A stretch of DNA of 64,000 nt from Oscillibacter sp. CAG:241 (GTDB lineage: Bacteria; Bacillota; Clostridia; Oscillospirales; Oscillospiraceae). The stretch covers positions 12,224-76,223 of the forward strand of contig FR884114.1 in the NCBI GenBank assembly GCA_000435975.1. Direction: 5' to 3'. Below the pieces are notes generated by a model. The model had not been told where the DNA came from. It saw only the letters and a list, made by a program, of their open reading frames with translations, and did no database searches. Made by a program: the position numbers and the translations under genes. This document shows positions 1 through 64,000 of the stretch, one piece after another; the stretch's first letter is position 1; each line of letters opens with the position of its first letter.

Positions 1-177
1 GGCCTGCTGCCGGTGGTGTCTGTCCGCACCCGGGGAGACGTACCCAAGGAAAGGGTGCTGGATGTGGCCCGGGCGCTGTGCCGGGTGCATCTCACGGCCC
101 CGGTACACGCCGGGGACGTGGTGATCCCCAACGTGCTGGGCACCGGCGTGGACGTGGTGGCCACCCGGTCCGTGTAA
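1..177 (+). CDS. 3' end of an upstream CDS (partial, product unknown)
   Basis: Open frame enters from the window edge and stops at TAA 175-177. Codon use is high-GC like the neighbours, and a hairpin+T terminator follows. Confidence 0.4.
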   Translation, partial: GLLPVVSVRTRGDVPKERVLDVARALCRVHLTAPVHAGDVVIPNVLGTGVDVVATRSV

Positions 178-192
178 TCGTATAGGAAAAGA

Positions 193-223
193 GCATCCGC
201 AGGGGCCTGCGGATGCTTTTTTT
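193..223 (+). terminator. rho-independent terminator
   Basis: GCATCCGCAG-GGGC-CTGCGGATGC perfect 10-bp stem followed by T7. Confidence 0.6.
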
Positions 224-276
224 AGCCCGGTACAGGGTCTGCTGCTTGGGGGAAATGCCCCCGGGAAAATCACCGG

Positions 277-306
277 TTGACAGAGATGCCGGGAACAGTA
301 TATAAT
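277..306 (+). promoter_or_regulatory. sigma70-type promoter TTGACA-18-TATAAT
   Basis: Both hexamers match consensus exactly, with an AT-rich leader and AAGGAGG RBS before ATG 390. Confidence 0.5.
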
Positions 307-389
307 AACTTGAATCATAAATCCCTGTAAAAATGATTGTTTTCACCACGAAAACTGATATTTCATATTAGCAAATAAGGAGGCTATAC

Positions 390-1580
390 ATGGATATTTT
401 TGAAAAATGCAGCGCCCCCTCTCTGGCCAAGGAACTGAAGGAGGCGGGAGTATATCCCTATTTCCACGCATTGCAGTCCCGGCAGGACGTGGAGGTGCAG
501 ATGGAGGGCAAGCGCCGCATTATGCTGGGCTCCAATAACTATCTGGGCCTGACCATCGCGCCGGATGTGGTGGAGGCAGGCATTCACGCCCTGGAGCGGT
601 ACGGCACCGGGTGCAGCGGCTCCCGGTTCTTAAACGGCACCCTGGAGATGCACCTGGAGCTGGAGGCAGAGCTGGGGAAGTTTCTGCGCAAGCCCGGCAT
701 CGTCACCTTCGGCACCGGGTTCCAGGCCAATGTGGGCATTATCAGCGCCCTGGTGGACCGGCACGACTATGTGATCTGCGACCGGGAGAACCACGCGTCC
801 ATCTACGCCGGCTGCCAGCTGAGCTACGGCAAGATGCTGCGCTACCGCCACAGCGACATGGCCGAGCTGGAGAAGATGCTGCAGCGTGTGCCGGAGAAGA
901 ACGGCGCGCTGATCGTCACCGACGGCGTGTTCTCCATGGGCGGCGACATCGCCAGGCTGCCTGAGATCTGCGCTCTGGCCAAGAAGTATGGGGCCCGGGT
1001 CATGGTGGACGACGCCCACGGGCTGGGCGTTCTGGGCGAGGGCGGCCGTGGCACGGCCAGCTACTTTGGCCTGGAGGACCAGGTGGACGTGTATATGGGC
1101 ACGTTTTCCAAGTCTCTGGCATCTCTGGGCGGCTACATGGCGGCATCGGAGGAGGTGGCGGACTATGTGCGCCACGTTTCTCGTCCCTTCATCTTCTCGG
1201 CGTCCATTCCGCCGGCCAACTGCGCCACGGCCCTGGCAGCCCTGCGGCACCTGGAGGCCCACCCGGAGCTGCCGGAACGGCTGCGTGCGCTGAGCCTGTA
1301 TGCCCGGAGGGGCATGACGGACCGGGGGCTGAAGATCCGGGAGTCTGCTCTGACGGCGCCCACGCCCATCATCCCCATCTATACCTATGAGACATACCAC
1401 ACCCTGGAGGTGGCCCGGGACATTTATGACCGGGGCGTGTATGTGAACCCCACGCTGCCCCCGGCCACGCCGGAGGGGGAAGCCCTGCTGCGGACCAGCT
1501 ATATGGCCACCCATACCGAGGCCCTGCTGGATGAGGCCATGGACATCATGGCGGACGTGCTGGTGAAGGACCATGAGTGA
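390..1580 (+). CDS. PLP-dependent alpha-oxoamine synthase family acyltransferase (KAPA synthase / serine palmitoyltransferase / KBL-like)
   Basis: 396 aa with class-II aminotransferase fold motifs and a PLP lysine in GTFSKSLASLGG. Strong RBS, and the gene ends 8 nt into the next one. Confidence 0.85.
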   Translation: MDIFEKCSAPSLAKELKEAGVYPYFHALQSRQDVEVQMEGKRRIMLGSNNYLGLTIAPDVVEAGIHALERYGTGCSGSRFLNGTLEMHLELEAELGKFLRKPGIVTFGTGFQANVGIISALVDRHDYVICDRENHASIYAGCQLSYGKMLRYRHSDMAELEKMLQRVPEKNGALIVTDGVFSMGGDIARLPEICALAKKYGARVMVDDAHGLGVLGEGGRGTASYFGLEDQVDVYMGTFSKSLASLGGYMAASEEVADYVRHVSRPFIFSASIPPANCATALAALRHLEAHPELPERLRALSLYARRGMTDRGLKIRESALTAPTPIIPIYTYETYHTLEVARDIYDRGVYVNPTLPPATPEGEALLRTSYMATHTEALLDEAMDIMADVLVKDHE

Positions 1581-2364
1581 GATTGCGGTTATCACCGGAG
1601 GCACCTCCGGCATCGGAAAGGCTACGGCCCTGTGCCTGCGGGATGCGGGCTATGATGTGTATGAACTCAGCCGCCGGGAGCAGGGAGTGGAGGGCCTGCA
1701 CCACATCCGCTGCGACATTACCGACGAGGACCAGGTCCGCGCCGCCGTGGCGGAGATCATCGGCCAGGCCGGCCGCATCGATGTGCTCATCAACAACGCA
1801 GGCTTCGGCATCTCCGGAGCGGTGGAGTTTACGGACACGGCGGAGGCCCAGCGGCTGCTGGACGTGAATTTCTTCGGCATGGTGCGGATGAACAAGGCCG
1901 TCATCCCCCACATGCGCCAGGCGGGCCGGGGCCGCATCGTGAACCTGAGCTCTGTGGCGGCGCCCTGCCCCATTCCGTTCCAGGCGTACTATTCCGCCGG
2001 CAAGGCGGCGGTGAACGCGTATACCATGGCCCTGGCCAACGAGCTGCGGCCCTTTGGCATTACCGTGTGCGCCGTACAGCCCGGAGATATTCACACGGGC
2101 TTTACCGCCGCCCGGGTGAAAACCATGGCCGGAGACGACGTGTATCAGGGCCGCATCGACCGGTCCGTCCAGAGGATGGAGCACGACGAGCAGACGGGTA
2201 TGGACCCGGCCAAGGCCGGAGCGTTTATCGCCCGGGTGGCCATGAAGCGGCGGCCCAAGCCCATCTATACCATACGGCTGGACTATCAGTTCTTTGTATT
2301 CCTGACCCGCATTCTGCCGGGACGGACGCTGAACTGGCTTATTGGCTTGCTGTACGCCAGGTGA
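1573..2364 (+). CDS. short-chain dehydrogenase/reductase (SDR) family oxidoreductase
   Basis: N-terminal TGGTSGIGKA Rossmann motif and catalytic YSAGK. Start ATGA-overlaps the upstream gene (operon). Confidence 0.85.
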   Translation: MSEIAVITGGTSGIGKATALCLRDAGYDVYELSRREQGVEGLHHIRCDITDEDQVRAAVAEIIGQAGRIDVLINNAGFGISGAVEFTDTAEAQRLLDVNFFGMVRMNKAVIPHMRQAGRGRIVNLSSVAAPCPIPFQAYYSAGKAAVNAYTMALANELRPFGITVCAVQPGDIHTGFTAARVKTMAGDDVYQGRIDRSVQRMEHDEQTGMDPAKAGAFIARVAMKRRPKPIYTIRLDYQFFVFLTRILPGRTLNWLIGLLYAR

Positions 2365-2388
2365 GCGTGCCGGAGAGAAATACACAGA

Positions 2389-2432
2389 TACCCCCTGGAC
2401 CCGGTCTTACCGGGCCCAGGGGGGTATTTTGC
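2389..2432 (+). terminator. rho-independent terminator of the synthase-SDR operon
   Basis: CCCCCTGGACCCGG-tctta-CCGGGCCCAGGGGGG stem followed by TATTTT. A second, smaller GC hairpin lies at 2477-2495. Confidence 0.6.
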
Positions 2433-2505
2433 GGGGTCCGACGGTCTGCACCATCCAATATGTATCGTAGTCCTACGCCCCCGTTTCGGGGGAGGCAAAT
2501 TTTTC

Positions 2506-2534
2506 TTGCATTTGTCCACAAAATAAGGTATAAT
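2506..2534 (+). promoter_or_regulatory. sigma70-type promoter TTGCAT-17-TATAAT for the tRNA
   Basis: Hexamers sit 14 nt upstream of the tRNA 5' end. Confidence 0.5.
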
Positions 2535-2547
2535 AATCGAGCTGTAT

Positions 2548-2633
2548 GCCGGTGTGATGGAATGGTAGACGTAGCGGATTCAAAATCCGCCGGGGGTGAC
2601 TCCGTGTGGGTTCGAGTCCCACCACCGGCACCA
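2548..2633 (+). tRNA. tRNA-Leu (anticodon CAA)
   Basis: Acceptor stem GCCGGTG/CACCGGC, anticodon loop tTCAAAa, long type-II variable arm, GTTCGAGTC T-arm and encoded CCA. Confidence 0.85.
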
Positions 2634-3070
2634 TATCGAGTGGTCATAAGGGATTTCACTTATGGCCGCTCGATTTTTTCTGTTCTGTTATAATCTGATG
2701 CAGGGGAGCAGCATTTCTGTTACCTCCTTTTTGCGCAAAAAGCGGCTGCCGGTGCCTCCTGTGCATCGGCAGCCGCCCGCTGAATGGGGATATTTACTTG
2801 ATGAGTCCGCTTTCCTTCAGCAGGAGCTCAATATCGGTGCCCTTGACCTTTTTCAGGAGCACCTTGAGCATTTCCCTCTCCTTGAAGGACAGCGGCGCCT
2901 GGCTGATAGGCTTCTTGTCGATGGCGTAGTAGCAGGCACGCAGGATCTCACGCACATCGTACTTGCTGCCCCAGACCTCCGGCACGCCGCGGTCGATGTC
3001 AAGCAGCGTGTAGACCGACTCCATACCGGTACGCATGGAATACTCGGTGGTGAAGATGGTGTCACGGGGC

Positions 3071-3756
3071 GTCTCGGCGAACTGACCGATGAAGGCAAAG
3101 TTCACGGCGCCGTCGGGCACGACCTTGGGACGGTCAGATTCCTTGCGGGGTTGGAAGAAGGCGTTGATATAGGGCATAAAGCAGGTGGTGGTATTGCAGG
3201 CATCGTGGGCCAGCGCATGGATCTTTTCGGTGGGCACGCCGATGTGATACAGCCACTCACGGCAGACCTCCTCGCCGGTGCAGTCCCGCATGGCCTTTTT
3301 CACATAGTTGCCCTCTCTGTTGGTATTCAGAGAATACAGCCACACAAGCACCATGTTCTTATCCTGGGACTTGAATTGGGGCTGGCGGTTGATGGTCCAG
3401 GAAAGATACCAGTTGTCGGTGCTGTCCTTGACGGTGACAATACCGCCGGTGGTCACCTTGCCGGAGCGGGGATCACGCTTGCAGATGTTCCTAATATGCC
3501 GGATGATCTCCTCGTTGGAGGTGGCCACGGTAGCGCTCATCCAGTTGGTGGCGTCCACATCGGAGCAGAAGGCATCGGGGTTGCCGTACTCGCCGTGCTC
3601 CGCCTGCGCGGCAATGGCCTTCCACATATCCCAGGACTCACCTGCGCCGTTTTTCACGCCGGACAGGTCGGGGGCATGGGTCTGGTCGCCATAGCAGGAG
3701 GTATCGGTGCAGCAGCCGTTGGTGATGAACACCAGATCGTCCTCGATGAGGTCGAT
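3071..3756. repeat. 686-bp direct repeat, copy A (inside hydratase gene)
   Basis: Aligns without gaps to 4451-5136, roughly 90-93% identical, offset exactly 1380 bp (460 codons). Confidence 0.8.
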
Positions 3757-4450
3757 GGTCTGCTCCCTGCCGTCCTTGACATACACGATCTGCCGGGCAA
3801 CCTTCTTGTCGCCCTCAGTTTCGATGATGACATTCCTGACATCCATGCCATACTCGATATGCACACCGTGAGACTCCAGATATTTCACCAGCGGCAGGAT
3901 CATGCTTTCATACTGATTATACTTGGTGAAGCGCAGGGCGCTGAAATCGGGCAGGCCGTCGATGTGATGGACATAGCGGCACAGATATCGTTTCATCTCC
4001 AGAGCACTGGACCAACGCTGGAAAGCGAACATGGTCTGCCAATACAGCCAGAAGTTTGTATTCCAGAAGGAATCGGGCAGAACATCGGATATCTTCTTGT
4101 CCTCCAGATCCTTTTCCGGGGTCATAAACAGCTTGGACAGGGCCATGGCGGAGTCCTTGTCCAGCTTGAACTGCTTATCCGTGTGGGCATCCTCACCGCG
4201 GTTCACGCTGGCGCGGCACAGAGAATAGTTGGGATCGTGCTTGTTGAGCCAATAATACTCATCCAGAACAGAGATGCCCGGCGTCTCGATGGACGGAACA
4301 TCACGGAAGGTGTCCCACATGACCTCAAAATGGTTGTCCATCTCACGGCCGCCCCGCATAAAGAAGCCCTTGGTGATGTCCTTGCGGCCGTCGCAGCTGC
4401 CGCCTGCCAGGTCCAGCTTTTCTAATACATGGATGTGCTCGCCCTTCAGC

Positions 4451-5136
4451 GTCTCGGCAAATTGACCGATGAAGGCGAAGTTCACAGCGCCATCGGGCAC
4501 GACCTTCGGACGGTCAGACTCCTTACGAGGCTGGAAGAAGGAATTGATATACGGCATAAAGCAGGTGGTGGTGTTGCAGGCATCGTGTGCCAGCGCATCG
4601 ATCTTTTCGGTCGGCATGCCGATGTGGTACAGCCACTCACGGCAGACCTCCTCGCCAGTGCAGTCCCGCATGGCCTTCTTTACATAGTTGCCTTCCTTAT
4701 TGGTGTTCAGAGAATACAACCACACAAGCACCATGTTCTTATCTTGGGACTTGAACTGCGGCTGGCGGTTAATGGTCCAGGAGAGATACCAGTTGTCGGT
4801 GCTGTCCTTGACGGTGACAATGCCGCCGGTGGTTACCTTGCCGGAGCGCGGGTCACGCTTGCAAACATTCATAATGTGCTGAATGATCTCTTCATTGGAA
4901 GTGGCGACGGTAGCGCTCATCCAGTTGGTGGCATCCACATCGGAGCAGAATTTGTCCGGGTTGCCGTACTCGCCGTGCTCGGCCTGAGCAGCGATAGCTT
5001 TCCACATATCCCAGGAATCGCCCTTGCCGTTTTCAATGCCGGACAGATCGGGTGCATGAGTCTGGTCGCCATAGCAGGAGGTATCGGTGCAGCAGCCGTT
5101 GGTGATGAACACCAGATCGTCCTCGATGAGGTCGAT
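4451..5136. repeat. 686-bp direct repeat, copy B (5' part of hydratase ORF)
   Basis: Partner of copy A at 3071-3756. Confidence 0.8.
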
Positions 5137-5187
5137 AGAGATTTTTCCCTTTCCGTGTTTCATAGTACCATTATCGTATATTCAAAT

Positions 5188-5240
5188 TCTAAACTGAAAC
5201 GAAACTTTTGAAAATCCGGGCAGTTTCGTTTCAGTTTAGA
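5188..5240. promoter_or_regulatory. 18-bp perfect inverted repeat TCTAAACTGAAACGAAAC ... GTTTCGTTTCAGTTTAGA (17-nt spacer) in a divergent promoter region
   Basis: Lies between the hydratase start (5163, minus) and the flavodoxin-like start (5302, plus). The right arm recurs verbatim at 13939 and 23879. Confidence 0.6.
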
Positions 5241-5301
5241 ATTGCTTGCTACACTCTCCGCAGAAAATGTCGAAATAACGGTTTTTAAGGGAGTGACAGA
5301 C

Positions 5302-5814
5302 TTGAACTATGAAATAGCCTATTACAGTTTATCAGGCAATACAGAAAAGCTGGCATACGGCATTGCAAAGCGTCTTCCGGAAAATCAAGCTTTTTTGACG
5401 AACCTGCAAGAGGAAGAAGTTACCCTTGCGGCCGATGTGTATTTAGTAGGATTCGGCATAAACAACGGTACAGTCCCGCTAAAAGTCATGGACGCATTGG
5501 ACCGGCTGGCCGGAAAGAAGATATTCCTGTTTGTGACCTGCGGCATAGAGCCAAGTGAGGAATACAAGCGGCTTATCGAGCGCAAGATCGAACCTTTTCT
5601 GCCGGACGAATGCGACTATTGCGGCATTTTGCTGTGTCGAGGTCAGATAGCGGAGGAGGTGCTGAGCAAAATCCAAAGACAGTTCGCACAGCAACCGGAC
5701 GATCCTGCCATCAAAAAAATGATCTCCGAGGCAAAATTGTCCGAGGGGCATCCCGATGAAACGGATGCGGAAAACGCAGTGAGGTTTATCCGGGAAAAGC
5801 TTGATTCTTTCTAA
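5302..5814 (+). CDS. flavodoxin-like protein
   Basis: AYYSLSGNTEKLAYGIAKRL flavodoxin signature. TTG start 8 nt after AGGGAG; the in-frame ATG at 5309 is an alternative start. Confidence 0.65.
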   Translation: MNYEIAYYSLSGNTEKLAYGIAKRLPENQAFLTNLQEEEVTLAADVYLVGFGINNGTVPLKVMDALDRLAGKKIFLFVTCGIEPSEEYKRLIERKIEPFLPDECDYCGILLCRGQIAEEVLSKIQRQFAQQPDDPAIKKMISEAKLSEGHPDETDAENAVRFIREKLDSF

Positions 5815-5863
5815 CCGGCAAGCAGCATTTCAAAGATTCATTACATAAAAAGGAGTTTTTACC

Positions 5864-6118
5864 ATGAGAAAAGTTAAGATCATCACCGATTCCTGCGCAG
5901 ACCTGAGCGCAGAGCAACTCGAAAAATACGACATCGACTACGCCAGAATGTCCACGATCGAGGATGGCAAAGAGTCTCCGGCGCTTCTCACATGGACACC
6001 CGCAGAAGCACACAGACTTTACGAGACGATCCGTGGCGGAAAGCGTATCACGACAGCGCAGGTTTCCGTTGAAGAATTCAAAAGCTGTTTGAAAAATATC
6101 TGGGGCTTTATCAGTTAG
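5864..6118 (+). pseudogene. DegV/FakB-family fatty-acid-binding protein, N-terminal 84-aa fragment
   Basis: The KIITDSCADL DegV N-terminus ends at TAG 6116-6118 after about 80 residues, whereas full-length DegV is about 280 aa. Confidence 0.6.
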
Positions 6119-6474
6119 GGGCTGTCTATACAGGCCTTTTTGCTGTTCTTGGACATGCCTATCCGATCTGGTACGGCTTCAAAGGCGGCAAAGGATTTCT
6201 CGTCAGTCTTTCAACGATTTGGGTAACAGACTGGCGGGTCGGTCTGATCGTGACCGGAATGATGGTTGTACTGCTGCTTACCACAAAATATATGTCGCTT
6301 GCTACTGTTGCTGCGACGCTCTGCAGCCCATTGCTTCTGCTGCTGTTCAAAGCACCTGTATCCGTAATTTTGATAGACGCTGCAATCGTTATTTTTGTGG
6401 CGCTGCGGCATAAGGAAAACTTCAGGCGCTTGAAAGCCGGAACAGAATCAAAGTTTACATTAAGCACGCACTGA
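6073..6474 (+). pseudogene. PlsY (acyl-phosphate:glycerol-3-phosphate acyltransferase) C-terminal fragment without start codon
   Basis: Frame-1 translation AVYTGLFAVLGHAYPIWYGFKGGKGF...RHKENFRRLKAGTESK matches PlsY from about residue 85 to the end. It abuts the degV fragment in a different frame. Confidence 0.6.
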
Positions 6475-6519
6475 TAAATTTACAGAACAGGGACGATGCT
6501 TCGAGGAGGTAATGAACTT

Positions 6520-7437
6520 ATGTCTGAAAAATATATTCTTTATAATCCCTGTGCAGGCGGTCCGGAGACCGAGAAAGCCGTAAAAGCCTTGCAGGATGCC
6601 AATGAAGGGGCTGTGGCGATCAATATTTGCCGCATCATCAGTTATAAGACTTTTTTTAACGGATTAGACCCGAATGACACTGTGATCTTATGCGGCGGAG
6701 ACGGCACCCTGAATCGTTTTGTCAACGATGTTAACGGAATGAACATTCCCAATAAGCTCTACTACTACCCCACGGGAACCGGCAACGATTTTGCGAGGGA
6801 TGTCGGGCAAAAACCGTTTTCGGATCCAACGGTTTGCCTCAACCCATATTTTGAACGGCTACCTCGTGTAAGCGTTAAAGGAAAGTCTGAATTGTTCCTG
6901 AACAATGTCGGTTTCGGCATTGACGGTTATTGCTGTGAGGTTGGAGAAAAGCTCCGAGAGGAAAACAAGAAGAGGAAAAAGCCCAAGCCGGTAAATTATA
7001 CGAAGATCGCCATCACCGGGTTGCTGTTTCACTATAAGCCCAAGAATGTGACCGTCGTTGTTGACGGCAAACGCTATCAATATAAAAAAGTGTGGCTTGC
7101 CTCTGTCATGAACGGCAGGTTCTATGGCGGGGGTATGATGCCGACGCCGGAGCAGTACAGATTACGTGAAGACGGAAAGGTATCCATTCTGATATTCCAC
7201 GATGTCGGCAAACTGCGTGGACTAATGATCTTTCCGTCGATTTTCAGCGGCAAGCATCTGAAGTATACGAATCAGATGACGATTCTGGAAGGAAAGACCA
7301 TTCAAGTGAAATATAATGAGCCGGCACCGCTTCAGATCGACGGCGAAGTTGTACCGGAAGTCATGGAATATACGGTTCGGTCATGCGTTTCACCGGCAGA
7401 GAAAGCAAAACAGGACAGTGAAATGGCAGCTGTATAA
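6520..7437 (+). CDS. lipid kinase, diacylglycerol-kinase catalytic-domain family (YegS/BmrU-like)
   Basis: GGDGT motif and DAGK_cat architecture. GGAGG RBS 9 nt upstream. Confidence 0.8.
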   Translation: MSEKYILYNPCAGGPETEKAVKALQDANEGAVAINICRIISYKTFFNGLDPNDTVILCGGDGTLNRFVNDVNGMNIPNKLYYYPTGTGNDFARDVGQKPFSDPTVCLNPYFERLPRVSVKGKSELFLNNVGFGIDGYCCEVGEKLREENKKRKKPKPVNYTKIAITGLLFHYKPKNVTVVVDGKRYQYKKVWLASVMNGRFYGGGMMPTPEQYRLREDGKVSILIFHDVGKLRGLMIFPSIFSGKHLKYTNQMTILEGKTIQVKYNEPAPLQIDGEVVPEVMEYTVRSCVSPAEKAKQDSEMAAV

Positions 7438-7490
7438 ATGCGAAGATAAACGATATTATAATGGCGACAGGCCGATGGGAGATATTACAT

Positions 7491-8045
7491 ATGCATAGGA
7501 TATTCAGAAAAGATCAGGTATTGACGATACCGAATTTATTAAGTGTGATACGCTTGGCGCTGATTCCGCTGATCGTGTGGCTATATATAGGAAAGCAGGA
7601 ATATTCTGCTGCAGTGGCTGTGATTTTAATCTCCGGTGCAACGGATATTATTGACGGATTCATCGCCCGCAAATTCAATATGGTGTCAGACCTCGGAAAG
7701 ATTTTGGATCCCGTGGCAGACAAGCTGACGCAGGCTACGGTGATCCTCTGCTTGACGGTGAAATATCGCTGGATGCGCGGATTGATTGTTCTCTTTGTGG
7801 TCAAGGAGATCATTATGGCCGTGCTCGGGTATATGGCAATTCAAAAGAAAGATGTTGTTAACAGCGCAAAATGGTATGGCAAGCTCAACACCGTGGTTCT
7901 GTATCTGGTTATGACGTGCCTTATCTTGTTCCCGAGTATATCGGAAACGGTGGCAAATGTTCTGATCGGAATTTGCATTTGCGTTATGCTTATGTCCCTT
8001 ACGCTGTACATACGGTTTTACCTGAATCTGTTCCGCACGAACTGA
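7491..8045 (+). CDS. pgsA: CDP-alcohol phosphatidyltransferase (phosphatidylglycerophosphate synthase-like)
   Basis: DGFIAR-x8-G-x3-D-x3-D motif. Multi-TM protein with GGGAG RBS. Confidence 0.8.
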   Translation: MHRIFRKDQVLTIPNLLSVIRLALIPLIVWLYIGKQEYSAAVAVILISGATDIIDGFIARKFNMVSDLGKILDPVADKLTQATVILCLTVKYRWMRGLIVLFVVKEIIMAVLGYMAIQKKDVVNSAKWYGKLNTVVLYLVMTCLILFPSISETVANVLIGICICVMLMSLTLYIRFYLNLFRTN

Positions 8046-8077
8046 ATCAGCAAACCACAGATCCAAGGAGGGATAAA

Positions 8078-8799
8078 ATGGTTGTTGTTTACATACTGCT
8101 TGGCATTCTCGCCGTCCTGCTGCTCTATATTTGCTTCCTTGCAATTTGCAGCCTATGCGTCGATCCGAAAAAAGAATATGAGAAAAACAGCCGTTTTTAC
8201 CGCACACTGCTTACAGCGCTTCTGCCGCTGCTTTGAAGGTGCTGCGAATCAGAGTATATACAAGCGGACTGGAGAAGATACCTAAGAATCAAAAGCTGAT
8301 GTTTGTCGGAAACCATCGCTCCAATTTTGACCCGATCATTGAGTGGCTTGTGCTGAAACCGTGGGATATTGCGTTTATCTCAAAAGGCGAGAATTTTAAG
8401 ATTCCGTTTTTCGGACGAATTATTCGGAAATGCTGCTTTATGCCGATCGACCGGGAGAACCCGCGAAAGGCATTGAGGACGATCAATAAAGCTTCTGATC
8501 TGCTTCAGAGCGGCGAGGTCTCTATCGGTGTATATCCGGAGGGCACCCGAAGCAAAACCGGAGAATTGCTCCCGTTTCACGACGGTGTTTTCCACATTGC
8601 CAAAAAGGCCGGCACACCGATTGTCGTTATGTCCATCAGGGGAACGGAACAGATCCATAAGAATGTCCTACGCCGGCATTCCGATGTATATTTGGACATC
8701 GTGCAGGTGATTCCTGCAAGCGATGTGGAAAACGGAACCACACATACGATCGGCGCAGAAATACGGAATATGTTGCTCGATAGTATAAAAGATAAATAA
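8078..8799 (+). CDS. plsC: 1-acyl-sn-glycerol-3-phosphate acyltransferase (PlsC family); reading frame broken near 8200-8236
   Basis: AAGGAGGG RBS + ATG 8078 gives a TM N-terminus that stops at TGA 8234-8236. The catalytic domain (NHRSNFD, PEGTRS) continues in another frame from 8233 with no ATG/GTG and no RBS of its own. Confidence 0.7.
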
Positions 8800-8830
8800 T
8801 ACAGTAGTTTTATTACGAGGGGTCACAACC

Positions 8831-9643
8831 ATACTCAAGCGAACGATAACCGGTGCGTTTATAACAGCCGCCGTTTACTTAATCCTATTCTATTCTTACA
8901 TACCGGCGGTCATTTTGGTGGCTACCGCCATCCTTTGCGCCTTTTCGGTGTATGAAATATACCGCGCAACCGGCACAATCGAAAATGAAGTGATGTTTAC
9001 TGTTTCTATGCTCATTGCCGTTTTGGCTGCTTTCGTACACATTCCCCGTTCCGAGATCGTACTGACGGTGGCATTTATTTTTGCAACTGTAGCATCCATT
9101 TGGCTGATGATACGGCAAAAACATTGCAGCTTGGACTCTCCCGTCAAGGCATTTTTCATTGTGCTCCTGATCATTGTGCTCTTTAAAGCCATTCCGGAGC
9201 TGAGAAGCCTGAATAGCGGACTGTATTATCTGATTTTTGCTGTCACATTGTGCTTTGTCACGGATGTCGCCGCCTATCTGATCGGGCGAGGTTTGGGACG
9301 GCATAAGCTAATGCCGAAGGTAAGCCCAAATAAGACCATAGAAGGCTCCCTTGGCGGCCTATTGTTCGGGGTGCTATTGGCACTGCTTGGCGGGATCGTT
9401 GTTGAGAAATTTGTAAAGATTGAAGTAAATTACGGAACGCTGGCACTTTGGGCGCTTATGACCTCCGTTGTCGGCCAGTTCGGTGATCTGTCTATGTCAG
9501 TGATCAAACGTATTTGCGGCATCAAAGACTATGGCAATCTGCTGCCGGGACACGGCGGTATACTGGACAGGTTTGACAGTCATTTATTTGCCGTTCCGTT
9601 TACTTATCTTTTCTGCACATACGCAGGCGGCTTCTTTTTATAA
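8831..9643 (+). CDS. cdsA: phosphatidate cytidylyltransferase
   Basis: CdsA signature KTIEGSLGG. The first canonical start is GTG 8915, but the in-frame upstream sequence encodes a CdsA-like TM1 back to about 8822 after a GAGGGG RBS, so the start is uncertain. Confidence 0.75.
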   Translation: MLKRTITGAFITAAVYLILFYSYIPAVILVATAILCAFSVYEIYRATGTIENEVMFTVSMLIAVLAAFVHIPRSEIVLTVAFIFATVASIWLMIRQKHCSLDSPVKAFFIVLLIIVLFKAIPELRSLNSGLYYLIFAVTLCFVTDVAAYLIGRGLGRHKLMPKVSPNKTIEGSLGGLLFGVLLALLGGIVVEKFVKIEVNYGTLALWALMTSVVGQFGDLSMSVIKRICGIKDYGNLLPGHGGILDRFDSHLFAVPFTYLFCTYAGGFFL

Positions 9644-9661
9644 GCGCAGGAGGAATCATCT

Positions 9662-12600
9662 ATGAAAAAATACCGTGCCGGGATCGACATCGGCTCCACG
9701 ACCGTAAAGCTTGTGGTACTTGATGACGCCGATGAGATCCTTTACGGAGAATACAGACGGCATCAGGCCCACACGCAGGAAACCCTATCCACTTTGTTGG
9801 AAGAAGCCAAGAAATCTGTTGGGGAATGTGAACTGCAGGTTTGCATTACCGGCTCCGGTGCGATCAATCTGGGGAAAGCGTTGGATATTTCCTTTGTCCA
9901 GGAGGTCGTTGCCGTCGCTACAGCCCTGAAAAAATGTGCGCCGCAGACGGATGTGGCGATTGAACTTGGCGGCGAGGATGCTAAGATCATATACTTTACC
10001 GGCGGATTAGAGGAGCGAATGAACGGTGTCTGCGCCGGCGGAACCGGCTCTTTCATCGATCAAATGGCATCGCTGCTGCAAACGGATGCCGCCGGACTGA
10101 ATAGAGAGGCTGAGCAGTACAAGCAGATCTACCCGATCGCAGCACGCTGCGGCGTATTTGCGAAAACAGATATTCAGCCCTTGATCAATGAAGGGGCAAC
10201 CAAAGCGGACCTTGCAGCATCTATTTTTCAGGCAGTCGTGAACCAGACGATCTCCGGTCTTGCCTGCGGAAAGCCGATCCGGGGATGCGTGGCATTTCTC
10301 GGAGGTCCGCTGCATTTTCTGCCGGAACTGAAAAAGGCATTTGTACGGACTCTTGGTTTGACAGCGGAAACGACTGTTGATCCGGATCACTCCCATCTGT
10401 TTGCCGCCATGGGCGCTGCAATGGAAAGCACGGAAAAAGACACTGTCCCAATCGACACCCTGATCGAGCGTCTGAAAAACGGCGTCTCGATCTCTTTTGA
10501 AATGCCCCGGCTTCCGGCTCTATTTGAAAGTCACGCAGAATATGAGCAGTTCTGCTGCAGACACGCTCGGGCTTCCGTTGCCCGTGGTGAGCTTTCCGCC
10601 TATCGAGGGAACTGCTATCTGGGAATCGACGCTGGTTCTACGACAACCAAGATGGCGCTGATCGGGGAAAACGGTGAACTGCTGTATTCTTACTACACGA
10701 ACAACAACGGCAACCCAATCGAGGCGGCAAAAAAGGGTATCCACGAACTGCAAACGCTAATGCCGGGGAATGCAAAAATCGTCCGGGCGTGCTCTACCGG
10801 CTACGGAGAGGCACTGCTGCAGGCTGCCTTTTCTCTGGATGACGGAGAAGTGGAAACGATTGCTCACTGTACGGCCGCTTCTTTCTTCGATCCAAAAGTG
10901 GACTGTGTGCTGGACATTGGCGGTCAGGATATGAAATGTATCCGTCTGAAAAACGGTGCTGTGGACAGTATCATGCTTAACGAAGCCTGCTCCTCTGGCT
11001 GCGGTTCCTTTATTGAAAACTTTGCAAACTCTTTAGGATATACTGCAGAAGAGTTCGCACAAACCGCACTATTTGCCGAACACCCGGTTGACCTCGGTAC
11101 CCGGTGCACGGTTTTCATGAATTCCAATGTCAAGCAGGCACAAAAAGAAGGTGCCTCGGTTTCGGATATTTCCGCCGGCCTTGCCTATTCCGTGATCAAA
11201 AACGCTTTGTATAAGGTCATCAAGCTGTCCTCGGCGGAGGAGCTTGGCAGCCATATCGTCGTGCAGGGCGGTACTTTTCATAACAAGGCTGTCTTGCGGG
11301 CGTTTGAAGAAATTGCCGGTGCAGAAGTGATTTGCCCGGATATTTCCGGCGTGATGGGTGCTTTCGGTGCCGCATTGATCGCCAGACGCAATTACACCGG
11401 AGCACCGACACCGACTAAGATGCTTTCACTGGAGCAGATCGAGGCGCTGACCTATTCCTCTTTCACAAGACGCTGCGGCGGCTGTGCCAACCATTGTATG
11501 CTGACGGTAAATGTTTTTGACGGAGAGCGCCGCCACATCACAGGAAATCGCTGTGAAAAGATGGTCGGCAATGCCGAGCGGAAAAAAGCTGCACCCAATA
11601 TGGTTGAATTCAAGCGCCGATGCATATTTGGCTATGAGCCGCTTGCAGAGTCAGCTGCCGCACGGGGGACGATCGGTATTCCCCGGGTGCTGAACCTATA
11701 TGAAAACTACCCGTTTTGGGCAACCTTTTTCAAACAGCTGCATTTCCGGGTCATCTTATCCCCCTTTTCAAGCCGAAAGATCTACGAGCTTGGGATGGAG
11801 TCAATCCCATCCGAATCGGAATGTTACCCCGCAAAGCTGGCGCACGGCCATGTACAGTGGCTCATCAACCAAGGCATCAAAACGATCTTTCACCCCTGCG
11901 TATTCTACGAACACCAGGAAACGCTGGGAGCACAGAACCATTTTAATTGCCCCATTGTTGTTTCATATCCTGAAAACATCAAAAACAATGTGGAAGCCGT
12001 TACCAATGGAGCCGTGCGCTACATACGCCCATTTATGGCGTTTACCGATGAAAAGACGGTTGCTGACCGCATGGTAAAGCTCTGCCGTGAGGAATGGAAT
12101 ATTCCCGCACCGGAGGTGCATGCGGCAGTAAAAGCGGCATGGGCAGAACAGCAGCGGGTCAAGGCAGATATTCGTACGGAAGGCAAGCGCCTGCTCAATC
12201 AGATGAAGCATAACGGCGAGTGCGGAATCGTGCTGGCGGGGCGGCCGTATCATATCGACCCCGAAATCAACCACGGGATCCCGGAACTGATTGCCTCCTA
12301 CGGTCTGACGGTTTTTACTGAGGATAGTCTTCCCATCGATTTTGAGCCGTCCCGGCCCTTGCGTGTTGTGGATCAGTGGGTATATCATTCCCGGCTGTAC
12401 AATGCAGCGGAATTTGTCTGCCAACATGATAAATTGGAGATGATTCAGCTCAATTCTTTCGGATGCGGACTTGATGCCGTAACGACAGATCAGGTAAGCG
12501 AGATTCTGGAGGCTTCCGGCAAGCTGTATACGCTTTTGAAGATCGACGAGGTCGCCAATCTCGGCGCTGTCCGTATCCGAATCCGCAGCTTGCTCTCTGC

Positions 12601-13903
12601 TATGGCTATGCGAAAGCAGGATCAAAGCAGGGCGACGGCAAAGCCTGTGGCGTATCACCGAACAGAGTTCACCAAAGAAATGCGGGAAAAGGGGTATACC
12701 ATTCTTGCGCCGCAAATGAGTCCGATCCATTTTGATATTTTGGAGCCCGTGTTCCGCAAGCACGGATATAACCTGGTTGTTCTGGACAATGACAATCGCA
12801 GTGCTGTGAATATGGGACTCAAATATGTCAATAACGATGCCTGCTATCCTTCTATTACGGTGGTCGGACAATTTATGGATGCCGTACTTTCCGGCAAATA
12901 TGATACCGACCGTTTGGCAATCGTTATGACACAGACCGGCGGATGCTGTCGTGCCAGCAACTATGTATCCTTCATTCGCCGCGCCTTGGATAAGGCCGGA
13001 TACTCCCATATTCCGGTCATTTCCCTGAACGCCAACGGGATGGAGAAAAATGAGGGTTTCAGCCTGTCCGCCGGTTTAGTCACGGATGCCGCAAAAACGA
13101 TCGTCTACGGAGATCTTTTTATGCGCTGCCTGTACCGTGTGCGACCGTATGAGGTCATACCCGGTTCTGCCGATGCGCTCCATAAAAAGTGGCAGGATAT
13201 TTGCATCGACTCACTCATAAATTCAAAAACGCAGTACACCTATAAGGAAGTATGCCGTGGAATCGTCAATGCGTTTGACAGCTTCCCCATCGATGAAACG
13301 ATCCGTAAGCCGAGGGTCGGCATTGTCGGTGAGATCCTTGTGAAGTATATGCCGCTGGCAAACAACCACTTGGTGGAACTGCTGGAACGGGAAGGTGCCG
13401 AGGTTGTTGTTCCGGATCTGCTGGACTTCTTCAATTACTGTGTTTTCGGCTCCCAATACAAGGCGGAATACCTCGGCACCAAAAAATCTTCGGTCATCGT
13501 ATCCAAGGCGGCAATAAGGCTGATTGCCGCTCTGCGCAAACCGGCAACTGATGCGCTGAACGAAAGCAAACGGTTTGAGGCCCCATTGTCTGTTTACCGG
13601 ATTGCTGAAATGACAAAACCCTTTTTGTCTTTGGGCAATCTATACGGTGAGGGGTGGTTCTTAGCCGGAGAAATGATCGAACTGATCACACATGGCACGC
13701 CGAATGTAGTTTGTATTCAGCCGTTTGCGTGTCTTCCAAACCATGTTGTAGGCAAGGGCGTGATCAAAGCGCTGAAAAAAGCATACCCGCAAAGCAATAT
13801 TGCTGCGGTGGATTATGACCCCGGTGCCAGCGAGGTCAATCAGCTGAACCGCATCAAGCTTATGCTGTCCACAGCAAAGAAAAACATAGGTCTCGATGGC
13901 TGA
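9662..13903 (+). CDS. fused acyl-CoA dehydratase activase (two BadF/BadG/BcrA/BcrD-type ATPase domains) + 2-hydroxyacyl-CoA dehydratase-like domain; candidate plasmalogen synthase (PlsA-PlsR-type fusion)
   Basis: 1413 aa. AGIDIGSTTVKL and YLGIDAGSTTTKMAL actin-fold ATPase N-termini, Cys-rich Fe-S region, C-terminal dehydratase-like region. Embedded in a phospholipid gene cluster. Confidence 0.7.
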   Translation: MKKYRAGIDIGSTTVKLVVLDDADEILYGEYRRHQAHTQETLSTLLEEAKKSVGECELQVCITGSGAINLGKALDISFVQEVVAVATALKKCAPQTDVAIELGGEDAKIIYFTGGLEERMNGVCAGGTGSFIDQMASLLQTDAAGLNREAEQYKQIYPIAARCGVFAKTDIQPLINEGATKADLAASIFQAVVNQTISGLACGKPIRGCVAFLGGPLHFLPELKKAFVRTLGLTAETTVDPDHSHLFAAMGAAMESTEKDTVPIDTLIERLKNGVSISFEMPRLPALFESHAEYEQFCCRHARASVARGELSAYRGNCYLGIDAGSTTTKMALIGENGELLYSYYTNNNGNPIEAAKKGIHELQTLMPGNAKIVRACSTGYGEALLQAAFSLDDGEVETIAHCTAASFFDPKVDCVLDIGGQDMKCIRLKNGAVDSIMLNEACSSGCGSFIENFANSLGYTAEEFAQTALFAEHPVDLGTRCTVFMNSNVKQAQKEGASVSDISAGLAYSVIKNALYKVIKLSSAEELGSHIVVQGGTFHNKAVLRAFEEIAGAEVICPDISGVMGAFGAALIARRNYTGAPTPTKMLSLEQIEALTYSSFTRRCGGCANHCMLTVNVFDGERRHITGNRCEKMVGNAERKKAAPNMVEFKRRCIFGYEPLAESAAARGTIGIPRVLNLYENYPFWATFFKQLHFRVILSPFSSRKIYELGMESIPSESECYPAKLAHGHVQWLINQGIKTIFHPCVFYEHQETLGAQNHFNCPIVVSYPENIKNNVEAVTNGAVRYIRPFMAFTDEKTVADRMVKLCREEWNIPAPEVHAAVKAAWAEQQRVKADIRTEGKRLLNQMKHNGECGIVLAGRPYHIDPEINHGIPELIASYGLTVFTEDSLPIDFEPSRPLRVVDQWVYHSRLYNAAEFVCQHDKLEMIQLNSFGCGLDAVTTDQVSEILEASGKLYTLLKIDEVANLGAVRIRIRSLLSAMAMRKQDQSRATAKPVAYHRTEFTKEMREKGYTILAPQMSPIHFDILEPVFRKHGYNLVVLDNDNRSAVNMGLKYVNNDACYPSITVVGQFMDAVLSGKYDTDRLAIVMTQTGGCCRASNYVSFIRRALDKAGYSHIPVISLNANGMEKNEGFSLSAGLVTDAAKTIVYGDLFMRCLYRVRPYEVIPGSADALHKKWQDICIDSLINSKTQYTYKEVCRGIVNAFDSFPIDETIRKPRVGIVGEILVKYMPLANNHLVELLEREGAEVVVPDLLDFFNYCVFGSQYKAEYLGTKKSSVIVSKAAIRLIAALRKPATDALNESKRFEAPLSVYRIAEMTKPFLSLGNLYGEGWFLAGEMIELITHGTPNVVCIQPFACLPNHVVGKGVIKALKKAYPQSNIAAVDYDPGASEVNQLNRIKLMLSTAKKNIGLDG

Positions 13904-13938
13904 CGAAATGAAGCAAAACGGAGTTTTTTCTCCGGTTT

Positions 13939-13956
13939 GTTTCGTTTCAGTTTAGA
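13939..13956 (+). promoter_or_regulatory. GTTTCGTTTCAGTTTAGA motif copy upstream of ftsH
   Basis: Exact 18-mer, 48 nt before the ftsH ATG. Preceded by an imperfect hairpin+T6 at 13916-13938 that ends the upstream gene. Confidence 0.5.
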
Positions 13957-14003
13957 AATGGACAGTATACTCACCACAATGAACGAAAAGGAGTCGGGTA
14001 AGT

Positions 14004-15833
14004 ATGAAAGAAGTTAAGCCACCGAGAAAACCCCTGATCTATTATTACGGCATTGTTTTGTTGGTCATTCTGGTTTTCAACATGGTCATCTCTCCGTTGC
14101 TTGCAAATGCCAGAGTGAAAGAGGTTGATTACGGTACCTTTATGAAGATGATCGAGGATAAAGATGTCGGCAGCGTAGAGGTTGCCGATTCCGAGATCGT
14201 ATTCACAGACAAGGACAATACCCAGATCTACAAGACCGGCGAAATGAACGACCCCACCCTGACCGAGCGGCTGTATGCATCGGGAGCTAAATTCACACGG
14301 AATATTGAAAAAGGCATGTCTCCGCTGCTCAGCTTTTTCCTGACATTTATTCTGCCGATCCTGATCTTTGCTGCCCTCGGACAGTATATGGCGAAGAAAA
14401 TGATGTCCCAGGCAGGCGGCCCAAATGCGATGGCGTTCGGTATGGGAAAAAGCAATGCCAAGGTCTACGTTCCGTCCACGGACGGCATCCGTTTTGCCGA
14501 TGTCGCTGGTGAGGATGAAGCAAAGGAAAATCTTGCCGAAATCGTCGATTACCTACATAATCCCAAGAAGTATTCCGATGTCGGCGCATCTATGCCCAAG
14601 GGCGTATTGCTTGTAGGCCCTCCGGGTACCGGCAAAACGATGCTGGCTAAGGCTGTTGCAGGCGAAGCCGGTGTTCCGTTTTTCTCCATGTCCGGCTCGG
14701 AATTTGTGGAGATGTTCGTCGGTATGGGTGCATCAAAAGTGCGTGACCTGTTCAAGCAGGCCAAGGAAAAAGCGCCCTGTATCGTCTTTATCGATGAGAT
14801 CGATGCCATCGGTAAAAAGCGCGATGGTCAGATAGGCGGCAACGATGAGCGTGAACAGACGCTTAACCAGCTTCTGACCGAGATGGACGGCTTTGAAGGC
14901 AACAACGGCGTCATCATTCTGGCGGCGACCAACCGCCCGGAGTCCCTTGACCCGGCGCTGACCCGCCCCGGCCGCTTTGACCGCCGTGTTCCCGTGGAGC
15001 TGCCTGACCTCGCAGGTCGTGAAGCCATCCTCAAGGTCCATGCGAAGAAGATCAAAACGGCGGACAATGTGGACTTCCATACCATCGCCCGTATGGCCTC
15101 CGGAACCTCCGGCGCAGAGCTTGCGAACATCATCAACGAAGCTGCCCTCCGTGCGGTGCGCAGTGGGCGCACAGTCGTAGAGCAGGCAGACCTGGAGGAA
15201 AGCATTGAGGTCGTCATCGCCGGCTATCAGAAGAAAAACGCCATCATGACCGATGATGAAAAGAAGGTCGTCGCCTACCATGAGATTGGCCATGCGCTGG
15301 TCGCTGCTTTGCAGACGGCTTCCGCACCGGTGCAGAAGATCACGATCATCCCCAGAACCTCCGGCGCACTGGGCTACACCATGCAGGTCGAGCAGAACGA
15401 TAAGGTTCTGATGACCAAGGAAGAACTGGAAAACAAAATTGCCACGCTGACCGGTGGCCGTGCGGCGGAGGAGATCGTATTCGGGCAGATTACAACCGGT
15501 GCCTCTAATGACATCGAGCAAGCAACCAAACTTGCCCGTGCGATGATTACCCGCTACGGTATGACCGATGAATTCGATATGGTTGCGATGGAGACGGTCA
15601 GCAACCAGTACCTCGGCGGCGATACCTCGCTTGCCTGCTCGGCGGATACACAAAAAGAAATCGATCAGAAGGTCGTGGAGACTGTCAAAAAGCAGCATGA
15701 AAAGGCTCGCCGTCTGCTGGCAGACAATCGCAAGAAGTTGGATGAACTTGCAAGCTATCTTTACGAGAAAGAGACCATTACGGGCAGCGAATTCATGACG
15801 ATTTTGAACAGAAAGGATGGGAATGCGGTATGA
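14004..15833 (+). CDS. ftsH: ATP-dependent zinc metalloprotease FtsH
   Basis: N-terminal TM, Walker [12 protein letters not shown] region and HEIGHAL zinc site. Confidence 0.95.
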
Positions 15834-16381
15834 AAAGAAAAAACGGCTTTGGATGGAGCGAATTGATCGTCGGCGTGCTCCTGATCCTGCTTGGCATCTT
15901 TGCCTTTATCCGCCCGGAAAGCATGCTGACGGGAGCGGTCGTTATTTACGGCGTGATCGCCATTGTGATGGGCATTGAAGATCTCGTGGTATATGCCCGG
16001 CTTTCCCGCTTTATCGGCTTCGGTCCGATGCTGTCGTTGATCTCTGGGATTTTAAGCGTTATGTGCGGCGTGATGCTGATCGCCAATCCCAATGTCGGGA
16101 AATGGGCACTGACGATTCTTCTCCCGATTTGGTTTATCGCCCACTGCATATCCGAGCTGACAAGGACAAACCTGATTCGTTTGATTGGAAATCCGTTTTA
16201 TTACTATTTCTCACTGATTCTGAACATTCTCGGGCTTGTGCTCGGATTTGTGATGATCTTTAGTCCGGCGCTTTCCTTTGTAACGCTCAGAGCGATCTGC
16301 TATATGGTGGCAATCTATCTGATCCTGTTCGGCATCGAAAGCATTATTGCGGCTTTTGCCCGCAGAAACTCCGACTGGTAA
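15830..16381 (+). CDS. HdeD/DUF308-family small membrane protein
   Basis: Repeated GxxxIxxGI hydrophobic repeats. Start overlaps the ftsH stop (ATGA). Confidence 0.55.
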   Translation: MKRKNGFGWSELIVGVLLILLGIFAFIRPESMLTGAVVIYGVIAIVMGIEDLVVYARLSRFIGFGPMLSLISGILSVMCGVMLIANPNVGKWALTILLPIWFIAHCISELTRTNLIRLIGNPFYYYFSLILNILGLVLGFVMIFSPALSFVTLRAICYMVAIYLILFGIESIIAAFARRNSDW

Positions 16382-16396
16382 TACAGGAGATGCAGT

Positions 16397-17068
16397 ATGG
16401 AAGAAATGAAAAAGGAGCAGATCCCTCAGATCGGCAGCCGTTTGCGGCAGCATATTCTGAAGATCCCGGAGGCGGTTTTCCAAGCCAGCGGAATTATCAT
16501 CAACGGACGCAGGATCAAAAGCTTTGTCTTTACCACCGATCTTGCAATTATTCGGAATTGTGACGCCGATGCCGTGTTTGCGGTCTATCCCTTTACTCCG
16601 CAGCAAGCGATCAGCGATGCAATCATTCGCTCCTCTTATATCCCGGTGTTCTGCGGCGTTGGTGGCGGGACGACCAAGGGAATAAGGACGGTATCCTTGG
16701 CGAAGGACGTGGAGTCGCAAGGTGCTATGGGAGTTGTGCTGAATGCACCGATTTCCGATCTGAATCTTCTGGCTGTAAGCAACGCCGTAGATATTCCGGT
16801 GATTATCACGGTGACGCATGAGGGCACGGACATTGCCAGCCGTTTGCAGCATGGCGCTGCGATCTTAAATATCGCCTGCGGAAAAGAGACTCCGAATGTT
16901 GTACGAAAAATCCGCTCGGAGTTTCCGAATGTTCCGCTGGTTGCATCCGGTGGGAAAACCAACGAAAGCATCTATGAGACAATCGTGGCCGGGGCCAACG
17001 CTATTACCTATACGCCGCCCTCGACGCAGGAATTGTTTAAGGAACTGATGGCAAAGTATCGAACTTAA
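16397..17068 (+). CDS. phosphate-binding (beta/alpha)8-barrel-like protein of unknown function (PcrB/ThiE/NanE-like pattern)
   Basis: 223 aa. CGVGGG and C-terminal ASGG...AGANAI glycine motifs typical of phosphate-binding TIM barrels. Family not resolvable by eye. Confidence 0.35.
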   Translation: MEEMKKEQIPQIGSRLRQHILKIPEAVFQASGIIINGRRIKSFVFTTDLAIIRNCDADAVFAVYPFTPQQAISDAIIRSSYIPVFCGVGGGTTKGIRTVSLAKDVESQGAMGVVLNAPISDLNLLAVSNAVDIPVIITVTHEGTDIASRLQHGAAILNIACGKETPNVVRKIRSEFPNVPLVASGGKTNESIYETIVAGANAITYTPPSTQELFKELMAKYRT

Positions 17069-17107
17069 CGGTATTATAAACAACAAAGATTATGGGAGCA
17101 AACCAAT

Positions 17108-18868
17108 ATGTTTGAGCTATTAAAGAAAATGAAACGCAAGGAGTGGCTGACTGCCGGGCTTTGCGCCATTCTGGTATTGGGTCAGATCTATTTTGATCTG
17201 CGCCTGCCGGACTATATGAGCGACCTGACAGTACTTATCAAGACCCCTGGCAGCGCAATGAGTGACATCTGGCAAACAGGGCTTGAAATGCTCGGCTGCA
17301 CGCTCGCAAGCGCTCTGCTTGCGGTAATTTGCGGATACTTGGCAGCGCAGACTGCCGCAGGCTTCAGCTATACAATCCGTGAAAAGGTGTTTAATCAGGT
17401 GGCGGATTTCGGTCAGTATGAAATGCAGCAGTTTTCTGTTCCGAGCCTGATCAACCGCACGACGAATGACATCACGCAGATCCAGATGCTTGTGGCAATG
17501 GGCCTGCAAATTATGATCAAATCTCCGATCATGGCGATTTGGGCGGTCATAAAGATCATCAACAAAAGCTGGACGCTGTCTGTTATCACCGCCGGCTTTG
17601 TCGTGGCGCTGCTTGCCATGATGGCAATCGTCATTGCGGTGATCGTGCCGCGTGTCCGCCGTGTGCAGAAATTGACGGATAACATCAACCGTGTATCCCG
17701 TGAAAATCTGACGGGCATCAATGTGGTGCACGCTTATAATGCCGAGAAATATCAAGCGGAAAAATTTGAGCAGGCCAACGACGAACTGATGAGAACGCAG
17801 CTGTTCAATCAGCACGGATTTGCGATGCTTATGCCGGCTGTCTCGTTCGCTATGAATACTTTGGCATTGACCGTCTATTGGGTAGGCGCATCTATCGTGG
17901 AAAAGGTCGCACTTACAGATGTCGCAGCGAGGATCGCAACATTCGGTGACATTATGGTATTCGGCACCTATGCAACCTATGTCATCATGTCCATTATGAT
18001 GATGGTCATGATTGTAATGTTCTTCCCTTCGGCCCAGGTTTCTGCCGGGCGTATCAATGAGGTGCTGAATGCAAAAATCATCTTACGGGAAGGAAAATCG
18101 GACAACGCTCCCGAAGTGGGCACAGTCGAGTTCAAGGATGTTTCCTTCCACTATCCCACCTCGGATAAGGATGTATTGGAAAACATCAGCTTTAAGGTGA
18201 ATAAAGGTGAAACCATTGCATTTATCGGTGCGACCGGCAGCGGTAAAACAACGCTCATCAGCCTGGCAGCTCGCTTTTACGACACGACCTCCGGCACGGT
18301 CCTGATCGACGGAAAGGATATAAAAGAATACACCTTCGACGCCCTTTACGACCGTATCGGATATGTAACGCAGAAAGCGGTTCTGTTTGCCGGTGACATC
18401 CGGGATAATGTGCTGTTCGGTGAAAGCGCCGCAGTTCCTACCGACGAAAACGCACAGAAAGCCTTGGAACTTGCCCAGGCAAGTGAATTTGTCGAAAAAC
18501 TGCCCGGCAAATTAGATGCACCGATTTCACAGGGCGGATCCAATGTTTCCGGCGGACAGAAGCAGCGTTTGGCAATCGCCCGTGCGTTGGCGAGAAATCC
18601 CGAGATTTTGATTTTCGATGACTCCTTCTCCGCATTGGACTACAAAACCGATGCAGCGCTGCGAAAAGGTCTTGCCGAAAAGCTCGGCGGCGTTACCTGC
18701 ATGATCGTTGCCCAGAGAATCGGTACGATCCGCAACGCCGATAAGATCGTCGTTCTGGATGAAGGCAAGGCCGTTGGGATCGGTACGCATGAGGAACTGA
18801 TAAAGAATTGTGCTGTCTATCGAGAAATTGCCATGTCGCAGTTGTCCGCCGAAGAACTGGGCGCATAA
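17108..18868 (+). CDS. ABC exporter half-transporter (permease + ATPase)
   Basis: Six-TM N-terminus, Walker A GATGSGKTT and canonical VSGGQKQRLAIARAL signature. Confidence 0.9.
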   Translation: MFELLKKMKRKEWLTAGLCAILVLGQIYFDLRLPDYMSDLTVLIKTPGSAMSDIWQTGLEMLGCTLASALLAVICGYLAAQTAAGFSYTIREKVFNQVADFGQYEMQQFSVPSLINRTTNDITQIQMLVAMGLQIMIKSPIMAIWAVIKIINKSWTLSVITAGFVVALLAMMAIVIAVIVPRVRRVQKLTDNINRVSRENLTGINVVHAYNAEKYQAEKFEQANDELMRTQLFNQHGFAMLMPAVSFAMNTLALTVYWVGASIVEKVALTDVAARIATFGDIMVFGTYATYVIMSIMMMVMIVMFFPSAQVSAGRINEVLNAKIILREGKSDNAPEVGTVEFKDVSFHYPTSDKDVLENISFKVNKGETIAFIGATGSGKTTLISLAARFYDTTSGTVLIDGKDIKEYTFDALYDRIGYVTQKAVLFAGDIRDNVLFGESAAVPTDENAQKALELAQASEFVEKLPGKLDAPISQGGSNVSGGQKQRLAIARALARNPEILIFDDSFSALDYKTDAALRKGLAEKLGGVTCMIVAQRIGTIRNADKIVVLDEGKAVGIGTHEELIKNCAVYREIAMSQLSAEELGA

Positions 18869-18883
18869 GGAGGTGCTCTGTAA

Positions 18884-20689
18884 ATGAACGGAAATCAAAT
18901 GATGGGGCGCCGAACAGGCGTGCCCGAAAAAAGTAAACGAGGAATAAAGGGCGTTCTGAAAGAACTGTTTACCTATTCTTCAAAATTGCGGCTGCCAATG
19001 ATCATTGCGTTTGTGTTTTCCATGATCGGCGCTGTCTTGACGATCATCGGGCCAAACCAGCTTAGTCGTATCACGGATCTGATCTCAGACGGACTGATGA
19101 CCGGCATTGACCTTTCTGCCGTTGCAAAGGTGGGAGGCGTCCTGCTGGCGATCTATCTGATCGGTGAAGTGTGCGGATATATTGAGCAATATATCATGGC
19201 TACCGTTACGCTGGATCTGTCCAAGAAAATGCGGCGGGATCTTTCCGATAAAATCAATAAGGTCCCTATGAAGTGCTTTGGGAAAATCTCGCACGGCGAT
19301 ATTCTGAGCCGTGTGACAAATGATGTCAGCACGCTTCAGCAGGCACTTTCCAACAGCCTTCCGTCGATGATCAGTGCAGTTGCCCAATTCGTAGGCTGCC
19401 TGATTATGATGCTTGTGACGGAGTGGCGAATGGCGCTTGCAGCGATCGCCATTACGCTGATTGGATTCGTTGTAATGGCGGTAATCATGTCCCGTTCTCA
19501 AAAATACTTCGTCGCCCGTCAGCAGAGTCTCGGTAAGCTCAACGGCTATGTGGAGGAAATGTACTCCGGCCATGATGTTGTACGCATTTCCCGTGCCAAC
19601 AACGAGATCAAAAAGAACTTTGCCGGGATGAACCGTGCGGTTTACGATGCAAACCGGAAAAGTCAGTTTCTATCCGGCGTTATGCAGCCGCTGATGAATG
19701 TGATCGGCAATCTCGGTTATGTAGCGGTCTGTGTGATCGGTGCGGCTTTGGTTATGGATGGGCAGATCACCTTTGGCGTAATCACGGCATTTATCATGTT
19801 TGTCCGCTTGTTTACCTCCCCGCTCAGCACACTGGCACAGGGTATGACGCAGATGCAGACGGCAGCTGCCGCCGGAGATCGGATATTCGACTTCCTGCAG
19901 GAGGAAGAACTTTCGGATGAAAGCTATAAGACCGAGAAATTGACCGAGGTGCATGGCGAGGTCGAATTCGACCATGTTCGCTTCAGCTATCCGGATAATC
20001 CGGACAAAATCATTATCAAAGATTTTTCTGCTCACATCAAGCCGGGGCAGAAAGTCGCTATCGTCGGTCCTACAGGTGCCGGTAAGACAACAATGGTCAA
20101 CCTTTTGATGCGGTTCTTTGATCTGGTCGGCGGCGATATCCGCATTGACGGTATTTCTACCTCCGATTTGACACGAGAAAACATCCACGAGCTGTTTGGC
20201 ATGGTGCTGCAGGACACCTGGCTGTTTGACGGAACCGTGCGTGAAAATCTCGTTTACAACAAAACAGGGGTTACGGACGAAGAACTTGAAAAGGCCTGCC
20301 GTGCGTGTGGGATCTATCACTTTATCGAGACGCTTCCGAATGGCTTTGATACCGTGCTTGGAGAAAATGTGGTCATTTCCGCAGGGCAAAAGCAGCTCTT
20401 TACCATTGCTCGTGCCATGATCAAAAACAGCCCAATGATGATCCTGGACGAAGCGACCAGCTCGGTCGATACACGGACGGAGCTGATGACGCAGAAGGCT
20501 ATGGATACGCTGACAGAGCACAGAACCAGCTTCGTGATCGCTCATCGGCTTTCTACCATTAAAAACGCTGACCTGATCCTTGTGATGAAGGAAGGCGACA
20601 TCATCGAACAGGGCACGCATGAGGAACTGCTGGCACAGGGCGGTTTCTATGCTGACCTATACAACAGCCAGTTTGACAAAGCATCTTAA
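18884..20689 (+). CDS. ABC exporter half-transporter, partner subunit with degenerate signature (heterodimer)
   Basis: Walker A GPTGAGKTT and signature ISAGQKQLFTIARAM. Immediately follows the first ABC gene. Confidence 0.9.
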   Translation: MNGNQMMGRRTGVPEKSKRGIKGVLKELFTYSSKLRLPMIIAFVFSMIGAVLTIIGPNQLSRITDLISDGLMTGIDLSAVAKVGGVLLAIYLIGEVCGYIEQYIMATVTLDLSKKMRRDLSDKINKVPMKCFGKISHGDILSRVTNDVSTLQQALSNSLPSMISAVAQFVGCLIMMLVTEWRMALAAIAITLIGFVVMAVIMSRSQKYFVARQQSLGKLNGYVEEMYSGHDVVRISRANNEIKKNFAGMNRAVYDANRKSQFLSGVMQPLMNVIGNLGYVAVCVIGAALVMDGQITFGVITAFIMFVRLFTSPLSTLAQGMTQMQTAAAAGDRIFDFLQEEELSDESYKTEKLTEVHGEVEFDHVRFSYPDNPDKIIIKDFSAHIKPGQKVAIVGPTGAGKTTMVNLLMRFFDLVGGDIRIDGISTSDLTRENIHELFGMVLQDTWLFDGTVRENLVYNKTGVTDEELEKACRACGIYHFIETLPNGFDTVLGENVVISAGQKQLFTIARAMIKNSPMMILDEATSSVDTRTELMTQKAMDTLTEHRTSFVIAHRLSTIKNADLILVMKEGDIIEQGTHEELLAQGGFYADLYNSQFDKAS

Positions 20690-20708
20690 TCAGAAGGGAG
20701 AGACAACC

Positions 20709-21311
20709 ATGAAATCCTTGGCAATCGAAAGAGAATTCGGAAGCGGCGGCCGTGAGATCGGTATGCGTGTTGCCGAATTGGCAGGAATACCTTACTATGA
20801 CGGTGAGTTGCTGATCAAAGCCGCTGAAGCCCAGGGTGTATCTATCGAACTGCTGAAAACCTACGACGAGCAGCGTACAGGTAGCTTTCTGTATGACATT
20901 GCTGCTTTTTCGGACTACGCACGTAACCGGAAGAACACAGTCTATGAGCTGTTCGAGGGAATTCGTCGGACAATGGTAAACATCGAGCTGAAAGGCCCTG
21001 CTGTTTTTATTGGCAGATGCTCCACGGTGATCCTCGGGGAAAGCCCTCGTGTTCTGAAATCATTTATTTATTCATCCGATACCGAGAAAAGGGTGGAACG
21101 CATTATCCGAACGGAAAATGTTTCGGAGACTGACGCAAAATATCTGATGCAGAAAAAGGATAGGGATCGGAAAAACTATTTCCGCTTCTGGACACAGAAG
21201 GAGTGGGCAGATAAGAGCAATTACGATATTCTGCTGAATACATCCGGCGTGTCCACGGAGGCATGTGCCCAAATGCTTCTTGCTGCGATAAGCGGCCAGC
21301 CACAGAAGTAA
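20709..21311 (+). CDS. cytidylate kinase-like family protein
   Basis: AIEREFGSGGREIG N-terminal P-loop-like motif of the Cytidylate_kin2 family. GGGAGAG RBS; the ORF-track start further upstream is inside the ABC gene. Confidence 0.65.
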   Translation: MKSLAIEREFGSGGREIGMRVAELAGIPYYDGELLIKAAEAQGVSIELLKTYDEQRTGSFLYDIAAFSDYARNRKNTVYELFEGIRRTMVNIELKGPAVFIGRCSTVILGESPRVLKSFIYSSDTEKRVERIIRTENVSETDAKYLMQKKDRDRKNYFRFWTQKEWADKSNYDILLNTSGVSTEACAQMLLAAISGQPQK

Positions 21312-21359
21312 TTCAGCATTTCCAACGGCCGCTATGCAAATCAAAGAGGTATCAAACTT

Positions 21360-21875
21360 ATGAAACATTTTTTGCGTTGCTTGCTTTACATAGCGGCCTT
21401 GGGTGTTGTGTTTTTTGTAGTCGGACGGTTAGTACCAAAGTCTTGGTTCAAAGCGGATCATTTCCCGTGGCGGTGCTATTCATATGAACAAGCAATATGG
21501 AAAGCGCTGCGTGTGAAGCAGTGGCAGGCAAAGGTGCCGGATATGAGCCGTATTTTTACAAATATCATGCCGGCAAAAAAGCTAAAGCGACAAACGCTTT
21601 CCGATTTGCCCAGAATGATCCAAGAAACCTGTGTTGCAGAGTGGACACACGGTATCTTATCGATTGCAGGGCTTGCAATGCTATGGTTCTGGCCTGGTAT
21701 AGGAGGTATTTGCATGACGGCCGTTTACATTTTGCTCGGCAATTTGCCATTTATTGTGGTACAGCGTTTCAACCGGCCTCGCTTACAAAAATTACTCTTA
21801 AAGCAACAGCGCAATATGCAAATTCGGAACTTACCACGATATGAGGAGCAGCTACTAACGACGATAGCACCGTAA
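21360..21875 (+). CDS. CrtO-like membrane acyltransferase (glycosyl-4,4'-diaponeurosporenoate acyltransferase family)
   Basis: C-terminal FIVVQRFNRPRLQKLL matches the IIVQRYNRPRL core of staphylococcal CrtO. Two TM segments. Confidence 0.6.
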   Translation: MKHFLRCLLYIAALGVVFFVVGRLVPKSWFKADHFPWRCYSYEQAIWKALRVKQWQAKVPDMSRIFTNIMPAKKLKRQTLSDLPRMIQETCVAEWTHGILSIAGLAMLWFWPGIGGICMTAVYILLGNLPFIVVQRFNRPRLQKLLLKQQRNMQIRNLPRYEEQLLTTIAP

Positions 21876-21920
21876 ACCCTTATCTCGCTTTTGCCGCACG
21901 TTACGAATGGATGGAATGTT

Positions 21921-22625
21921 ATGCAAAGAAGCACGAAAAAAATCAAACCGGAGGTGGACTACCGCCAGTTTCGTTTCAAAAAAATGAATACGCCGGAGTT
22001 TTCACATGTTAAGTTGCTGCTGTTTTGGCCGTTTTTCGGATTGATGTTTATGTTTCTTGAACGGTTTCAGCCGGAAAGACATTATTACGTTGTACACTGT
22101 GCGCTGGACGACTTGATCCCATTCTGGGAATGGGCGCTGATCCCGTATCTTCTGTGGTTTGTTTTTCTCATCGGAGCACTTATCTATACCTTTTTCTTTG
22201 ACACAAGAGCCTTCCGAAGAATGATGCACTTTGTTATCGTTACATACGGCATCACATTGCTTATTTACATCGTATTTCCGACCTGCCAGGAATTACGACC
22301 GGAGCATTTCGATGAACCCAATATACTTACTGATTTTATAACGGGGTTTTATTCATTTGACACCAACACGAATGTCTGTCCTTCTCTCCATGTTATCGGC
22401 TCGTTTGCCGCTATGTTTGCTCTGTGGGATTGCAAACGCTTTCAAAATGTTGCATGGAAGATCGTGTTCGGCATCATCGCAGTATGCATCAGCCTTTCGA
22501 CTGTTTTTATGAAACAACATTCTGCTGTGGATGTCATAGCTGCATTGCCTGTGTGCGCTTTGGGCTGGTGGCTGGGTTACGGAAAGAAAGAAGCATCAGC
22601 TCAGACCTCTGCAGTGGAGAAATAG
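21921..22625 (+). CDS. PAP2-superfamily lipid phosphatase/phosphotransferase
   Basis: PSLH and SAVDV motifs in a 6-TM protein. Alternative TTG start at 21891. Confidence 0.7.
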   Translation: MQRSTKKIKPEVDYRQFRFKKMNTPEFSHVKLLLFWPFFGLMFMFLERFQPERHYYVVHCALDDLIPFWEWALIPYLLWFVFLIGALIYTFFFDTRAFRRMMHFVIVTYGITLLIYIVFPTCQELRPEHFDEPNILTDFITGFYSFDTNTNVCPSLHVIGSFAAMFALWDCKRFQNVAWKIVFGIIAVCISLSTVFMKQHSAVDVIAALPVCALGWWLGYGKKEASAQTSAVEK

Positions 22626-22626
22626 A

Positions 22627-23776
22627 TATGGATAAAAAATTTAAGCAACAGCTTGGCTTGATTGCTTTCGGCGTTGCTCTATTCACAGCATTAAACAACT
22701 TGAACTATATTTCGGACTTTTTACATGTGTGTGCGGAATTGCTCACCCCTGTATTTGCAGGGTTGCTCATGGCGTTTATCCTGAGCGTTCCGATGCGCGG
22801 GATCGGCAAGCGTCTTTCTCGCCTTATGCCCAAAGCAAGCGAGCGCACAATCAATGTTTTAAGTTTGATTATTACATTGTTGCTTTTAGTCGCTATTATC
22901 GTGCTACTATGTGTCATTGCGATTCCTCAGCTCATAGCCTCCGTAAAAAGTATCATTTCTCTTATTAAAGAAAAGTGGCCCGACTGGGCAGCGGTGCTGC
23001 GCAATTATGGCTTTGATACCGCTGAGATCAGCGCATATCTCAACAAGTTGGATTGGAAAACCATTGCCGAGAAGGCAATGAACGGAGCAGGCGTAGTAAT
23101 AGGCTCCGTTGTCAGTGTTGCCGGCTCTACAATATCTACTGTTGTCAACGCAGCCGTTTCGCTCGTGATCATGTTTTATGTTCTGGTTGGAAAGCAGGAA
23201 CTTGGCAAACAAACAAGACGGGCGCTGTACGCTTATTGCAAAGAATCTGTCGCAGATAAGGTCTGCCATATCGCAAAGCTGTCTCACGATACCTATGCCA
23301 AATTTCTTTCAGGTCAATGTGTAGAGGTGCTGATACTTGGTACGCTGATTTTCCTTTCGTTTTCTATATTCCGGATCCCTTATGCCGGGCTGACGGCGGT
23401 TTTGACCGCAGCTTTTGCCTTTGTACCATACATTGGAGCGTTCTTGTCCTGTGCAATCGGTATGTTGCTGACTTTGCTGGCTGAGCCAAACAAGGTGATC
23501 CTATGCCTGATCGTCTATCAGGCGGCACAGTTCGTTGAAAACCAATTTATTTACCCTCATGTTGTGGGAAGCAGTGTCGGGCTATCTCCGTTTTGGACCT
23601 TGCTCGCCGTCCTTTTGGGCGGGAAGATGTTTGGCGTTTTAGGTATCATCTTCTTTATCCCGTTGATGGCGGTGATCTCACAATTACTGCATGAGAATAT
23701 TGAACACCGTTTGGCTGTGCGGAAGCTAAAGAAAAACGACCTCATCAAAAATCTGACTGAGCACTTCAACAAATGA
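22627..23776 (+). CDS. AI-2E family transporter (UPF0118 permease)
   Basis: YPHVVGSSVGLSPFWTLLAVLLGGKMFGVLGIIFFIPLMAV C-terminal signature. ATG overlaps the previous stop. Confidence 0.8.
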
Positions 23777-23878
23777 TATGGTTACGGCGCAGCCGAAAAA
23801 AGGCTGCGCCGTTCTTTTATTATGCTCGTTCTCTCAGATCCAAACGGGAATACTATGATCCTGAGCAAATTCCCTTTT

Positions 23879-23896
23879 GTTTCGTTTCAGTTTAGA
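23879..23896 (+). promoter_or_regulatory. GTTTCGTTTCAGTTTAGA motif copy upstream of PLD-family gene
   Basis: Exact 18-mer, 48 nt before ATG 23944. Confidence 0.5.
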
Positions 23897-23943
23897 AAAG
23901 GACATTATAATTTCTGCAAATCTGGATAAAAGGAAAGGTGCTG

Positions 23944-25326
23944 ATGAAAAACGTTATCTTTAAGGGTATAAAGGCCTTGGCTATTCTGTTTGTGCTTTAC
24001 ATACTGATCAGCCTGATCGTCCCGCCGATATTCCAAAAAGAACCGATAGAGCTCGAAGGAGCCGAGTTCGCCGGTACAGGTGTGACAGAACGGGTTCTGT
24101 GTATTGACGATAACCGTGAAGCGCTTATCTGGCGTCTTCGACTGATAGACAGGGCCGAAAACGAGATCATTCTGTCAACATTCGATTTTCGGGTGGATAA
24201 CAGCGGGAAAGATATGATAGCGGCCTTGAATGAGGCTGCCGAGCGTGGGGTGAATATCAAAATACTCGTTGACGGAATTTCCGGAGATATGTATTTGCGC
24301 TGCAACAGGCTGATCGGTGCATTGGCGGCTAATACGAATGTACAAATCAAGCTGTATAACCCCATCAATCTTATGACTCCTTGGAAAATCAATTACCGCC
24401 TGCACGACAAATACCTGATCGTGGATGGAAAGCAATACCTATTAGGCGGAAGAAACACAAACGATTTGTTCCTCGGAGAATATAAGGACAAGGAAGACCG
24501 CAACATTGACAGAGAAGTTTTGGTCTGCTCTGATGGGACGAACAGCTCGACCGAGGCCTTGACAGCATATTTTGCGAAGATATGGGATTTGCCCTGTAAC
24601 AAGGAAATCTCCGGCAACCGGAGAAACCTCCAAAAGGCACAGGAAACGCTCCGAACGCATTATACAGAACTACAGGGATCGTATGCCGAGGCTTATTTGC
24701 CGGTGGATTTGGAAAGAGAGACGCTGGAAGCCAAAAGTATCACACTTCTCTCCAACCCAACCTCGCCGGAAAACAAAGCACCTGTACTCTGGGAGCAATT
24801 GAGCGGCATCATGAAGAACGGCGAAAGCATTTTGATTGAGACTCCTTATATTATCTGCAATAACGGTATGTATGAAACACTGGCAGGCTTCTGTGAGGGC
24901 GGTCGCCGGGTCCAAATCATGACCAATGCCATTGAAAGCGGAGCAAACCCCTTTGGCTGCACAGACTACCTGAACGAGAAGAAAAACATTCTTGCAACCG
25001 GCAGTGAGGTCTTTGAAGTGTCCTGCGGGCAGTCCCTGCATACCAAAACGATTTTGGTGGACGATCACATCAGTATGATCGGCTCCTATAATCTTGACCT
25101 GAGAAGCACCTATCTGGACACGGAGCTCATGCTGGTGATCGACTGCCCGGAGCTGAATCAATGCCTACGGGAAAACGCATCTGTCAAGGCAGAGCAAAGC
25201 AGACATGTGCTGCCCGATGGAACAGAGAACGAAGGGCCGGATTTTCAAGGAGAAATGCCGTTTTATAAGAAAGCCGGTTATTTCCTTTTACGACTCCTCA
25301 CCGGCCTCTTCCGGTATCTGTTGTGA
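23944..25326 (+). CDS. phospholipase D / cardiolipin synthase family protein (two HKD motifs)
   Basis: HDKYLIVDG and HTKTILVDD...GSYNLD HxKx4D motifs. N-terminal TM segment. Confidence 0.8.
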   Translation: MKNVIFKGIKALAILFVLYILISLIVPPIFQKEPIELEGAEFAGTGVTERVLCIDDNREALIWRLRLIDRAENEIILSTFDFRVDNSGKDMIAALNEAAERGVNIKILVDGISGDMYLRCNRLIGALAANTNVQIKLYNPINLMTPWKINYRLHDKYLIVDGKQYLLGGRNTNDLFLGEYKDKEDRNIDREVLVCSDGTNSSTEALTAYFAKIWDLPCNKEISGNRRNLQKAQETLRTHYTELQGSYAEAYLPVDLERETLEAKSITLLSNPTSPENKAPVLWEQLSGIMKNGESILIETPYIICNNGMYETLAGFCEGGRRVQIMTNAIESGANPFGCTDYLNEKKNILATGSEVFEVSCGQSLHTKTILVDDHISMIGSYNLDLRSTYLDTELMLVIDCPELNQCLRENASVKAEQSRHVLPDGTENEGPDFQGEMPFYKKAGYFLLRLLTGLFRYLL

Positions 25327-25401
25327 ATGATCCGAATCCGGAGGTGCGTCTGTCTTAATCGGCGCACTAAAGATATCCCTTAGCAGAAAGGAAGTTGTAG
25401 T

Positions 25402-26391
25402 ATGAAAAAGAATACAAAGAAAATCGTAACAGCGGCAGGAATCGCAGCCGGAACAGCTGCCGTTGCATCGCTGTCCGCATATGTCACAATAAAAGCCCTG
25501 ATCGATACAGCACTTGATCGGGAAATGCCAAAGGTGATGGAAAAAGCAGATAAGCGTATCTCCGGAGAGAAAAGCAGCGACGAGTTCACAAACCGGATGG
25601 AGAGTGCCTCTGAAAGCCTTGCCGTACAGCCGAATGAAACGGTTGAAATCATTGCTCATGACGGAGAAAAGCTCGTCGGACATTATTTTCCCTGCGAAAA
25701 GCCGGAAAGAGTGATTATTGCTTTCCACGGATGGCGTTCATCGTGGCATCGGGATTTTGGGATGATCTCCGATTTCTGGTACAAAAACAACTGCAGCGTG
25801 CTCTATGTTGAGCAGCGTGGGCAGAATAACAGCAGTGGCGAATATATGGGCTTCGGCCTTACCGAACGCTTTGACTGTCTGGACTGGCTGAATTGGGAGA
25901 TTGAACGCTGCGGAAGCGATATTCCTGTTTACCTTGCCGGTGTTTCCATGGGGGCTACCACCGTACTGATGGCTGCCGGACTGCAGCTGCCGCCCAACGT
26001 ACATGGGATCATGGCGGATTGCGGTTTTACATCGGTCAATGCGATATGGGAGCATATTGCTAAGGATAACCTCCACATTCGATTCGGCATACGCAGTGCG
26101 ATTGCCGACAGGATGTGTCGTCGGAAAATACAGGTCGGCTCAAAGGAGCATTCGACGGTAGAAGCTCTTAAACATACCCATGTTCCCGTTATTCTTGTCC
26201 ACGGCGCCGATGACCATTTTGTTCCGGTAGAGATGACCTACGAGAACTACACTGCCTGTACGGCACCGAAGGATTTGCTGATTGTTCCGGGTGCCGATCA
26301 CGGTATGAGCTACTTTATGGAACCGGAAAAGTATGAAAATGCCGTAAAGGCGTTCTGGGCAAAATATGATAGACCGAGGTGCGAAGCATGA
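25402..26391 (+). CDS. alpha/beta-fold hydrolase (membrane-anchored)
   Basis: GVSMGAT nucleophile elbow, with downstream Asp/His positions and an N-terminal TM helix. Confidence 0.75.
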   Translation: MKKNTKKIVTAAGIAAGTAAVASLSAYVTIKALIDTALDREMPKVMEKADKRISGEKSSDEFTNRMESASESLAVQPNETVEIIAHDGEKLVGHYFPCEKPERVIIAFHGWRSSWHRDFGMISDFWYKNNCSVLYVEQRGQNNSSGEYMGFGLTERFDCLDWLNWEIERCGSDIPVYLAGVSMGATTVLMAAGLQLPPNVHGIMADCGFTSVNAIWEHIAKDNLHIRFGIRSAIADRMCRRKIQVGSKEHSTVEALKHTHVPVILVHGADDHFVPVEMTYENYTACTAPKDLLIVPGADHGMSYFMEPEKYENAVKAFWAKYDRPRCEA

Positions 26392-26861
26392 AATTCAATG
26401 ATAAGCTGATTACTGCAATCGCAGCAATCGTTGTGGGTGTCCTGTTTATTGCGCTGAAAGGGGACGTGCTGAGTATTGCATTTACTGTTCTCGGCGCAGC
26501 GTTGATCGTTATGGGTATTCTGGACGCCGCAAAAAAAGACAGTAAAAGTGGCACTGTGAAAATTGTCGCCGGCCTTGTGACCGTGCTGCTCGGATGGACG
26601 CTTGTCAGTATCACGCTCTATATTGTGGCGGCATTGATGATCCTCTATTGCCTGATGAATTTGGTTTCCTCTTTGAAAACGGATGGCTATTCCATGAGTA
26701 CTGTGCAAAAGCTTCGCACCTATGCAAAGCCGGTCATCGGTCTTGCTGCCGGCATCTGTCTCCTGCTGAACCAAGGCGGTACCGTCTCCTGGGTGTTCAT
26801 CTTTACCGGTATTGTTTTCATCGCTGAGGGCATTATGATGCTTGCGGAATGCAAAAAATAA
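26388..26861 (+). CDS. small multi-pass membrane protein (HdeD/DUF308-like)
   Basis: Four hydrophobic helices with Gly-rich repeats. ATG overlaps the hydrolase stop. Confidence 0.45.
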   Translation: MKFNDKLITAIAAIVVGVLFIALKGDVLSIAFTVLGAALIVMGILDAAKKDSKSGTVKIVAGLVTVLLGWTLVSITLYIVAALMILYCLMNLVSSLKTDGYSMSTVQKLRTYAKPVIGLAAGICLLLNQGGTVSWVFIFTGIVFIAEGIMMLAECKK

Positions 26862-26887
26862 CTCTCTGTTAAAAGGAGAGCACAAAA

Positions 26888-28411
26888 TTGAATCTGAAAC
26901 TGAAAGAAAAAATCAAAGAGTCACTCTCCGCCGTTCTTCCAATCACCGGAATTGTTCTGATGCTCAGTATTTTCTTGGTTCCGATGGAGCTTGGCAGCAT
27001 TGTTATGTTCCTTACCGGAGCGGTCATGCTGATCGTCGGAATGGGATTTTTCCAGCTCGGCGCAGAGATGGCGATGACGCCGATCGGAGAAGGCGTCGGC
27101 GTGCAGATCTCGAAAATGAAAAAGCTTATAACGGTTTTGCTGACCGGCTTTGTTATGGGCGTCATCATTACCGTATCCGAGCCGGATCTGCAGGTCCTTG
27201 CCGGTCAGGTGCCCTCCGTTCCCAATGCCGTGCTGATTATGACGGTAGCAATCGGCGTCGGCTTGTTTCTTGCGCTGGCAATCGTCCGTATCCGCTATAA
27301 GATCAGCTTGCCCCTGCTGCTGATCATCTGCTATGCGGCGCTCATCCTTATATCGCTGTTCGTGCCGAAGGAGTTTCTGGCTGTGGCATTTGATTCGGGC
27401 GGCGTTACCACCGGTCCTATGACCGTACCGTTCATTATGGCAATGGGCGTCGGGCTTGCCTCTGTGCGGAGCGATAAAAATGCAGCCAGCGACAGCTTCG
27501 GATTGGTTGCGCTTTCCAGTGTCGGGCCGATTCTCGCCGTTTTGATCCTCGGTTGTTTCTACAAACCGACTGAGGCTGCGTATACGCTCACCGATGTGGC
27601 GACTGTCGTCACCACCCAGGATGTTGCCCGTGTGTTTGCACAAGGTCTACCGCTGTATGCCAAAGAAGTCCTTGTATCGCTGCTGCCGATCATTGCGGTG
27701 TTTCTGATTTTCCAAATGATGACCCGCCGTTACCAAAAGCGGCAGATCAAGCGCATTGCCGTTGGCTTTGCGTATACATACATCGGTCTGGTGCTGTTCC
27801 TTTGCGGAGCCAATGTCGGCTTTGCACCGCTCGGCTCCTATCTCGGCAAAGAGCTGACCGGGGTGTCCTTCCGTTGGATTTTGATCCCCATCGGTATGCT
27901 GATCGGTTATTATATCGTAAAGGCCGAACCTGCCATCCAAGTGCTGAACCATCAGGTAGAGACTGTTACAAACGGCGCTATCTCCGTAAAAATGATGAAC
28001 CGCTGCATGTCGATCGGTGTAGCCGTGAGCGTGGGGCTGGCAATGCTTCGTGTTCTTACCGGGATCTCTATTCAATGGTTTGTGATCCCAGGATACCTCA
28101 TCGCTCTGGTGCTGTCCCGTTTTGTTCCGGATATTTTTATCGGTATTGCATTTGACTCCGGCGGCGTCGCCAGCGGCCCGATGACCTCGACATTTCTGCT
28201 GCCTCTCAGCATCGGCGTTTGTGAGGCGCTTGGCGGAAATCTGATGACTGATGCGTTCGGCGTGGTTGCGCTGGTTGCTTTGACACCGCTGATCGCCATT
28301 CAGCTTATGGGTCTTGTATATAAACTGAAGACTGAAAAGAGGACATCGACGGGAACGGCTGAAATTGCCGACGATTGCGATGCGATCGTTGACCTTGAGG
28401 AGGGTGAGTAA
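26888..28411 (+). CDS. DUF1538-family membrane protein
   Basis: Duplicated DUF1538-type halves (AFDSGGV..GPMT repeated). AAAGGAGAG RBS + TTG start. Paralog at 61024-62601. Confidence 0.75.
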   Translation: MNLKLKEKIKESLSAVLPITGIVLMLSIFLVPMELGSIVMFLTGAVMLIVGMGFFQLGAEMAMTPIGEGVGVQISKMKKLITVLLTGFVMGVIITVSEPDLQVLAGQVPSVPNAVLIMTVAIGVGLFLALAIVRIRYKISLPLLLIICYAALILISLFVPKEFLAVAFDSGGVTTGPMTVPFIMAMGVGLASVRSDKNAASDSFGLVALSSVGPILAVLILGCFYKPTEAAYTLTDVATVVTTQDVARVFAQGLPLYAKEVLVSLLPIIAVFLIFQMMTRRYQKRQIKRIAVGFAYTYIGLVLFLCGANVGFAPLGSYLGKELTGVSFRWILIPIGMLIGYYIVKAEPAIQVLNHQVETVTNGAISVKMMNRCMSIGVAVSVGLAMLRVLTGISIQWFVIPGYLIALVLSRFVPDIFIGIAFDSGGVASGPMTSTFLLPLSIGVCEALGGNLMTDAFGVVALVALTPLIAIQLMGLVYKLKTEKRTSTGTAEIADDCDAIVDLEEGE

Positions 28412-28413
28412 AA

Positions 28414-29102
28414 TGGATCATGAGAAAAAAGTATCTTTTCAGCTATTAACGCTGATCACCACGCCAAAGCTTGCCGAGAAGGCAGCGGAAATGTTCAAAA
28501 AGGGTGCACTGCCGCTGCAATATCGCTTCAATGCCGAAGGCACCGCCTCCAGCGAGATCATGGACATGCTCGGTCTCGGCAGCATCGATAAAAGCGTTTT
28601 GATCAGCATGATCCCGAAAGAACTATCCGATGTCCTGATGGATAAGTTGCGCTCGGAGCTGCAGTTAAACATGGCAAACAGCGGTATTGCATTTACGATC
28701 CCGCTGAACGGAGCAAACAACCTGATTTTGCGTATCCTTGCCCAGAATACGGGAAAGGAAGTATTGAATATCGGAGGAAAGGAAGAAAACAGTATGTCTG
28801 AAACAAAATACTCTCTTGTTGCGGCAATCGTGAACCGGGGCTTCAGCGGTGATGTGATGGAAACCGTTCGTGGTGCCGGTGCCAAAGGTGGCACTGTGAT
28901 TCACAGTCGGCGCATCGGAAATGAGGATGTGACCAACTTTTGGGGCTTGAGCGTCCAGGACGAAAAGGAAATCGTTCTGATTCTGACGGAGTCCGCAAAC
29001 AAGGTGGCGCTTATGAAGTGTATCGGAGAAAGCTGCGGTATGCACAGTGAGGCGCAGGGGATTGTCATGTCCATGCCGATAGATTCCGTCGCCGGCATTT
29101 AA
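28414..29102 (+). CDS. P-II-like (nitrogen regulatory protein P-II fold) tandem-domain protein
   Basis: Two about 100-aa PII-like halves (NRGFSGDVMETVRGAGAKGGT). Immediately downstream of the DUF1538 gene. Paralog at 60311-61012. Confidence 0.6.
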
Positions 29103-29124
29103 GTACGCAGATCGGAGAAATGCT

Positions 29125-29862
29125 ATGTACTGGAATGATTATATATGGTTTATAACCGCTATGCTGTTTTGCACCTTATTTTCTGCGATTGCAAGCGGAA
29201 AGGTTCATTCGGCATTTTCAAAATACTCTAAAGTCCGGTGCCGTTCGGGAAAGACCGGATATGATACCGTCGCCCAATTATTGTGGTCGAATCGGGTAAA
29301 CGGAATATCCGTCGGGCGTGTAAAAGGAAACCTGAGCGACCACTATGACCCGAGAAGAGGCGTTGTCAATCTTTCCGAAAGCACTTACGGCAACAGCTCG
29401 GTGGCATCCGTAGCTGTTGCTGCCCACGAAATGGGACATGTCATGCAGAAACAGGAAGGCTATTGGTTTTACAGATTCCGCACAGCACTGGTTTCTGTAG
29501 TGAATTTCGGATCAAGGCTGGCATTCCCATTGGTGTTGATCGGGCTTTTGCTTGACGCCTTTGTGATCAGTGCCGATCCTGAGATGGGATTTCACATCGC
29601 AATGATCGGCGTGATTTTGTACGGAACATCCTTCCTTTTTACTTTAGTTACGCTGCCGGTAGAGATCAATGCAAGCCGCCGTGCAGGAAAAATGCTTTTG
29701 CAGGAAGGAATACTGACGACAGATGAGATGCCGGGAGCAAAGAAAGTACTGTCCGCTGCTGCTCTCACTTACCTGGCTTCACTTATGACTTCTCTCGTTT
29801 ATTTTCTGCGCTTTTTCCTCTATGTTTTAACCTTATTCGGCAGACGCAACGACAGGATGTAA
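29125..29862 (+). CDS. membrane zinc metallopeptidase (HExxH; putative neutral zinc metallopeptidase family)
   Basis: AAHEMGHVMQ motif flanked by TM helices. Confidence 0.7.
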   Translation: MYWNDYIWFITAMLFCTLFSAIASGKVHSAFSKYSKVRCRSGKTGYDTVAQLLWSNRVNGISVGRVKGNLSDHYDPRRGVVNLSESTYGNSSVASVAVAAHEMGHVMQKQEGYWFYRFRTALVSVVNFGSRLAFPLVLIGLLLDAFVISADPEMGFHIAMIGVILYGTSFLFTLVTLPVEINASRRAGKMLLQEGILTTDEMPGAKKVLSAAALTYLASLMTSLVYFLRFFLYVLTLFGRRNDRM

Positions 29863-29888
29863 CCGGCGGAGGAAAGCGTGATTATAGA

Positions 29889-30596
29889 ATGAGCAATATT
29901 TTGCTGTTGGATAGAAATATAGACGAGGCAGAGAGGATAAGCAGCTATTTTGAAGCGAGAAGTTATGCAGTCATATGGCCGAAAACCATAGCGGATTTAC
30001 TTTATCATGTTGTACACAGGGATTTTTGCTTAGCCATTTTAGATGTCGCTCTTTCAGCAGAGGACGACCACCGGTTTCTGGATGCTCTACGCAAAGTAAA
30101 GGGCGTTCCCATTTTAGTTTTAGGGTCCGATACGGCGGATGCGGAAGAACGCCTCAATTCTCTGCGGGCAGGTGCGCACGCATATCTGTGTCGGCCGTAT
30201 TCGATGGAAGAATGCTTTGCGCAAGCGCAAGCCCTCATACAGGCGTATTCGCCACACATGCAAACACGGAAAGAGGAAAATAGCTCATGCAAAATGACAG
30301 TGGCCGGAAGGCTGCGTATTTCTCCGGAGAGTCGGCAAGCGTTCCTTGGCGAAAAGGAAATTATGCTGACACGAAAGGAATTTGACCTGCTGCTTCTGTT
30401 TGCCGAGAATCCAAACAAAGTATTTACCTGTGATCAGCTTTATGATCTCTTGTGGAGTGAGCAGACTGCATATAATGTTGATGAGGTGGTTAAAGCTCAT
30501 ATAAAATCACTCCGGCAGAAACTGTCCGATGACGATTCGGTCCAGATAAAAAATGTTTGGGGTGTCGGCTACCGATTTTGTTACAACAGAAAATAA
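29889..30596 (+). CDS. OmpR-family response regulator (orphan, no adjacent kinase)
   Basis: Receiver domain with phospho-acceptor Asp in LAILDVAL and a winged-helix trans_reg_C C-terminus (VWGVGYRF). Confidence 0.8.
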   Translation: MSNILLLDRNIDEAERISSYFEARSYAVIWPKTIADLLYHVVHRDFCLAILDVALSAEDDHRFLDALRKVKGVPILVLGSDTADAEERLNSLRAGAHAYLCRPYSMEECFAQAQALIQAYSPHMQTRKEENSSCKMTVAGRLRISPESRQAFLGEKEIMLTRKEFDLLLLFAENPNKVFTCDQLYDLLWSEQTAYNVDEVVKAHIKSLRQKLSDDDSVQIKNVWGVGYRFCYNRK

Positions 30597-30630
30597 AACT
30601 ACCGAATTCTTCCCGATATATTCCCTAAAA

Positions 30631-30682
30631 AATCCCTATGTTTTGCTATCCTTAGAATAGCAGGAACATAGGGATTTTTGTT
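30631..30682. terminator. bidirectional hairpin (15-bp stem AAAAATCCCTATGTT / AACATAGGGATTTTT)
   Basis: Perfect inverted repeat flanked by A/T runs, between the response regulator and the element's XRE gene. Confidence 0.5.
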
Positions 30683-30749
30683 GTGGCAGGTCAAAAGACA
30701 AACAATATATCGAAAAAAGAAGCAACCGCTTATCTTTGTAAACGGCTGC

Positions 30750-31079
30750 TCATTTATCAGTTTTCAGCTTATCTGCTTGTTGACACAAGGACACATACTT
30801 TTGAACCTCTGCCTCACTCTTTCCGGCGAAGAAATCCATAGCGGTTTTTGAAATATGCCCTCGCACAATATTGGGAAACAGGATCGCATCAATACTGATA
30901 TCCAATTCTCTCGCAATAAGCAAGATGGTTTCGGCTTTTGGATTGCTGATTCCGTGTTCCAGATCCTGAATAGTACGGATGCTCATATGGAGCTTATCCG
31001 CCAGCTGCCTCTGTGTGTAGCCAATCGCCTTGCGCTTTCGGAGCACTTCCGCAGCGAAGGTATCTAATACATTTTGCAC
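30750..31079 (-). CDS. XRE-family helix-turn-helix transcriptional regulator (CI-like repressor)
   Basis: IGYTQRQLADKLHMSIRTIQDLEHG HTH motif. GTG start with GAGGTGA RBS. Confidence 0.85.
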   Translation of the reverse strand: MQNVLDTFAAEVLRKRKAIGYTQRQLADKLHMSIRTIQDLEHGISNPKAETILLIARELDISIDAILFPNIVRGHISKTAMDFFAGKSEAEVQKYVSLCQQADKLKTDK

Positions 31080-31107
31080 TGTAGTTCACCTCATATATAT
31101 TTTAGTG

Positions 31108-31311
31108 TGAGCTACAGTTCGTATAAATATCCTTACGGCTCGCATTTAGTGAGTTGTGGTTCGCTTTTTATGTGTGAAAGGAGCACTATGGTACATATGA
31201 GGAGGTTCATTTAAGCTAACGGCGGAAGACGAAGTCTATTTTTACTTCTCTTAGAGCATAATACTTGGACACCTAAAACGAGTTGCACTCACGAATATGA
31301 GTTGCAGCTCG
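31108..31311. promoter_or_regulatory. four copies of a 13-bp semi-palindromic motif GAGYTRCAGYTCG (candidate operators)
   Basis: Copies at 31108-31120, 31150-31163, 31280-31293 and 31299-31311, in the intergenic region between the divergent xre and sigma-like genes. Confidence 0.35.
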
Positions 31312-31531
31312 TTTCTTATGTATTGCAACTGCTTTTCTCAATTATTTGGGACACACCGCCCGGCACATATTATCATAACGACACTTGTATATACGCAGAG
31401 GAAAGCGCATTTTCGGATTTTCATGTCCGTCAATGCGCTTTCTTTTGTTTTAACTGTCATTGCCCCGGGTGCCGTTCTCCTCCGTGTTTGTCTGCTCCCA
31501 TACGCCAGACAAGAAACACGGAGGGTTTTAT

Positions 31532-31924
31532 ATGTATAAAAAGAATAATGGCTCAACTGAGCAGGAAATATTGCAAAACCAGTTTTCGGCCTATGTGAAA
31601 AAGGCAGTCCATAATCGGAGAATTCAATTTTTGACCGAGAAAAGCCGCAAGTTTCGCTTTGAAACACCGCTTTTTGACCTGGACTATCTCCTGTTCGATA
31701 CAACGGACATCATTCAGGAGATCACGGATCATGAGACCGTGCGGCAAGCGCTTCGGTCAATCAAGGAAAACGAACGGCGGATCGTCCTTGAAAGAATCAT
31801 TGAGGAAAAAAGCTTCGGGCAATTATCGGATGAACTCGGTATGTCCTATAAGACTGTAGCCTCACTGTATTACCGTGCAATAAAGAAGCTCCGCCGATTT
31901 ATGGAAGAAGGTGAATCAAAATGA
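31532..31924 (+). CDS. sigma-70-family regulator (region-4 HTH)
   Basis: C-terminal FGQLSDELGMSYKTVASLYYRAIKKLRRF matches the sigma region-4 HTH. GGAGGG RBS. Confidence 0.55.
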   Translation: MYKKNNGSTEQEILQNQFSAYVKKAVHNRRIQFLTEKSRKFRFETPLFDLDYLLFDTTDIIQEITDHETVRQALRSIKENERRIVLERIIEEKSFGQLSDELGMSYKTVASLYYRAIKKLRRFMEEGESK

Positions 31925-32103
31925 ATTTCAAAGAGTTACTGTTGCAAGCAAAATTCGGAGACAGAACAGCCACAACAGAATTACTGATGCTATATCAGCC
32001 CTTGCTACTGAAAGAATCAATTATAGACGGAATTCTTGACGAGGATCTGTACCAGGAGCTTTGCATTGTGTTTATGCGCTGCATAGACCGTTTTGACCCA
32101 TAA
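31921..32103 (+). CDS. small protein, ATGA-coupled to sigma-like gene (sigma region-2-like segment LLMLYQPLLLKESI)
   Basis: 60-aa ORF overlapping the upstream stop, followed by a strong terminator. Confidence 0.35.
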   Translation: MNFKELLLQAKFGDRTATTELLMLYQPLLLKESIIDGILDEDLYQELCIVFMRCIDRFDP

Positions 32104-32111
32104 AATAAAAG

Positions 32112-32140
32112 GGCGGCAGGAGTTTTGCTCCTGCCGCCCT
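32112..32140. terminator. bidirectional rho-independent terminator
   Basis: GGGCGGCAGGAG-tttt-GCTCCTGCCGCCC 12-bp GC stem between convergent genes. Confidence 0.65.
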
Positions 32141-32143
32141 TAC

Positions 32144-32521
32144 TCATCTTCTGAAACTTGCCATAGTATTTTTGATTGCCGCCATACCATCCTCTCCCAG
32201 CAGTTCGGCAGCGTCATCAAAGGCGATCTCTTCGGATTTGACCGTCTTTTTCTCCGGCGCCTGTCCGACATCTTTTGGGGTGGGCTTTTCTGAGTATTCC
32301 TCCATAATGCGCCGCACGATTGCTTCAATGGCGTCGGTATTAACTGGTGACGGCTGAGGAATATCGGGCGTTTCGGAGCAATGAATGTAGTGCAGAACTG
32401 TGTTTACAAGAAACTGTGCTTTCCGGCGCCCCTGCTGATTGAGTATTTCCGCAACCTGCTGATGCTGCGGATCTCCGCCGCTGAATTGAATAGTGAACTT
32501 GTAAATATCTTTCTTCGCCAT
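32144..32521 (-). CDS. hypothetical protein; ParR-like partition adaptor by position downstream of parM
   Basis: 125 aa, ATG 6 nt after the parM stop. No recognisable motif beyond its positional analogy to parMR loci. Confidence 0.3.
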   Translation of the reverse strand: MAKKDIYKFTIQFSGGDPQHQQVAEILNQQGRRKAQFLVNTVLHYIHCSETPDIPQPSPVNTDAIEAIVRRIMEEYSEKPTPKDVGQAPEKKTVKSEEIAFDDAAELLGEDGMAAIKNTMASFRR

Positions 32522-32526
32522 TCACA

Positions 32527-33438
32527 TCACCCCATACAAGCGGCCTTGAACAACAGCTCGTAGCCCTTTGTATTGGCGGAAATCTCATCGACAAAAATCG
32601 GTGCGCCGACCTTGCCGGACGCTTCGATTTGTTTCTTCAGTAGGATAGAACCGCCGCCGACAAACACAGCCTTGCCGGAGCGCAAATCAATCATCCGCTC
32701 TCTGAGCTTGCCGAAAAGATCGTTGATAAACTGTTGCGCCTGCTCCTGCACGATACGGATCACACTTTCGTCAAAATCGGTAGGCGTATCCTTCAAGATA
32801 GCATCAATGTCCGACTCGTCCAGGAGGATGTCAAAATCCGCATTGACCTTGGATTTGATTCCATTGTAAAGAGTGATGACGCCGTTATCCAGTGAGTCGC
32901 AGGCAGACAGATCCGCCTCGCCGTTTTTCACCAGCAGATAGTCGGCAGTAAAACCGCCAATGTCCAGCACTGCAACCTTTGAATACGAATGGATCCGCTG
33001 ATAGATCGGCATAATGGCAGCGTAAGCCTGCGGAAAGCAAATCGCCGTGCTGATGAATACAGAGTACGGTCTGCCGTCGAGCTGGAAGTCAATAATATCC
33101 CGGTTCAGAAAATAGTTTTCAAACCGTTCGTATTGCGCTCCGTAATGGGCAGGCGGCAGGCCTACCGCAAGCTGCACATCTACGATCTCGTCCTTGCGGT
33201 ACTCGGTTCCGGCAAGCTCAAAGGCAACGGCAAACAGCGTGAGGATAAAATACCGTTCGTCAGCCGTCTTGTCCCGCATATACGGGATGCGCTGATCGGT
33301 GAGGGTATAATACTTGCCCTTGTAGAACAGAACATCCTTTCCGAAGGGCGGCTTTGTGTCGCTTTCCCGAAGCCCGGACACAAAGGTCCTGTGGTTGGTT
33401 TTGATTTGTTTATTCCCGTGGTCGATACTGATTAGCAT
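32527..33438 (-). CDS. parM: ParM/StbA-family actin-like segregation ATPase
   Basis: N-terminal ISIDHGN and DIGGFTADY actin-fold phosphate motifs. AAAGGAG RBS. Confidence 0.8.
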   Translation of the reverse strand: MLISIDHGNKQIKTNHRTFVSGLRESDTKPPFGKDVLFYKGKYYTLTDQRIPYMRDKTADERYFILTLFAVAFELAGTEYRKDEIVDVQLAVGLPPAHYGAQYERFENYFLNRDIIDFQLDGRPYSVFISTAICFPQAYAAIMPIYQRIHSYSKVAVLDIGGFTADYLLVKNGEADLSACDSLDNGVITLYNGIKSKVNADFDILLDESDIDAILKDTPTDFDESVIRIVQEQAQQFINDLFGKLRERMIDLRSGKAVFVGGGSILLKKQIEASGKVGAPIFVDEISANTKGYELLFKAACMG

Positions 33439-33559
33439 GGTAAAATCTCCTTTGTTTTTGGTTTATACTCTTTAATTACGACTTTAATGCGTGTTATTTC
33501 AACAGATTTCCGCAAAGGGGCAAAATAGTCCCGCAAGTAAAAAATAGTGATAAGACAAA

Positions 33560-33590
33560 GCACCTCACGGGGAAAAATCCCGTGAGGTGC
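33560..33590 (-). terminator. hairpin terminator between the 77-aa gene and parM
   Basis: GCACCTCACGGG-gaaaaat-CCCGTGAGGTGC perfect 12-bp stem, followed on the minus strand by TTTGTCTT. Confidence 0.5.
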
Positions 33591-33607
33591 TATTCGCTCA
33601 TATACGA

Positions 33608-33841
33608 TTATGGTCGTTTCGTGCTGAAGTCCTTGAAAGTAATTTGAAGGATGACTTCTTCTCGTGTCGAGGTTACAGATTGCACCTTAGCCTCCAGCAA
33701 GTCGGGCATAGCCTGTGCCGTCAGTTTATATAAACTGCGGTAGCGACCTACTATATTGATCCCGGCCTTTACAACGACTGGTATCTCATCGCTGGCAATT
33801 CCGATCCGACTGCAAAAGTCGAGAACGGTGATCTTTCTCAT
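33608..33841 (-). CDS. hypothetical small protein (77 aa)
   Basis: Strong AAAGGAG RBS. No recognisable motif. Confidence 0.4.
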   Translation of the reverse strand: MRKITVLDFCSRIGIASDEIPVVVKAGINIVGRYRSLYKLTAQAMPDLLEAKVQSVTSTREEVILQITFKDFSTKRP

Positions 33842-33878
33842 GGCAACTCCTTTCTAATGCTTGGGTGAGCAGAGGAGC

Positions 33879-34883
33879 CTACCACCCAATATCCATTCCT
33901 AACTGTTCCATTGCCGACTCCATAGAGAGAACTTTCATCCGCTTGGCGTCAAACACCGAAAAGGAGAGAAGCTCCCCATTCTCGTCGCAGGCAATGGAAT
34001 TTTCCGATAAAACCGCAGCGTCAAGCTCCTGAATTCCGGCGTACACATTGCCCTCGTTATCCATAAGATACGGAAAAGAAGGTGTGACCTCGCATCCGTT
34101 CATCATAAGCCGCGTTCCTTCCGGCAGCTCCATCAGCAGTTTTTCCTTATCCCTGCCGGCAGGCTCCATATCGAACAGTGTCTGCTGTCCGAAATAGGAG
34201 CCGGCATATAGCTTTCGCTTCATATAAGGATACTTGCCGGTTTCCGTCTGCACCATCTGCTTGATGCGCCCGACATTGTTCTGCATGGCAGACCAGTCGA
34301 TCACTTCGTGCAATCGGTGCTCATTGTAGTAACCGGCGCTGAGGTTTACCGCCGCCGTTTTAAGATACGGCGCAACAACGGAGATGTCGCTGAAGGAGCC
34401 CATCGCCTCACGGAAACCAAAGGAGCAGACAAATTCGGAAAACTCCGGGTTGTCGCAGTTGTAGAACACCGCGTCGTTGTTCCCTCGGCGGTCCATCTCT
34501 ACAATGTAATTCACATTGATTTGGATTCCGCTCCGTTCAAACGCCGTGGCTCCTTGTCCGCCGGTCTCCTCATCCTCGCAGAACAGCACATGGCAGCGTA
34601 CTTCGCTGATGATTTGCAAGATCATATATACGCCGCACCGGTCGTCGCCGCCGATCCCTTGCGGGGACATGATGTAGCGCCCGTCTTCGGATCGGCAGAT
34701 GATGTGCGGCGGTTCATTATGTACGGTGTCCAAATGGGCAACCAACAGCACCGGCACTGTGCCCTCAGCATAGAGGAAGCCTTTCTTTTTGACTGTTTCA
34801 TAGCCAAGCTTCTTCAGGTGACCGGCCAGATAATGCTTCAGGTCCTTTTGCCGCATACGGAGAATATCATCAAATCGGATCAT
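33879..34883 (-). CDS. M28/M42-like zinc-peptidase-fold protein
   Basis: Ordered metal-ligand pattern VAHLDTVH ... GGDDRCG ... CEDEETGG ... NEHRLHE. ATG 34883 with GAAGG RBS overlaps the upstream stop (ATGA). Confidence 0.5.
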   Translation of the reverse strand: MIRFDDILRMRQKDLKHYLAGHLKKLGYETVKKKGFLYAEGTVPVLLVAHLDTVHNEPPHIICRSEDGRYIMSPQGIGGDDRCGVYMILQIISEVRCHVLFCEDEETGGQGATAFERSGIQINVNYIVEMDRRGNNDAVFYNCDNPEFSEFVCSFGFREAMGSFSDISVVAPYLKTAAVNLSAGYYNEHRLHEVIDWSAMQNNVGRIKQMVQTETGKYPYMKRKLYAGSYFGQQTLFDMEPAGRDKEKLLMELPEGTRLMMNGCEVTPSFPYLMDNEGNVYAGIQELDAAVLSENSIACDENGELLSFSVFDAKRMKVLSMESAMEQLGMDIGW

Positions 34884-36223
34884 CTCGCACCGCCTTCCGC
34901 AACTGTGATCGAAGTCCTGTGGCAGAACGCATTGCCGATAATGCGGCAGATACTGCAAACGCTGCAGGCCGCACACGGCTCAAGCGATGCCCGGTAACAG
35001 GACTCGCATATCTCTACCAATCGACCTCCGCGGTCATAAGCCGGATACATCGTTCCGTGGATCATCTCACCGCACGAGCCGCAGATATGCAGGCACGCAT
35101 GGCAATGATAGGTTCCTTCCACATATCTTGCATTTTGCTTGGGGACAGTGTTGCCGCAATCCATGCAGACAACGGTATCCTCACATCGGCATTTCAAATG
35201 ACCCGAATGGTATGCTTGACCGCAGCAAACACAGAATGACGGTCCTCCGATGACGAAATGACTGGGTGCGGCAGCGGTTTTTAGCATTGACAGGTTCCCG
35301 TAGTAATTATAGTCGGGATATTGCCGGCTGCCTTCCCCGCTGGTGCAGCACTCCTTCACATCCTCACGCTTCTTTTTCAGCACCCAGCGATTCGGCACGC
35401 CGAGGCAGGCCGCGATCGCTTTCTGCACGATGCTGCGGTACAGATCCATCTGCTCCGACAGATCGCTCGGATAGAGCCTTGATTGAAACAGCGTTTGATC
35501 CTTGTAGAAAAACATCTGCCGTGACCGTCTCGGCGCACGGTAATAATGATCTTTTACTTCCGGGTCAACCGTGAAGAAAATCATACTTACATCGTCTGTC
35601 ATATAGGACAGCGCTCCGGCCTGATAGCTGCCGCTTTCGAGATTGTGGCAGGAAGTCCAGGTGTTGTCCTTGTTGGACATTTCAAGAAAATCACACGGGT
35701 GCAGAGATAACAGCGCCGTTTTGAGCATTTGCAAAGGATTCAGAGAATCGGAAAGCTGGGCAAATACCGCATTATAATGCTCATGCCCGTCCACACCGAA
35801 ACTGCGGCACAGTTTGCCGATGATCCGGCTGGTTTTCTGTCCCTCAGCGCATTTTATACCGCCACGGGTACGGATGATCTCCAGCGTTTGCTCGGACAGC
35901 GTGCTGCTGTACTCGTTGACAGCGGCACGCAGAGCAATGCGGAAATCCTCCAAACGCTGTTCTTCATTGATCTGCTCGGCGGCAAGATCCTCCATAGTAA
36001 AAGCAATCTCGTCCACGACATCACGCTGAATACCGCGCCCCTCGTCAAAGGAAAACACGATTGCCTTTGCGTCCTCATCCCAATTCGGATGGCGGCGCAG
36101 CAATTCGAGCAAGCCTGCTTTTTCTTGTGCCCATAAGTTCAGATTTGTCATAACGCCGGTTTCGCCAAAGGATTTTTCATACTTATACATGACCTCGTAA
36201 AAGGCCTTTTTTAATTCTTCCAT
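34880..36223 (-). CDS. hypothetical protein with C-terminal cluster of CxxC zinc-ribbon motifs
   Basis: 447 aa from ATG 36223 (AGGAAAGGA RBS). The last about 110 aa contain more than 20 Cys/His in CxxC pairs. No family recognised. Confidence 0.5.
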   Translation of the reverse strand: MEELKKAFYEVMYKYEKSFGETGVMTNLNLWAQEKAGLLELLRRHPNWDEDAKAIVFSFDEGRGIQRDVVDEIAFTMEDLAAEQINEEQRLEDFRIALRAAVNEYSSTLSEQTLEIIRTRGGIKCAEGQKTSRIIGKLCRSFGVDGHEHYNAVFAQLSDSLNPLQMLKTALLSLHPCDFLEMSNKDNTWTSCHNLESGSYQAGALSYMTDDVSMIFFTVDPEVKDHYYRAPRRSRQMFFYKDQTLFQSRLYPSDLSEQMDLYRSIVQKAIAACLGVPNRWVLKKKREDVKECCTSGEGSRQYPDYNYYGNLSMLKTAAAPSHFVIGGPSFCVCCGQAYHSGHLKCRCEDTVVCMDCGNTVPKQNARYVEGTYHCHACLHICGSCGEMIHGTMYPAYDRGGRLVEICESCYRASLEPCAACSVCSICRIIGNAFCHRTSITVAEGGAR

Positions 36224-36239
36224 TCGTTTCAGTCCTTTC

Positions 36240-36413
36240 CTAAATAGTATTTGCTTCAAATTCAACGCCGATAAAATCATCGGCAGTCAGAATATGCTTG
36301 CCGCTGTACCATTCGTCGCCGACGATCTGCTCAGCGGCCTCTTTGCTTTCTGCCGTCACATCGACCGTTCGTTTCAGCGCTTCGGTTATGGTGACCCTAT
36401 ATTTCTTTGCCAT
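36240..36413 (-). CDS. DpnD/PcfM-like small protein
   Basis: MAKKYRVTITEALKRTVDVTAESKEAAEQIVGDEW...GVEFE matches the DpnD/PcfM pattern of Firmicutes conjugative plasmids. Confidence 0.6.
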   Translation of the reverse strand: MAKKYRVTITEALKRTVDVTAESKEAAEQIVGDEWYSGKHILTADDFIGVEFEANTI

Positions 36414-36482
36414 AGCATTTCCTCCGATCCGACAAGGGCGGAGAAGAAAAACTTCCTCTCCGCCCGTCATTCTATTGATTAT

Positions 36483-38498
36483 TTATTCTCCGATCATACG
36501 GAAAAACTCTGCCGGCGACAGTACGGCAACGCCGAGCGCTTGCGCCTTGACGAGCTTACTGCCGGCATTTTCGCCGCAGATCAGGTAGTCGGTATTCTTG
36601 GATACGGAGCTTCCGGCTTTCGCACCCAAAGAATATATCTTCGCATTGATGCCGTCACGGGTGTACGGCTCGACCTTGCCCGTAACCACGAGCGTTTTCC
36701 CCACAAAGGGGTTGTCCTGTACGACGAACATAGCGGTTTCTTTCTTTTCAATGTTTACCATAGGCTTTAATTCCTCCCATAAAATGCGGTTTTCTTCAAC
36801 TGAAAACCATTCGTGAATGTTGTTATGCAGCGTTTCTCCGAAATCGGGAAGCTGCGTAAAATCATAGCCGGAATCGACCGCTACCTCAAAGGCACGGAGA
36901 CTCTGATCGAAGCATCGACCGAGCGCAGCGCTGGCTGTGTTGCCGATCATCGGAATATCCATTGCGATAAGATAGCGTTCAAATGTGGTATTGCGGCTTT
37001 TTTGAATCGCATCCCACAACCGCTGCCAGGACCTTTCTCCGAAACCGTCCATACGGATGATCTCGTCCCGGTGATTATCCAGCCGGTAAATATCCGTAAA
37101 ATCCTGAAGCCAGCCACGGGCAATGAATTGCTCCAGCGTCGCCTCTGACAGTCCATCAATGTCCATCGCTTTCTTTCCGACGAAGTGAACGAATTTCCTC
37201 AGATTCTGCGATGCACAATTCGGATTGTGGCAGAACAGTGTTTTCGTCAGCTTCAGTTCGCCGTCGATCCGCTTCTGCGTGGTATGGATCATCGTCTGAT
37301 ACCCACAGCAGGGGCAGAGAGACGGAACCAGCACTTCCATTGAAAAATCTCCACGGTCAAGGTTTTCTTCGACCTGAGGGATGATCATGTTCCGCTTACT
37401 CACCAGAATGCGGTTGCCAGGCATCAACTCAAGCCCCTCAATAAAAGAGAGGTTGTGCAGCGTTGCACGGGACACCTCGCATCCGTCGATCTCTACCGTG
37501 TCAAAAACAGCTACCGGAGAGATCTCACCGGAACGGGTCGGCGTCCACTCAATGTGGTCGAGCCTTGTTTCAAAGAGCTCGTCTTCAAACTTAAAGGCAA
37601 TACCGTCCTTGAAATGGTGCCCTGTCCGTCCGCAGGTGCGGGAGTAGGAAATGGAGTCATAGGTCATGACCAGTCCGTCGATCGGCAGATCATCCTCGGC
37701 CGCTTTGTCCCGCAGCACCTTAATGTGCAGATCCATCATATCGTTATTTGCCGTTGTGAACTGAAGAGAGCGCACTCTGTCGAAGCCGAATTCAGTGAGC
37801 TTTGCCAGCTTCATGCGTTTGCTGTCCGTCTCGGCCTCGATCTCCGGCAGTCCCTCTATGACCGCAAAGGGTAAAAAGTGGACGCACCGCTTGGCGCATA
37901 CCGCAGAATTGTAAGCACGGACGGAGCCGGCGGCAAGATTGCGGCTGTTTCGGTACGGCTTTCCCGTACTGTCAACCAGCTTTTGGCGCAGCCGTTCAAA
38001 GTCGCTACAGTGAATAAAACTCTCACCGGCAACGACCAGTCTTTCCTTGTACGGGATCTGCACCGGTATTCCTTCGATGGCTTCGGCGTTGTGGGTAATA
38101 TCCTCACCGATGTCGCCGTTGCCCCGGGTAGAGAGCCGTTGCAGAAGGCCGCCCTCATAAATGATCTCGGTCGTCAGTCCGTCCAGTTTCAGTGAGAAAT
38201 CCACTGTGCGGCCGTCCTGAAATGCAAGCAGCTCGCTTATCAGCTTTGTCTTATCCAGCGATAACAGCGGAATATCGTGCTTTGCCTGCGGCAGCCTCGA
38301 CACAACGGGGTAGCCCACGGTCTGCGTCGGTGAATTGGACATCACCACGCCGGTTTCTTTCTCCAGTTCAGTCAGCTCATCAAAGAGCCGGTCATATACA
38401 GCGTCCGATACTGACGGAGCATTCCGGTTGTAATACTCGTCCCGGTATGTATTGAGCCGGGCGGTCAGTTCACGCTGCCGTATCAATCTTTCTTTCAC
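36483..38498 (-). CDS. ligA: NAD-dependent DNA ligase
   Basis: KxDG adenylation motif (LKLDGLT), OB/Zn/HhH/BRCT order, 671 aa. GTG start with GAAAGGA RBS. Confidence 0.9.
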   Translation of the reverse strand: MKERLIRQRELTARLNTYRDEYYNRNAPSVSDAVYDRLFDELTELEKETGVVMSNSPTQTVGYPVVSRLPQAKHDIPLLSLDKTKLISELLAFQDGRTVDFSLKLDGLTTEIIYEGGLLQRLSTRGNGDIGEDITHNAEAIEGIPVQIPYKERLVVAGESFIHCSDFERLRQKLVDSTGKPYRNSRNLAAGSVRAYNSAVCAKRCVHFLPFAVIEGLPEIEAETDSKRMKLAKLTEFGFDRVRSLQFTTANNDMMDLHIKVLRDKAAEDDLPIDGLVMTYDSISYSRTCGRTGHHFKDGIAFKFEDELFETRLDHIEWTPTRSGEISPVAVFDTVEIDGCEVSRATLHNLSFIEGLELMPGNRILVSKRNMIIPQVEENLDRGDFSMEVLVPSLCPCCGYQTMIHTTQKRIDGELKLTKTLFCHNPNCASQNLRKFVHFVGKKAMDIDGLSEATLEQFIARGWLQDFTDIYRLDNHRDEIIRMDGFGERSWQRLWDAIQKSRNTTFERYLIAMDIPMIGNTASAALGRCFDQSLRAFEVAVDSGYDFTQLPDFGETLHNNIHEWFSVEENRILWEELKPMVNIEKKETAMFVVQDNPFVGKTLVVTGKVEPYTRDGINAKIYSLGAKAGSSVSKNTDYLICGENAGSKLVKAQALGVAVLSPAEFFRMIGE

Positions 38499-38517
38499 TC
38501 TGTATCATCCTTTCTCG

Positions 38518-40530
38518 TTATGCTGCCCGTTCAAGAGCAGGTGCGTATAGCACATTTTCTTTCCAGCTTTCGATAAACCTCTTCACCTTGGGCGGCGGGA
38601 TAACGTTGTTCTGGATCCTTGCCTGAATGACATCCCCATGCTTCACCTCTACCGTACAATACGGCTTTTTCGGTGCGGACGCTTTTCGGATGAAAAGGAT
38701 CGTGGTATTGTTTTTTACCACATCTTTCACATAGCGTCCGACACAGTGGTGCAGTTTATCGCCCTCCCGTGTGATCTCTTTTGCGGAATGCGGAGGAATA
38801 ACGACAAACCCCATTTGGGTGTATCCGTAACGGTGCTGCAATCCCTCAAACATTTTAGCAATTCTCCGATCATACGCCTGCGACACATCATTCCGGGACA
38901 TATCATTTACCCGGTCATGCTCCGCCTTCAAATCATTCGGAAACAGGACAAAGCTGCTTTTCATATCGTGCTCCAATAGTTCGCACATACAAAGGTAATC
39001 CTTATAGTCGGACATCATCTCACGCATGGAATAATAACCGGGGGCGTAATAAGAGGTCTTTCGGTGTGTGGCAAACTGTTCCGTAGCATACCGCATCAGC
39101 TTATGGGGCGTCATATAGCGCAAGGGAACCGTAATATACGCTTCCTCTCCGATGTCGTTTTTGCTGCACCATTTCATCAGTTCCAGATCCGGTCGGATAT
39201 TATCCCGCAGAAATGCTTTGATCATCGTAAGCTGGTCCGGCCCGGGGTCGATCGTCTGCAAAAGCGGTATATATTTTTTACCGACGCCCAAAACCTCTGT
39301 TACGGTTTTGCCCTTGCTGTTGAGCACGCTGTCGTCATAGAAACGAGCCCCGCCCGTATCGCCGTAAGCAACATAGGTTGCGAGACGATAGAGCTTCAGC
39401 TTTACCAAATACTCCAGCATAGGATAGCGTAAATACTTCTGCAGATACTGCCCGGCATACAAAGGCGTGGGATCTCCTGCATAATATTCCTTCAATGCGG
39501 AATACTGCCACGGCGTTCCTTTCAGTTCACTGTCCAGATTCCGATGATAGAGATAACCGCAGCAGTCTGCCTCAAAATTGTAGTACCACCGGCTGAATAC
39601 CGGCCTGTCACCCGGATGCCACGGTGTAATGCGATCCCGGGAATAACCGTAATAGTAGCTTTCACTGGCTATGATCTTGCTGCCGTCCCATTGAAGAAAC
39701 AACCGTGCGTTTTCATAAACATGAAACTCCGGCGTGTCGCTTTTCGGATAACGGCGGTAGGCTTTTACGAAACGAATGATCATTTCGTTGCTACCCAGCC
39801 GCTGAATAACCTGTGCAGTAGAACGGTCAACTATATATCCGCGGCGCCCACGGCTCTTAAAGGTGATTTTCCTCTTGCAGTGTGGGCAAATGCCTTCGCC
39901 GTTGTGCTTGGCTTCAGCGACCGATACATTATGCTTGCAGGCAGTACAGTATGCGTTTTTCGGCGCTTTTCCCTTGGCATAATCATAGAAGATATAATGC
40001 GGCAGGGTTTCTCTGTGCATAAAGCCTTTGATGTCCCTGGGTAATGCGCCTACCGGTTTCATCCGCTCGATGATCCTGCGCTGCTTTTTCAGTTCATTTT
40101 CCCTTTGTTTTTTCCGCAATAAATCCAACTGAAGCAGGCAGAGGCTTTCAAATCCTTTTTGCTTTTCGGACTGACAATATCTCGTGACCCGTCTCTCGTC
40201 GGCCTGGGAATAGAAAGAGCATTTATCCCTGAAAAAGTAATCCTTTCCGAGATTCTCAAACATAGACTGCTGCCAGCGTGTGCCTTTATCATCGGTGCAT
40301 AAGGTGATATAGCCGCCTTTCTGCTGAAACATTGTCCAGCGAGGGTTATGATTTCCGGCCAGCACACTTTCCTTTGCGTAGATATACAGTACCAGCGTGC
40401 GCTGATGGTCGATATTTTTGATCGCCGTGCGCACCACATACTTCACCTGATCGGCACAGAAGATGCCGTTTTTCGGGTTAGGGCTGCTGCTCGGCATTGC
40501 AAATTTACGCAAGACTCTTTTATTCATCAT
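38518..40530 (-). CDS. PcfJ-like protein
   Basis: C-terminal HSAKEITREGDKLHHCVGRYVKDV..PYCTVEV PcfJ domain. 670 aa. Confidence 0.6.
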   Translation of the reverse strand: MMNKRVLRKFAMPSSSPNPKNGIFCADQVKYVVRTAIKNIDHQRTLVLYIYAKESVLAGNHNPRWTMFQQKGGYITLCTDDKGTRWQQSMFENLGKDYFFRDKCSFYSQADERRVTRYCQSEKQKGFESLCLLQLDLLRKKQRENELKKQRRIIERMKPVGALPRDIKGFMHRETLPHYIFYDYAKGKAPKNAYCTACKHNVSVAEAKHNGEGICPHCKRKITFKSRGRRGYIVDRSTAQVIQRLGSNEMIIRFVKAYRRYPKSDTPEFHVYENARLFLQWDGSKIIASESYYYGYSRDRITPWHPGDRPVFSRWYYNFEADCCGYLYHRNLDSELKGTPWQYSALKEYYAGDPTPLYAGQYLQKYLRYPMLEYLVKLKLYRLATYVAYGDTGGARFYDDSVLNSKGKTVTEVLGVGKKYIPLLQTIDPGPDQLTMIKAFLRDNIRPDLELMKWCSKNDIGEEAYITVPLRYMTPHKLMRYATEQFATHRKTSYYAPGYYSMREMMSDYKDYLCMCELLEHDMKSSFVLFPNDLKAEHDRVNDMSRNDVSQAYDRRIAKMFEGLQHRYGYTQMGFVVIPPHSAKEITREGDKLHHCVGRYVKDVVKNNTTILFIRKASAPKKPYCTVEVKHGDVIQARIQNNVIPPPKVKRFIESWKENVLYAPALERAA

Positions 40531-41282
40531 GCGCCCACCTCAAACAAATTCATCTGCGTGCTATCGTTCGGGAGTTCCTCTGCCGGCGGCTCCTTTTGGG
40601 GGACCGGCTTTTTCTTGTCGGCCTTCTTTTTGGATTTCGGAGCAGGCTTTCCGGGATAGGGCTTCGGAACGAATTTTTCCTCCTTTTCCTTGTCTTCCTC
40701 TGCGTCCATATCCATAAAGTATTCTTCGGCCCAGAGATAGCACATATCATCCGGCACATCACAGCCATAACTGCCTGCAATCGGCTGCTCATCGTTGTCC
40801 TTCATTTCCTGCTCGGCAAATTCCTTGGCCTTGCGGGTAATGTAACGGAAACAACGGATCATGTTCTTGCGGGGGTGCATGACCTGCCGGGCAAACTCCG
40901 GTTCGCTGAGGCACTTCGTCTGGATGTGCTCGGTCACGCATTGCTTCATATTGCGGCGGGTCAGACGCTCGGCATCATCCCCGACACGCTTCATTGAAGC
41001 CATCATGACCTCATCATCGCCCATAGCCACAGCGTTTTCCCAAGCAGCTTGTTCAGCTTCGGCTTTTTCACGCTGTTTTTGCTCCCATTCGGCTTTGCGC
41101 TTGGCTTCGGCCTCCTCGTGAGCACGGCGCGTTTCGTCCTCGGCCGCAGTATCCTGCATTCGCTGAAGCACTTCCTGTGCGGCCGCTGCCTCCGCCTGCT
41201 GTCGCTCATCATCTCGTTGTTCTGCAACAGCAGCCAGGTCGGCGCCTTTCTGCAGTTCCGTATTGTTGGTATCAACACTCAT
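40527..41282 (-). CDS. PcfK-like protein
   Basis: Acidic/Lys-rich 251-aa protein with a CFRYI...GSYGCDVPDD..CYLWAEEYF core. ATGA-coupled to pcfJ. Confidence 0.5.
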   Translation of the reverse strand: MSVDTNNTELQKGADLAAVAEQRDDERQQAEAAAAQEVLQRMQDTAAEDETRRAHEEAEAKRKAEWEQKQREKAEAEQAAWENAVAMGDDEVMMASMKRVGDDAERLTRRNMKQCVTEHIQTKCLSEPEFARQVMHPRKNMIRCFRYITRKAKEFAEQEMKDNDEQPIAGSYGCDVPDDMCYLWAEEYFMDMDAEEDKEKEEKFVPKPYPGKPAPKSKKKADKKKPVPQKEPPAEELPNDSTQMNLFEVGA

Positions 41283-41370
41283 AAAATGTTCCTCCTATAA
41301 AAATAGGGATACAGCGCAGTTTTACCCACGCTGTATCCCATTCTTGACCTATAGCCGTTTCCGGCTGTTC

Positions 41371-43053
41371 CTATTTCTTTGCGAGCATCGGAGAAAACTT
41401 CACCGGACAAAAACCGTCTGTGTCACGGTAGAAATAACGCCGTCCCGTGTCGTCATACAGTTCTATCACATCGGATGGGGCGACGCTCCTGCCTCGGTAA
41501 TCCTTTGGCAAAGCATCACCGAAAAGCTCGGCAATGCGTGTGAGCCGCCCTGTATCACTCGCCGTTTCCTCACAATGCAGCATACCGTCATGTATCAGCC
41601 TGTACTGCGCCGCCGGCGGGTATTCGTGACCTGCTTTTTGCAGTTCCTTTATTCCGACGAAGGCAAAGGGAATGACCTTGTAAAGACTAACATCCAACTG
41701 GTATATCCGAAACCGTTGCTCCTGCCTTTGCGACAGCAACCGATTTTCAAGCTCGTCGGAGCTTCTGACAAACAAAGAATACTCTTCCTCCGTCAGCCCG
41801 AGATATTCGTGCAGCTCACACGCACATTCAGTGCTTTCGTGCCACTGTGCAATATCATCGTCGATCACTTCAAAGTCACAAAGACCGTACATAAATCTTT
41901 GCCTGAAATTCTTCTTGCTATCCTCCTTTGCGTAGGCGTTTCGCTTTAAGGCAAGCTGCCAGTCGTCCACGCCCTTGTAATTCGGATTCCAGTTGAGTCC
42001 ACGGCACACCATGCCGTATTTCCTTGCCAATTCGTGCAGCTTCAAGGCGCCCTTGCAGGCAGCCTCATTCCGGTATTTGTCCATATCCTCCGATTCAATG
42101 ATCGTATGCGTGCCGTTCTCTGCCAGCTCTTTCAGTAGAAGCTCCAGCTGCGCCATATTGTTGACGCCGGCCGTAGCGGCAAAGGAACGGTTCATCAGAT
42201 AATGGGCAATGTCGGATTTCAAAAGCCCTTCCGTCACATAGACAACGCCTGCATTCGGATCACCGACAAAATGCGCCGGGCTTCCGGAGGAGGTGCCTTT
42301 CGGCTTACCGGCAGACGAAAACCAGATGTATTTGGCCCCGTCCTTTTCCGGCGGATCATCCTCATTCTTCAGCGGCACATCCAAACGGATCTGAAAGCCG
42401 CTGATAAGCCCTTGCCATGTCCGTGCAGGGATCATAATGCCGGCGGTAAAGCTGGAGCTGGCAATCGTCCACTGACCGTCCTTTTGATAAAATCCCGGCA
42501 CGCCATCCAGCTGATGCCCGTTTTGCAGAAGCCGGTTTGCCAGTGAACGACACATATAGAAGGGAGGCATAGTCTTGTAGCCCAACCTCTCGATCTGTTC
42601 ATCCGGCAAGCCTCTGACCGTTTGCAGATGCGCACGGTGCTCCTTGGATAGCGTCAGCATAGCAAGAAGTGCGGTATAGGTCTTATGGCGCACGGCAATG
42701 TCGGCAGCAGGCGCAGCTTCGACCGGCGTTTCCTTCGGCTTATCCGGGTACTTGACCGCATGATCCGAAAGGTTTACTCCGTTGAGCAGCGCATCGCTGA
42801 TCTCCCGATAGGCAGTGCTCGTGCTGATGCTATGCACCTTTGCATATAAAGCCAGCATACCGCCGCTTTCATCGCAGTAATTGCACCGCCAGGTATCGGT
42901 CTGCGTGTTGATGTGCATTTTCCCTCGCTTGTCATTACAGATGGGACAATCCACATAAAGCCCTTGCGGGCTCGGCCGCCGTATCCGTAAGTGAAGCAGT
43001 TCCGCCACATCCGTTATGTCGAACGAAAAATCATGCGGCTGGCTCATGAACAA
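41371..43053 (-). CDS. DNA primase (CHC2 zinc finger + Toprim domain)
   Basis: CPICNDKRGKMH...WRCNYCDESGG zinc finger and VVYVTEGLLKSD Toprim motif. Confidence 0.75.
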   Translation of the reverse strand: MFMSQPHDFSFDITDVAELLHLRIRRPSPQGLYVDCPICNDKRGKMHINTQTDTWRCNYCDESGGMLALYAKVHSISTSTAYREISDALLNGVNLSDHAVKYPDKPKETPVEAAPAADIAVRHKTYTALLAMLTLSKEHRAHLQTVRGLPDEQIERLGYKTMPPFYMCRSLANRLLQNGHQLDGVPGFYQKDGQWTIASSSFTAGIMIPARTWQGLISGFQIRLDVPLKNEDDPPEKDGAKYIWFSSAGKPKGTSSGSPAHFVGDPNAGVVYVTEGLLKSDIAHYLMNRSFAATAGVNNMAQLELLLKELAENGTHTIIESEDMDKYRNEAACKGALKLHELARKYGMVCRGLNWNPNYKGVDDWQLALKRNAYAKEDSKKNFRQRFMYGLCDFEVIDDDIAQWHESTECACELHEYLGLTEEEYSLFVRSSDELENRLLSQRQEQRFRIYQLDVSLYKVIPFAFVGIKELQKAGHEYPPAAQYRLIHDGMLHCEETASDTGRLTRIAELFGDALPKDYRGRSVAPSDVIELYDDTGRRYFYRDTDGFCPVKFSPMLAKK

Positions 43054-43083
43054 GCCTCCTTTCTAAAGAAATATCGGTGAATT

Positions 43084-43989
43084 TTAGCTTGCTCTTTGCA
43101 TTTCATCCAAAGACGCCTGCATGATCGTAGCTGCCGCACGAAGAATGTTATCATTGCCGGAATAGCCGTTGATGTACCATTTCAGGCTCGCAGGGCGGCG
43201 GTCAGCCACTTGCGACATCGCCCAGCCCTTGCAGGTGCCGAGAGGCACGATCACATTGCCGGCCTCTTCGTAGGTCATCATAGAGCAGATCTCATCGACC
43301 GGCATATCCGAGGAATAAGTCGGCGCTGCCGTATCGGTATCGGCGGTTTCTTCCTCAGTTTCTTCGCCCTCAGCATCTTCCATAGCAGGAGCAACAGATT
43401 CCATAACCTCTGCGGCAGGAGCTTCTGCAGCGGTTTCCTGAACAACAGGGGCTTCCTGCACAGGCTCGTTGATTACTTCTGTCGCCGCTTCGGCAACCGT
43501 AACCGGCACTTCTGTGGAAACTTGCTCCGCCGTGGCGGGTTCCACTACTGTCGGCTGCTCTTTGACGGTTTCGGCCGCTTTCTCTGCGTTCACTGCAGGT
43601 GCGGCAGCAGAAAACTGTACGCCAAAACCGGCGTCCGATAATGCCTGGTCGATGGCAGCGTGCTGCGCTGACTCGATATACAGACCGCCCGGAGTGGCTT
43701 TCGCCTCTCTCTGGGCAATGAAGCTGGATCTCGGCTGTGCGTCGTTCTTGTCGAAATACACACGCGCCTCGATGATCGCCAGCTGATCCGTAATCTTGAG
43801 GGAGGACAGCTTGATCCTGCCGTTCGGATATTTCAGGCGGAACCAGAGCTTTTTGTATTTGAGGTCAAGAACCTTTTCGCCCTTGGTCGTTCTGCGCAGA
43901 AATTTGAGCGGGTCAAAGCCCTGCACCTTGTTCAGCTCGGAAACCACAGGGACAGATTCATACATCGTTGCACTTTGATTTGTATTCAT
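43084..43989 (-). CDS. hypothetical protein; possible single-strand annealing protein with acidic low-complexity linker
   Basis: N-terminal about 130-aa conserved-looking domain (KLWFRLKYPNGRI...AIIEARVY), an A/E/P/T/V-rich acidic stretch, then a C-terminal domain. Sits between the primase and the helicase and exonuclease genes. Confidence 0.3.
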   Translation of the reverse strand: MNTNQSATMYESVPVVSELNKVQGFDPLKFLRRTTKGEKVLDLKYKKLWFRLKYPNGRIKLSSLKITDQLAIIEARVYFDKNDAQPRSSFIAQREAKATPGGLYIESAQHAAIDQALSDAGFGVQFSAAAPAVNAEKAAETVKEQPTVVEPATAEQVSTEVPVTVAEAATEVINEPVQEAPVVQETAAEAPAAEVMESVAPAMEDAEGEETEEETADTDTAAPTYSSDMPVDEICSMMTYEEAGNVIVPLGTCKGWAMSQVADRRPASLKWYINGYSGNDNILRAAATIMQASLDEMQRAS

Positions 43990-44054
43990 ACGGGAAATCT
44001 CCTTTCATAAATAAACACGAAGCACTCCTGCACTTTTCTGCAAGCCGCTTCGTA

Positions 44055-46301
44055 TCAACTGACCTTTTTCAATTCATTTTGGCGGGTAAAGGCTTTCAGA
44101 TATTTGCCGATACGCTCGCCAAGCTGCGTATTTCGTTTTCCGGTGGCCTTTTTGAGGATCGCCATGATCAGCGCTTTCTTCTGACCGACCGGGATGACTT
44201 GCTCCTTCGCACGGGTGATCGCCGTGTAGACGATGTTCCGATTCAGCATAATGTAATGGCTGCGAAGAATAGGCATGATCACAATATCAAATTCCGAGCC
44301 CATCGCCTTATGTACGGTAGTCGCATAAGCCAGTTCCATATAGCTCATTTCTTCCATACCGTATTCGGCAATACGGTCGCCGGAAAATTCGATCGTCACG
44401 ACCATTTCGTTCTTTGCATTGCGCCCCATTTTGCGAATGTAGCCGATGTCACCGTTGGATGCCTTCGCATTGTTTTTTGTCTGCATCACCTTGTCGCCCA
44501 CACGGAAGTAGTGGCTGCCGACCTTCAGATCGGCAAACTCGTCCCTCGCCGGATTGACAAGCTCTCGGATAGCGGCGTTAAGCTGCTCGACCGAGGCCGG
44601 CCCTTCCGAACGGAACGGAGAGAGTATCTGCACCTTTTCGATTCCGTGCAAAGCGACCTGTTCACAGAAGATCCTGCAGATCAGGTCAGCGGCATCTTCC
44701 TGTGTCTGGCACTTGACAAACTGAAAATCCTCGCCGTACTGAAGGTCGATGTTGGCCTCATTGATGCGCTTTGCATTGTAGGCAATGAGGCTGCCTTTTT
44801 TCTGACGGAAGATCTCATTGAGTACCGTAACGGGGATAAGTCCGCTGTCGATCAGCTCACGGAAGACATCGCCGGCGCCCACGCTTTGCAGCTGGTCCAC
44901 ATCACCGGTCAGGATAACTCTCGTACCCATACGGACACGGCTGAAGAATTGCCTTGCCAGCCACATATCGATCATGGAGCTTTCGTCCACGATGATGAGG
45001 TCGGCATCAAGCGGCTCTTTTTGTTTATCCCTTTGGATCGGCTCACTGTCGCCCAGCAGCCCTAAAAGGCTGTGCAGCGTTTTGGCGTCGTTTCTGCCCG
45101 TGCTTTCTGCCATTCTTCGGCTGGCTCGTCCGGTCGGAGCGGCAAGAAGGATCTTCCCCTTGGGGCAGAGCATCTGAAAGACCTCAATGATCGCCCGCAA
45201 GACTGTGGTTTTACCGGTACCGGGAGAGCCTGTGATGATAGACAGATTACTGCGAAAAGCCATATACACCGCCTCGCTTTGCCTTTGTGAAAGGGCAAGA
45301 CCGAGGTTTTTGCGGACATATTCGAGTGATTCGGATATATCCAGCGTGACCGGCGGTACAGCCAGCATTTCCGCAATTTTCCGGGCGGTTTCATCCTCCT
45401 GCACGAAAACATTGCTCTGATAGATGTTGCCGTTGCTTGAAACGATCTCACCCTTGAGGATCATATCCTGAACAACGGCGTCCACTTCCTCGGGCGTGAC
45501 CTTGACCTGTCCATCGGTAATATTCTCATTGAGCAGCTTCACACCCGTTTTCGCAAGCGCATCTTCTTCCAGAAAAAGATGGCCTTTTTCGTTGCGCCCC
45601 GTATCCAATGCCGCAAATACGGCGCCGTGGATCCGCATAGGAGAATTCAGCGGCAGATCGCCCTTGCGGACGATGGCATCGACTCTCTTAAATCCGAATC
45701 CGGATACCTGGCACAATTCATAGGGGTTCTTTTGCAGAATGTCTACGCTGCGGGAGCCGAAATGCTCATAAATCTTCATGGCCGTTACCGGCGTGACATT
45801 AAATGGGGTCAGCAGGATCATCAGATCCCGCACGCACCGGCTTTCCGCATAGGAGGCTTTGATGTCCTCCAGCTTATCCGGGGTGATTCCTCGAATCTCC
45901 AGCAGTCGCTCCGGCTCGTTTTCCAGCACACGCAATGCGTCGGCACCGAAGCGGTTTACGATCAATGCGGCAGTCTTTTCACCGACGCCTTTGATCAGCC
46001 GGGAGGAAAGATAACCGTATACGCCCTCTTTGGTCTGCGGCACGATCTCCTCGCACTTATCGACCTGCAGCTGAACACCGTGTTTTCCGTTCTCCCATTC
46101 GCCGTCCAGGATCATGCTCACCTTATCGGTTTGAGGCAATTCATACCCGACGGCGATAAACCGGATCATATTGTCCCGGTGACGGTAAGCACTCCGTGCC
46201 TGCTGCGGTACGCTTTGGTCGGAGGTTTTCACGCTGATAATGCAATACTTATTGCTCGGATTATAGAAGATCGTCCGGTCATAAGTCCCGACATACCCCA
46301 C
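44055..46301 (-). CDS. RecD-like SF1 DNA helicase
   Basis: HhH N-terminus, Walker A GSPGTGKTT, helicase motifs and C-terminal SH3-like region. GTG start with AAAGGAG RBS. Confidence 0.85.
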   Translation of the reverse strand: MGYVGTYDRTIFYNPSNKYCIISVKTSDQSVPQQARSAYRHRDNMIRFIAVGYELPQTDKVSMILDGEWENGKHGVQLQVDKCEEIVPQTKEGVYGYLSSRLIKGVGEKTAALIVNRFGADALRVLENEPERLLEIRGITPDKLEDIKASYAESRCVRDLMILLTPFNVTPVTAMKIYEHFGSRSVDILQKNPYELCQVSGFGFKRVDAIVRKGDLPLNSPMRIHGAVFAALDTGRNEKGHLFLEEDALAKTGVKLLNENITDGQVKVTPEEVDAVVQDMILKGEIVSSNGNIYQSNVFVQEDETARKIAEMLAVPPVTLDISESLEYVRKNLGLALSQRQSEAVYMAFRSNLSIITGSPGTGKTTVLRAIIEVFQMLCPKGKILLAAPTGRASRRMAESTGRNDAKTLHSLLGLLGDSEPIQRDKQKEPLDADLIIVDESSMIDMWLARQFFSRVRMGTRVILTGDVDQLQSVGAGDVFRELIDSGLIPVTVLNEIFRQKKGSLIAYNAKRINEANIDLQYGEDFQFVKCQTQEDAADLICRIFCEQVALHGIEKVQILSPFRSEGPASVEQLNAAIRELVNPARDEFADLKVGSHYFRVGDKVMQTKNNAKASNGDIGYIRKMGRNAKNEMVVTIEFSGDRIAEYGMEEMSYMELAYATTVHKAMGSEFDIVIMPILRSHYIMLNRNIVYTAITRAKEQVIPVGQKKALIMAILKKATGKRNTQLGERIGKYLKAFTRQNELKKVS

Positions 46302-46368
46302 GGTTCACCACTCCTTTCTCGTTTTCTTTCTGTGCATCGTTTTTCATCTGCACCATCCTTTCTTCCGT

Positions 46369-47424
46369 TTATGCCGCCTCGTCATATTTGCGCTTTACAT
46401 AGAAGCGGCGGCTTTCCGATACCGTCACATAATCCTCGTAAATATCGGGATGTTGTGCTTTCAGCCGTATCAGCCCTTCCTTGCCGATGTCGGGCTTTCT
46501 CGTAGGCTTGTAGCTGATGGAATAGAAAACGCCGCCGCTGTTTGCCGTAGCCGTGCAGCTTCGTCCCATTTCCGCTACAATGCGCCCTTGCAGCCGTTTC
46601 ATCTCGTTTTCGACCCGCTTGACCAAACGGTTCAATTCCGACTTTTCCGCCTGCAGCTCGGTATAGCGCACCAGACTGCTTGCCAGCGGCACGCTCAGCT
46701 CGATCTCAGGGGCGTTTTCGTCGGCAGGGCCGAAGTGACGCCGAACGCTTTCAAGCGTCAGCTCACCGTCCTCTGTGTACGGCGGCGGTGTCTGTGTCAG
46801 AACATGGTCGTTCCAGAAGTTGCCCTCCAGAGCGATCATTTCCGCCTCGTAATCCGGGTCACGCTCAATGTGCCGGATGATAACTTCATTTTCGTTGTTG
46901 CCGTAAAGGCAGCAGAAGTACACCTCATCCATATTCATCACGCACATATAATGGCGGCCCTGGATCTCGTAGTTGACGGGAACGATCTCCTGTCCGTCGC
47001 ACCACCAATGATCCTTTGCGTTGTAGTTTGTGGTCTTGATCTCAAGGATCGCCGTTTTGCCGTTTGGCAATCGGATGAAGTAATCAATGTCTGCCAGCAT
47101 ATAGGTGTAGACCGGGTGATAAAACATCTTCTTCACCTGATAGATCTCAAAACCTGTTTTCACATGGAAAATCTCAGCGACCAGATCCTCAAGCAAATGC
47201 CCAACCTTCTTTTGCACCCAGTTGCTTTCGCCGTCCTCATACGATACGACTTTGAGTTTGTCGTAGTAGAGGTCGCGGGCGGTCGCAAATGGGGACACAC
47301 CTAAAATGGCAGCGGCGTCACTTCCGCCGATCCCTCTGCGGCGATATTCCAGCCATTCCTCCTCCGGCAGATCTGCCGTGTCAACCAAAACCAGCGGTTC
47401 GTAGGTACTCGTTGTATTCGGCAT
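46369..47424 (-). CDS. YqaJ-like PD-(D/E)XK viral-type exonuclease
   Basis: RRRGIGGSDAAAILGVSPF YqaJ motif. ATG 47424 with GAGGTG RBS. Confidence 0.8.
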   Translation of the reverse strand: MPNTTSTYEPLVLVDTADLPEEEWLEYRRRGIGGSDAAAILGVSPFATARDLYYDKLKVVSYEDGESNWVQKKVGHLLEDLVAEIFHVKTGFEIYQVKKMFYHPVYTYMLADIDYFIRLPNGKTAILEIKTTNYNAKDHWWCDGQEIVPVNYEIQGRHYMCVMNMDEVYFCCLYGNNENEVIIRHIERDPDYEAEMIALEGNFWNDHVLTQTPPPYTEDGELTLESVRRHFGPADENAPEIELSVPLASSLVRYTELQAEKSELNRLVKRVENEMKRLQGRIVAEMGRSCTATANSGGVFYSISYKPTRKPDIGKEGLIRLKAQHPDIYEDYVTVSESRRFYVKRKYDEAA

Positions 47425-48345
47425 ATTATGCACCTCGATTCTGAGGCTGATAAAGCCTTGTGTGAGGGACATATACCGTTTTCAGCGGGTACTTTGCAAG
47501 CTTTCTTGCCTCCTTTCTTTTCACCTGCTGCTTGAACACAGCAGGTCTGGACACGCTTCTGTGCGAGTGCCGATGGGTTCGTCTTTTCATTCGGTTTCCG
47601 CCTTTCTAAAATGTATTCCAAAAGCACGAAGGCTTTTTGGGCATAAAAAAAGCGAGAACAACAGCCGATGCCTTTTCAGGCATTCATGTCCGTAATGAAT
47701 TACGAACAGGCGTCATTCTCGCAGAGGATATAAATATCCTTAAAAAATAAAAAATGCCAGTACATAACTGGCCTCACGGCACAGTTATACTACTGACATA
47801 CTGCAAACTTAACGATATGTGCAATGCAGAAACTTACTGCCGGTCCTTACGGACAACGCACAAAAATCAATTACAGAAAAAGTATAGCACAATATATCGT
47901 GTTTGTCAAGAATTTAGAAACTATATATAGTTGTGCGGACGGTAATACGGAAAAGGAGATTTTGCTTTTTTGAATCTTGATTGCAGAAAAGGCGGGTATG
48001 CCTCCGTGTTTATTAGTGAACGGATAGAGGAAGAAGCTCTATCCGCTTATGCACCTTGAAAACCGAATATCCTTCCGCTGGGAGTTATACAGGATCTGCG
48101 GACAGTATGCCACAATGATCGATTCGGAGCGTGCCCACAGAAGAATTGCCGCATAGCGGCAGCCTGCCAATACGCGGCTGAAATGGGCGCAGGAAATGGC
48201 CCGGCGGACAGGCGTTTTTAATTTGAACACAAACTAAATATAAATATATGCGGACAGCCCCACACGGGATCTTTTGCGAAAAGTAGTATAATGACAATAT
48301 CGCAAGGATACTCCATTGCTGCAGGCTGTCAGAAAGGAGGAAAAC
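47425..48345. other. 0.9-kb non-coding control region of the element (divergent promoters, hairpins; candidate ori/oriT)
   Basis: No ORF of 60 aa or more. Rightward TTGTCA-17-TATAGT promoter near 47900. Hairpins GCCAGT-acata-ACTGGC (47757-47773), GGATAGAG-gaagaag-CTCTATCC (48014-48036) and GCCGC-ata-GCGGC (48143-48155). A 54-codon Lys/Arg-rich ORF at 47590-47429 (minus) overlaps the exonuclease start. Confidence 0.4.
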
Positions 48346-48546
48346 ATGGCGGAATACAAACCGACAGCATTACAGACGAGCAAAAGATACTTGACAGCAA
48401 CGGATGTTGCCGAATTACTCGGTGTTTCCCGCAGTACGGCATACCGCATTATCAAGCGGCTTAACAGTGAACTGGAAAAAGCCGGAAAGCTGACTGTGGC
48501 GGGCAAGGTATCTGCCAAATATTTTTACGAGAATACCTACCTGTAA
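48346..48546 (+). CDS. xis: excisionase / Xis-type HTH DNA-binding protein
   Basis: YLTATDVAELLGVSRSTAYRII HTH motif, 66 aa, AGGAGG RBS, immediately upstream of the integrase. Confidence 0.7.
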   Translation: MAEYKPTALQTSKRYLTATDVAELLGVSRSTAYRIIKRLNSELEKAGKLTVAGKVSAKYFYENTYL

Positions 48547-48594
48547 GTGACGAGGGAAACCGTATCCGGGCGATGAAACTTTTACAGATCGGAG

Positions 48595-49662
48595 GTGAAA
48601 TCATTGCCGACCTACAAAGACGAAAAGACAGGGTTATGGTACTGTAAATTTGTTTACACAGATTGGACAGGCACCAAAAAGCAGAAAAAGAAGAAAGGTT
48701 TTCGCCTGCAAAAAGAGGCCAAGCAGTATGAACTGGATTTTCTGAGCAAGACATCAAATTCCTGCGATATGCTTTTTAGTGATATGGTAGAGATCTATAT
48801 GGATGACTGCAAAGCCAGAATCAGACCGACTACCTACAAAGGGAAAGAGGACATCATTGCGGTACATATTATGCCGTATTTCAAGAATTTGAAAGTCAAT
48901 GAGATCCAGCCGATGAATGTGCGTCGCTGGCAAACCGAGCTGATGAACAATCAGAAGAATTATAAGCCAACCTATCTGAGAACTCTGAACAGCCAGTTGT
49001 CTGCGATTTTCAATTTTGCAGTCAAGTATTACGGCCTCGGCAGCAATCCGGTACAAAAAAGCGGAACTATCGGTAAAAAGAATTCTGGCTTGGAACAGAT
49101 CTGGACAGCGGACGAATTCAAGATTTTTATTGATGCCGTCAGTGATAAGCTGCAGTCCAAGGTCATCTTTAATCTGCTTTACTGGACAGGAATGCGATCC
49201 GGAGAAATGCTGGCTTTAACCCTGAACGATTTCGACTTTGAGGAACGGACGGTTTCCATTACAAAAAACTATGCGCGTATAGACGGCGAGGACCTATTCC
49301 TTGACCCAAAGACGCCAAAAAGCAATCGCAAAATCACCTTGCCGCAATTCGTTTGCGATATGGTAAAGGATTATGCCGACAGATTGTACGGCTACGATCC
49401 GTCAGATAGACTGTTTGAAGTAACAAAGCATTATTTGAAGCACGAAATGGAAAGGGGCTGCAAGAAGACCGGACTCCGGGAGATACGGGTGCACGATCTT
49501 CGTCACAGCCACGCCAGCTTGCTGATTGAACTCGGTTTTGCACCGCTGCTGATCAGCGAACGCCTCGGGCATGAGAGCGTAACGACAACTTTGGAGATTT
49601 ATTCCCACCTGTACCCGACAAAACACGGGGAAGTTGCAGACCGCTTGGAGGCTTTCGCATAA
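48595..49662 (+). CDS. int: tyrosine-type site-specific integrase (N-terminal arm-binding domain)
   Basis: HDLRHSHASLL and LGHESVTTTLEIYSHL catalytic R..H..R..Y region. Likely start is TTG 48604 after GGAGGTG. Confidence 0.9.
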   Translation: MKSLPTYKDEKTGLWYCKFVYTDWTGTKKQKKKKGFRLQKEAKQYELDFLSKTSNSCDMLFSDMVEIYMDDCKARIRPTTYKGKEDIIAVHIMPYFKNLKVNEIQPMNVRRWQTELMNNQKNYKPTYLRTLNSQLSAIFNFAVKYYGLGSNPVQKSGTIGKKNSGLEQIWTADEFKIFIDAVSDKLQSKVIFNLLYWTGMRSGEMLALTLNDFDFEERTVSITKNYARIDGEDLFLDPKTPKSNRKITLPQFVCDMVKDYADRLYGYDPSDRLFEVTKHYLKHEMERGCKKTGLREIRVHDLRHSHASLLIELGFAPLLISERLGHESVTTTLEIYSHLYPTKHGEVADRLEAFA

Positions 49663-49668
49663 ATTTTT

Positions 49669-49701
49669 CGTGTACCCGCCGTGTACCTTTCATGTACCCG
49701 G
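49669..49701 (+). repeat. three direct repeats of (C)TGTACC at 11-bp spacing (candidate integrase arm-type sites)
   Basis: cgTGTACCCgc cgTGTACCttt caTGTACCCgg, immediately 3' of int and before the guaA terminator. Confidence 0.45.
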
Positions 49702-49703
49702 AG

Positions 49704-49748
49704 CAAAAAAGAAACCCGAAAACCCTTGAAAATAAAGGGTTTTCGGGT
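49704..49748 (-). terminator. rho-independent terminator of guaA
   Basis: AAACCCGAAAACCCTT-gaaaataa-AGGGTTTTCGGGT, followed on the minus strand by a T7 run. Confidence 0.7.
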
Positions 49749-49757
49749 AAGTGGCGA

Positions 49758-51287
49758 TTACTCCCACTCCACCGTTGCAGGCGGTTTGGAGGTGATGTCG
49801 TAGACAATGCGGTTGATATGCTTCACCTCGCCGACGATGCGGCCGGAGATCTTGTCCAGCAGCTCGTAGGGCAGACGGGACCAGGTGGCGGTCATAAAGT
49901 CCTGAGACTGCACGGCACGCAGGGCCAGCGTATAGTCATAGGTGCGCTCATCGCCCATAACGCCTACGCTGCGCAGGTCCGTCAGCACGGCAAAATACTG
50001 GCTGGTGGTGCGATCCAGACCCGCCAGAGCCATTTCCTCCCGGAAGATGGCATCGGCATCCCGCAGGATGGCCAGCTTTTCCTCGGTAATCTCGCCGATG
50101 ACGCGGATGGCAAGGCCCGGACCCGGGAAGGGCTGACGCCACACCAGCTGCTCCGGCAGACCCAGCTCCAGGCCCAGCTGCCGCACCTCGTCCTTGAACA
50201 GGCGGCGCAGAGGCTCCACGATATCCTTGAAATCCACACAGTCCGGCAGACCGCCCACATTGTGGTGGCTCTTGATGACGGTGGACTCACCGCCCAGACC
50301 GGACTCCACCACGTCGGGATAAATGGTGCCCTGGGCCAGGAAGTCCACAGCGCCGATCTTCTTGGCCTCCTCCTCGAACACGCGGATGAACTCCTCGCCG
50401 ATGATCTTCCGCTTGCGCTCGGGGTCCGTGACGCCGGCCAGCTTGCCAAGGAACCGGGGACCGGCGTTGACACGGCGGACATCCACGTTGAACTGCTTGG
50501 TCATCACATGCTCCACCTGGTCGCCTTCGTCCTTGCGCAGCAGGCCGTGGTCCACGAAAATGCACGTCAGCTGACGGCCCACCGCCCGCTGCAGCAGCGC
50601 GGCGGCCACGGAGCTGTCCACGCCGCCGGACAGAGCCAGCAGCACGCGGCCATTGCCGATCTTCTCCCGGCACTGGGCCACTGCCTCCTCCAGATAGGAC
50701 GCCATGGTCCACTCCGGCCGGAAGCCGCAGATCTTATACAGGAAATTCTCCAGGATCTGCCGGCCATACTCGGTGTGCACCACCTCAGGATGGAACTGCA
50801 CGCCGTAGAGCCGCTTCTCCCGGCACTGGACCGCCGCGTGGCGGCAGCCCTCGGTGGAGGCAATGATCTCAAACCCGGGAGCCAGACGATCCACCTCTAC
50901 CCCGTGGCTCATCCAGTACACCGCCGTTTCCGGCACGCCGTCAAACAGCGGGGAATCCGTATGGGTCAGCTCCGTCTTGCCATATTCCCGGGTATCGGCC
51001 TTGCAGCACTGGCCGCCCAGCAGGTGCATCATCAGCTGCAAACCGTAGCAGATGCCCAGCACCGGCACGCCCATAGACAGCATCTCCGGGTCGATCATGG
51101 GAGCACCCTGGTCGAACACCGTGGCAGGGCCGCCGGTGAAAATGATGGCGTCCGGGGCAAAGGCACGGACCTCATCCATGGTCATGCGGAAGGACTTGAT
51201 CTCGCAGTATACGCCGCACTCACGGACGCGGCGAGCCACCAGCAGGTTGTATTGGCCGCCGAAATCCAGCACTAAAACCTTTTTCAT
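49758..51287 (-). CDS. guaA: GMP synthase (glutamine-hydrolysing)
   Basis: N-terminal class-I glutamine amidotransferase ([14 protein letters not shown]) and ATP-pyrophosphatase SGGVDSSV motif. 509 aa. Confidence 0.95.
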
Positions 51288-51868
51288 ACGGGGTCATCCT
51301 CCCGGAAGGTGATGTGGTCGGGGGTAGCCTCCTCGATGACGGCCAGGGAGTGGATGGGATAGCCCTTCTCCCGCAGGGCGTCGCCGCCATGCTGGAAGCC
51401 CTTCTCCACGGCCACGCCGATGCCCACCAGCTCTGCACCGGCGGCCTTGACGATGTCGATCAGGCCCTGCATGGCATAGCCCTTGGCCATAAAGTCGTCG
51501 ATGATCAGCACCCGGTCGTTGGGACCCAGCCACTCCTGGGCCACAATGAGGGTGACCTTTTTCTTATAGGTATAGGAGAAGATCTCGCTCTGATACAGGC
51601 CGCCCTCGATGTTGTCGCTCTTGGCCTTCTTGGCGAATACCATGGGAACGCCGTATTTCTGGGCACACACGGTGGCCAGAGGGATGCCGCTGGCCTCCGC
51701 CGTCAGCACCATGGTGATGTCCTTCACGTCGAAATACTTGGCGAACTCATCGGCCAGCTGGCTCATGAGGGCGGTGTCCACCCGGTGATTCAGGAAACCG
51801 TCCACTTTGATGATGTTGCCGGGCAGGACCTTACCCTCCCGGCGGATACGCTCCTTCAGCAGTTCCAT
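51284..51868 (-). CDS. xpt: xanthine phosphoribosyltransferase
   Basis: 194 aa with PRTase fold and the [15 protein letters not shown]-binding motif. Stop overlaps the guaA start. Confidence 0.9.
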
Positions 51869-52002
51869 ATACTCCTCCTATTGATTTCACATTGCTGTGA
51901 ATAATGACATTATTCTGCCCTATTCCTCCTATAAAAGCAAGGGGGCGAAAGGGCGAAGTTCCCGGACCTTTCCGGGGCGGCTTTTGTCACATATGACGGG
52001 GA

Positions 52003-52899
52003 TCAGTCCCGGTGCAGGCTCCCGCGGACAAAATCGCTGAACCGTTGGGCCGCGGACGTCAGGGGCACGTCCCGCAGGACGCACAGGTCCACGCTGCGGG
52101 CCGGGATATCAAAGGATGTGCGCAGCTTCCGCAGACGGCCGCTGTCCAGCTCCCGGTGGACGAACTCCTCCGTGACTCCGGCCACGCCGAAGCCGATGGC
52201 CGCCAGGTCTACCAGCAGGCTTCGGGCGCCCAGTTCGATCTCCGGGTGCAGATGCAGACCGTTCTGCAGGAAATACTTTTCCAAAAACAGCCGGGAGGAC
52301 GCCTTCCGCTCCAGCAGGATCAGCGGGAACTGGGCAATCTCCTCCAGGGAATAGACATGGTCAAAGTCGCAGGGATACTCCGCCCCGGCCACAAAGATGG
52401 AATGGGTGGTCAGGCACGGGAACGTCTCCAGAGACGCCGCCTCCTGAGGGGTGCTGGCAAAGGCAATATCCACCTTGCCGGATTGCAGCAGGCCCAGGAC
52501 CTTATGGCTGCGGCCGGAGATGATCTGAATGTGGATGGCCGGGTACTGCCGGTGGAACCGGTCCAGGTACGGCAGCAGAAACTGGCTGGTAACGGTGTCG
52601 CTGGCGCCGATGGTCAGGTGGCCCATTTGCAGATCCCGGCTCTGGGACAGCTTTTCTTCCCCTGTTTCCAGCAGGCCCATGGCGCTGCGGACGTATTCAT
52701 ACAGCATCCGCCCGTCGGCGGTCAGGGTGACGCCCCGGGAGTTCCGGGCGAACAGGCGGGTCTGAAGCTCCGCCTCCAGCTGCTTGATGGACTGGCTGAC
52801 GGCAGACTGGGATATAAACAAAGTCTGGGCCGCGGCGGTAATGTTTCCGGCCTCGGCCACTTCCTTGAAAACGCGATAAAGCTCCAGCTTCACGGACAT
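52003..52899 (-). CDS. LysR-family transcriptional regulator
   Basis: N-terminal HTH (ITAAAQTLFISQSAVSQSIKQLE) and LysR substrate-binding domain. Confidence 0.85.
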   Translation of the reverse strand: MSVKLELYRVFKEVAEAGNITAAAQTLFISQSAVSQSIKQLEAELQTRLFARNSRGVTLTADGRMLYEYVRSAMGLLETGEEKLSQSRDLQMGHLTIGASDTVTSQFLLPYLDRFHRQYPAIHIQIISGRSHKVLGLLQSGKVDIAFASTPQEAASLETFPCLTTHSIFVAGAEYPCDFDHVYSLEEIAQFPLILLERKASSRLFLEKYFLQNGLHLHPEIELGARSLLVDLAAIGFGVAGVTEEFVHRELDSGRLRKLRTSFDIPARSVDLCVLRDVPLTSAAQRFSDFVRGSLHRD

Positions 52900-53027
52900 A
52901 ACAGCACCTCATTAAGAAAAATAATGCGTGTAGGTTTATTATCTGCGGTAATTATATCAGATATTTTCAGGAATGCAACCCCCATCTGTATTTCACCGGA
53001 GGATTCGGCATTTTTCCCGATTTCCTC

Positions 53028-53056
53028 TTGCTTTTTCCGGGGGCCGTCTGTATAAT
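53028..53056 (+). promoter_or_regulatory. sigma70-type promoter TTGCTT-17-TATAAT driving the THF riboswitch
   Basis: Hexamers lie 15 nt upstream of the riboswitch P1 strand. Confidence 0.5.
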
Positions 53057-53070
53057 CGTAACTGGCTTTT

Positions 53071-53177
53071 GCTGCAAGAGTAGAAGCGGCGCGTTAAGTG
53101 CCGGTCGGATGGGAGGTTGCCGCCGGACGAAGGGGACCCTGTCTCCGCGGTGCCGTCTTCGCATCCGCTTTGGCAGC
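53071..53177 (+). ncRNA. THF (tetrahydrofolate) riboswitch
   Basis: Conserved blocks in order: AGAGUAG, GCGCGUUAAGUG, UGGGA, CGAAG, GCGGUG, CAUCCGCU. P1 is formed by GCUGC/GCAGC. A downstream GC hairpin (53175-53195) and a CUCCUCC anti-SD are followed by the AGGAGG RBS of folT. Confidence 0.7.
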
Positions 53178-53256
53178 AGGCCCGGGGGGCCTGCGCCCTG
53201 ACAAGTGCATACTCCCCAACCTCCTCCCATTTCATCCGAATTAGGAGGTATTTTTT

Positions 53257-53853
53257 ATGTCCGAGATCCACAACACCAATGCACCTGCCCGCCGGGGGCC
53301 CAAGTGGCCCGTGAAGGCCATGGTCACCTGCGCCCTGCTGACGGCTATCAGCGTGGTGCTGGCCCGGTTCCTGATCCCCACGCCCAACGAGGTGACCCGC
53401 TTTTCCTTGGAAGCGGTGCCCATTTTCCTGGCAGGGATGCTGTTCGGGCCGCTGCCTGGGGCGCTGACAGGCTTTGCCGCCGATTTCATCGGCTGCCTGT
53501 TCTCCCCCTATGGCTACAATCCCATTTTCTGCGTGCCCCCCATTCTGTATGGCCTGTGCGCCGGCCTTTTCCGTCCCTGGCTGACCCGCAGGTGCAGTCC
53601 CCTGCGTCTGGCGGCGGCGTTTTTGCCGGCGGTGGTTCTGGGGTCCATCCTGTACCAGAGCTTCGCCCTGGCCATGATCTACGGCGGCGAGGCCAGGCAG
53701 GCGTACTTTTTGGCCCGGTTGGCGGCGCGCAGCGTGCAGTTTGCCATTACCGGCGTGCTGGACGTGCTGGTAGTGTGGCTTTTGCAGCGCTCCGGCGCTC
53801 TGCGGGCTGTGGGCCTGCCGCCGGTGCAGCCGAAAGGAAATGATAACGTATGA
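53257..53853 (+). CDS. folT: ECF-transporter S component, folate family (FolT-like)
   Basis: 198-aa 6-TM protein directly downstream of a THF riboswitch and upstream of folC. Confidence 0.7.
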   Translation: MSEIHNTNAPARRGPKWPVKAMVTCALLTAISVVLARFLIPTPNEVTRFSLEAVPIFLAGMLFGPLPGALTGFAADFIGCLFSPYGYNPIFCVPPILYGLCAGLFRPWLTRRCSPLRLAAAFLPAVVLGSILYQSFALAMIYGGEARQAYFLARLAARSVQFAITGVLDVLVVWLLQRSGALRAVGLPPVQPKGNDNV

Positions 53854-55127
53854 ACATTGACGAGACACTATCCTATATCCACGCCGTGTGCTGGCGGGGC
53901 AGCGTACCGGGGCTGGAGCGCATCGGCGCGCTGCTGGCCCGGATGGGCGACCCGCAAAAGCAGATGCGGTTCATTCATGTCACCGGTACCAACGGCAAGG
54001 GCTCTACCTGCGCCATGATGGCCAGCATCCTTCGGGCGGCCGGTTATCGGACGGGGCTGTATACGTCTCCCTTTCTGATCCGATTCAACGAGCGGATGCA
54101 GGTGGACGGCCGGCAGATCACCGACGACGAGCTATGTGAGATCACCGCCTATGTCCGCCCCCTGGCGGATGCGCTGGACCCTCACCCCACGGAGTTTGAA
54201 ATGGTCACGGCCATTGCCTTTGCCTATTTTGCCCGGCACAACTGCGACATCGTGGTGTGCGAGGTGGGCATGGGCGGCGAGTTTGACGCCACCAATGTCA
54301 TCCCCGCCCCGGAGGCTGCCGTGTTCTGCAACATCGGCCTGGATCACACCCAGTACCTGGGCGATACCATTGAAAAAATCGCCGCCACCAAGGCCGGGAT
54401 CATCAAGCCCGGCTGCGAGGCGGTGCTGTACCGCCAGACGGCCTCTGTGGAGGAGATCATCCGCCAGCGGTGCGAGCGTCTGGGCGTTCCCCTGCACCTG
54501 GCGGATTTTGACGGCATCCGTCCGGAAAAGGCCGGACTGGAGGGCCAGGTCTTTGACTGGGAGGAGCTTGCCGGCCTGCACCTGCCCCTGCTGGGACGGC
54601 ACCAGCTGTGCAATGCCGCCGTGGCCCTGACAGCCATGCGGGTGCTGCAAAAGCGTGGCTGGTCCATTACGGAGGAGCACATCCGCCGCGGCCTGGCGGC
54701 CACCGACTGGCCCGGCCGGTTCCAGATCATCGGCCATAATCCTCTGTTCATCATCGACGGCGGGCACAACCCCCAGTGTATCCGGGCGCTGGAGCAGAAT
54801 ATCCGGGATTATCTGCCGGACCGCCCGCTGACGGTGCTTACCGGCGTCATGCAGGACAAGGACTATCACTGCATGTACCGGGGCGTGGTGCCCTATGCCC
54901 GCTCCTTCATCACCGTCACGCCGGATAACCCCCGCTCCCTGCCTGCCGGGGAGCTGGCAGCGTATATCCGGGAGCTGGGAGCGCCGGTCACCGCCTGCGA
55001 TACCATCCGCGGCGGCGTTTCCCTGGCGCTGGAGCAGGCCGGACCCGGCGGCACAGTGCTGTGTTACGGCTCTCTGTATCTGATCGGCGACGTGGAGACA
55101 CAGCTGCGGGACCTGAAAAAAAACTGA
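53850..55127 (+). CDS. folC: folylpolyglutamate synthase / dihydrofolate synthase
   Basis: Mur-ligase fold, P-loop HVTGTNGKGST. Start ATGA-overlaps folT. Confidence 0.9.
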   Translation: MNIDETLSYIHAVCWRGSVPGLERIGALLARMGDPQKQMRFIHVTGTNGKGSTCAMMASILRAAGYRTGLYTSPFLIRFNERMQVDGRQITDDELCEITAYVRPLADALDPHPTEFEMVTAIAFAYFARHNCDIVVCEVGMGGEFDATNVIPAPEAAVFCNIGLDHTQYLGDTIEKIAATKAGIIKPGCEAVLYRQTASVEEIIRQRCERLGVPLHLADFDGIRPEKAGLEGQVFDWEELAGLHLPLLGRHQLCNAAVALTAMRVLQKRGWSITEEHIRRGLAATDWPGRFQIIGHNPLFIIDGGHNPQCIRALEQNIRDYLPDRPLTVLTGVMQDKDYHCMYRGVVPYARSFITVTPDNPRSLPAGELAAYIRELGAPVTACDTIRGGVSLALEQAGPGGTVLCYGSLYLIGDVETQLRDLKKN

Positions 55128-55237
55128 GTCCAGGGGATTCGCGAGGGACAGGCACATGGAAAAGCGCCATGTTGTCTGTCCTTCGCTTTTTATCATGGCA
55201 GTTCTACAAATTTTCCCGGCAGGCCCTAAAATTTCTG

Positions 55238-55266
55238 TTGCATTTTTATACCGTATCGTGTAAAAT
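55238..55266 (+). promoter_or_regulatory. sigma70-type promoter TTGCAT-17-TAAAAT upstream of ssnA leader
   Basis: Followed by an untranslated leader of about 160 nt. Confidence 0.4.
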
Positions 55267-55346
55267 GAGAGGGACAATATAAGATTGGTAGCTGTAAGGA
55301 AGTGCCTCGCGCACGGGCTGCAACTATCACTCGGCTGTTGCTTGAG

Positions 55347-55387
55347 TGTTTCAGATCTCCACCCGGAGGTTTGAAACATTTTTCTTT
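55347..55387 (+). terminator. terminator-like hairpin + T-run inside the ssnA leader (possible attenuator / riboswitch expression platform)
   Basis: TGTTTCA...(inner CTCC-accc-GGAG)...TGAAACA followed by TTTTTCTTT, about 40 nt before the ssnA RBS. Confidence 0.4.
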
Positions 55388-55426
55388 ACCCGGAAGCATT
55401 GGAACAATTCATAAGGAGGAACACAC

Positions 55427-56770
55427 ATGAATCTGGTCATCAACGGAAGACTCATCACCCGGGACGAGGGCGGCAAGGGCTATTATGAGCACGGCGCCGT
55501 AGCCTATGAGGAAACCACCATCACCGAGGTAGGCGAGGAGAGCGTCCTGCGGGCCAAATACCCCCAGGCCAACCTCATCGACGCCAAGGGCGGCGTCATC
55601 ATGCCCGCCTTCATCAATGCCCACACCCATATCTACTCCGCCCTGGCAAGGGGCCTGTCCATCGTGGGCAACAATCCCACCAACTTCTACGAGGTCCTGG
55701 ACGGCACCTGGTGGGCCATCGACCGCAAGCTGACCCTGGCCGGCACCCGCGCCAGCGCCGACGCCCTGTATATGGACTGCATCAAGCAGGGCGTCACCAC
55801 CATTTTCGACCATCACGCCTCCTACGCCGAGATTCCCGGCTCTCTGCACACCATTGCCGCCTCCGCCAAGAAATTCGGCATCCGCTCCTGCCTGTGCTAC
55901 GAGGTTTCCGACCGGGACGGCGAGGAAAAGTGTCTCCAGGCCATCCAGGAAAATGCCGACTTCATCACCGAGTGCGAAAGGAACCGGGACCCCATGCTGG
56001 CCGCCATGTTCGGCGGACACGCCCTGTTCACCATCAGCGACAAGACCTTTGACCGCATGGTGGCCGCCAACAACGGCCGCACCGGCTACCACATCCATGT
56101 GTCCGAGGGCATGAACGACGTGTACGACAGCCTGCAAAACTATGGCCGCCGCCCTGTCCAGCGGCTCCAGGACCACGGCATTCTGGGGGAAAAGACCATT
56201 CTGGGCCACTGCATCCATGTGAACACCGCCGAAATGGAGATCATCCGGGACACCGGCACCATGGTGGTCAACAATCCCGAGAGCAACATGGGCAACGCCA
56301 TCGGCATCTGCCCGGTGCTCCAGCTGCACAAGCGGGGCATCCTGCTGGGCATGGGCACCGACGCCTATACCAACGACATGCTGGAATCCCTGAAGGTGGC
56401 CCTGTGCTCCCAGCGGAGTCAGAACTGCCTGCCCAACGTGGGCTGGTGCGAGGTCACGGACATGTTGTTCCGCAACAATGCCAAAATCGGCGAGAAGTAT
56501 TTCCCGGTGCAGTTGGGGGTGCTGAAGGCCGGCGCTGCGGCGGACATCATCGTTATGGACTACAAGCCCTTCACCCCCTTCTCCGACGAGAACATCGACG
56601 GCCACATGATCTTCGGCATGACCGGCCGCCAGTGCCAGACCACCATCGCGGGCGGCAAGCTCCTGATGCAGGACCGGGTGCTGGTGGGTATCGACGAGGA
56701 GGCGGAAAATGCCCACATCCTGGAGGCTGCCAAGAAGCTCTGGGGCGATCTGAACCACCGGACGTATTGA
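55427..56770 (+). CDS. amidohydrolase-family protein, SsnA-like putative aminohydrolase
   Basis: Metal-dependent hydrolase motifs (AFINAHTHIYS, HxH). 447 aa. Adjacent to a ygfK-like gene as in the enterobacterial ygfK-ssnA locus. Confidence 0.8.
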   Translation: MNLVINGRLITRDEGGKGYYEHGAVAYEETTITEVGEESVLRAKYPQANLIDAKGGVIMPAFINAHTHIYSALARGLSIVGNNPTNFYEVLDGTWWAIDRKLTLAGTRASADALYMDCIKQGVTTIFDHHASYAEIPGSLHTIAASAKKFGIRSCLCYEVSDRDGEEKCLQAIQENADFITECERNRDPMLAAMFGGHALFTISDKTFDRMVAANNGRTGYHIHVSEGMNDVYDSLQNYGRRPVQRLQDHGILGEKTILGHCIHVNTAEMEIIRDTGTMVVNNPESNMGNAIGICPVLQLHKRGILLGMGTDAYTNDMLESLKVALCSQRSQNCLPNVGWCEVTDMLFRNNAKIGEKYFPVQLGVLKAGAAADIIVMDYKPFTPFSDENIDGHMIFGMTGRQCQTTIAGGKLLMQDRVLVGIDEEAENAHILEAAKKLWGDLNHRTY

Positions 56771-56774
56771 TTCG

Positions 56775-57263
56775 TTGGAAGCTTTACCAAGGCGGAAGCA
56801 TCTTCGGCTCAAGTCCTTTGATTATGCACAGGGTTGGTATTTTGTGACGATATGCACCGACGGGAAGCAGAAAATTCTCTGTGATCTTGTAGGGCGGGGT
56901 GCCCTCACCCCGCCGCTGATCAATCTAACTCCCATCGGTCGTGTGGTTGAAAAGCATATTCTCCGCACAGGCGATATTTATCCGTCCGTCACAATTGATA
57001 AATATGTCATCATGCCCAACCATGTGCATCTGATCATCGTCATCCGTGCGCCGGACGGCGGGGTGAGGGCACCCCGCCCTACGCACCTGCCATCCGTAGT
57101 CCGTTCCATCAAGGCGATGGTCACGCGGGAGGTCGGTCATTCTGTTTGGCAGGCATCCTTTTACGACCACATCATCCGCAGCCGGCCCGACTATCTCCGC
57201 ATCTGGCAATATATAGACGAAAATCCCGCCCGCTGGGCGGAGGACGAGTATTACAGCATGTAA
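56775..57263 (+). CDS. IS200/IS605-family HUH tyrosine transposase (RAYT-like TnpA)
   Basis: MPNHVHLII HuH motif and downstream Tyr region. 162 aa, TTG start. No tnpB nearby. Confidence 0.75.
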   Translation: MEALPRRKHLRLKSFDYAQGWYFVTICTDGKQKILCDLVGRGALTPPLINLTPIGRVVEKHILRTGDIYPSVTIDKYVIMPNHVHLIIVIRAPDGGVRAPRPTHLPSVVRSIKAMVTREVGHSVWQASFYDHIIRSRPDYLRIWQYIDENPARWAEDEYYSM

Positions 57264-57281
57264 AAGCAAGGAGGATATCCC

Positions 57282-60233
57282 ATGTCTGAAAAAATGTATC
57301 CCATTCCCTTCCGCTCCCTGATGAACTGGGTGGTCACCGAGTATGCCGGCTGCGGCGACGTGTTCGGCGTCCACAAGCAGTATCACGCCACCGGCAAGAG
57401 CCTGCCGATTTTCGGCGAACGCATCGAAACACCCTTTGGCCCTGCCGCCGGTCCCAACAGCCAGCTGGCTCAGAACATCATCGCCGCCTATGTGGCCGGC
57501 GCCCGGTTCTTCGAGGTGAAAACCGTCCAGAAGATGGACGGTGCGGACCTGGCCGCCTGTGTGCCCCGCCCCTGCATTCTGGCCAACGACGAGGGTTACA
57601 ACCAGGAGTGGTCCACGGAGCTCACCGTGCCCCAGGCCATGGACGAGTATATCAAGGCCTGGTGCGCCCTGAAGGTCCTCAGCAAGGTCTACGGCTTCGG
57701 CGACCCCGACGGGTTCGTGTTCAACATGTCCGTGGGCTACGATCTGGAGGGCATCAAGGGCGAGAAGGTCAACACCTACATCGACGGCATGATGGATGCC
57801 GGCCGCACCGCCATTTTCGGCGAGTGCAAGGAGGTCCTGAAGGAGCTGTTCCCCCAGGAGACCGCCTTCATCGACGCCATCTCCCCCCGGGTGTCCCGCA
57901 GCGTCACCGTCTCCACCCTCCACGGCTGTCCCCCCGACGAGATCGAGCGCATCGCCGGCTATCTGATTTCCGAGAAGCACCTGCACACCTTCGTCAAGTG
58001 CAACCCCACCATCCTGGGCTATGAGACCGCCCGCCGCACCCTGGACGCCATGGGCTATGACTATATTGTGTTCGACGAGCACCACTTCAACGAGGATCTC
58101 CAGTGGGCCGACGCCGTGCCCATGTTTGGGCGGCTTCAGGCTCTGGCCGATGAAAACGGCCTGGAGTTCGGTCTGAAGCTCTCCAACACCTTCCCAGTGG
58201 ACACCACCCGGGGTGAGCTGCCCAACGATGAGATGTACATGTCCGGCCGGAGCCTGTTCCCCCTGACCATTGAGATGTGCCACCGTATCTCCCGGCAGTT
58301 CCAGGGGAAAATGCGGATCTCCTTTGCCGGCGGCGCAGAGTATTTCAACTGCGACAAGCTGTTTGCCGCAGGCATCTGGCCCATCACCGTGGCCACCACC
58401 ATCCTCAAGCCCGGCGGCTACAACCGCCTGCACCAGATGGTGGAGAAGGTGGAGCCCATGGCCTACCGTCCCTTCAGCGGCACGGATACTCAGGCCATCT
58501 GCGAGCTGTCCGCCGCCAGCCATACCGATGTCCACCACGTCAAGCCCATCAAGCCCCTGCCCAGCCGCAAGAGTGAGAAAAGCGTTCCCTGGCTGGACTG
58601 CTTCACCGCCCCCTGTCAGGGCGGCTGCCCCATTGAGCAGGACATTCCCGAGTATATGGAGCTGTGCCGCAAGGGCCTGTACGCCCCGGCCCTGAAGCTC
58701 ATCACCCAGAAGAATCCCCTGCCCTTCCTGACCGGCACCATCTGCGCCCACCGGTGTCAGACCAAGTGCTCCCGGAACTTCTATGACGAGTCCGTCCGCA
58801 TCCGGGACACCAAGCTGCTGGCCGCCGAAAAGGGCTACAACGCTCTGATGGCCTCTATCCGTGTTCCGGAGCGGGTCCCCGGCAAGAAGGCCGCCATCAT
58901 CGGCGGCGGTCCTACCGGTATTGCCGCCGCCTACTTCCTGGGCCGCGCCGGGATTGAAGCCACCATTTTCGAGCGGGAGAGCTGCCTGGGCGGCGTGCCC
59001 CGTCATGTGATTCCCGCCTTCCGCATCGCCAATGAGACCATCGAAAAGGATATCGCCCTGATGGAGAAGTACGGTGTGGACGTCCGCTGCGGCGCACCGG
59101 CCCCCTCGGTGAAGGAGCTGAAGGCCATGGGCTACACCCATATTCTCTTTGCCGTGGGCGCCTGGAAGCCCGGCAAGCTGGATATCCCCGGCGACGTAGC
59201 CGGCGCCATCCAGTGGATGAAGGGCGTCAAGGCCGGGAACATCGCCGTGGGCGGCAGCATTGCCGTCGTCGGCGGCGGCAACACCGCTATGGATGCCGCC
59301 CGTCTGGCCAAGCGCTCCGGCGCCAGGCAGGTAACTCTGGTATATCGCCGGACCCGCAAGTACATGCCCGCCGACGAGCATGAGCTGGCCCTGGCCCTCC
59401 AGGACGGCGTTACCTTCGCCGAGCTGGCCGCTCCTGTGAAGCAGGCAGACGGCATGCTGACCTGTGAAAGGATGGTGCTGGGCCAGGCCGATGCCTCCGG
59501 CCGCCGCAGTCCCGTGGGCAGCGGTGAGTTCTTCGACATTCCCTGCGACCTGGTGATCTCCGCCGTAGGCGAGCAGGTAGACAGCGCCCTGATGGCCGCC
59601 AACGGCATTGAGGTGGACAAGAAGGGCCGTCCCGCCTTCCAGACCAATCTTCCCGGCGTGTATGCCGCCGGTGACGCCGCCCGGGGCCCCGCCACCGTGG
59701 TGGAGGGCATTGCCGACGCCGCCCGCTTCGCCCAGGAGGTCATCGGAACGGCCTATACCTATGACATCCCCCAGCAGGCGTACATTACCAAGACCGACGC
59801 CCAGGCCAAGAAGGGCGTCCTGCAAATGAGCGGCTGCATCTGCCGCGAGGGCGACCGCTGCCTGCAATGCTCCACCGTGTGCGAAAACTGTGTGGACTCC
59901 TGCCCCAACCGGGCCAACGTGGTCATCGCCATGGCCGACGGCAGCCACCAGATCCTCCATGTGGACAAGATGTGCAACGAGTGCGGCAACTGCACCCAGT
60001 TCTGCCCCTACGCCTCCGAGCCCTGCCACGACAAGTTCACCCTGTTCCAGACCGCCGAGGACATGGCCGACTCCCACAATGCCGGCGTCCTGTTCCTGGG
60101 CGGGGACATGGTCCGGGTACGCACCTTCGGTGAGCCCAAGGACTACGACCTGAGCAAGGAAAGCGGACTGCCTGCTGACCTGGAAACGCTCATCGTCACC
60201 ATCCGTGACAAGTACGGGTATCTGTTCGCCTGA
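57282..60233 (+). CDS. YgfK-like Fe-S / FAD-NAD(P) oxidoreductase (putative selenate reductase subunit; dihydropyrimidine-dehydrogenase-like)
   Basis: 983 aa. DPD-like TIM barrel, GGGPTGIAAA and VVGGGNTAMDAA dinucleotide motifs, C-terminal Cys-rich 4Fe-4S region. Confidence 0.85.
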   Translation: MSEKMYPIPFRSLMNWVVTEYAGCGDVFGVHKQYHATGKSLPIFGERIETPFGPAAGPNSQLAQNIIAAYVAGARFFEVKTVQKMDGADLAACVPRPCILANDEGYNQEWSTELTVPQAMDEYIKAWCALKVLSKVYGFGDPDGFVFNMSVGYDLEGIKGEKVNTYIDGMMDAGRTAIFGECKEVLKELFPQETAFIDAISPRVSRSVTVSTLHGCPPDEIERIAGYLISEKHLHTFVKCNPTILGYETARRTLDAMGYDYIVFDEHHFNEDLQWADAVPMFGRLQALADENGLEFGLKLSNTFPVDTTRGELPNDEMYMSGRSLFPLTIEMCHRISRQFQGKMRISFAGGAEYFNCDKLFAAGIWPITVATTILKPGGYNRLHQMVEKVEPMAYRPFSGTDTQAICELSAASHTDVHHVKPIKPLPSRKSEKSVPWLDCFTAPCQGGCPIEQDIPEYMELCRKGLYAPALKLITQKNPLPFLTGTICAHRCQTKCSRNFYDESVRIRDTKLLAAEKGYNALMASIRVPERVPGKKAAIIGGGPTGIAAAYFLGRAGIEATIFERESCLGGVPRHVIPAFRIANETIEKDIALMEKYGVDVRCGAPAPSVKELKAMGYTHILFAVGAWKPGKLDIPGDVAGAIQWMKGVKAGNIAVGGSIAVVGGGNTAMDAARLAKRSGARQVTLVYRRTRKYMPADEHELALALQDGVTFAELAAPVKQADGMLTCERMVLGQADASGRRSPVGSGEFFDIPCDLVISAVGEQVDSALMAANGIEVDKKGRPAFQTNLPGVYAAGDAARGPATVVEGIADAARFAQEVIGTAYTYDIPQQAYITKTDAQAKKGVLQMSGCICREGDRCLQCSTVCENCVDSCPNRANVVIAMADGSHQILHVDKMCNECGNCTQFCPYASEPCHDKFTLFQTAEDMADSHNAGVLFLGGDMVRVRTFGEPKDYDLSKESGLPADLETLIVTIRDKYGYLFA

Positions 60234-60310
60234 TCTCTCCCACTATTCGCAAAAAAGAGCCCCTGCCTTCCTTGAGGGAAAGCAGGGGCTCTTTGCCGTC
60301 CGGGGGTGTT

Positions 60311-61012
60311 TTATTGGTCCGGGTTGGTGGTGAACAGGCCCACCACGTCCTCCAGGGCCAGGCTCAGGGTAATTGCCTGGGCCTTGGTGCTGGGACCCGC
60401 CTGGGCCATGATGGCCTGCATAATGGCGTTTTTCTCGCCGGTGGGGGCCACGATAAAGATCATCTCCCGCTCCTCGGCAATGGACATGCCGAAAAACTTC
60501 CCGGCGTCCTCGGCTCCGGTGCTGCGGGTATGGACAATGGTGCCGCCACGGGCTCCGGCGGACCGGGCCGCCTCCATGACCTTATCGGTATAGCCCTGGT
60601 TGGCAATGGCAACGATCAGCTGATAGGCAGCGTCCTTCATGGTCTCGTCCTCCTCTACGTCGATTTCCGGGACCTTGGAGGGGTCGCCGGAGGTCAGATA
60701 ATTCATGGCGGTTCTGCCGCCGATGCTGCTCAGGGGCAGGCACACGGCGATGCCGCTTCCGGGAGCGGAAAGGTGCATGGTGGAAACCAGCTCCTTCACC
60801 AGGGTATCCTTGCAGGCCGGGGTCACCACGGAGAACAGCACCGCCTTCTCCGTGGCCTCCAGGCCCAGATAGCTCAGCACATCGTCGCTGGCGGTGCCCC
60901 GGCCCAGGGCCGTGAACACCACCGGCGCGCCGAAGGCCCGGTAAAAATCCACAAATCGTCCGGAGCCCACCACCCGGTTGGTGATGGTGATCATCAAATA
61001 CAGTCGTTTCAT
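60311..61012 (-). CDS. P-II-like tandem-domain protein (paralog of 28414-29102)
   Basis: Same two-domain architecture (GYTDKVMEAARSAGARGGT) in high-GC codon usage. Confidence 0.6.
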   Translation of the reverse strand: MKRLYLMITITNRVVGSGRFVDFYRAFGAPVVFTALGRGTASDDVLSYLGLEATEKAVLFSVVTPACKDTLVKELVSTMHLSAPGSGIAVCLPLSSIGGRTAMNYLTSGDPSKVPEIDVEEDETMKDAAYQLIVAIANQGYTDKVMEAARSAGARGGTIVHTRSTGAEDAGKFFGMSIAEEREMIFIVAPTGEKNAIMQAIMAQAGPSTKAQAITLSLALEDVVGLFTTNPDQ

Positions 61013-61023
61013 TCCGTTTCCTC

Positions 61024-62601
61024 CTATGCCAGCTCGATGATCTCTTCCACCTGGGCCACAGCTGCGGGAGCCACGTGCTTGATGCGCCGCTTATAGCTCA
61101 CGCCCAGCAGCTGGATGGTTACCAGGGGCGTCATAGCCACCATGGCCACCACGCCGAAGGCGTCCGTGACCACGTTGCCGCCCACGGCGTCGCAGGCGCC
61201 CATGGCAAAGGGCAGCAGGAACGTGGCCGTCATGGGACCGGAGGCCACGCCGCCGGAGTCGAAGGCGATGGAGGTGAATATTTTCGGCACCACGAAGGAC
61301 AGAGCCAGGCTCAGGGCATAACCCGGCAGCAGGAACCACATGATGGAGATACCCGTCAGCACCCGGATCATGGCCAGGCCCAGCGACACCGCCACGCCCA
61401 GCGACAGGGCCAGGTTCATGGCGCCGGCGGGGATGGAGCCGGCGGTGATCTCCTCCACCTGCCGGTTGAGGATGTGAACGGCGGGCTCCGCCGCCACGAT
61501 GAAATAGCCGATGACCATAGCGATGGGAATCAGCACCCAGTTGCAGTCCAGGGACGCGATGCTGCTGCCCAGGAAATTGCCCACGGCCATAAAGCCCACA
61601 TTGACGCCGGTCAGGAACAGCACCAGGCCCAGATAAGTATACAGGAAGCCCACCGCCATGCTCATGATCTGCCGCCGGTTCAGGCGGCGGGTCAGCAGCT
61701 GGAAGATCAGGAAGAAGCCCGCAATAGGCGCCAGGGACAGGAGAATTTCCTTGAAATATTCCGGCAGCGCATGGGTATAGGACCGGAACATCTCCACTGT
61801 GTCCTGGGCGTCGGGCACCGTCACCGGCGTATAGCTGCTGCCGTCGGGCTTATACAGAAGGCCCAGCAGCAGCACCGTCAGAATGGGGCCGATGGAGCAC
61901 AGCGCCACCAGGCCGAAGCTGTCGCCTCCGGCATGCTTATCGTTTCGGACGGCACTGACGCCCACGCCCAGAGCCATGATAAACGGCACGGTCATGGGGC
62001 CGGTGGTAACGCCGCCGGAGTCAAAGGCGATGGCCCAGAAATCCGGGGACACGAACATGGCCAGGGTGAACACCACTGCATAAAACCCGATGAGCAGGTA
62101 CGACAGCGGGATACCCAGCAGGATACGCAGCAGGGCGATGACCAGGAAAACGCCCACGCCCAGGGCAACGGACCAGATGATGACATTGTTCTCAATAGCG
62201 GGCACCTGGCCGGCCAGGACCTGCAGATCCGGCTCCGCCACGGTGATGATGACGCCGATGAGAAAGCTGATGCCCACGATGACCCACACCTTCTTGGAGC
62301 GGGTGATCTCCTTACCGACGGCTTCGCCCAGGGGGATCATGGACATCTCCGACCCCAGAGAAAACAGGCCCATGCCCACGATCAGCAGCAGACTGCCGAT
62401 CAGAAACGCCATCATCGCGTTGTTGGATACCGGGGTCACGGTGAAGCACAGCAGCAGCACGATGGCCGTGATGGGCAGCACCGAGGTCAGCGACTCCCGC
62501 ATGGGCTTGCGGAAAATCGCCAGAACCTGCCCCTTCTCCCGGTGCTTCCGGCGCAGGCGGGCCTGCTGGGTCAACAGATCAGGTTTCTTGCGTGACAACA
62601 A
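61024..62601 (-). CDS. DUF1538-family membrane protein (paralog of 26888-28411)
   Basis: Same duplicated AFDSGGV..GPMT architecture. TTG start with GAAGGAGG RBS. Confidence 0.75.
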   Translation of the reverse strand: MLSRKKPDLLTQQARLRRKHREKGQVLAIFRKPMRESLTSVLPITAIVLLLCFTVTPVSNNAMMAFLIGSLLLIVGMGLFSLGSEMSMIPLGEAVGKEITRSKKVWVIVGISFLIGVIITVAEPDLQVLAGQVPAIENNVIIWSVALGVGVFLVIALLRILLGIPLSYLLIGFYAVVFTLAMFVSPDFWAIAFDSGGVTTGPMTVPFIMALGVGVSAVRNDKHAGGDSFGLVALCSIGPILTVLLLGLLYKPDGSSYTPVTVPDAQDTVEMFRSYTHALPEYFKEILLSLAPIAGFFLIFQLLTRRLNRRQIMSMAVGFLYTYLGLVLFLTGVNVGFMAVGNFLGSSIASLDCNWVLIPIAMVIGYFIVAAEPAVHILNRQVEEITAGSIPAGAMNLALSLGVAVSLGLAMIRVLTGISIMWFLLPGYALSLALSFVVPKIFTSIAFDSGGVASGPMTATFLLPFAMGACDAVGGNVVTDAFGVVAMVAMTPLVTIQLLGVSYKRRIKHVAPAAVAQVEEIIELA

Positions 62602-62873
62602 ACAATTCCTCCTTCAAAATTCCGGCAATCAAAACGATAGCGTACCTGTCCGGCCTGGCGGGCAGATACGCAAACTCTACCATTAACAAATATAATACCA
62701 TAGCTTCCCATTTTCAGCAAGAAAGAATCTGTAAAAAAAGTGTGAACATCTGACAGGGAAAACTCCTTGTCAGCGGTAGAAAATCCAGAAAAACACTCCT
62801 CTTTTGCATGTTTACTCTCCTGCCGCCACGAAAAAAATTTTGCGTCGTGATGAAAAAATATGAAAAATAGCGG

Positions 62874-62902
62874 TTGACAAATGCCGCGGATGGTGCTAAC
62901 AT
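62874..62902 (+). promoter_or_regulatory. sigma70-type promoter TTGACA-17-TAACAT upstream of Met/Cys-rich leader ORF
   Basis: Consensus -35 box and near-consensus -10 box. Confidence 0.5.
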
Positions 62903-62952
62903 GCACCCATCGATAAGAAACGCCGCCTGTGCGGCGGGAAAGGGAACACGCC

Positions 62953-63063
62953 ATGACGAAGCAGCTCTGCGGCAACAGCATGATGATGACCATGATGCAC
63001 ATGTGCGGCATGTGCATGCTTTGCTGTGGAAAAAATGGTCATTCCCTTTCAGCGCTTGCCTGA
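62953..63063 (+). CDS. 36-codon Met/Cys-rich leader ORF (MTKQLCGNSMMMTMMHMCGMCMLCCGKNGHSLSALA); putative regulatory leader peptide
   Basis: AAGGGA RBS 7 nt upstream of the ATG. 9 Met and 5 Cys in 36 residues. Stop lies 15 nt before a perfect terminator, and metQ follows. Confidence 0.4.
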   Translation: MTKQLCGNSMMMTMMHMCGMCMLCCGKNGHSLSALA

Positions 63064-63078
63064 ATGAATCGTTTGCGG

Positions 63079-63112
63079 CAGCGGAAGGTCAATGACCTTC
63101 CGCTGTTTTTTT
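63079..63112 (+). terminator. intrinsic terminator / attenuator between leader ORF and metQ
   Basis: CAGCGGAAGGTC-aat-GACCTTCCGCTG perfect 12-bp stem followed by T7. Confidence 0.7.
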
Positions 63113-63255
63113 GCTGCATGAAAGGAGCTGAAAAACCATGTGCCTGATGCCGGGCCTCATTACCCTGCTGGACGATCGAATGTGCCCCCGGGCCATCGGA
63201 TGTTCCATACAAGAGAATCAATCAACCAACTTTGACATAAAAAGGAGATAACCAT

Positions 63256-64000
63256 CATGAAAAAGAATTCTGTTCGGCTCACCGCGCTGATCCTGGCGCT
63301 GGTCCTGTCCCTGTCCCTGGTCCTGACGGGCTGCGGCTCCAAGAGCACCTCCCTGAAGATCGCCGTTCCCAACGACACCACCAACGAGGCCCGCGCCCTG
63401 CTGCTGCTGCAGGAAAACGGCATCATCAAGCTGCGCGACGGCGCCGGCATCACCGCCACCAAGAACGACATCGTGGAGAATCCCTACAGCGTGGAGATCG
63501 TAGAGGCCGAGGCCGCCCGTCTGCCCGATATGCTGAAGGACGCCGACTATGCCGTCATCAACTCCAACTACGCCATCAACGCCGGGCTGAACCCCGTGAA
63601 GGACTCCCTGGCCATCGAGGGCTCCTCCTCCGCCTATGCCAACATCCTGGCTGTGAAGGAGGGTAACGAGAATTCCCCCAAGATCCTGGCCCTGAAGGCC
63701 GCGCTGGAGAGCCAGCAGGTGGCCAGCTTCATCGAGAGTAAGTACAGCGGCTCCGTGGTCAGCACCGTGGACCACCCCGGCACCGGCTATGACGATTCCG
63801 TGGACTATGAGGCTCTGAAGGGCCAGACCATCACCGTGGCCGCCTCCCCCACGCCCCACGCCGAGATCCTGGAGGTTGTCAAGGAGATCCTGGCCGCTAA
63901 GGGCATTACCCTGGACGTTCAGGTTTATAACGACTATGTGGTGCCCAACACCGTGGTGGACGACGGCACCGTGGACGCCAACTACTTCCAGCATCTGCCC
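63256..64000 (+). CDS. metQ: MetQ/NlpA-family methionine-binding lipoprotein (5' part; continues past window end)
   Basis: Lipobox LTGC after the signal peptide, then an NlpA-family domain. The sequence PTPHAEILEVVK...DANYFQH near the window end looks like the start of a second NlpA domain. Confidence 0.8.

Follow-up and report, generated by a model that had tools for sequence, protein, structure and literature searches.

We find that the leader preceding metQ in the window (the whole stretch of Oscillibacter sp. CAG:241 DNA that was analysed, 64,000 nucleotides) belongs to a previously unannotated, conserved family, and that it is probably a ribosome-mediated transcription attenuator of the textbook kind, tying the metQNI importer to charged tRNA-Met, possibly also to charged tRNA-Cys. 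A short ORF led by a Shine–Dalgarno (SD) sequence lies in the 5′ leader of the operon, with the operon promoter upstream; it carries an in-frame, conserved cluster of codons related to the operon (Met), and an intrinsic terminator stands between it and the first structural gene. Attenuation of the trp/his/leu type, with Met codons, had been proposed for this place in a sequence-only reading, and the proposal is supported by the conservation of the ORF, SD, Met run and terminator, by the frame-specific ATG triplets, by the linkage to methionine genes and by the absence of a SAM riboswitch or T-box.

Architecture of the metQ leader

The principal features of the leader and the gene that follows are these.

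62874–62902, plus strand: promoter-like site TTGACA-17-TAACAT with extended −10 TG (10/12 match)
62921–62936, plus strand: 5′-UTR hairpin CGCCGC-CTGT-GCGGCG (folding)
62936–62945, plus strand: ORF1 SD region GGGAAAGGGA (sequence; kept in relatives)
62953–63063, plus strand: leader ORF1, MTKQLCGNSMMMTMMHMCGMCMLCCGKNGHSLSALA, 36 codons plus stop (ORF reading; conservation)
62980–63018, plus strand: putative regulatory run, codons 10–22, with 8 Met and 2 Cys (sequence; Met columns invariant or at least 90% conserved)
62995–63017, plus strand: Met/Cys-codon hairpin AUGCACAUGUGCGGCAUGUGCAU, with a U-rich stretch after it (folding; RNAalifold)
63078–63112, plus strand: intrinsic terminator, 13-bp stem, AAU loop and T7 tract (−23.2 kcal/mol; family covariation)
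63257–64000, plus strand: metQ, NlpA-family methionine-binding lipoprotein, running off the window (PF03180, E=2.7e-62; lipobox signal peptide)

The consensus promoter earlier placed ahead of the short ORF is borne out: TTGACA (62874–62879) is separated by 17 nt from TAACAT (62897–62902), which has TG just before it. This is the single strong plus-strand promoter-like site within 62400–64000, and TTGACA-17-TAnnAT is kept across 29 aligned relatives. According to the alignment of relatives the 5′ UTR of the leader is short and little conserved; its hairpin has an equivalent at the same location in L013 (CCCAC-CCTG-TGGGG), and family-wide conservation of it is absent.

ORF1 starts with ATG at 62953, 7 nt downstream of the SD-like AAGGGA (62940–62945), which agrees with the good ribosome-binding site read earlier, and it ends with TGA at 63061–63063. 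Its count of 9 Met and 5 Cys codons is confirmed, 8 of the Met codons falling within codons 10–22. Considering that at least five in-frame ATG per 12 stop-free codons occur at three places only in the six frames of the 64-kb window, and that over 100 independent sequences share the arrangement, the Met density of ORF1 is no chance feature.

The hairpin with T7 that had been described before metQ is also present, with one-base corrections: a stem of 12 bp from 63079 becomes one of 13 bp, or 14 pairs by another fold, at 63078–63106 (T7 at 63106–63112), and a spacing of 15 nt from the ORF1 stop codon becomes 14–15 nt. The next gene was rightly taken for that of a methionine-binding lipoprotein, with its start at 63257 rather than 63258. 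Within the window, L024 and L084, the promoter scan found no second promoter-like site upstream of metQ, the terminator-to-metQ interval being among the sequence scanned. Since this interval has no promoter-like site, and since the gap is merely ~20–60 nt in several lineages (~20–35 nt at its shortest), metQ expression appears to need read-through of the terminator. The interval 62874–63256 had been described as a leader ORF plus terminator; both are there, but a second conserved upstream ORF (ORF2, discussed below) lies within it too.

Conservation of the leader and its genes

In a first screen of 80 related genome loci, 51 had a Met/Cys-rich, SD-led ORF of 30–43 codons ahead of metQ, and behind every one of these 51 leaders there is a T-tract terminator-like hairpin (a few, such as those of L002/L003 and L021, were ill-resolved by a simple finder and were recovered by a second folding analysis). 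An automated screen requiring a terminator returned 54 of the 80 related metQ loci, plus L043; the search for Met-rich ORFs upstream of met genes elsewhere, which the sequence-only reading had suggested, was thus successful at 54–55 of the 80. Altogether 114 unique leaders were collected, and a profile of 33 leaders, whose first row is the 44-aa GTG-extended form of the window, found 167 small proteins at E≤0.01 in a 5.8-billion-protein database. A peptide 92% identical to ORF1 (P0051) lies on a syntenic metagenome contig, and an exact look-up of the 36-aa peptide in a gene-position index gave no record. The leader ORF, the SD, the Met run and the terminator are shared by Oscillospiraceae, Lachnospiraceae, Christensenellaceae, genomes labelled Anaerovoracaceae, and metagenomes.

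Several properties of the relatives suggest that ORF1 is under selection at the level of translation. Their leaders carry 5–11 Met codons per 30–43 codons, with ATG triplets distributed 435/25/0 between the reading frame and the +1 and +2 frames. The codons between the Met codons vary freely, the conserved residues being the Met positions and one Cys, and gaps in the coding part of the alignment, read by eye, span 3, 6 or 9 columns; because the ATGs are frame-specific, the inter-Met codons free and the gaps multiples of three, we consider such selection well indicated by these comparisons. In all 50 relatives with upstream sequence, GGAG, AGGA or AAGG stands 4–14 nt before the start codon (L067, whose upstream sequence runs off the contig, was left out of this count). 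The 3′ tail of ORF1, GGUCA...CUUUC, is conserved in the alignment at the nucleotide rather than the amino-acid level.

The terminator is 94.6% paired across the family alignment, with 11 compensatory cells, and its stem sequences differ in distant lineages. RNAalifold, applied to 29 sequences, recovered two structures, this terminator and the Met/Cys-codon hairpin.

In the relatives metQ is followed by metN (ABC_tran and NIL domains) and metI (BPD_transp_1), and in three otherwise unrelated neighbourhoods the common part is leader–metQ–metN–metI alone. A DNA-pattern scan of metagenomes placed metQ downstream of the leader in 97 of 111 informative matches, the other 14 comprising 11 metN (in metNIQ order), one O-acetylhomoserine sulfhydrylase-like gene, one lipoprotein and one chance match. 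The constant neighbours of the leader are methionine genes only: metQ–metN–metI, metN–metI–metQ and, once, the O-acetylhomoserine sulfhydrylase-like gene.

Search for a riboswitch or T-box

The absence of a SAM riboswitch and a T-box, which had been presumed from the sequence, was confirmed by covariance search. At the Rfam gathering score nothing was found in the leader region and no SAM family in the window, and a permissive scan of 62550–63400 (E≤10) yielded noise only, with neither a SAM family nor a T-box. No aptamer model of the SAM riboswitches (SAM-I/II/III/IV/V/VI, SAM-SAH) matched. RF00230 likewise has no match here, and ahead of metQ in L040 and L053 the same model does pick up T-boxes. 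Both T-boxes lie at the position of the leader, that of L040 with AUG where the specifier codon is expected, and, judged by position, they may be functional replacements of it.

A candidate antiterminator and the proposed mechanism

Two further elements form a candidate antiterminator.

63045–63060, plus strand: 5′ strand (CCUUU...CGC.UGCC), at the 3′ end of ORF1 and abutting its stop codon (duplex prediction)
63077–63088, plus strand: 3′ strand, overlapping 11 of the 13 nt of the terminator 5′ arm (duplex prediction; covariation)

The predicted duplex (−15.1 kcal/mol) encloses the ORF1 stop codon. A structure excluding the terminator, which the sequence-only reading had called for, can thus be proposed, but it does not overlap the Met run as had been envisaged and sits instead at the 3′ end of ORF1, around the stop codon; the Met-codon run is not part of it and forms its own conserved hairpin, with a possible role as a pause hairpin. 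In 28 sequences the equivalent of the antiterminator is 80.2% paired, against 40–52% in slid controls, with a covariation score of 0.256 against 0.06–0.13, a contrast that is inflated, the structure having come from a single aligned sequence. Its 19 double-sided changes were equalled by none of 500 shuffles, and of the 7 pairs in the helix around the stop codon 5 covary. Moreover, different terminators go with matching ORF1 tails by lineage, for example GUUUCC with GGAAAC and AAGCUCCG with CGGAGCUU.

Other results set bounds on this pairing. When used unaided, RNAalifold did not recover the antiterminator. The energy of the tail-to-arm duplex was not better than that of dinucleotide shuffles for most leaders (p=0.34 in the window) and pairing with own versus foreign terminators gave p=0.08, both tests being limited in power, given that all lineages resemble one another in the purine-rich arm of the terminator and in the CUUUCC tail. 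The ORF1 tail is also complementary to the ORF1 SD, a pairing favoured in minimum-free-energy (MFE) folds. At −15.1 kcal/mol the antiterminator is far weaker than the terminator at −23.2 kcal/mol, and the latter is retained in every MFE fold, including those with the ribosome footprint masked at five stall positions. A thermodynamic switch was consequently rejected; since the terminator is the stronger structure and is kept in all MFE folds, a switch would need to be kinetic. We also rejected the opposite, pyrBI-like logic, in which a ribosome at the stop codon directly blocks the terminator, considering that the terminator stems of the family (median ΔG −20.2) begin at a median of 23 nt, and at most 50 nt, past the stop.

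The geometry and covariation of the candidate antiterminator would fit a block by a ribosome at the stop codon and its release by a stall at the Met codons. Transcription would start from the promoter at 62874–62902, and a ribosome would translate the 36-codon leader. With Met plentiful, the ribosome would pass the Met run, reach the stop codon at 63061–63063 and cover the 63045–63060 strand; the terminator arms would pair, and RNA polymerase would stop at the T7 tract. With Met-tRNA scarce, the ribosome would stall in codons 10–22 (62980–63018), its footprint ending before ~63033 and leaving the 3′ end of ORF1 free to pair with the terminator 5′ arm (63077–63088) as this emerges. The delay of the terminator would permit read-through into ORF2, metQ and, by analogy with the relatives, metN and metI. 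The methionine response itself, the stall zone, the kinetic competition of antiterminator and terminator, pausing at the Met/Cys hairpin and the physiological signal are what we infer from this arrangement. Methionine starvation would also limit the charging of initiator tRNA, so that leader translation could fall, which counts against an attenuator.

Alternative explanations

The terminator might be controlled by the RNA itself, as an unrecognized riboswitch or the target of an RNA-binding protein, with the ORF incidental to AUG/UGC-rich structural repeats. The conserved hairpin formed by the Met/Cys run would suit this, as would the conservation of the ORF1 tail as nucleotides and not as amino acids, and because Met has a single codon, conservation of peptide and of RNA are inseparable at the Met positions. 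We nonetheless regard an RNA sensor as quite improbable, given that the ATGs lie nearly all in one frame, that an SD and start codon at a conserved distance occur in every copy with upstream sequence, that variable triplets separate the conserved ATGs while gaps in the coding part keep to multiples of three, that the short, poorly conserved 5′ UTR offers no room for an aptamer, and that no Rfam family matches the leader. Combining an attenuator with a function in trans of the terminated leader RNA of ~200 nt, of the peptide or of both is unlikely; conserved single-stranded segments, CUUUCC and AUG-rich, lie in the terminated transcript, which would be abundant when Met is sufficient, and two reports on rnTrpL and peTrpL of Sinorhizobium provide a precedent (PMC6614838, PMC7298713).

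Neither a metal-binding micro-protein nor a RiPP precursor, both of which had been kept as alternatives in the sequence-only reading, found support, the conserved neighbours being methionine genes alone. A stand-alone gene for a Met/Cys-rich micro-protein (Cu(I)/metal-binding or redox-buffering, for example) that merely adjoins metQ would suit the presence at ORF1 of a separate promoter and a strong terminator, and the fact that many assemblies carry it as a called protein (named, in the few sources displayed, 'hypothetical protein' only), and the MxM and CxxC-like spacing resembles metal-binding motifs. Such a gene is very improbable when its conserved neighbours are methionine transport and biosynthesis genes, and never those of copper or metal homeostasis, when metQ has no promoter past the terminator and lies as close to it as ~20–35 nt, and when ORF1 has no conserved residues beyond Met and one Cys and no family match in Pfam or NCBIfam. 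For a RiPP precursor the sole favourable point is that the peptide is short and Cys-rich; with no maturation enzyme, protease or exporter conserved nearby, flanking genes that differ wholly between lineages except for metQNI, and a core unconserved apart from the Met positions, its probability is negligible. An attenuator read by the ribosome is the explanation that we prefer.

A second small ORF

Between the terminator and metQ lies ORF2, which may be part of the regulation.

63121–63127, plus strand: ORF2 SD, AAAGGAG (sequence)
63138–63251, plus strand: ORF2, MCLMPGLITLLDDRMCPRAIGCSIQENQSTNFDIKRR, 37 codons, its stop overlapping the metQ SD (ORF reading; conservation)
63169–63207, plus strand: hairpin whose 5′ strand holds the motif AUGUG (folding; relatives)
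63177–63184, plus strand: conserved CGAAUGUG motif, Arg14-Met15-Cy(s)16 of ORF2 (leader comparison)

The CGAAUGUG motif follows the terminator in 61 of 113 leaders (~2 expected by chance), and in 58 of these 61 an SD-led start shares the frame of its ATG; it also occurs upstream of metQ at 8 of 23 loci that have no ORF1. At the site of the ORF2 hairpin the relatives have hairpins of the form UGUGUCC-nnn-GGACACA or GUGUUUU-GAG-AAAACGC. In the subfamily ending in ..LVRANFRFGRM-stop, the codons that would lie beneath a ribosome awaiting Met-tRNA show complementarity to the SD of the gene that follows, with which they covary; this suggests, from the sequences compared, an ermC-like translational attenuator specific to one hungry Met codon. 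In the window an anti-SD role of ORF2, which holds in that distant subfamily, is unsupported (ΔG −4.6, z=0.24), and a Rho-utilization site in the ORF2 spacer was dropped, a C>G bias being absent (C 16.7%, G 15.3%).

We tentatively suggest, while doubting that it will prove right in full, a two-stage sensor of sulfur amino acids, in which ORF1 attenuates transcription and ORF2 (x(5–17)-Arg-Met-Cys/stop, with CGAAUGUG and the hairpin) is a distinct Met sensor acting on translation; an arrest peptide sensing Met or SAM is an alternative for ORF2. ORF1, ORF2 and Streptomyces metL all contain the recurring R-M-C motif; were the two-stage reading true, this motif would point to a signal for methionine control, at the codon or nascent-peptide level, that crosses phyla.

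Implications

In Firmicutes, S-box riboswitches and T-boxes make the methionine genes a textbook case of sensing by RNA, and leader-peptide attenuation is regarded as chiefly proteobacterial and actinobacterial. Methionine is, to our knowledge, missing from the classical attenuator amino acids, with only a few weakly supported predictions. The literature searched contains no description of this clostridial leader element, and papers outside that literature may exist. The family is strongly conserved, dense in Met codons, present in Clostridia that are abundant in the gut of humans and animals (Oscillospiraceae and their relatives), and absent from Rfam, Pfam and NCBIfam. Marking methionine-responsive operons of uncultured gut bacteria, the leader would improve their annotation; it also offers a compact, portable Met-responsive genetic switch and permits a direct test of ribosome-based sensing of an amino acid that is also required for initiation, with ORF2 as a further lead.

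Comparison with known systems

Like trpL, hisL, leuL, thrL, ilvL and pheL of the Proteobacteria, the leader has an SD-led ORF with dense end-product codons, a terminator soon after its stop, a weaker candidate alternative pairing of the 3′ end of the ORF with the 5′ arm of the terminator, and possibly a pause hairpin within the ORF. It differs from them in that the codons are for Met with interspersed Cys, that the operon is more often an importer (metQNI/metNIQ) than a biosynthetic one, that the host is a Firmicute of the class Clostridia, that there is no sequence relationship, and that a second upstream ORF lies past the terminator. With the SAM-I (S-box) riboswitches and Met T-boxes upstream of metNIQ/metQ in Firmicutes it shares its position and a premature intrinsic terminator on methionine genes; unlike them it has no aptamer or tRNA-binding RNA, and the sensor would be a ribosome reading Met-tRNA in place of an RNA bound by SAM or uncharged tRNA.

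Leader peptides of Gram-positive bacteria include those for His (hisS/hisZ paralogues in bacilli), the Leu-rich leader of Staphylococcus aureus ilv-leu and the Cys leaders of Actinobacteria (PMC2965389, PMC5794164, PMC1262725). These too place ribosome-mediated attenuation outside the Proteobacteria, with the Cys leaders of Actinobacteria responding to a sulfur amino acid; the amino acids and hosts are other ones, however, and the Cys leaders lack terminators, Rho-dependent termination having been proposed for them.

Finally, Met leader peptides are not without precedent, given earlier predictions in Campylobacter and Streptomyces. The Campylobacter jejuni predictions are MetL (20 aa, 3 Met), ahead of metBA, and CJsORF19 (MMYQMR), ahead of the metQ-like Cj0772c (PMC3847290; bioRxiv 10.1101/2022.11.09.515450), and in Streptomyces lividans metL, MSTTSDRTPATEATTTPGARCMCRRMCAF, was predicted as a Met leader peptide upstream of metNIQ (PMC8079986). 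In both organisms, as here, an upstream ORF with Met codons precedes genes of methionine biosynthesis or import and attenuation has been proposed, and S. lividans metL shares a CMCRRMC-like Met/Cys motif. Homology to it could not be demonstrated (hhalign, 7 columns, 25% probability), so that the relation to S. lividans metL and to Campylobacter MetL would be one of functional analogy only. S. lividans metL is, moreover, leaderless and without a clear terminator, and whereas the C. jejuni and S. lividans leaders have 2–3 internal Met codons, the family described here combines 5–11 Met codons with a strong terminator and wide comparative support.

Architecture of the leader

The stretch before the leader ORF (62602–62952) is a divergent intergenic region, since the upstream genes, which code for a P-II-like protein and a membrane protein with DUF1538, lie on the opposite strand. 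The sequence-only reading had described a promoter, a Shine–Dalgarno sequence (SD), a Met/Cys-rich ORF of 36 codons (here ORF1), a terminator with T7 and metQ as the next gene, and we find every one of these in place, with coordinates corrected by one base:

62874–62879 and 62897–62902 (+): promoter-like site, TTGACA, 17 nt, TAACAT, with TG upstream of the −10
62921–62936 (+): GC-rich 5′-UTR hairpin, CGCCGC-CTGT-GCGGCG, just before the ORF1 SD
62940–62945 (+): SD-like AAGGGA of ORF1
62953 (ATG) to 63063 (TGA) (+): ORF1, encoding MTKQLCGNSMMMTMMHMCGMCMLCCGKNGHSLSALA
63078–63106 (+): perfect 13-bp terminator hairpin, −23.2 kcal/mol, running into T7 (63106–63112)
63257 (+): start of metQ, the next long gene, for an NlpA/MetQ lipoprotein (PF03180, E=2.7e-62)

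ORF1 contains nine Met and five Cys codons, with eight of the Met codons within codons 10–22 (62980–63018), and the terminator stem begins 14–15 nt past its stop codon. Stretches this dense in Met (at least five in-frame ATG per 12 stop-free codons) occur in just three places in the six frames of the whole window. Only one further reading-frame stretch in the window is strongly rich in Met (17975–18030, + strand, TYVIMSIMMMVMIVMFFPS), and it looks like a hydrophobic segment. The 5′-UTR hairpin shows no family-wide conservation; in one relative, L013, another hairpin (CCCAC-CCTG-TGGGG) stands in its place.

Absence of a SAM riboswitch or T-box

The whole-window Rfam scan finds no family in the leader region, and a permissive scan of 62550–63400 (E≤10) returned noise only, no SAM or T-box family being among it. 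Since both models fail, the element is neither a SAM riboswitch nor a T-box; the sequence-only reading had likewise recognised neither. At L040 and L053, metQ loci without the Met-rich leader, T-box leaders stand where the leader ORF lies elsewhere; in L040, for which the specifier was inspected, an AUG triplet stands at the expected specifier-codon position. The Rfam matches were:

Window, 2548–2630: tRNA
Window, 53074–53172: THF riboswitch, 69 bits
Window, 55282–55329: ssnA RNA motif, 69 bits
L040, 2344–2575: T-box leader, RF00230, 110 bits
L053, 5705–5931: T-box leader, RF00230, 106 bits

A widespread leader family read as codons

A MetQ fragment search, restricted to one genome per species, gave 80 metQ loci, mostly from Oscillospiraceae (Vescimonas, Hominicoprocola and many MAGs), some being labelled Lachnospiraceae, Christensenellaceae or other Clostridia. 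A Met/Cys-rich ORF precedes metQ in 51 of these by a first screen, and an automated screen (at least five in-frame ATG per 12 codons and a terminator within 130 nt) places the element in 54, together with L043, where Met codons are fewer; among the 37 closest loci it is missing only from L022, which lacks upstream sequence. Short Met-rich ORFs before metQ, which the sequence-only reading had proposed to seek in other genomes, are thus widespread. The relatives' ORFs have 30–43 codons, with 5–11 Met and 1–6 Cys codons (typical peptides are MKKLSNAMMMMYMCMCRMCMLRRAHFGHELSETCLTA and MKRRSTAMMMCQMCMGMMSMCMFLRAQNDRLLSKNC), and an SD lies 4–14 nt 5′ of the start in 50/50 leaders having upstream sequence, L067 running off its contig.

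Searched against 5.8 billion sequences, a profile of 33 leaders matched 167 small proteins (32–77 aa) at E≤0.01, and the source names among the 120 matches listed comprise only ‘hypothetical protein’ and one uninformative tag. One match is 92 % identical to the window's ORF1 peptide and comes from a contig syntenic with the window, on which divergent genes for a response regulator, P-II and DUF1538 are followed by the leader, metQ and one more gene. None of the 33 leaders matched a Pfam or NCBIfam model. The element appears to be a new family, widely distributed, of a regulator type already known.

Conservation within ORF1 follows the reading frame: ATG triplets in 51 leaders number 435 in frame, 25 in frame +1 and none in frame +2, the triplets between conserved Met positions vary freely (S, E, Y, R, G, H, P, T, Q, K) and, judged by eye, gaps in the aligned coding nucleotides span 3, 6 or 9 columns, a combination that would not be expected from RNA structure alone. 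The C-terminal tail (GGUCA nnnn CUUUC) is kept as nucleotides and not as amino acids. Conservation of one Cys position reaches at least 90 %; the Cys codons may either add sensitivity to cysteine supply or merely provide the UGC/GCA complementarity of a Met/Cys-codon hairpin.

Genes downstream of the leader

Three leaders with unrelated surroundings all have metQ (PF03180), metN (ABC_tran and NIL domains) and metI (BPD_transp_1) after them, and these surroundings have nothing in common beyond leader-metQ-metN-metI. Scanning metagenome contigs for the core pattern ATGATGNNNATGNNNATGTGCNNNATGTGCATG, without reference to any gene, gave at least 120 loci. Among the 111 listed that have at least 500 nt downstream, metQ lies within 1.6 kb in 97, and 11 of the other 14 have leader and terminator before metN, in the order metN-metI-metQ. 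Of the remaining listed loci, one precedes a lipoprotein gene of no assigned type and one is a low-complexity chance match, while in L176 the leader, terminator and a second uORF (ORF2) precede a non-metQ gene, the product of which we take, from the start of the protein, to be O-acetylhomoserine sulfhydrylase-like. Considering that scan loci precede metQ, metN-metI-metQ and the L176 gene, the regulon would comprise methionine uptake and at least one methionine biosynthesis-type gene; if the L176 identity is correct, it reaches beyond transport.

The match of MetQ proteins (window 63257–64000; L002 6001–6894; L084 6211–7062) to the NlpA profile PF03180 is split in two, and its N-terminal stretch (residues ~32–177) maps to profile positions 99–234, suggesting a domain order circularly permuted relative to the Pfam model.

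Terminator and candidate antiterminator

A terminator-like hairpin with a T tract lies downstream of 51/51 leaders, those of a few (e.g. L002/L003, L021) being poorly resolved by a simple finder and recovered by an RNAfold-based search. Across 114 unique leaders its median ΔG is −20.2 kcal/mol and the stop-to-stem distance has a median of 23 nt (range −2 to 50 nt). Base pairing of the terminator reaches 94.6 % in a 28-sequence leader alignment (A3), where 11 cells are compensatory, and the stems of distant lineages are entirely different (e.g. GGAGAGCUC, CGCGGAGCUU, ACGUAAAGCUU, GGCCCGGAAAC). The promoter is kept across aligned relatives as TTGACA-17-TAnnAT. Since it is the sole promoter-like site before metQ in the window, L024 and L084, and precedes the terminator, and since the terminator-to-metQ spacing is just ~20–60 nt in several lineages, metQ expression probably depends on read-through.

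Unaided consensus folding gives two structures only, the terminator and the Met/Cys-codon hairpin (window 62995–63017). By inspection and RNAduplex, we find an alternative, consistent pairing of ORF1's last codons with the terminator 5′ arm, at its base and its purine-rich part, the stop codon lying within the enclosed loop or apical hairpin. In the main group of leaders, CUUUCyG...CUGUUUG and CAAACAG-CGGAAGG form this duplex (−15 to −18 kcal/mol); in the window, 63045–63060 (CCUUU / CGC / UGCC) pairs with 63077–63088 (GGCA / GCG / GAAGG) at −15.1 kcal/mol and occupies 11 of the arm's 13 nt. Lineages with other terminators have matching tails (L043, AAGCUCCG with CGGAGCUU; L107, GUUUCC...CGUCUGA with UCAGG..GGAAAC). 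On A3 the candidate antiterminator is 80.2 % paired, versus 40–52 % with the partner strand slid by 1–3 columns, scores 0.256 for covariation versus 0.06–0.13 in the slid controls, and has 19 cells changed on both sides, a number reached in 0/500 shuffles; five of the seven pairs of the helix enclosing the stop codon have compensatory changes. By standard ribosome dimensions, a ribosome holding the run's final Met codon in its A site would extend to ~63033, leaving 63045–63060 free, and one at the stop codon would cover this segment, a geometry that fits the classical attenuation model.

We grade the candidate antiterminator, as a defining feature of an attenuator, inconclusive but favourable, because the terminator is ~8 kcal/mol more stable, tail–arm duplex energies are not better than dinucleotide shuffles (window p=0.34), pairing with own versus foreign terminators gave p=0.08, the structure scored on A3 was derived from one alignment member, and a rival pairing exists. 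The ORF1 tail (63041–63049, UUCCCUUUC) is also complementary to the ORF1 SD (62938–62946, GAAAGGGAA) and the ORF2 SD (63121–63127), and minimum free energy (MFE) folds favour its pairing with the ORF1 SD, which might act as a ‘1:2’ element or in translational feedback. No MFE fold with masked ribosome footprints lost the terminator; any switch would have to be kinetic, as in trp. The sequence-only reading had proposed to look for an antiterminator exclusive with the terminator and overlapping the Met-codon run; the candidate found here would be exclusive with the terminator, but is formed by ORF1's last codons.

A second conserved uORF

The motif (C)GAAUGUG occurs within 330 nt past the terminator in 61/113 leaders (~2 expected by chance), its AUG being in frame with an SD-led start 5–17 codons upstream in 58 of the 61. 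In the window we find:

63121–63127 (+): SD of ORF2
63138–63251 (+): ORF2, MCLMPGLITLLDDRMCPRAIGC...
63169–63207 (+): hairpin with AUGUG in its 5′ strand and the motif at its base
63177–63184 (+): motif CGAAUGUG (also given as CGAATGTG), encoding Arg14-Met15-Cys16

The ORF2 stop codon overlaps the metQ SD. ORF2 of relatives reads ...KRMCPRDTE..., ...DDRMCPPDT... or ...LVRANFRFGRM-stop, and the motif AUG is followed by UGY, UGA or, in one case, UGG. Among 23 loci without ORF1, eight have the motif upstream of metQ. In L051 (1700–1870) and L057 (5830–6000) a uORF that directly follows a consensus promoter carries CGAATGTG twice in frame, at a distance of 30 nt (MKFTFKERMCNYVWFTKRM-stop), and no terminator comes before metQ.

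In the ..LVRANFRFGRM(C/stop) subfamily (L055 4350–4470; L043 ~5915–6001; L176; L080 425–520; L184/L189), the 15 nt immediately before CGA-AUG show complementarity to the downstream gene's SD and both covary (ΔG −14.8 in L055, −12.5 in L043 and −11.3 kcal/mol in L176), which suggests attenuation of translation, where the anti-SD would be held by a ribosome that waits at the Met codon. Such pairing by ORF2 is absent from the window (−4.6, z=0.24). A rut-like role was considered and rejected, no C>G bias being found.

Proposed mechanism and alternatives

We suggest that with sufficient Met the ribosome at the stop codon would hold the ORF1 3′ end, so that the terminator forms and transcription ends at 63106–63112. 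Under Met-tRNA shortage the ribosome would stall within codons 10–22, and the ORF1 3′ end could capture the emerging terminator 5′ arm, allowing polymerase to read through into ORF2-metQ(-metN-metI). The Met/Cys hairpin, with the U-rich sequence that follows it, may pause polymerase until the ribosome arrives.

The comparative evidence (leader family, in-frame ATG, terminators and methionine genes) supports the original proposal, and we consider the element quite probably a Met-responsive, ribosome-mediated attenuator. An attenuator whose terminated leader RNA or peptide additionally acts in trans has an outside chance, by analogy with rnTrpL and peTrpL. A riboswitch or protein-binding RNA in which the ORF is incidental is somewhat less probable again: the frame specificity of ATG, the conservation of the SD and a 5′ UTR that is short and not conserved all contradict it. 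The sequence-only reading had also offered a metal-binding micro-protein or a RiPP precursor; gene neighbourhoods, the failure to find a metQ promoter and the variability of non-Met positions contradict both, which leaves a stand-alone micro-protein improbable and a RiPP precursor hardly credible.

Comparison with known systems

The element would work like the trp, his, leu, thr, ilv and phe leader-peptide attenuators, and shares four of their defining features. Among Firmicutes, a His leader peptide is described from bacilli (PMC2965389) and a Leu one from S. aureus (PMC5794164); Cys leader peptides are described from Actinobacteria (PMC1262725). For Met, C. jejuni has the predicted 20 aa leader peptide MetL, with three Met codons, upstream of metBA (PMC3847290); its translation was shown later by Ribo-seq, in a study that also gives an MMYQMR uORF upstream of the metQ-like Cj0772c (bioRxiv 10.1101/2022.11.09.515450). 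In S. lividans, metL (MSTTSDRTPATEATTTPGARCMCRRMCAF) is predicted upstream of metNIQ without a clear terminator (PMC8079986), and has only a CMCRRMC-like motif in common with the Clostridial family (hhalign, seven columns, probability 25 %). No description of this Clostridial element turned up in the full-text literature searched. The amino-acid specificity of the element would be unusual for its phylum, with a few weaker precedents in other phyla.
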